A stretch of 32,723 bases of DNA from Malassezia furfur (lineage: Eukaryota): assembly GCA_052055015.1 (NCBI GenBank), contig JBQJIT010000083.1. One strand, written 5' to 3'. Shown in pieces: positions 1 through 32,723 of this stretch (position 1 is the first letter of the stretch; each line of letters opens with the position of its first letter). Under the pieces are notes generated by a model. That model did no database searches. It was given only the letters and a program-made list of their open reading frames with translations, and was not told the DNA's origin. Made by a program: the position numbers and the translations under genes.

Positions 1-2491
1 TGGGCTGGATGTAGTCCGACACGCCCAGCTCGAGCTCCTCGGTCTGGTATTCGTCCTGGTACCCCTCGGGCTCCGGCTCGCCGCTCGTGGGGTCGACCTC
101 CTTGGAGACGAAGCGCAGCGTGTTGCTCAGCACCGCGACCGGGAACGGCAGCGCGGCGTCGCGCTTCAGCGACACATACACCGTGCCGCTCGGCGACGCG
201 GACGACAGCTGCGCAATGGGCAGGATGAACTCTTCTTCGAGGCCCGCCTCCTGGAGACCGCCGACAACCATCACGACGTCCTCGAGCACGATCTCGGCGA
301 GCGTGTTGGTGACGTTGTACTGCAGCACAATGTGCTCCGAGAAGACGTGCTTCACCGCGGTCACCACGTACTCGGTCTCGCTCTCGGTGAGCGGCACAGG
401 CGCCTGGATGGGCGACGAGGTGAGCAGCGGGCCGTACGACGCAAACTCGCCGATCTGCTGCAGCTCGTGCGCGTACGCGGCGTGCGGGTCGGCGCCCGCG
501 GCGGCCTCGACGCCGTTCGTGAGGCCGTCGGCCACCGGCGCGGCGTCTTCGCGCACGCCCAGCGACGCACCCACGGCGCTCTGCGTGCGGGCCTCATACG
601 CGGTCTGCGCGGCCTGTTCCCGCGTGATGAGCGGCACACTCGCGTAGTCGAACGGCGTGCCCGACGCCGCCGACGTGCTCATGTACGCCTCGAGGCTCTG
701 CTCGAGCGCCGCAAGGTCCGGCACTGCGGTGTTCTGCACGAGCTGCTCATTGAGCGCGTTGGCGTCCAGCAGGCGGAGCGCGAGTGCCGCACGGTCGCGC
801 ACCTCGTCGTCGACGTCCTCGAGGCACCGCCGGAGCAGCACGCGGATGCGCGTCGTGAGCTGTGCGTTGCGCGCGCCAAACTTGGCCAGGCTGTTGACCG
901 CTGCGGCGCGCACAATGGCGTTCTCGAGGATGACGCGGTTGTAGATAAAGCGGATGTACTTGTGCGGCTCGGGCATCTCGGGGCCCTCGAGGCCGAGCAG
1001 GTGCAGGATGCGCACGTTGAGCTTGGTGAACTCGCAGTCCTCGATGAACTCGCACAGGTGGCCGAGCGCCGCCTCCTTGCTGCCCTTGACGAACTTGGCC
1101 ATGGAAAAGATGACCTCGACGACGGACCGCTTGAACTCGTAGCCGCCCTCGTCGCGCAGCACGCCGGCAAGGAAGCCGAGCATGGCCGACTGCTTCATGG
1201 GGAACTTGAGCGACAGGCTGCGGATCGCATCCACGACGATGATCTTGAACTCGTCGCTGATCTCGGACATGAAGCCGCTGATCTGCTTGATCAGGCGGTC
1301 GACCGACGACTCATTGCCCGTCTTGAGCAGCGTCGCGATCGCGTACGTCGCCACGCCGCGGTTCGTGTCGGTGATCAGGTTCTCCATGTCGACGTTGCAC
1401 GCCTGCACCGCCGCCGGGCGCGTCTGCGCCAGCTCCGCGAGCGTGCGCACCGCCGCAAACTTGAGCGTCGCGCGCGGCGACGAGAGGAACATTTGCAGCA
1501 CGGCAATCGCGCGCGACTGCGACTCGACCGCGACGCCGGTGAGCGAGCACAGCGCACGCGCCGCCTCGTAGTTGACCATGTCGCTCTTGTGGCGCAGCCA
1601 GCCTTCCAGGAGCTCAACGAGCGGCGCGCGCATGTTGGGGTCCTCCTCGGCGATCTTGGCCGTGTAGCGCACCAGCATACACAGCGCAAACGGATTGCGC
1701 AGCGTCGTGCTCTGCGCGCCTTTCGCGCCGCCCAGCTGCTGGATGAGCTTGGTGACGGCAATTTTGTCGCTCTGCCGCGCAAGATACAGCAGACCGAGCG
1801 CATGGTACTGCACAATGTAGCTCATGCTCGGCACGCTCGCGGGCTCCACGGCGCTGGCGCTGCTGTCGCCGCCGAAACGCAGCGTCAGCCCACCGCGGCC
1901 CAGGCCGCCAAATCCGCTGCTGCCGCCCGTCGAGATGGCCGGGCGCATGTTGATGGCCTCAGACACCTCGTTGCTCCAGCGGCGCACCACGTCGCGCGCG
2001 CTGGTAAACAAGTGGTACGACGAGACGATCGCCGCGCAGGCCACCGACGGATTCCGGTCGACGATGGCCGACTTGAGGTAGCGCTCGAGGCCCTGCACCA
2101 TGCTCGGGTCGACGACACGCGTCAGCGCACGGATCGCATTCGGGCGGTACACGACCTCGGTGTTGGGCTGCATGTCCTTCATGATGGACGCCGTGACCAT
2201 AATCACGTCGTCCGCGTACGGAGCGAGCTCCTTGATCACCAGATACACCATCTGGCGGAGCGCCGCATCCTTGTTCTGGAAGAGCTTGGTCGCCCCGAAG
2301 AAGAGCGCCGTCGCCTCCTGCCGCGAGAACTTTTCCCCCGTGTACAGGAGGTACAGAATCTTGGTGAGCAGGATCCGGCACTTCCGCGGGCTAATGTTGG
2401 AGTCGTGGAAGGCGCGCGCCTCCTGGATCACGGCCGTCTTGTCCTGGCGGAACGAGACGATGCCCGCCTCCTCGTCCTTCTTGACCGACAT
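1..2491 (-). CDS. SEC21: Coatomer gamma subunit (gamma-COP), 3' end runs off the window
   Basis: Read manually; missing from the ORF track because there is no stop in the window. ATG 2491 gives MSVKKDEEAGIVSFRQDKTAVIQEARAFHDSNISPRKCRILLTKILYLL...LRQMVYLVIKEL. The same frame reads QDEYQTEELELGVSDYIQP at the left edge, matching the gamma-COP appendage region. Confidence 0.95.
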   Translation of the reverse strand, partial: MSVKKDEEAGIVSFRQDKTAVIQEARAFHDSNISPRKCRILLTKILYLLYTGEKFSRQEATALFFGATKLFQNKDAALRQMVYLVIKELAPYADDVIMVTASIMKDMQPNTEVVYRPNAIRALTRVVDPSMVQGLERYLKSAIVDRNPSVACAAIVSSYHLFTSARDVVRRWSNEVSEAINMRPAISTGGSSGFGGLGRGGLTLRFGGDSSASAVEPASVPSMSYIVQYHALGLLYLARQSDKIAVTKLIQQLGGAKGAQSTTLRNPFALCMLVRYTAKIAEEDPNMRAPLVELLEGWLRHKSDMVNYEAARALCSLTGVAVESQSRAIAVLQMFLSSPRATLKFAAVRTLAELAQTRPAAVQACNVDMENLITDTNRGVATYAIATLLKTGNESSVDRLIKQISGFMSEISDEFKIIVVDAIRSLSLKFPMKQSAMLGFLAGVLRDEGGYEFKRSVVEVIFSMAKFVKGSKEAALGHLCEFIEDCEFTKLNVRILHLLGLEGPEMPEPHKYIRFIYNRVILENAIVRAAAVNSLAKFGARNAQLTTRIRVLLRRCLEDVDDEVRDRAALALRLLDANALNEQLVQNTAVPDLAALEQSLEAYMSTSAASGTPFDYASVPLITREQAAQTAYEARTQSAVGASLGVREDAAPVADGLTNGVEAAAGADPHAAYAHELQQIGEFASYGPLLTSSPIQAPVPLTESETEYVVTAVKHVFSEHIVLQYNVTNTLAEIVLEDVVMVVGGLQEAGLEEEFILPIAQLSSASPSGTVYVSLKRDAALPFPVAVLSNTLRFVSKEVDPTSGEPEPEGYQDEYQTEELELGVSDYIQP

Positions 2492-2837
2492 CCTGTCCAA
2501 GCACCGACGTCCGCGCGCAGGCGTCCCGTGCAGGTAACGACACAGCGACGAAACACGGCGGCGCGTCGCCCGCCCACCGCGATGCCGGCGCACCGCGGAG
2601 GCCCGGCATGTGCCTATGCAAACACGCCCCTACAGGCCGCGCCAACATAATTCGCCAACACCCCGACCGTTCCGATGCACCGCCGTTCTCGGCCGGGAGA
2701 ACGTGCGGTGGCGTGCGCGACGTTGGTTTCTCGCGTCAGCGTGGCAGACGACTCATTGCTCCTCGTGCGCGCTCCTAATCCTAATCTTCTCGACGCCCAG
2801 AACTGATCGCGTGCCGTGCGCTTGTGCGTGAGCAAAC

Positions 2838-4478
2838 ATGGCCACCGAAGATCATAACTCGATCTCGTTCATCCTGGGCCTCAACCAGTTCCAGGAGCCG
2901 AGCGGGACCGAGAACGTGGAGGCCGCCGCGGCGGGCGACACCAACCCCCTGCTCGCAGGGCTCAACCTGCTGCCCTCGGCAAGCCCGGAGAATGCCGAAG
3001 ACACAATGACCAACTTTGCTAACCAGCTCTCGCTCTGGACGAACGCGAGCTTTAATTTCGACGGGCCGATGGGCCATGCGCTCATCGGGGACGAGGAGAA
3101 GGAGCCGCCCAAGAACGACGGACAGGCGCACCGCGACGACGACGAAAAGCGGATGCAGCGCTTCCTCGCCGCTTCGGGCGCGCACTCCAATGCTGCGCGC
3201 GACAAGAATCGCGAACTCGACCGCGAAAACAGATTGTCGCCGAGCGGTGCGCCGCTGCCCAACGCCCCGGCCGGCGAGACACCGGCACCGAGCGCATTTG
3301 GCACAGGCGCGCCTTTTGCCAATGACCTGCTGCACACCGCATCGCCCGGGCGCGCATTTGCGCACGCACAACCGCACGCCGCGCTCGGACCACACGACAC
3401 CAACGCCTGGCGTGCGTCCTCGGCGGATCGGAGCAGTGCGCCTGCCGAGCGGCCCGACGTGCCCGTGGCACCGGCGCCCGCACCTGCACCGGGGGCAGAT
3501 ACGACGTGGGACCTCACCTCGACGCTCGCACTGCAGTACCTCCTGTCCAAGAACCCCGGCGTGCTCCAAAACCTCCCGCATGTGGCCCAGGGTGCCGGGG
3601 CCCTGGCGTCGGTACCCTCGGCGCCCTCGGTGCCCCCGGCGCCCTCGGTGCCGGGCCCCTCGACGTGGAATGTGCCCGCTCCAGCAGGCACGCGTACGCA
3701 TCCCAACAGTGGGTACAGCACACCACATGCGCCTGTGGATCCCTATCAGCTGCTGCATGCCCACTCGTCGCCGGCGCCGGCGCCGGCAGCAAGCGGCGCG
3801 CAGTCGAGCAGCTCGTCGCTATCACTTGGCGAGAGCAGCCGGCTCACGCGACCTGCGCAGCCCACGCCACCGTCGACCGAGTTTACGTTCAGCCCGCCCG
3901 GCGATACACGCAAGCCGGTGGCCGGTAGCAAGCGCAGCTCGTCGTCGTCGCAAGGGCGTAACGGTTCTGGCAAGGCAGAGCGCGCGCCGGAATCCGAAGA
4001 CGAGCCGCATGACACGAACAGCGACGGACATAAGGCCGAGGACCGGCGAAACGGGCGTGGCGCCAGTGCCACGGAGCGGCTCAAACTCGTCAACACGGGC
4101 AACCCTGAGGCAGATGCCGAGGCCAACCGCCTGGCCATTGAGGAGGACAAGCGGCGGCGCAATACCGCGGCCAGTGCGCGTTTCCGCGTGAAGAAAAAGC
4201 AGCGCGAGGCGGCGCTAGAGATGACGGCGCGCGAGCTCGAGGCACAGGTTGGCGAGCTGAAGCAGATCAACGAGCGCCTGCGCACCGAGAATGAGTGGCT
4301 CAAACGGCTCATCACGGCGCGGCCTGAGGGGTTATCGGCGCTGCTGGGATCGAGCATGCCGCCGGCGCCGCAGGTGACGCAGCCCGCGCGTCCGCCTGTC
4401 GCTGTGAACCAGCCGATACGACCAGCGCCACCGCACATGCCCATGGGCAAGGAGACGCGCGACGCACACCCGGAGTAG
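2838..4478 (+). CDS. bZIP transcription factor, CYS-3/MetR/Zip1-like (sulfur regulator)
   Basis: C-terminal EEDKRRRNTAASARFRVKKKQREAALE...LRTENEWLKRLI matches the CYS-3/MetR basic region and zipper; the rest is low-complexity Pro/Ser/Ala. Confidence 0.85.
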   Translation: MATEDHNSISFILGLNQFQEPSGTENVEAAAAGDTNPLLAGLNLLPSASPENAEDTMTNFANQLSLWTNASFNFDGPMGHALIGDEEKEPPKNDGQAHRDDDEKRMQRFLAASGAHSNAARDKNRELDRENRLSPSGAPLPNAPAGETPAPSAFGTGAPFANDLLHTASPGRAFAHAQPHAALGPHDTNAWRASSADRSSAPAERPDVPVAPAPAPAPGADTTWDLTSTLALQYLLSKNPGVLQNLPHVAQGAGALASVPSAPSVPPAPSVPGPSTWNVPAPAGTRTHPNSGYSTPHAPVDPYQLLHAHSSPAPAPAASGAQSSSSSLSLGESSRLTRPAQPTPPSTEFTFSPPGDTRKPVAGSKRSSSSSQGRNGSGKAERAPESEDEPHDTNSDGHKAEDRRNGRGASATERLKLVNTGNPEADAEANRLAIEEDKRRRNTAASARFRVKKKQREAALEMTARELEAQVGELKQINERLRTENEWLKRLITARPEGLSALLGSSMPPAPQVTQPARPPVAVNQPIRPAPPHMPMGKETRDAHPE

Positions 4479-4652
4479 ATGTGCCGGAGTGCCTGTGGAC
4501 GCCGCCTTTGCGCTTCGCTCGTTTGGCCTTTTCTCTTTTTTCTACGTTCTTGTGATATAGCGGTGACAGGCATTGAGGCTGGTTCGGTTTGCATTCAGAT
4601 GCAAAAAAAAAGTACGGGGGATGCGTAGTGCGATTGGTGTTGTACAAATTTT

Positions 4653-5351
4653 CTACTGGGCCTGGGACGCGACGTGGATGCCCGCCTCCTCGAGCGTGAC
4701 GGGGTTGTTGTCCAAGCGGAGGTCCTGTATGGCCTGCTCGGCGCCTTCCAGCACAACGTGGCGGCATGCCTTTTCGAGCTCTTCGTGCATGTCAAAATCC
4801 TGGCTAATGAGCTGGATGGGGTAGTGATCGGGGTCGTGAATCACGATGATGTCGCTGCACGTTAGCATACCGCACGTACTTTTTGGCCGAGCCGATATCG
4901 ACCGTGTCTACGCCAAGTGACTCAAATCGACGCTTGGCTTTGAGAATATCAGGCACGCTAAAGCACAAATGATGGAAACCCTACGTGCGTCAGCCATGCG
5001 AAACGTACGCCGCCCGTCGCGCGCGTCTGGAAGTTGGCGTCACTGTCGGTGCCCCTGTGTGAGTAAGTCGCGACGCACTTGCGCTGCACAAGCTCAATGA
5101 GGGAGTGTGCATGACCAAACAACGGCGAATCCTTGTTGGCCGGGAACCGCAGCCAGACTTTGCTGATATCGCTGCATTAGCGTCGCAACATACCCCACGG
5201 TCACTTCACGGACCATGTCCATGCCTGTGTCAGGCCATTCAGACATACCAAACACCTCCTGGTAAAACATGACGCTCTCATCAATGTCCTTTACCTGGAT
5301 ACATATTGAATGGAATGAGAATCCCTTGGTGTCGCGCCATGGGTTGGACAT
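4653..5351 (-). CDS. Glyoxalase I-like (VOC fold) protein, 6 exons
   Basis: Removing introns 5225-5248, 5172-5193, 5055-5078, 4981-5008 and 4855-4879 gives MSNPWRDTKGFSFHSICIQVKDIDESVMFYQEVFGM...LIELVQRKGTDSDANF...GFHHLCFSVPD...IHDPDHYPIQLI, the glyoxalase I motif pattern. Confidence 0.8.
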
Positions 5352-5560
5352 CGTCGACGCAGCGTGTTACAAATGCACCGGCCGGAAGAAGCACATTGTG
5401 GGGTCTCCATCATCGCTCGGCCGATGCCGGTTCGTACGAGCGAGGTTATGACTTAACTCCGCCGCAAGGATCTGTGAAGCAATACCCTTTGTCTACCATT
5501 ACTAACGTCTAACCCGTATTACATGGTACATGGTTGCATGTTATCCTCCACAATCGTTGT

Positions 5561-7427
5561 TTAATTAATGTCAGGGTTGAAGCGCTCCACCGGCTCGAGT
5601 TGTTCCGTGTCCGAAATCATCTCGTCCTTCATGTTGCCGAACCGGTCGTAGCGACGCGGTGTCTGCTTCTCGATGCGCACCGCATCGTACGGGTTCCATA
5701 CGCTCGAGCGCGCAAAGATGTCGTCCATCTCCTCAAGACTGCGGCCGGCAGTCTCGGGGAAAATCCACCAGGATGCGGGGGCCATCAGGAAGTTGATGAC
5801 CGCAAAGATGAGATACGTGTAGTTGTTGATGTTTTCGAATGCGACTGGTGTGATCATCACGACCATGAAGTTGAAGAGCCAGTTGGCACTCGTCGAGACA
5901 CCGTTCGCCTGAGCACGGATACTCAGCGGCGTGCACTCGGCAGGGTAAAGCCACGTCATGCCCAGCCATCCAACGGCAAAGAATGAATTGAAGACGAAGA
6001 GGAAGACACAAGCAGCGATCGCAGGACCCTTGTTACGTGCCGCACTAGGATCGTAGTCTGGAGTAGGCATGTCGAGGGCGGCATGACTCAGAAGACCACA
6101 GAGGATGGCCATAGTGAACGCCATGCCTAATGCGCACGAAATCATAAGTTTGCGGCGGCCGACGCGCTCGATCATGAAAATTGCAAGAATCGAAGCCATG
6201 AAATATTCCGTGCCATTGCATGCCGCAAGAATACGCGATTCGACCGGGGCCAACCCAATGCTCTGCTCAAAGATGGTACCAGCATAGTACGTGATCAGGT
6301 TGATACCACTGATTTGCTGGAACATTTGAATAACGAATGCGAGTGCAACACGGTGGAAGTTGTGGTTTTTGCCTTGCTTGAAAATGTCAGTCGGCTTTGA
6401 CGTAGCCGAGAGCGCAAGACTGTGCTTAATTTCCGAAATGTGCACGTTGATGGAAGGGTCGTTCAGCGGCACATTATCCAAAGCAGAAAGGACGCGGCGC
6501 GCTTCCGTTTCCCTTCCGCGTAGCATGAGCCAACGCGGACTTTCGGGCATCCAAATTGTTAAGAAAGTAGGAATAATCAAGACAATTTGGAAAGCGATCG
6601 GCACTTGCCAAGATGCATTCACATGGTCGCCGTTGGGGAAAGACTTCCACGCCCAGTACATGGCAAAGTCGACCCAGTAGGAAATCATAATACCAAAGCT
6701 GATCAGCGAACCCTCCACCATAATTAGCATGCCACGGTTGTGTGGAGGAGAACATTCTGACTGCCACATGGGAATCTGGTATAAGTCGACTCATCTTTGA
6801 GTAACGTACTGTAGAGGTGTGCTGTCCATTGCCAATACCAGCGATAATTCGTCCAATCCAGAGCAAACCAAGACGACCCTTCTGCGACGAGGGTTCTCCA
6901 GAGCAGACTTGAAGAATCGCGCCAATAAGCATCATACTGATGGTCAGTACCTAATTTATCCGAGCAACATACATGCTTCCGATCCAAATCATCCTGCGAC
7001 GGCCAAGGGTGTTACCCCACAAGATACAAGTAACAGAGCCTGCAAAGCACCCAATTTCGTAAATACCAATGGTACCACCCTGGAGTGACGAGTTGCCAAT
7101 TGGCTCGTTGCTGTTTGGCTCTGTTGTAACAAGGTCAATCTGGGGGAACTTCTCGCGGAAAGGAGGCAGCGTCAACAGACTACCCATGACACCTTGGTCG
7201 TAGCCAAAAAGTACAAAACCAACACCCGCGCAAATGGCAATCAAAAGGTTCAACTGAACGCCCCTCAATCCGAGGAAAGACACGCGTTCGGATGAACCAT
7301 AGCCGTCTGCATTGGTCCCAGGAACAACCTGGTTCTGGTCATTGTATGCAAATGAATGTTCTTTCCCTTGGGGGGCAGAGTCGCTGACAGCAGGACCCTG
7401 GGCCGCATCACCAGTATAGGAGGCCAT
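5561..7427 (-). CDS. Sugar-porter family MFS transporter, STL1-like (polyol/glycerol:H+ symporter)
   Basis: Motifs LFGYDQGVM, GRR, WMPESPRWL, QQISGINLITYY and FPETAGRSLEEMD. Introns 6937-6972 (36 nt) and 6776-6809 (34 nt) join three ORF-track fragments. Confidence 0.9.
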
Positions 7428-8417
7428 GGCAGTCTTGCAAAGAAAACACACCGACTTTTGCGCCTAGCCTCACGCAACCCTCCGGCTTAAATCGCGACCA
7501 GGCCGTTCGCCCCACCATTGTGGGGGGCTGAGACTTGTGCATAAGCAGCGCCAAGGGTAGCTCTGCAGAAGCCAATCAGTCGGGCCCATTTCAATGCCAA
7601 AACTTTTAGTGTGGAGATGTGCTCTACTATGATACGGCACAGACATATACCCTAATGCTGAGCCAATCAATATTCCCTTCCCTAGCTCGCGAAGAAACTG
7701 TTTAGGTAAGAGGAACAGGTTCAAAAGCAACTTAATTGGCTTAGCTAAGGGATCCTCAAATGAACACAACGCCCAAAGCACAACGGACCGTGTTGTTTGG
7801 TCACGTGTTGTGTGAATTGACGTCATATTGCTTTCCCATCGCTGAGATTCCTCGGCATCAGGGTTCTCTTCTGAACTGAGCTTTTGCTGACAGAGGATGT
7901 GTAAGCTCATGTGGGGAATAGCTACAAAGGAGTCCGAGGATGACGTGATAGCTAATGTGGAAACCTAGCAGCAGGAGGCTATCAACACGTGCTGTCTTAG
8001 TTGCCATCGAATCGGTTTGCTCTGCCTTGTAGGACGATCTTCGATTATTGGTCAGCTCAGGTTGCCTTTGCGCGGGGCTCTCTCCAGTTTTGTTGATCGC
8101 GTAGAAATGCAGATGTACTCCTCACATGAGGGGGGACCTCTTGCGAAAATTGACCGCAAGCAGGTGCCCGGATCTGCGTACAGGTGAAGCGCTCTTTTGA
8201 TTGGGTAGATCGTAACGATTTTCTCGGTTCGATTCTGCCAAGCACTGATCTGTTTTGATAAAATCGTATTAGACCAATGAACGCCCACCCTTGTCGGAAA
8301 AACTCATGCAAGACGTTGCCAGCTAGCAGAATTATGCTTCCGGTGTCGTACAGCCCAATGTTGTGACTTTCTGTAACTACGCTAAATTTATTTTTGCGCG
8401 CCAAAAATTGGGCGCAG

Positions 8418-8443
8418 TTATCTGATACAACGGACCCTATAAA
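8418..8443. promoter_or_regulatory. Iron-responsive GATA-factor site (ATCAGATAA on minus strand, 8418-8426) next to TATAAA (8438-8443)
   Basis: Exact match to the ATCWGATAA SreA-type consensus, about 65 nt upstream of a siderophore transporter ATG. Confidence 0.6.
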
Positions 8444-8491
8444 GTAGGAGGAAACAAGGCCGGTAAATTAACCAACCTTCTTCGCTTCAAG

Positions 8492-10456
8492 ATGCCGTTG
8501 GGGATGCCGTCGATGCTGGAGAAAGAGAAGGTCAAGGAGTTCATCAGCCATCTTTGGAAGGTTTATCGTCCGGAATTTGAGCAGCCCGGTCAGTCGGCTG
8601 GCCCCGTCGTGGATGACAAACCCGCGGCGAAGCTGCCTGACGCTGACGAAGTTGCGCAAGACGTGGACGCTGATCTTAAGAACGACGATGACGCGAAGCA
8701 AGTTGGTGTGGCCATCGCCCAAGCAACCTATGCTATGACAGGAAAGACGTGGTATTTCATGATGGTGGCCCTGTTCATTGTTTACTATGTTTATTCGATG
8801 GACAACCTTACCACTTTGACATACCTCCAATGGGTTATGTCGACTGTGAGGCCGGATGGATCGCCAAGCTATTTCACTGCCGTGGCCATTCAAGGTGTTG
8901 TCTCGGGTGTTGCCAAACTCGCTGTCGCCAAGCTCGCTGATATCTACGGGCGCTTTTTTGCCTCTTGTGTGACTCTTTTCTTCTACATTCTGGGTTACCT
9001 TATCTTGGCTGTCGGTCAAAACAACAACACTCAGACCGCCGGTATTGCCTTGCAGGCAGTTGGCAACTCTGGGTTGCTCATTGTGATTTGGATCATTTTG
9101 GCCGACTTTTTGTCGGCGCGTATGCGTGCCTTCGGTATTGCCTTTGTGACTATGCCTTTCTTCATCACTTTTGCAACTGCACCGAAGATTTCCTCGGCGA
9201 TCACTACGACTTCGGTGGATGGCTCGCACTGGCGCTGGGGTTTCGGCATGTTCTGTATCCTTATCCCCGTCACCATGGCGCCGATCATGACCATTCTGTT
9301 CTACCTGGAGCGTAAGGCGAAGCGCAGTGGGCTTGTGCCTGTCCACCCTTACCTTCGTAATAGGTTCTGGTATGGTTTCAAGCAGTTCCTTCTGGACGCT
9401 GATATCGGTGGCATGATCCTGATCCTCGCTGGTTTCATCTTCCTGCTGTTGGCCCTGAGCCGGGGTGGTACTATCGGGTGGAGCACAGACTGGGTCATTG
9501 CCCTCCTGACGGTTGGTGGTGTTCTGATCCTTGTGGTTCCTCTTTATGAATACTACATCTCCCCTCGTCCTTTCATTCGTCAACGCTGGCTGAACTCGAG
9601 CGTCGTCCTTGCAATCTTGATTGCCTTCTTCGACTTCATGTCGTTTAACATTTCTTTCCAGATGCTCTTCTTCTGGCGTTCGATTGGTCTGAACCTGCCT
9701 CCTGGAGATGACAAGACCAACTACTTCACGTACACGGACTCGTTTTCGCTGACCATTTTCGGTGTAATCGCGGGTATGATCATCTTCTATAGTCGGCGTT
9801 ACAAGTACCTTACCGTGTGCGGTGCTGGTATCCGTCTTCTTGCGTACGGTTTGATGATCCGCTACCGTCACGATGGTACGACCATGGTCCAGGCCGTGTG
9901 GCCCCAGATTCTGCTTGGTATGGGTGGTGGTATGGTTGGTGATGTTATCACTATCTCTTCGCAAGTGACGGTGCGTCACCAGGATGTTGCCATGGTTACC
10001 GCGGTCGTCATGCTTTTCCAATCGATTGGCCAGTCTATTGGTACCACCATTTTCACGGCTATTCTTAAGGACCAATTCCCCAAGAAGCTCATGGAATACC
10101 GTGGTATTGATGCAGCGCAAGCTGAGCAAGAGTCTCTTGCTCTCTACACGAACTATGGTGTCGGGCCTGACCGCAACACTCCCGTGGTGCAGACGCAGAT
10201 TCGTGCTTGGAATGATGCTGCTGCGCGTGGTCTTTGGGCCGGCATTGTCTTCTCTGGTGTTGTTTTCCTCCTGTCGCTTTTCCTCAAGGACTACGTGCTT
10301 ACGCGCTCGCAGAATGTTGTCAGCGATGAGCTGCCTGAAAAGAGCCCGTTGGCCATGTCGAAGGACGACACCTATGAGCGGGCCATTGAGCGTGCGGAGC
10401 AGCGTGAGGCTCAGGTGACGGCGTCCCTATCAGCCAGAGCGACAAGACGCTCCTGA
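8492..10456 (+). CDS. Siderophore-iron transporter (SIT/ARN/MirB-type MFS)
   Basis: 654 aa with many TM segments and family-type motifs AKLADIYGR, HWRWGFGMFCILIPV and QVTVRHQDVAMVTA. Start could be 8492, 8504 or 8513. Confidence 0.85.
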   Translation: MPLGMPSMLEKEKVKEFISHLWKVYRPEFEQPGQSAGPVVDDKPAAKLPDADEVAQDVDADLKNDDDAKQVGVAIAQATYAMTGKTWYFMMVALFIVYYVYSMDNLTTLTYLQWVMSTVRPDGSPSYFTAVAIQGVVSGVAKLAVAKLADIYGRFFASCVTLFFYILGYLILAVGQNNNTQTAGIALQAVGNSGLLIVIWIILADFLSARMRAFGIAFVTMPFFITFATAPKISSAITTTSVDGSHWRWGFGMFCILIPVTMAPIMTILFYLERKAKRSGLVPVHPYLRNRFWYGFKQFLLDADIGGMILILAGFIFLLLALSRGGTIGWSTDWVIALLTVGGVLILVVPLYEYYISPRPFIRQRWLNSSVVLAILIAFFDFMSFNISFQMLFFWRSIGLNLPPGDDKTNYFTYTDSFSLTIFGVIAGMIIFYSRRYKYLTVCGAGIRLLAYGLMIRYRHDGTTMVQAVWPQILLGMGGGMVGDVITISSQVTVRHQDVAMVTAVVMLFQSIGQSIGTTIFTAILKDQFPKKLMEYRGIDAAQAEQESLALYTNYGVGPDRNTPVVQTQIRAWNDAAARGLWAGIVFSGVVFLLSLFLKDYVLTRSQNVVSDELPEKSPLAMSKDDTYERAIERAEQREAQVTASLSARATRRS

Positions 10457-10652
10457 CCTACGAGTCTTCTACCGGTGCTGCTCCGCCCATCACGGGTGAG
10501 TACACTGCAAAGGATCAGTACCCGATGCAGACCATGGGGAACAACAACATGTAATCATGTAATTGAGTTGAGTTGCATGCAACAGTTAGGGGATAATTGA
10601 TGGGTTTCAATGTTAAATTAAATCTGTGCTGAAGGCATTATAGTAACATAAG

Positions 10653-11789
10653 CTACTTGGCTGCATCTACTTTTGCAAGCTGTTTCCATGCTTGGCGGGC
10701 CATTTCCTTAAATACGGTTTGGCCAGTGCGTGCAGGATCCGGACCCTCGGTGGCGGATTTTGGACGAATCACCTCCGGTACCCCCAAGTCCCCACCTTGG
10801 CTTACGTGCATCTCCAAAGGAACTCGCCCCAAGACGGGCGTTTGCAGTCGGTTTGCCAATGCATCAAACTTTTCACTGGAGCCAAAAATGGGGTATGTAG
10901 CGCCCGTATCCGGTGCCAAGAAGTGCGACATGTTGAGCACGAGACCCAGGATCTGAATGAGTGAAGAGACGTACAGGGACATTCACTTTCTGAAACATGG
11001 TAATTCCCTTCCTCGCATCAATGAGGGCCACATCTTGCGGTGTGCTCACAATCACTGCGCCATCTACCATGACGAGTTGACTGAGGCTCAATGCCACATC
11101 ACCCGTACCTGGCGGCATGTCAATGACGAGGACGTCGAGTCCTGGAAGCCCCGTGTCGGATGCATCCGTATCGGGCGTCACACCTGCGCGCCAGTCCACG
11201 TCAAACAGGAGCTGCTGTACGGCTTTCATCACCATCAAACCGCGCCAGACAACGGGTGTGTCAGCGTTAGAGCCTGACGTGGCCGGAGGCAGAAGGAAGC
11301 CCATAGACATGCAAGGGACGGAATAGTTGGTCATGGGAATGAGTGCACCCTCTGGTATTAACCTTCCACGTACGTTTCGAGAGTTCTGGCTCGCCCATGT
11401 CTTCGAGGTGCATCAATTTAGGGATACTCGGTCCATAGATGTCCAGGTCGAGCAGACCGACGCGCGCGCGACGTCCTAGCACCTCAGACGAGGTGGCTGC
11501 AAGCCCCAGGGCCAAATTGACCGCCACCGTGCTTTTCCCCACACCGCCCTTTCCGCTCGACACAGCGATCACTTTCTTTACATTGGGAATGGGCCGCTTG
11601 GAAGGCACCCCACTCCCCCGGCGGGGCATGGTTGGAGGAACGCGTTGGTTATTGCGTGGAAGGCCCTGTGTTACCAAAGAAACATACGAGGGGATTCTCA
11701 TGTGCTAATAGCGCTGTGGTCGCAAAGCTCCGGCGAGACACCAAGCATATGCCTGCACGGGCTTGGATGGCCCCTCGTACGGCGATCAT
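10653..11789 (-). CDS. IND1: Mitochondrial Mrp/NBP35-family P-loop NTPase Ind1 (NUBPL), complex I Fe-S assembly factor
   Basis: Presequence-like [25 protein letters not shown], then [44 protein letters not shown] and STPQDVAL. Three 22-nt introns: 11666-11687, 11352-11373, 10953-10974. Confidence 0.88.
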
Positions 11790-11869
11790 TACGACGGTGG
11801 GCGGAAATTCGCCAGATTGGCCCATTCGCGTCAACCCTCCACATCTCGAACGGCGTCCCTTCTCGGCAC

Positions 11870-13372
11870 ATGGGGTGGTGGGACGCGGTCAGTGCGGCGC
11901 TTGGCGCCGCAGGGATTGGATGGTATGTCGCTATCTGGACAATCTGCCTGCTCGGATGGTGCGTTGCTCACCAAAACTTTGGTAATTCGTACCCACGATC
12001 GCCATGGTCATCGATTCCGCCGCGCGAAGAAACCGAGGCACTCGCACGCGATGTGCCAAGCGAAGCGCCAGGTGTCTCGGTCCTGCGTCCCCTGGCTGGC
12101 CTTGATTGCAATTTGTTCACCAACCTGTGCTCCATCTTTGAGCAGGAATACCCGCGTGATCGCTTCGAAGTCTTGCTCAGTGTGATGTCCGAACAAGACC
12201 AGGCTTTGCCGGTCGCGCGCCAAGTCGTCGCGCGCTATCCGCACATTCCCAGCCAAATCATTGTTGGCGCGGTCGAGGATGCCGGTGTGAACCCCAAAAT
12301 CAACAACTTGGTGCGACCGTACGCGGAAGCGCGCTACGATATCGTCTGGGTGGTCGACAGCCAGGTGTGGCTGGGCCCTCAGGCCATGAGCCGCGCGGTC
12401 GACGCCCTCATGATGCAGCCCAAGGCACCACCGCCGTCCTTTCTGCACCGCAAGCCGCATGGTAGCCGTATTGGCATGGTGCACCACGTGCCCTTGGCTG
12501 TCCTCCCTGCGAACAGCTGGGGCTCCCACATTGAACGCGCGTTTCTCAGCACGACACACGCCAAGATGTATCTGGCCATCAATGCGGTCGCGATTGACAG
12601 TTGCGTAATGGGTAAGAGCAACATGTACCGCAAGAGCGATTTGGCCAAGGTGCCTGACTCGTTCTTTGACTACGAAGACGACGCCGAGGGCAGTCGCGCG
12701 TTTGAGGCGTCCAACGATAGACAAGGGGCCTTTGTACTGGACATGGCGCCGCGTGAGGATGTGGTGCTGTCCAAATCCCGGCCGCTGGCGCGTTTCGGTA
12801 TCTACCTTGCCGAAGACAATATGCTTGCCCTGAGTCTTTGGCGCCCGCCTCTGTCGCTCGCACACAGCATCGCACCTGGCAACGTGGCGCATGTCGCCGT
12901 GGGCGACATTCAGACGATACCCGAGTATGCCAAACGCCGGATGCGCTGGATCCGTGTACGGCGACACATGGTGCCGGCCGCGACATATGTGGAGCCGCTG
13001 ACCGAGAGCCTGATCGCAGGCTTGCTCGGCTGGCTCGGTGTGTATTCGTGGGTGCTGGTACCGCTGCTTGGCGCTCAGCAAGGTCGCAGCTACTGGGCCT
13101 TATTTGGCCTATTTTATGTGCTGCACCTCGTGGCGTGGTACTATGTCGACACCCAGGTGCTGCTGTCGCTGCAAGGCGGCCATCCCCTGCCCGACGCCGA
13201 GCGCCGCTACTTCTTCCCCGCGTGGTGCATGCGTGAGCTGCTTGCGTTTCCGATCTGGCTCTGGGCGATGGCGGGCTCGACGGTCACCTGGCGTGGCAAG
13301 CGCTATCGTATCCTACAGGACGCGCGCGCCGCGCGGCTGGAGCCGCGGCGTGCCGGAACCTTGGCAGACTAA
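11870..13372 (+). CDS. GCS1: Glucosylceramide synthase (ceramide glucosyltransferase, GT21)
   Basis: N-terminal TM from ATG 11870, then GVSVLRPLAG, NPKINNL, WVVDS, LAEDNM and RRMRWIRVR (D, D, D, RxxRW motifs). Confidence 0.92.
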   Translation: MGWWDAVSAALGAAGIGWYVAIWTICLLGWCVAHQNFGNSYPRSPWSSIPPREETEALARDVPSEAPGVSVLRPLAGLDCNLFTNLCSIFEQEYPRDRFEVLLSVMSEQDQALPVARQVVARYPHIPSQIIVGAVEDAGVNPKINNLVRPYAEARYDIVWVVDSQVWLGPQAMSRAVDALMMQPKAPPPSFLHRKPHGSRIGMVHHVPLAVLPANSWGSHIERAFLSTTHAKMYLAINAVAIDSCVMGKSNMYRKSDLAKVPDSFFDYEDDAEGSRAFEASNDRQGAFVLDMAPREDVVLSKSRPLARFGIYLAEDNMLALSLWRPPLSLAHSIAPGNVAHVAVGDIQTIPEYAKRRMRWIRVRRHMVPAATYVEPLTESLIAGLLGWLGVYSWVLVPLLGAQQGRSYWALFGLFYVLHLVAWYYVDTQVLLSLQGGHPLPDAERRYFFPAWCMRELLAFPIWLWAMAGSTVTWRGKRYRILQDARAARLEPRRAGTLAD

Positions 13373-15241
13373 GCGAGGGCCGCATCCACCTCGCGTGCCC
13401 AGCGGCGTTGCAGGTCGATGCATTCATGGAAGATCTGTGTAAGTGTAGGTAGCACGTACCTTGTACTTGGCTGCGAGCAATGCCTGGATTTTGCCGCCAT
13501 CACTCGTCGGCTGCACAATGTGGCCCGGTTTTGTGGAACGCGCCATAATCTGCCAGAGGCGCTCGGCGTACTTTTCGCCGAGCGTCTGCGCGTCTTGCTG
13601 CGAGCTCAGCACGGGCTCCGCGACCCGCTCAGCACCGCGGCATTCGGCCGTGATTTCCGCGGCGAGCTGGCCCAGGACGGCCGAGCCGGTCACGACGCTT
13701 TCCGACGCCTCGGATGGGACTTGGACACGGATGTTGCACGCGTCTGCAATCAGCTGGGCATACACCAAGTTGCGGGCTTGTCCGCCGCCCGATAGGTAGA
13801 TGGCGTCAATTTTGTGGCCGGCCTTGTTCATCTCGTCGACAATGTGGCGCGTCTGAAGCGCAATCGCCTCGAGCGTCAGCACATAACGCCGCGCAAGATC
13901 GTTGCGGGAACGGTCGAGCGTGAGGCCGCTGATCATACCGCGCAGCGACGGATCAGCAAGCGGCGAACGATTTCCGTAAAAGTCGGGATACATGTGCATG
14001 TGCTTCACCAGATACACAAACGAGGCTGGCGAGGTGACTGGCAAGTTAAGCGCCTGCATCTGCTTCTCCAGCGAGTCCTGCAGCAAGTCGTAAATGGAAC
14101 GGTTGGCCGCTTTTGCATCCGACTTCAGTGCAGGGTACGCCGGGTGCGTTTCGAGCACATAGTCGATCAGCTGGCCGGTCGAGCTCTGCCCGCCCTCGTT
14201 CATCCACAGGTTGGGGAACACGGCGTTCTTGTAAGGACCCCACACCCCCTCGACGCGAATGCCGTCGGCGCTCTGCACACAGTAGCACGTACTGGTCCCT
14301 GCGATCGCAACGAGGCGAGTGCCTGCGTCCTGGAGAGTCGCATTCGTGCACGGCGTCTTGTCGCTCCCCGCAGCCACCGTGCCGACCCAACCTGCGTACG
14401 CATCGATCAGCGCCGAGGCGACCGGCGTGTGCGGGAGCAGTCCCAGCTCGCTGGCGGCCTGCTCCGACAGCCCACTACCAACCGGCATGCCGGCGGTGAG
14501 CACGAGCCCATTCTTCCCAGGGACGCCGCCGAGCGCGACAAAGTCGTTGTCCGGCCCAGCGAGCGACCCCAGGCCGATCTGTTCGAGAAAGTCGGGCTGC
14601 CACCCGAGCTCGCTGCCTGCGACGCCCGGAGGAATGTAGCCGCACTTGCACACGAGGCTGCAGTTGGATCGCGGCGGTGCGCCTGTGGCCCGGCACGTCA
14701 GGTAGTCGGGCAGGTCAAAGAACCGGCACTGGTCAAACGTAGCCGCATCGAGGTGCCGCTTGAGCCAGAGGGTCTTGGGCATCTCCATCTCGAGCGACAT
14801 CGTGCCGCCGACGTAGTCGAGCACCTTGTGCTTGGTCGCATTGATATCCCGCGCCTCGTCTTCTGCGCGGTGGTCCGCCCAGAGGATTACATTGCGTTCC
14901 GACACGTCTGCGTCCGGATTCGCACTGCGTTCCGTGGGCGGTGTGACGCTGACCGGCTTTCCGTCCGCGTCTGTGACGACGAGGCTGCATGTCGCGTCGA
15001 AACCGAGCCCGTGCACCTGCTCGGGCGCGACGTGGGCCTCCTGCACGACCTTGCGAACGCAAGCGGCGATCGCCGACCAGATCTGCGCCGCGGACTGTTC
15101 GTACAGGCGGCTATCGCTTTCATAGCGCCATGTCGAGATGGATTCTGCGGCCTGTGCAACGATCTGTCCGCCTTCCTGAACCAGCGCTGCGCGGGCCGAT
15201 CCGGTGCCGACGTCGACGCCTACGTAATACCGGGGTGTCAT
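13369..15241 (-). CDS. FGGY-family carbohydrate kinase (D-ribulokinase, YDR109C-like)
   Basis: [50 protein letters not shown] and DFYGNRSP. A 25-nt intron (13435-13459) gives the C-terminus [21 protein letters not shown]. Confidence 0.92.
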
Positions 15242-15313
15242 GGTGGCTCGAGCGCCGGAAGACCACGTGATTTCCGGGAGCCGTGCGTTCGGAAGGGCAC
15301 ACGACTCACTATC

Positions 15314-16471
15314 ATGTCGACGGAAGGAAAGACGATCACTTGCAAGGCCGCGATCGCGTGGGAGGCTGGCAAGCCCCTCAGCGTCGAGGACGTGAATGTG
15401 GCTGCGCCGCGTGCTGGCGAGGTGCGTGTGCACGTCCTGTACAACGGTCTGTGCCACACGGACGTCTACACGCTTTCGGGCAAGGACCCCGAAGGCCAGT
15501 TCCCGGCGATCCTCGGCCACGAAGGTGCCGGTGTGGTCGAGTCGATCGGCGAGGGCGTCGAGACGGTGAAGCCGGGCGACCATGTGGTGCTGCTGTACAC
15601 GGCCGAGTGCGGCAAGTGCAAGTTCTGCACGTCGGGCAAGACGAACCTGTGCCAGGCTGTGCGTGCGACGCAGGGTCAGGGTGTGATGCCCGATGGCACG
15701 AAGCGCTTCACGTCTGCGCGCACGGGCCAGGAGCTGTTCCACTTCATGGGCACGTCGAGCCTGAGCCAGTACACGGTGGTGTCGCAGTACTCGCTCGTGG
15801 CCGTCGACGCCAAGGCGCCGATGGACCGCACCTGCCTGCTGGGCTGTGGTGTGACGACCGGCTATGGCGCGGCGGTGTACACCGCCAAGGTCGAGCAGGG
15901 CTCGACGGTCGCCGTATTCGGTGTGGGCTGTGTGGGCCTGGCCGTGATCCGCGGCGCCAAGGAGCGCGGTGCATCGCGCATCATTGCCGTCGATCTCAAC
16001 CCCGCCAAGGAAGCGTGGGCGAAGAAGTTTGGCGCGACCGACTTTGTTAACCCCAAGGACCTCAAGGGCGATGGCAAGAGCGACCCGGTTGTCGCGAAGC
16101 TTGTGGAGATAACCGACGGCGGCCTGGACTTCACGTTCGACTGCACGGGCAACGTCGCGGTGATGCGCACGGCGCTGGAGGCGTGCCACAAGGGCTGGGG
16201 TGTGTCGACGGTGATTGGCGTGGCGGCGGCCGGCGAGGAGATCTCCACGCGCCCCTTCCAGCTGGTCACGGGCCGCAAGTGGCAGGGCTCGGCGTTCGGC
16301 GGTGTCAAGGGCCGCACGCAGCTGCCCGGCATGGTGGAGCGCTACGTCGAGGGCACGTTCCCGATCGACGACTACGTCACGCACAAGGTGTCGCTCACCG
16401 ACGTGAACAAGGGCCTCGAGTACATGAAGGACGGCGAGTGCATCCGCTGCGTCGTGAACATGTCCGAGTGA
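15314..16471 (+). CDS. SFA1: S-(hydroxymethyl)glutathione dehydrogenase (class III ADH / GSNO reductase)
   Basis: [45 protein letters not shown], structural zinc CGKCKFC...C, and RPFQLVTGR. Confidence 0.96.
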
Positions 16472-16501
16472 CGTTTTGGTAACTAGTGCCCGTATGTACA
16501 C

Positions 16502-18705
16502 CTACTCGTTCCGAGTATATGCTGGGGGTAAATCGAGCGGCGGCGGCAGCGGACTGGGGCTCCTGTTGGTGCCCAAGTGCCCGCTGCCAAGCTGCCGCGA
16601 CGACGAGAGGCCCGGGGTGCCCATGTGCGGCGGCGGCGCCCACGTCGCGCGGTCGGTGTGCACGCCGCCGTTGGGGAGCGCGTCGCTGGGCGAATTTTCG
16701 GCAGAGGGCAGCTCGCCGACCTTGCCGTTGTGCCGCACGCGGTCGAGCAGCAGCTCCGACGGGTCCGGCGGCGGGAGCATGGCGCGCTCGGCGCGCGAGA
16801 GGTCCGCAAGGCTCATGCCGCACACGCACATGTCGTGGGACTCGCCGCGGTCCTGGTTGGCACGCACGATTTGGTCCCAGCCGGAGAAGCCGTGGTTGAG
16901 CGCCGGCGGATGCTCCTCGCTGGTCTCCTTTGGCGTGTACGCGGGGAGGGTCACGGCGTCCAACGCGCAGCAGCACGAGGGGATGAGGATGTTTTGCCGC
17001 AGCGTAAACACCTTGAGCTTGCGCTTCCCCTCCGGGGTCAGGCAGTCGGGCACCGACGGGTCGTCGCGGCTGTGCACGACCTCGACGACGAGCACGTGGT
17101 GGAAGCGCAGCGCGGAGCGCGTGCCGGGGACCGTGCTGGGGCGGATGGCGTTGTCGTCGGGGATGCGCGCGACGCCCTGCACGGTCCACGCATGGTCCGT
17201 GCCCGCATAGCGCACGTAGCCCGGCAGCTGGTCGGCGTTTTCGCCCATCGCCAGGTCCTGGCCCGCGACGTGCCCCTGCTCAAAGAGCTTGCGCTTCTGC
17301 ACGGGGACATACTGCTTGCCCTTGCGCTTGGTGTGCAGCTCGATCGTGGTGTGCAACGACACGCGCACCATGTACACGATCAAATCGATCGGCGGCGAGG
17401 GGCTGTGCACGTCGATGTTGAACAGCCCACCGACCGAGATGTTGTTCGAGGTGCATGCGATCGAGAGCATGCCGACGGTCGAGTGTATGTTGTTGTACAG
17501 CACGATCAGCGGCGTCATGCCCCCGTCCGGCGCGGGGTTCACCATCGGGAAGAACTCTTTCCACTCCTCGACGTTGCTCTTGGCGCGCCCGGCGCCCAGC
17601 GCCGTGACCTTGACGAGGTACTTGATCTTGCCGAACGGGCTGCGGTCGTACGGCGGCGCATCGGCCGGGATGATGAACGCAAACTCGAACGCATGCACGC
17701 CCTTGCTCAGCTCGAGTCCGTCTTCGTTCTGGTCGTGCACCACAAAGTCGACTGCCTTGGTCTTGGAGCGCCCACGCGTCTCGTCTTCGGGCGAGTAGCT
17801 GCGCTGCACACTCGGCGTCCGCACGCCCGAGTCGAAGCCGCGGTGCACCGAGCGGCTCCGGCTGCGCTCCGAGTGGTCGCGCGTCGAGACCTCCTGGCCC
17901 CCGGGCGGCAGCGGCCGCCCACGCGAGTCATGCTCCTCAAGCGCCAAATTGATGCGGTTGAAGTCGTCCTCGGAGATGGGCGTGCCCCGTGCGTCGGTGC
18001 GCACGGGCGACAGCACCGTATCCGAGCCCTGCCCGGAATCGCGCTCGTTGGGCGTCGGCGAACGGTTCCGCGAGTGCGACACGCTGGAGTCACGGTAAAA
18101 CAGCCCCGAGCGCCCGCGCGATTGCGGACGCGGCGACTCGGACGCCGACGGGGAGTGCTCGCCACGGAACGGCGCACGCCCGCGCGACACGCCACGCACC
18201 ATGCTCTTGAACACGCCGCCACTCTCGTGGTGCCGGCCCTCGTGCCGGCCCAGCTCGTAGCGTGGCAGCTCGGGATGGCGCCCACCGCCGCCGTAGTGCG
18301 TCGACGGACTGCGGGGTCGGGCGACGCTCTGCGACGCCTCACGATGCGGATTCAGCTTAGAGAGGCGCATCGGGACGCCAATCTCGAGCGTGCGTTCCAT
18401 CAGCGTCGAGTTCTCCCAGGTGGTCGGCACGTAGTTGAACGACGAGTCGAGCACCGCGATCGACTGCGTTACTTTGAGCTGCACGCGGATGCCATCGATG
18501 TGCCGGGCCGACTGGTGTGAGCGGGTCCACATACCGGAACATAGAGGTGGATAATCCCACGCACCAGCTCGTCGTTCGACATCGGCGGCAGCTCGTGCGT
18601 GCGGTGATCATGATCGCCGCTCGGGTTCTGGGGCGGCCGGAGGAAGACGACGTTCTGGATGAAGTTGACCTTGATTTCACAAGGCTGGAAGAGCGTCGAG
18701 AGCAT
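16502..18705 (-). CDS. Alpha-arrestin-like Rsp5 adaptor
   Basis: Exon 1 MLSTLFQPCEIKVNFIQNVVFLRPP, then a 23-nt intron (18512-18534). Arrestin-like GVHAFEFAFIIP...GKIKYLVKV, with PY motifs LPAY and C-terminal PPAY. Confidence 0.75.
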
Positions 18706-18926
18706 CCTGGAAGACTGTTCGTCGGGCTACCACGGTGCCTGCACCTCGTCTTGGTATATGGAGAAAATTCGTGGACCCGAGCTTATCAAGGTAAGAAAGG
18801 ACACGTTGCTCGGATCCACTGCCGCGCCGGTGCTTAAACTTTACCCGGAAATTTCGTTCCTGCCAGGCGCATGGGCACCTGCAGGGCCCTCACACCTCCA
18901 CTTACCCACCACGCGCCTTGGCCCCC

Positions 18927-19700
18927 ATGGACGTCCAAGCACGCGCTGACGCGCTGCGGCTCGCGGAGCAGCGGAAGCGGATCGACGCCGAGCTTGTACG
19001 TGCACATCATTAATCTAGTCCGCACAAAGCGCACTATTGGAATCAGTACGTGCACAGCTGAGCTAAAACAGCGCAACGTCACGATGACGTCGCCCCTCGT
19101 CGACGCCGACGGGTTTCCCTTGCCAGGTCTTGACATCGCTGCGGTGCGCACAGCACGCCAACAGATTCGTATGCTCACAAACGACCGTCAAAAAATCGAC
19201 GCGCAGCTCAAGGCACTGCTCGAATGCGCACTCGGTCAGAAGTCCAGCACCGGCACAGCATCCGCCGCCGGCGATACCATGCGCATGCGCAACGATGCGC
19301 GGTCCTCGGACACGCCTATGGACGTTGATGCGCACACCACGGCGCCTGTTTCTACCGCCGACGATACCCGCCACACAGACACCCCCGTCGTGCAGCCACG
19401 CCCCATCGCTGTACGCTCCGTCAGCCCAGAGAGTCCCGCTGCGGCTGCGGGACTGAAAGCAGGCGATACACTGACCGCATTTGGCGACCTGCAGCATGTC
19501 ACGTCGGCTCACTTTTCGCAACTCGCGAGCCAGGTGCGCGACGGCGTCAGCATCCCTGTAGGGGTGGAGCGTATCGCTGACGACGGGCGAAAAGTGCTCC
19601 TCACGCTGACACTAACACCTTCGTCTACGTGGGGAGGCCGCGGGATGCTTGGGTACGTCGTGCGGAACGCTCACCTAGCTGCCATTTGGTCCCTACGTAG
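18927..19700 (+). CDS. NAS2: Proteasome assembly chaperone Nas2/PSMD9 (p27)
   Basis: Introns 18996-19018, 19046-19071 and 19653-19678 give MDVQARADALRLAEQRKRIDAEL...SPLVDADGFP, a PDZ-like SPAAAAGLKAGD and WGGRGMLGCHLVPT*. Confidence 0.9.
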
Positions 19701-19763
19701 GCTACCCAATAGACGCCTTATTTCCCCGCTTAATTTTGCTTCGCTTCGCTTGCCACAGACGCA

Positions 19764-20615
19764 ATGTCGAATTCGGCGCCAAGCAGCGGCTGGCTCAAGG
19801 CGTGCAATATCCTTAGCTACCTCTTCTTTACCTCATCCAACCTGTATGCAGGGCTCGGTGGAGACAGCGTGCGGCTGGGGAAGCCAGTGCAGACCTATCT
19901 GACGCCGGCCCAGTGGCTCTTTGGCGTCTGGTCATTGATCAACTTCTTGTTCCTTGGCCTGCTCGTCTATCAGTTCACGCCGCGCGGCGGCAAAGCGGTC
20001 ACGGAGCAGCTTGGATGGCGCTTCCCCGCACTGTTTGTGCTCAACTCGCTGTACACTACACTGTTCTCGCTGCAGGGATCGCGTTTGCTCAACCTCCTCG
20101 CCTTTCTCGTTCTGTGTCTCGTCGCTGGGATGGTGAGCTATCTGTATGGCTCGCTGCGCACAGGTCCTGAGCCAGAGAACTGGATGGACCGCTACCTTGT
20201 GCACCTTCCCTTCTCGCTGTACCACGGCTTCATCGTTGTGGTGTTCTTCGTCGCAGCATTCACCGTGTTCGGTACGGATGCCAACGCGCACAAGGCGGGG
20301 ATCGTGACCAAGATTCTCGTGTTTATCACCCTCTTCTTCCTCGAGAGCACCGCGGCCGGCTACGTTTTCTACGGGAATGGCGACATTGCCGGTGCTTCCG
20401 TAATCTCACTGGGCCTGCTGGCCATCTTTGACGAGCAGCGCAGCTCCAAGTTTATTCATTGGTCGGCATTGTGCGTATAACTACTAATGTACAGTGTCTT
20501 TTTCGTGATCTCCTTTATCGCCGTTCTCCGTGCTGTGGCTGCAGCGTACCAGGCGCAACGCAGTGCGATCCCTGTGCGTGCGTCCGACGAAGAAGCCGCG
20601 CCACTAATCCACTGA
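19764..20615 (+). CDS. Multi-pass membrane protein of unknown function (TspO-like TPAxWxFxxW motif), probably vacuolar
   Basis: Several hydrophobic helices. A 24-nt intron (20471-20494) yields a C-terminal acidic dileucine-type signal DEEAAPLIH*. Confidence 0.7.
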
Positions 20616-20621
20616 GCGCGT

Positions 20622-21547
20622 TCACTTCTTCCGCTCGTTGGACCATTTGTATTGTTTCTTAGTTCGCGTAGCATTTGGGTCCTCGTCGTCGTCCCGCGAG
20701 GGCTCGACGACCAGGCCGTGAGGGGTAATTCGAGCACCATCCTTGGACACGGCTTCCTTCAGTTCACGCGCCACCTTCTTCGGCACCGCATGCGAGCCGC
20801 GCGTCGTCATCAACGAGCGCACCGTATCGAGCTTTTGCGAGGCCTCCGTGAGCGCATCCAATCGGCGCTGACGCGTAGCCAATTCGCGGATCAAAATACC
20901 AAGCTGCCGTTCGCCCGTCTTCTCCACGGCCGTGGGCGGCTCGGCAGGCGCCTTGGGCTTTTGGTGCGCCTTGGCCGTAGGTTTCACTGGGTCAGCAAAA
21001 AGCACATACATTCGTCCACATCGTCCACCCAGACGGTCTTTTGGCCAAAGCCCTGCACGCGTGCGTTGGCTTTGCCTGGTTTCGACCCCTGCGTCGATGC
21101 CTCACCGAGCAGCTCAGCGCGACGCAGCGTCGTGACAAATTCGGGCTTCCGCTCCAGCCACTCGGTGCGCATCCCTGGAACACGTGGCGCGAGCTGTTCG
21201 ACAAGCGCAGCGATGCGTTTCCGTTCGGTCACGAGCTGCTTACGGAGGTAGCCCGCGTCCTGTGTCTTGAGCAAAGCGACGACATCATTCGGGAGTGCCT
21301 TGTTTCCACGCGAGGAAACGTGCACGCCACCCTCGGTCTTGGTACCGATCATCCCCGTATAGAACTCATCCTCGTTCTTGTTGGCGGCTTTCTCGCGCAG
21401 CCGCTTAAGCTTGTCGCGCTTGACATGGTGGGCGCGCGCACGCTCGACATAATCCTTGTGCTTCTCAAGCAGACCGAGCCGTTTGCGGTGCTCTGGCTGG
21501 CTGCGCTCCTTGTGGTTACGGCGCTGGACGTAGTTTCGGAGCGCCAT
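20622..21547 (-). CDS. UTP11: U3 snoRNP / SSU processome protein Utp11
   Basis: MALRNYVQRRNHKERSQPEHRKRLGLLEKHKDY...KNEDEFY...LKTQDAGYL and C-terminal YKWSNERKK; 23-nt intron 20987-21009. Confidence 0.95.
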
Positions 21548-21665
21548 GGCGTGCGGTGGTGGGAGGCGGCGCCAAAAAAAGTGGCGGCCACGTGATGCAT
21601 CGTGCCATTCTCCACAAAGTGGAGCTGATAAGAGTACATGCATATGAGACTCTGTGCGTTCCACG

Positions 21666-23360
21666 ATGACTCGGGCAGATGAGCGTACGCCGCTGCTCGG
21701 CGGCACACAGGTGGCGGGTGCGGGAGCGCCTCGACCCATCTCAGATTCGGCCTTCTACGATCACCCTCGAAGCGAGGATCTGGATCCGAGCCATGACCCC
21801 CCTGAGCGGCCATTCTTCGTGGTCATCACGACATGCATGGCGCTCTGGTGCATCACGCTGATCGTGAGTCTGGACATGACCATTGTTTCGATGCTCCTAG
21901 GAAACATTTCGTCCGACTTTCGTGCTTCGGAGCAAGCAGCCTGGATTGGGTCGACATACCTGCTCACTGCATGCTGTACGGCGCCGGTGTACGGCCGATT
22001 GTGCGACATTATCGGCGGCAAGCGTTCGCTATCTATGGCGCTGATCCTGTTTGCCACAGGCACACTGGGCTGCGGTGCAGCACGGAACATGTCCGAATTC
22101 TTGCTTTCGCGCACCATCGCCGGCATGGGCGGTGGTGGTCTGAACACGGTGGGGAGTGTTATCGTGAGCCACCTCGTACCGCTGCACTCGCGTGGCGTGT
22201 ACCAAGGTCTGACGAACATTGTGTTTGGTCTTGGGATTGCCATTGGTGGTCCAATTGGTGGCGCATTCAACGATACGCTCGGCTGGCGCGCCGCCTTCTA
22301 CTTCCAGGTGCCCATTATCTGTGTCGCGTTTCTTGCGTTGCTCACGCTCCTGGACGACACGGTCCCCCACGGGGATGACCAGCGTTCGGTGTGGCGTCGT
22401 CTGCAGGACATTGACCTGCTTGGGCTGGGCGTGGTGACCATGGCACCGCTGTCGCTGCTGTATGCGATGGATCTGGTGAGCGTCAAGGATGTGCCCTTTG
22501 ACGACGTCCGTGTCATGGCGAGCGGCGTCGTGGCCGTGCTGGCGCTCGTGGGATTCTATGTGGTGGAGCGTTATGTGGCGCGTGTGCCGCTCATCTCGCT
22601 CGACGTGCTTGCGCTGCGGTCCGGCTGGTCGTCGCTGTGGACCAACTTTTGGCTGAGCATTGCCAACTTTGGCTACAACTTCAACTTCCCGCTCTTTTTC
22701 CAAGTGGTCGGCAAGCTGCCGCCCTCGGTGATTGGTGCGCGCATGATTCCTGCAAGCATGGCACTGAGTGCCGGCAGTCTGTTTTCCGGGTTCTACATGC
22801 GGAAGACGGGCTACTACTACTGGTACACCGTGGCGTGTCTGACCGTCGCGACGGTTGCGATTTGGCGCTCGACGCTCTTTGACGATCACCCGCCGCTGGT
22901 GTCGCCGTTTGTGATCAACACCTTTTTGTACTTTAGCCAGTCCGGGGTGCTGACCACGACGCTACTGGCGCTGATCAACAGCGTCGAAAAGCACGCGATT
23001 GGTGTGTCGACGGGGATGAGCTACTTTTTCCGCTCCAACGGTCAGGTGCTTGGTGTGGCCATGACGGGTGGTATCATGCAGGTATCGCTGCTCCGGGCGC
23101 TGCGCTGGCGCATCGTGGGCCCCGACGCTGACGACATGATTGCACGCATCCGACACGAGGCGACGTCGATCGACAAACTCCCCGAGGAGTTCCAAGGCGC
23201 CGCAATCGAGTCGTACACGTACGCGCTGCACAATGTGTTTGTGTTTGTGTTCTTGTGCGACATCCTGGCGCTGGTGTGCGGCCTGTTTATCGAGAACAAG
23301 CGGCTGCCCATGCCGGACGACAAGCGCACGACTACCCCGGCCGATGAGGAACGCAATTAG
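21666..23360 (+). CDS. DHA2-type MFS transporter, Vba-like (vacuolar basic amino acid/drug)
   Basis: N-terminal DERTPLL acidic dileucine signal, then SLDMTIV, YGRLCDIIG, AGMGGGG and LGWRAAF; about 14 TM segments. Confidence 0.85.
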   Translation: MTRADERTPLLGGTQVAGAGAPRPISDSAFYDHPRSEDLDPSHDPPERPFFVVITTCMALWCITLIVSLDMTIVSMLLGNISSDFRASEQAAWIGSTYLLTACCTAPVYGRLCDIIGGKRSLSMALILFATGTLGCGAARNMSEFLLSRTIAGMGGGGLNTVGSVIVSHLVPLHSRGVYQGLTNIVFGLGIAIGGPIGGAFNDTLGWRAAFYFQVPIICVAFLALLTLLDDTVPHGDDQRSVWRRLQDIDLLGLGVVTMAPLSLLYAMDLVSVKDVPFDDVRVMASGVVAVLALVGFYVVERYVARVPLISLDVLALRSGWSSLWTNFWLSIANFGYNFNFPLFFQVVGKLPPSVIGARMIPASMALSAGSLFSGFYMRKTGYYYWYTVACLTVATVAIWRSTLFDDHPPLVSPFVINTFLYFSQSGVLTTTLLALINSVEKHAIGVSTGMSYFFRSNGQVLGVAMTGGIMQVSLLRALRWRIVGPDADDMIARIRHEATSIDKLPEEFQGAAIESYTYALHNVFVFVFLCDILALVCGLFIENKRLPMPDDKRTTTPADEERN

Positions 23361-23440
23361 TGTGTCACATCTGTCCTTCTAATGACGCAAAAAACTATAG
23401 AACCGCAGCCGTGTCTCTCTTCCTCGCGACACGCACGCCC

Positions 23441-24762
23441 CTAATGCCATCCAGCCTCATCCAGACGCGGCTGCTGCGCCATGTACACATGCCCCGCATT
23501 GTTGCCCACCACACCCGACGCACCGGCCACGACCGGCGACTCGGGGGCGGCCATGCGCTCCGAGCCGATCACGGCGGGCACAGAGCCCCGCGCGTACTCC
23601 GGCGCAGCCGTCGCGCGGTTCGACGCGGGCTCGGCGTACTCGGCCGGAAGCACCTTGCGCCGTGGCAGCTGCTGGGCGGCGCTCGACGGCTTGCCGGCCT
23701 GGGCCTGCGTCGTGTCCTGCTGGCTGGGCCCGGGCGGGGGCAGCCCCGCCGAGGGGTGCTCGACGCGCTCGCGCGGCTGGATGCTCCAGTCGTACACGTA
23801 GTCGTACTGGTATCCCTCGCGCACAAACAGGTCGCGGAAGAGCTTGCGCAGGTAGCTGTAGTCTGGCCGGTCGTCGAACCGGAGCGAGCGGCAGCAGTTG
23901 AGGTATATGGCCATCTCTGTCGGGAAGCCGCGGCACAGCGTCTCGGTCGAAGTCATCATTTTCTTTTCCATGATCCGCTCGTACTTTTGCTTCTTGGTGG
24001 CGGCTTTGAGTCCCTGCCAAGGCAGCGAGCCCCGCAAAAAGTACATCAGCACGTACCCGAGCGACTCGAGGTCATCGCGGCGCGACTGTTCGACACCCAG
24101 GTGTGTGTTGATCGACGTGTAGCGCGCTGTGCCCGTCAGGTTTTTGTTTTCGCGGTAAGGAATGTGCAGATGCGTCTTCGGGTCGCGGTACTTTTTGGCG
24201 AGACCAAAGTCGATCACGTTTACCTGGTTGCCCCGCTTGCCGATGCCCATCAGGAAGTTATCCGGCTTGATGTCGCGGTGGATAAAGTTGCGCGAGTGGA
24301 TGTATTCCACACGCGAGATCATCTGGTCGGCCAACAGCAGCACCGTCTTGAGCGAGAAGCGCCGGTTGCAGAAGTTGAACAGGTCCTCGAGCGACGGTCC
24401 CAGTAGGTCGATCACCATCGCGTTATAGTCACACTCCTGCCCAAACCACCTCACAAACGGCACACCGACGCCGCCGGCGAGCGTCTTGTATACCTTGGCC
24501 TCATACTCGAGCTGGGGGTGCTTGGCTTTCACCGACTCAAGCTTGATTGCGACCTCTTCGCCGCTGATAATGTTCACGCCCAGGTAGATGTCGCCGAACG
24601 ACCCCGAGCCGATCTTTTTTCCGATCCGGTACTGTGGTTAGTTATATGGGGTCGACGATGCGGTGCATACCCTGTTGGAGGCGCCACCCAGGGCGACCGT
24701 GTGTCAGTATGGCTCTTTGCAAACACAGTAGATACGTACTTTCCGCCCACGCGTAGATCCAT
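23441..24762 (-). CDS. HRR25: Casein kinase I (Hrr25/Hhp1 type)
   Basis: [61 protein letters not shown] and [10 protein letters not shown]. Predicted exons 24740-24762, 24671 (1 nt) and 23441-24631. Confidence 0.96.
24671..24671 (-). other. Predicted single-nucleotide exon (G) of casein kinase I
   Basis: Minus strand reads GGA AA|gtacgt...caacag|G|gtatgc...ctaaccacag|TAC CGG. Keeping the G gives AAG TAC (K-Y) in frame. Confidence 0.75.
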
Positions 24763-25276
24763 GGCGGCTCGATACTTCTCCTGAATCGACACAGGCCAAT
24801 ATCAGTCCGCACGAGTCGTATTGCAACACGGGCAAGAGCAAGCGTCGGATCCCTTGTCTGCGGAGTTGCCACGCGCGGAATGCCGGGAGGCCTGGTAGGC
24901 GCGCACTGCCGCCCCCTGCAGCCAATCGAGGGGGGGTTACTGCCACGTGACACCATGACCCCTGCCACGGTGGCACGGCGGCCCCAACGCGTCGCGCGCA
25001 CGACGTGTGGGGCAGATTGGCAGACTTAGGAGCGTTCATAGCATCTCACAAACGGCGGTACGCGTCGTCACACAGGTAGCCATGTAGGGCCATGTCGTTA
25101 GCGTGTGCATCTTGCCTCTGCCCACCATTTACACGCACCGATCACGCGCCGCTCGCCCGGCCGTCTTTGCAGCGCCGCGGTCCCCAGGATCGGATGGATC
25201 GGTAAAGCCCAACCTTGCTAGCACCAGCGCCTACCAACACCACGTCAATCCAGCGGTCCACTCGCCGTACCGTACC

Positions 25277-26041
25277 ATGGCCTCTGCACAACTCGCACCC
25301 GGCCACGAATCGGGCGACGCTGCGCGCAATGACACGTTCGGGATCGATGTCCTTGCGCCTGCGTTTGCCCTGCCCACGCCCAACGGGCAGGGCTACACCC
25401 TGTCGCGCGAAGAGATCCTCAAGGGCCTTGCGAACCGCTTCGTGCACTCGACAACCTACCTATACCTCTATGCAACCATGGCCTTCCTCTCGCTCGTCAC
25501 CGTGGTTCTCTCACTCTTGTTCCCCTGCCCAGGCCCTGCATTTTACGTGCTTGAGCTGGTCGTCAACCTCGCCCTGGTCGCAGAGGTGTCGATCCGCTTC
25601 GTCGCCTTCGGCAAGCATTTCTGGAAGTCTTCATTCAATATCCTCGACTTGTGCCTCGTGGCGCTGTGTGTGCTGACACTCGTGGTGGTGCTCTTGGGCC
25701 ACGGATGCTCGCCATATGCGCAGCGCCCTGGGCGTGGCGAAGAACTTCTGGACAGCGTGCTACTGATCGTGCGCAATATTGTGCAGTGCACGCGGCTATT
25801 GAGCGTTATCCGGCGCAGTGGCTATAATGTCGCCTCGCGCGTCACGGCGATCGATCTGAGCGACGCCCACGACTTCAATCTCGACCTCGATTTTGAAGAA
25901 GAAGGCTCGCTGGCGCGCCAGCGTATGCGCGATGGCGGTGACACCGGCGCACAGGGGACGGGGTGGATGCCTCAGCGGCAGGCGAACGAAGCACAGCCCA
26001 AAGATACCATCATTGCCGTAGACGACGAGGCCGAATTGTAG
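25277..26041 (+). CDS. Four-TM ion-transport (voltage-sensor-like S1-S4) domain protein without a pore
   Basis: S2-like ELVVNLALVAEVSIRF, S3-like FWKSSFNILDL and S4-like LLIVRNIVQCTRLLSVIRRS, followed by an acidic tail. Confidence 0.65.
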   Translation: MASAQLAPGHESGDAARNDTFGIDVLAPAFALPTPNGQGYTLSREEILKGLANRFVHSTTYLYLYATMAFLSLVTVVLSLLFPCPGPAFYVLELVVNLALVAEVSIRFVAFGKHFWKSSFNILDLCLVALCVLTLVVVLLGHGCSPYAQRPGRGEELLDSVLLIVRNIVQCTRLLSVIRRSGYNVASRVTAIDLSDAHDFNLDLDFEEEGSLARQRMRDGGDTGAQGTGWMPQRQANEAQPKDTIIAVDDEAEL

Positions 26042-26084
26042 CTGCCCGGGTAGGTGACCCGTGCGCACATACTTCCCCACCACC

Positions 26085-27104
26085 ATGACTGAGCACAAGG
26101 TACCCCAGGGGACTTACCGCCACCTTGAGGAGCCGTCGCATTACAATGACCTCGTCGACCGTTACGACAACTTCCTGTTTGGTCCGTGCATGATTTGACA
26201 CAGACTGTGATGGTGTGCTCTGGTTCGGCACGGAGGCGCTTCCTGGCGTCGTGTCGGTGCTCGAGAAACTTCGCAAGCGCAACAAGCGCGTTCTGTTCGT
26301 CACGAACAACGCAAGCAAGAGCCGGAAGACTTTGCTGAAGCGCTTCAAAGATCTCGGAATTCAGGCCTCGGAGGACGAGGTATTCTCTTCGGCTTCGGCG
26401 TCGGCTTTGTACCTGAAGGAAGTGCTGCAATTCCCTTCGGACCGCAAAGTGTATGTGGTTGGCATGGCTGGTCTGGAGGAGGAGCTCGATACAGTCGGCA
26501 TCCAGCACATTGGCGGAACGGTACGTGGTTGATATTGACACAGGATCCCAAGGAAAAAGTCAAGATCGAGGGTACCGACTTTACCCCGCTGCTTCAAGAC
26601 GGAGCCATGGACGATAGCGTCGCGGCTGTACTGTGCGGTATCGACACCGATCTATCCTACGCCAAAATCGCCAAGGCATTCCGCTACATTACGCGGGAAA
26701 ACGCTACCGACGAAGTCCAAAGCGGGCAGAAGGGTGGCGGGTGTTATTTCTTGTGCTCGAATGATGACACCACTTTCCCGTCCCAATCTGGCGCATGGCC
26801 TGGTGCCGGCTCCTGCTGGATAGGCATCCGCGAGGCAAGCAAGCGTGATCCGACGGTGATCGGCAAGCCCAATCAGCCGATGCTCGATGCTATTCTCGCG
26901 AGTCATTCCTTTGACAAGTCGCGCACGCTTATGGTCGGCGACCGCCTCAACACCGACATTGCCTTTGGTGCGCATGGTGGACTGGACACTCTCTTGGTCC
27001 TCACCGGAATTTCCAAGCGGGATGAGGTCCACGAAGACAACCCTCCGGCGGTGCCCACGTACATCACCAGCGGCCTTGGCGATCTCGACGTGCTCGAGCC
27101 ATGA
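26085..27104 (+). CDS. PHO13: HAD class IIA phosphatase (4-nitrophenylphosphatase / phosphoglycolate phosphatase)
   Basis: FLFDCDGVLW is restored by a 22-nt intron (26182-26203); also FVTNNASKSR, IGKP and MVGDRLNTDI. Second intron 26521-26543. Confidence 0.92.
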
Positions 27105-27153
27105 TTGGGGAATTAAGTAACGCGGCGCGACTCGCTACGCGTCTTGCTCCTCG

Positions 27154-28227
27154 ATGCTCATCGCCTTGGTTGGCTTGGTATGCGCCGGCAAATCGTCGGT
27201 CGCCGACTACCTTATAGACAAGCATGGGTTTACGCAGATCACATTAGCACCCAAGTCTCCCGGCGCACTGCACTTTGATTCACCTGAAGCGATGCTCCAT
27301 CATGTTACGGCGCATTGGCGAACCAACTATGTGACGTTGGATCTGGATACCACGGAGCTGGTGGGCATGTTTGACAAGCGCCCCTTCTTCCTGCTTGTTG
27401 GAATCGAAGCGCCAATGATGCTGCGCTGGGCGCGCGCCAAGGCACGACTCGACGCGTCTGCCTCCAATGCACGCGACACCTTGGACCTTGCCTCGTTCGT
27501 TGCGCATGACGACCGCGTCATGTATGGCACGTCCCATACAAGCGACGAAGACACACAACATCTTGCCAAGGACGTCTCGAATTTGTCCTTCTTGCACCAA
27601 AGCGGCTCGCTAATCTCGGCTTCCATGCCGTCGAGCAACGGCGCCCTGGCTGCGTTGCTCTCGCGGAGCCAGCTGCGGATCGCCAATACCATGCGCACTC
27701 TGCCGGAGCTGTATGCACACCTTGATACGCTCTCGCTTACGTCCATGCACCGCTTGCGCCCGACGTGGGATGCCTACTTTGTATCGCTATGCTCGCTTGC
27801 ATCCCTGCGCTCCAATTGCATGAAGCGACGCGTCGGGGCCGTGATTGTGCGCAAGAACCGCGTCCTTTCTACCGGATACAATGGAACACCCCGCGGGCTG
27901 ACAAATTGCAACGAGGGTGGCTGCGCTCGCTGCAACGAAAGCGCATCGTGCGGGAGCAACTTGGACGAGTGTCTCTGTCTGCACGCTGAAGAAAACGCAC
28001 TGCTCGAACTGGGTCGCGACCGCGGCGGAGCAGAAGGAACCATTATCTATTGCAACACGTACGTGCTTGACTAACACAGGTGCCCGTGTCTTCGCTGTGC
28101 CGTGAAAATCGTCCAGACAGGTGTGATGGAGGTCGTATACCAGCTCGAGTACAGTATGGATGACCGCAGCGCCCAGATCTTCGCCGAAGCCGGCGTCGTT
28201 TTCCGCAAGTATGAACCGCCATTTTAG
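27154..28227 (+). CDS. DCD1: dCMP deaminase
   Basis: RPTWDAYF, RSNCMKRRVGA, TGYNGTP and HAEENA. A 21-nt intron (28059-28079) restores CPCLRC. Confidence 0.95.
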
Positions 28228-28984
28228 TGACATGCGGTACTCTTGTCGTCCAATGCCACGGCGGCTCCGATGGGCGCACGGCTGTAGAGGAAAGCGCCCA
28301 GGATCGCACCGGCCACAATAGCGCCGATCATCCACGAATTATAAGTCATCATAACGAGCATCAAAAAACAGGCAATCGATACCTGCAGGCCATACAATAG
28401 AGACCGTACACTGTGCAGCCGAGATGGAGTTTGCAGACCTAGCGGTCTGGGTCAGAGAGGGCAACGTACAACAGGCGCAATAGTGCACAAGAGGTGGGTT
28501 TGGCACCGCGCTTTGGCGACGAGGATCCAGTGTCATCTCCACGCTCTGCGGTATCATTGGCGACCAAATCGGCGTACGTCATGGGGATGATCCGCTTGGC
28601 ATTGCGCGTCCGCGGCCGCCGAAGCGATGCGGTCGTGCTGAGGGGATCCGCCTCGCTATCACTAGCCCCGCGCGGTCCTATTGTAGACTGCGCATCCTCC
28701 AAACGTACAATTGCCACATCAAGGCAGCGCATGACCCATTTGAGATATTCGTACGCGACGCTGATCCCCAGAATCACCAACAGCGACAGCACAAAACCTT
28801 GTGACGATCGAATATGCCACGCCGGGGTTATGATGCATACATTCTGAGTATACGAGTTCCAGCTCATTGTCATAATGCATGCGTCTGATCCATTGCCTCC
28901 ATGCCCTGGCATAGAATGACCTTCATGTCCTGGCATGGAATGACCATCATGCATCTGCATCGTATGTCCTTCGTGTCCCTCCAT
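28224..28984 (-). CDS. Ctr-family copper transporter
   Basis: Met/His-rich N-terminus, then CIMTMSWN. After a 23-nt intron (28447-28469): MLVMM (MxxxM), GAILG (GxxxG) and C-terminal ACH*. Confidence 0.92.
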
Positions 28985-29027
28985 GGTGGAGCCACGTGGG
29001 GTCTCGCATGGGCCAAGCTTGCCTTGC

Positions 29028-30479
29028 ATGCCATTCCGCGCGCGTCTCGCGGAAGGTGCGGCGCGCCGGTTCTTTGGCGCGCGGCCTGCGCCCGAGGGTC
29101 AACCTATATCACTGATCCTCAGTACTGAAGAGGGCTCCCAGGAAGAGGACCAACTGAACACGGCTCTGTATACCCTCTTGTTCGTCATATGCCGCAAACA
29201 CATCGTACCTTGGTATGGCAAGCTCACGAGTGACCGCGAGTTCTTTATGGAGCTCGTCGAGATTTTGCGACCCATGATACATGTCCTTCAGCGGCGTACA
29301 GGTGCCATACATGCTTCGGTCCAAGGTATTGTCCCAGGACAATGCGATAAAGCTCGCAAGCGGGTAGTTGATACCATGGTCAACCGGACACCCTGCGTGC
29401 TCGTGCAGCATCTTCACCAATTTCGGATCGCGACTGCTCTTCAAGAGGACCAGCAAGATAGTCTTGCGAAACAGGTGGGCGACCACTATGCGTTGCTGGC
29501 CCCCCATTCTGGCCTGAGTCATGGCAAACTCGACAACGTCTATCTGCGCACGACGATCACAGCTTTCCTCGAAAGCATCCAAGATGATATACCGGATACG
29601 GAAGAACGTCTCTCTGACCTTGAAATGGTGCTTGTTCGAGACATTCTTGTCCTTGTGACCAACAATGTACTAGCAACGGTCAGCCAACCGTCTGTGCTTT
29701 GTCGAGCAGCTCATGGCGTCCTGGACAAGTTGGACGTATGGACAGAACCAGACTGGGTACGCCAAATAACTGACACAGGTGAGCCAAATGGCCGTCCATT
29801 TGCTTATGGTGTTGTACAATATGGCCCTGCAAACTGTTTACCATGTCTATACCCTATTGTCCTGGGCAGCAAAAAGCGCCTGGGGTCATATACGGTTACG
29901 TCGATGGCCTGCGACCAAAGCAGCGGCATCCCTCCAGCAGGAGCCGGATACGATCTGGCTTTCTAGCATTTTGTTTGGCCTGCTTTCTACAAGCTTGCGA
30001 CTTCAAGAGCGACCGCTGGGATCCTTGGTCCATTCACTGCTCTTTTCCGTTATTGTCTTCCTCTCCCCATGGATTGATCGGTATGTGTCATGTCTTACAC
30101 AGCATTATGATCCGGGCCGTGTACAACGCCATGTACTCACCCACAAATGCGACCAAATGCATCGATTCGCTGACGGAAAAACTCTCCGAGATACCCAAAC
30201 CTGACGCACCAACTTCAGCGCTAGAAGATGACCAGGCTGAATGGGAACGTCTGGTCGAACGCTGCTGGCAATATACCCCAAGTACGTGCGTTGACTAATG
30301 TGACAGAATACCTACGTATTGTCTATGGCGCTGGCAGCCGTGCACAACACGAAACAGTGCACGATGCCCTTGCTCCCATTTTCTCGCCAGAGGCCAGCGT
30401 TCCTAATGTTTGGTGGGCACTGATGCTGTACGAAAGTCTCTTGCTGGCGTGCTGTCCGGGGTGGAGTGCACCTTCATAG
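29028..30479 (+). CDS. PXA-domain protein
   Basis: LYTLLFVICRKHIVPWYGKLTSDREFFMELVEIL is PXA-like. Introns 29757-29778, 30081-30102 and 30282-30306 join four ORF fragments. Confidence 0.7.
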
Positions 30480-30499
30480 CTTAGTCAGAACCCCTCACG

Positions 30500-31673
30500 A
30501 TGACTGTCCTCGACCCCGCACAGCATCCGCACCGGCGCTGGAATCCTTTGCAAGAATCCTTTGTGCTGTGCTCACCCCATCGGACGCAGAGACCATGGCA
30601 GGGTGCCCAGGAATCTGCGCAAATGACGAAGTTGCCGCAGTACGATGAAAAGTGCTACCTCTGCCCGGGCAATAGTCGTGCGACTGGCGCGAAGAATGAC
30701 TCGTACACGTCCACCTTTGTATTTGAAAACGACTATGCGGCGCTGAAGCCGGACGAAGTCGAATCCGAGCCGCAGGAGTCAGACAGCATTGCTGCAAGGC
30801 TCTTTCGCGTGGAGCCCGCACGCGGTCGCTGCTATGTATTGTGTTTCAATCCTCGGCACGACCTCACCCTCGCACAGCTGACGACACCACCGTTCTCTGC
30901 GCAAGAAAACATCGTGCCTGTCGTGTCGGCATGGCAGGAATTGTTCCAGAGGATTCCGCAGGAGAATCCGTTTGTGCGGTATATTCAGTTCTTTGAGAAC
31001 AAAGGCAGCGCGATGGGATGCAGCAATCCGCATCCGCATGGTCAGATATGGAGCTTGGATTACATCCCGAATGAGCCAGCCAAGGAAATGGAGAACATGC
31101 GCAAATTTGCGCTGGATCCGCGCAACGCAGGCGCCGAGTCCGCACGCGACAGCCACGGCCGTCCGTCGTTGCTGCTGGAGTATGCCCATCTCGAGCTTAC
31201 TGCGCCAGGCAGACCGCGTGTGGTAACACAGAACGATGACTTTGTGGCGCTGGTCCCGTACTGGGCTGTTTGGCCCTTCGAAGTGCTGGTCGTTCCTCAC
31301 CGGCGGTTTGTTTCGTCGGTGGCCGATCTGAGCATCAGCGAAGTCGGGTCGTTTGCTGCGATCCTGGGCGAAGTCGCGTGCCGGTTCGACAATTTGTTCC
31401 AGACCTCGTTCCCCTATTCAATGGGCCTGCACCAGCGCCCTATTCCCGCCGATGTCCCGCATGGGCACGATGGAGACAACGATTATGCCCTGCTCCATGT
31501 GCACTATTACCCGCCGCTCTTGCGCAGTGCCACCGTGCGCAAATTCCTGGTCGGGTACGTGAATCGAGTGCTGACACAGGTTTGAGATGATGGCCGAACC
31601 ACAGCGTGATATCACAGCAGAAAGTGCCGCGGCTCGCTTGCGTGATTGTGCCACCACTCATTTTGCCGCGTAG
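30500..31673 (+). CDS. GAL7: Galactose-1-phosphate uridylyltransferase
   Basis: HRRWNPL, RPWQG, CYLCPGN, FENKGSAMGCSNPHPHGQ and PPLLRSATVRKFLVG. A 25-nt intron (31555-31579) is followed by FEMMAEPQRDITAESAA. Confidence 0.96.
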
Positions 31674-31966
31674 CGGGGCTCGAAGCGTGCACAGGCCATA
31701 TAATGCAGGGGCATTATCGGCCATACCATGAGGAGGTGACGACACAAACGCTCAGGGAGCATGTGGATTTTCAGGGCCACTGTATATGGTAGCAATGCGG
31801 CGATCATTCTACAATCCAATCTGAGCGCATGCTCAGGCCGGCGTGCAAAGGATGTACGCGACTATAAGAAGCCGCAGGTTTGGCAAAGTACTCTCTCAAC
31901 ACTCCCTTCGCAGACCTTTGGTCTGTGTGATTGTCCCCACCTCAACACCCTCAAGACGCTCCTCTG

Positions 31967-32723
31967 ATGAAGTTCATCAGTACCTCTCGGGTTGCGCTGG
32001 CCATCTATCTGGCGAACCTCGCTGCTGGTGTGGTTGCGCTGCCCACCAACTTTCCTCGTGAGGAATCCCACGCTCTTTCTGTGCGCGACCTGCGCGCTTC
32101 TAACGATGCCATCACCTCAAGCTCCATTTACGCTCGCTCTGCCAACAAACAGGAGGTTGCAGCTGCGCAGTTAAGCGCGGACTGTGACGAACCGGGAGAC
32201 CATCCTGACGACCCCGAGCCTCCGGAAGGTGGAGGCGGCAAGGGTGGCAAGGGTGGTAAAGGCGGCAAAGGCGGTGATGGAGGAGATGGCGGAGCTGGCG
32301 GCAACGGAGGCGACGGGGGTTCCGGCGGCTCTGGCGGTTCCGGAGGCGACGGCGGCAACGGAGGCGACGGCGGCTCTGGTGGCTCTGGCGGCAACGGAGG
32401 CAACGGAGGCTCCGGCGGTGACGAAGGCGACGGGGGTTCTGGCGGCTCCGGAGGCGACGGTGGCTCTGGCGGAAACGGCGGCTCTGGTGGCAACGGGGGC
32501 GATGGTGGCTCCGGTGGCAGCGGAGGCGATGGGGGTTCCGGCGGTCGTGGTCACAAGGGCGGCCACAAGGGGCACGGTCATCACGGCGGCAAGGGCGGCA
32601 AAGGTGGTGACGGTGGAAACGGTGGAAACGGAGGCAACGGAGGCAACGGAGGCAACGGAGGCTCTGGAGGCTCTGGAGGCTCTGGTGGCTCCGGCGGCAA
32701 CGGGGGCAACGGGGGCAACGGGG
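31967..32723 (+). CDS. Secreted glycine-rich (GGX)n repeat protein, runs off the window
   Basis: Read manually; absent from the ORF track. MKFISTSRVALAIYLANLAAGVVA-LPT resembles a signal peptide, followed by an acidic/Pro linker and then GGK/GGD/GGN/GGS triplets. TATAAG lies near 31863. Confidence 0.8.
   Translation, partial: MKFISTSRVALAIYLANLAAGVVALPTNFPREESHALSVRDLRASNDAITSSSIYARSANKQEVAAAQLSADCDEPGDHPDDPEPPEGGGGKGGKGGKGGKGGDGGDGGAGGNGGDGGSGGSGGSGGDGGNGGDGGSGGSGGNGGNGGSGGDEGDGGSGGSGGDGGSGGNGGSGGNGGDGGSGGSGGDGGSGGRGHKGGHKGHGHHGGKGGKGGDGGNGGNGGNGGNGGNGGSGGSGGSGGSGGNGGNGGNG
32228..32723 (+). repeat. Coding 9-nt-period tandem repeat (GGN GGN NNN)
   Basis: Units such as ggaggcaac, ggcggctct and ggaggcgac repeat to the window edge. 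Confidence 0.9.

Follow-up and report, generated by a model that had tools for sequence, protein, structure and literature searches.

Single-base exons and abutting introns described so far

One-nucleotide exons are rare and already documented in plants, Fusarium and Coprinopsis, and the exon considered here, in a casein kinase I (CK1) gene of Malassezia, adds to them. In Fusarium, the one-nucleotide exon of CYP621A, reported as confirmed by transcript reads, resides like that of CK1 in a fungal nuclear gene and in an identical AG/G/GT pentamer, supplies a base within a codon of a conserved motif, is conserved among orthologues, belongs to a combined block more than twice as long as the usual intron and was missed by annotation (Nelson and Syed, 2026; PMC12940212). 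The two cases differ in their setting, since CYP621A is described as a rarely expressed P450 of an ascomycete whereas the Malassezia CK1 is a core kinase of a basidiomycete yeast with introns of about 30 nt, as well as in the position of the G, namely the middle base of a Gly codon in CYP621A and the third base of a Lys codon in CK1 (PMC12940212). In plants, the 1-nt microexons of APC11 and VPS55 resemble the CK1 exon in that a constitutive base stands between GT-AG introns, has been conserved for long and is reported as absent from reference annotations (Guo and Liu, 2015, PMC4674806; Yu et al., 2022, PMC8831610). For APC11, mutation of the base is described as changing the cDNA, and this mutational proof sets it apart from the CK1 exon, known here from sequence comparison; the intervening region of 422 nt, with long plant introns, and the Arabidopsis base, an A instead of the G of CK1, are further differences (PMC4674806). 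Coprinopsis cinerea is a basidiomycete with 1-nt internal exons, as is Malassezia, and its long-read annotation is reported to hold 13 one-nucleotide exons in 13 genes, which were accepted there on transcript evidence; what that source provides, in its passages on these exons, is a genome-wide count without a case study, unlike the account given here for CK1 (PMC12230235). Regarding Malassezia itself, a literature search on the genus with microexon, 1-bp exon or stwintron returned no paper on this exon.

Two further splicing arrangements bring an acceptor and a donor into close contact. In recursive splicing at AG/GT ratchet points, the acceptor abuts the donor and a longer region is removed stepwise. 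Such sites leave zero nucleotides and belong to very long animal introns, whereas one base is kept between the tiny introns of CK1; a recursive zero-length-exon site was considered for this locus and discarded, as one G stands between the AG and the GT and is needed for the reading frame. In stwintrons, an internal intron is described as interrupting the donor, the branch or the acceptor element of an external intron, with consecutive excision of the two in a fixed order (Fekete et al., 2017; PMC5587772). Together with the associated model of 1-nt intron shift, they resemble CK1 as read here in that two U2 introns share one short fungal block, are removed in two consecutive intron-defined reactions and leave introns 1 nt apart when one or the other is lost (PMC5587772). 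They differ in that the internal intron of a stwintron splits an element of the external one with no exon base in between, while both CK1 introns are complete and one base is kept (PMC5587772). When the CK1 block was parsed as a [D1,2] or [A2,3] stwintron, both attempts failed, its GTAYG donors, CTRAC motifs and CAG acceptors being intact. Since every splice element is uninterrupted, the block does not qualify as a stwintron, and the stwintron-like splicing put forward in the original prediction, made from the letters of this DNA, is not supported.

The CK1/HRR25 gene of Malassezia furfur

The window, i.e. the whole stretch of DNA analysed, is 32,723 nt long and belongs to contig JBQJIT010000083.1 of a Malassezia furfur assembly (GCA_052055015.1). 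The main exon of the gene matches CK1/HRR25-type kinases, the closest named ones being from Malassezia. These matches carry PF00069/PF07714 in precomputed Pfam annotation and source names including Hrr25p and casein kinase-1 hhp1, and the 90% cluster of the best match includes HRR25 of Malassezia furfur, which points to M. furfur or a very close relative. With its kinase domain, the N-terminal MDLRVG.KYR[IL] and orthologues named HRR25 or Hhp1, the product belongs to the HRR25/Hhp1 type of CK1. From its sequence, the gene very probably harbours two complete U2-type GT-AG introns, of 68 and 39 nt, which abut a constitutive exon reduced to a single nucleotide, the G at position 24671 (Table 1).

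Table 1. Predicted features of the CK1/HRR25 gene and two transporter genes in the window
Feature	Positions	Strand	Details
Coding exon 1, CK1/HRR25 gene	24740..24762	minus	ATG GAT CTA CGC GTG GGC GGA AA; encodes M D L R V G G and the first two bases of the Lys codon
Start codon ATG	24762-24760	minus	start context GCCGCCATGG
Intron 1, 68 nt, phase 2	24672..24739	minus	donor GTACGTAT (24739-24732), acceptor CAACAG; outer letters GTACGT..CAACAG
Alternative in-frame donor GTATCT	24730..24735	minus	C at +5; with the acceptor at 24632 gives the KYY protein
Branch-like motif ACTGAC, intron 1	24708-24703	minus	branch A 32 nt before the 3' end
One-nucleotide exon G	24671	minus	third base of Lys-8 (AA+G), within the conserved 9-mer CAG/G/GTATG
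Intron 2, 39 nt, phase 0	24632..24670	minus	donor GTATGC, acceptor CCACAG
Branch motif ACTAAC, intron 2	24642-24637	minus	branch A 6 nt before the 3' end
Main exon, 396 codons + TAG	23441..24631	minus	CK1 kinase domain and C-terminal tail; opens TAC CGG ATC GGA AAA AAG ATC GGC; single open frame to the stop at 23441
MFS transporter ORF	8426-10456	plus	in low-G+C stretch
Sugar-transporter gene	5561-6790	minus	likely 36-nt intron at 6972-6937; in low-G+C stretch

The coordinates and the minus-strand reading of the block given in the original prediction are right, and each intron has indeed a donor, a branch motif and a CAG acceptor of its own, with ACTGAC and CAACAG in the first and ACTAAC and CCACAG in the second. 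In both introns, the proposed acceptor is the first usable AG 3' of the branch motif; in intron 1, where it is the first AG of all, the sole CTRAY motif, at 32 nt from the acceptor in the window, is farther away than in nearby short introns. AG-N-GT occurs once in the 108-nt block. A search of the window on both strands for two abutting intron-like units no more than 6 nt apart matched at the CK1 locus only, and the same pattern gave a mean of 0.12 matches, with a maximum of 2, in block shuffles (n = 50).

Splice models were assembled in silico and then translated. Joining exon 1, the G and the main exon gives a mature mRNA that reads GGA AAG TAC CGG, i.e. the GGCGGAAAGTACCGG form, and a protein of 404 aa. 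In the other models, translation ends after 26 aa when the G is skipped, 62 aa when the whole block is retained, 49 aa when intron 1 alone is retained and 18 aa when intron 2 alone is retained; skipping of the G and retention of the whole block would thus both break the kinase, as had been claimed. It is also true of these models that the conserved KYRIG is obtained through GT-AG sites only when the G at 24671 is kept. What had been overlooked, however, is a second path that is canonical and in frame, from the GTATCT donor at 24735 to the acceptor at 24632, which gives 405 aa with KYYRIG in silico and GGAAAGTACTACCGG as the junction sequence.

The product of the model with two introns and the G is identical to the protein P0001 over 404/404 residues (100% identity and coverage), whose only sources are assembled public sequencing runs, with 5 contigs of 1705 nt or less. 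In its genomic form (P0124), this protein starts with MNIISGEE and is found on 74 contigs of up to 2.75 Mb. As the uninterrupted KYRIG frame is unreadable from the genome, the short contigs of P0001 would represent spliced RNA. Contig sizes and sources likewise point to a transcript origin for P0214 and P0216, which come from another species, have 413 aa and the KYRIG N-terminus, and are found on 12 and 3 contigs, respectively, of 3.7 kb at most. At the protein level, the mRNA contains a base that is contiguous with neither flanking exon; this base is a purine and the G is the sole candidate, the protein evidence fixing the Lys (AAR) rather than the base itself. Besides, products with the conserved N-terminus rule out the objection that the mRNA uses another start or another exon.

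Regarding the other introns of the window, a motif-plus-ORF scan for candidates of at most 40 nt points to sizes of about 20-38 nt, as a rough guide only since the scan is noisy, with many matches inside long ORFs. About 13 convincing short introns were chosen by eye, and several candidates stand exactly at the ends of Pfam-supported ORFs. The range of 20-38 nt agrees with M. sympodialis, in which introns are reported to average 30 bp (PMC5389616). On so noisy a scan, the earlier statement that the CK1 introns are the longest of the window while most others have 21-28 nt is plausible rather than established. Among 22 candidates picked by rule, GTACGT (5) and GTATGT (3) are the only recurring donors; GTACGT, the commonest donor of the short intron candidates of the window, is also that of intron 1.

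Conservation in Malassezia and competing readings

A scan of metagenomes with a Malassezia-specific part of the protein returned 80 loci, four of which are Malassezia-like (L001-L004), L001 being devoid of its 5' end; the sole match in a scan of genome contigs for more Malassezia DNA was an unrelated bacterial MAG. L002, L003 and L004 all read GGAAA/GTACGTAT...CTAAC...CAG/G/GTATGT...CTRAC...CAG/TACCGT, and the layout common to them and the window is GGAAA/GTACGTAT..CTRAC..CAG/G/GTATG..CTRAC..CAG/TACCG, with a branch motif in each half. In all four sequences, the G is flanked by AG and GT, and each intron possesses its own donor, branch motif and acceptor. The introns have 67 and 45 nt in L002, and 52 and 54 nt in both L003 and L004. 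AG-N-GT is found once in the block of the window, L003 and L004, and three times in that of L002, two of them at 11-13 nt from the donor.

The main exon of L002 is identical over 389/389 residues to M. sympodialis proteins, including the curated P0160 (SHO79405.1), the N-terminus of which reads KYRIG, and L003 and L004, which are close to each other, match clusters of the restricta/arunalokei type. The annotation of M. sympodialis is described as combining RNA-seq with manual curation, with 99% of introns supported by RNA (PMC5389616). Because this curated protein has the correct N-terminus, the one-nucleotide exon or an equivalent join is probably already present in the SHO79405.1 record; in the text supplement of that study, as far as it is accessible, neither HRR25 nor exon-size terms appear (PMC5389616).

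Since a MAFFT alignment of the four regions left the junction of L003 and L004 out of register with the other two, parts of the regions were compared directly. The interiors of the introns are no more similar among the three lineages than shuffles are (z from -1.3 to 2.6), whereas the junction CAGGGTATG is kept in the orthologues beyond neutral expectation; no words longer than this junction and the first donor GTACGTAT are shared by the four sequences. The check for a conserved AG-G-GT in orthologues, suggested at the outset, was thus run and found CAG/G/GTATG in three other Malassezia loci. This conservation and the identity of P0001 to the model argue together that the one-nucleotide exon is real, and its layout is older than the divergence of the furfur, sympodialis and restricta-like lineages. 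The objection of an indel error is ruled out, as four independent assemblies share the layout. Outside Malassezia, the 57 loci with the N-terminus in view are all contiguous and all read KY-R[IL]G with a single Y; it follows that only Malassezia has the interruption and that KYY does not occur as a natural form.

Among the competing readings, the one that goes furthest in function takes the block as a stwintron-like device with an obligatory order of splicing, in which regulated skipping of the G, leading to the product of 26 aa and likely to NMD, would act as a switch of kinase dosage. Several features would suit it: either intron retained or the G skipped results in truncation at 18-62 aa, the CK1 introns (39-68 nt) exceed in length the short candidates found in the rest of the window, and the layout is kept across the genus. 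It nevertheless appears improbable, as the block shows no interrupted splice element and as precise loss of either intron would be harmless, so that retention of the introns needs no function. Compared with shuffles, RNA structure around the block has no extra stability and none is shared among the four sequences (z = 2.1, 0.5, 0.8 and -0.7), and a structural switch was rejected on this ground. Since both introns are complete, either could go first, and nothing supports the fixed order of splicing that had been proposed; likewise, the on/off switch for the kinase finds no support and is speculation.

A reading with a different mRNA, and one to which we give very little credence, is that the main splice removes a single canonical GT-AG intron of 104 nt, from the GTATCT donor to the acceptor of intron 2, thereby adding a tyrosine. 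This model is in frame and corresponds to P0123, the GenBank models of M. furfur and M. obtusa use its intron, and the GTAT at +5 to +8 of intron 1, which fits its donor, is kept in all four sequences. The donor, however, has a C or a T at +5 and varies between lineages at +5/+6 (GTATCT, GTATTT, GTATTC), the conserved internal CAG/G/GTATG and the second branch motif would be left unexplained, and all 57 of the other fungi have a single Y. Besides, the sole full-length transcript-type product of the species has KY, and the KYY form is found in the 90% cluster of P0001 only in the NCBI gene models P0122 and P0123. As for the conserved letters, another reading assigns the AT at +7/+8 to the GTACGT donor, whose pairing with the 5' end of U1 snRNA it would presumably lengthen, thereby making up for the A at exon position -1; with such extended pairing, the overlapping GTATNN would look conserved without being used. 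The KY splice predicts junction reads with AAGTACCGG and the KYY splice junction reads with AAGTACTACCGG, and a minor KYY isoform may accompany the KY form.

The last reading, namely a single 107-nt intron with non-canonical ends and a fortuitous internal AG-G-GT, predicts the same mature mRNA and protein as two introns do and, through the AGTAC repeated at both borders, allows its ends to be GT..CA, TA..AG, GT..AC and so forth, but it is hardly credible, as none of its 6 possible border pairs is GT-AG, GC-AG or AT-AC and as three lineages, with otherwise randomised intron bodies, have all kept CAGGGTATG and a branch motif 5' of each CAG. By our own arithmetic, a given 9-mer would turn up by chance within about 100 nt at a rate of roughly 4e-4 per lineage.

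Probable splicing, possible intron shift and annotation of the one-base exon

With two introns on either side of a one-base exon, splicing would proceed by intron definition, each intron being recognised separately by its donor, its branch motif and the first downstream AG, and their removal would be sequential, with either of them going first. Excision of intron 1 first would leave the context AAG/GTATGC, and that of intron 2 first CAG/GTACCG. As the context would be an ordinary one after either removal, a single spliceosome would never hold a free exon of 1 nt, and a clash would be expected only if assembly took place at the same time on the acceptor and the donor, which overlap. Both introns have kept an extra length, which could respond to a spacing need of abutting splice sites. 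The G itself suits position +1 of an acceptor and position -1 of a donor alike, a point that is also made for the G at both sites by the authors of the Fusarium CYP621A report (PMC12940212).

Beyond the species at hand, the one-base exon might be the hub of a natural series of 1-nt intron shifts within one genus, an idea that is tentative and that we consider rather doubtful. Both introns are still present in the furfur, sympodialis and restricta-like lineages. In the P0030/P0133 lineage, genomic contigs (P0031, up to 208 kb) read through as GGK-VRSELTQ-YRIG, which looks like a single in-frame phase-0 intron of 21 nt instead of two, and the M. equina model P0158 (KY-TR-YRIG) may fit, by back-translation only, a single phase-2 intron ..NAG/GTACCG. 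If true, introns could slide without a stwintron, through the precise loss of one or the other of the introns that flank a 1-nt exon.

The practical value of the exon is in annotation, as it is absent from most public models of the gene. Among 17 named CK1/HRR25 models from Malassezia at NCBI, only that of M. sympodialis (SHO79405.1) has the conserved N-terminus; the 16 others (P0006, P0014, P0023, P0024, P0032, P0122, P0123, P0138, P0140, P0155, P0156, P0158, P0159, P0161, P0170 and P0222) have wrong N-termini, with an extra tyrosine (3), other residues inserted (4), a deletion (1) or a start inside the intron (8). On the reading retained here, a clean and conserved one-base exon would be present in a core, normally essential kinase of a genus whose introns are among the shortest known, where an intron-defined spliceosome would handle abutting splice sites routinely. 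As Malassezia is described as transformable, the locus could be used as an experimental model for minimal exon size and for the order of splicing.

The genes neighbouring CK1 in the window are ordinary ones, encoding MFS and sugar transporters, an FGGY kinase, a glycosyltransferase, GalT and a dCMP deaminase. Between positions 5200 and 10800, the G+C content of the window is 0.46-0.55 vs. 0.58-0.69 elsewhere, and a strong negative AT skew is observed at 8800-10000. The CK1 gene converges with a plus-strand MFS transporter ORF ending at 23360, with about 80 nt between the two stop codons (region 23348-23460), and their 3' UTRs must therefore overlap or be very short. In a non-Malassezia fungal CK1 locus (L047, 1650-1740), an intron is found elsewhere in the same N-terminal peptide, after MDLR, with the borders ATGGATTTGCG/GTAAGT...CACCAG/GGTTGG.
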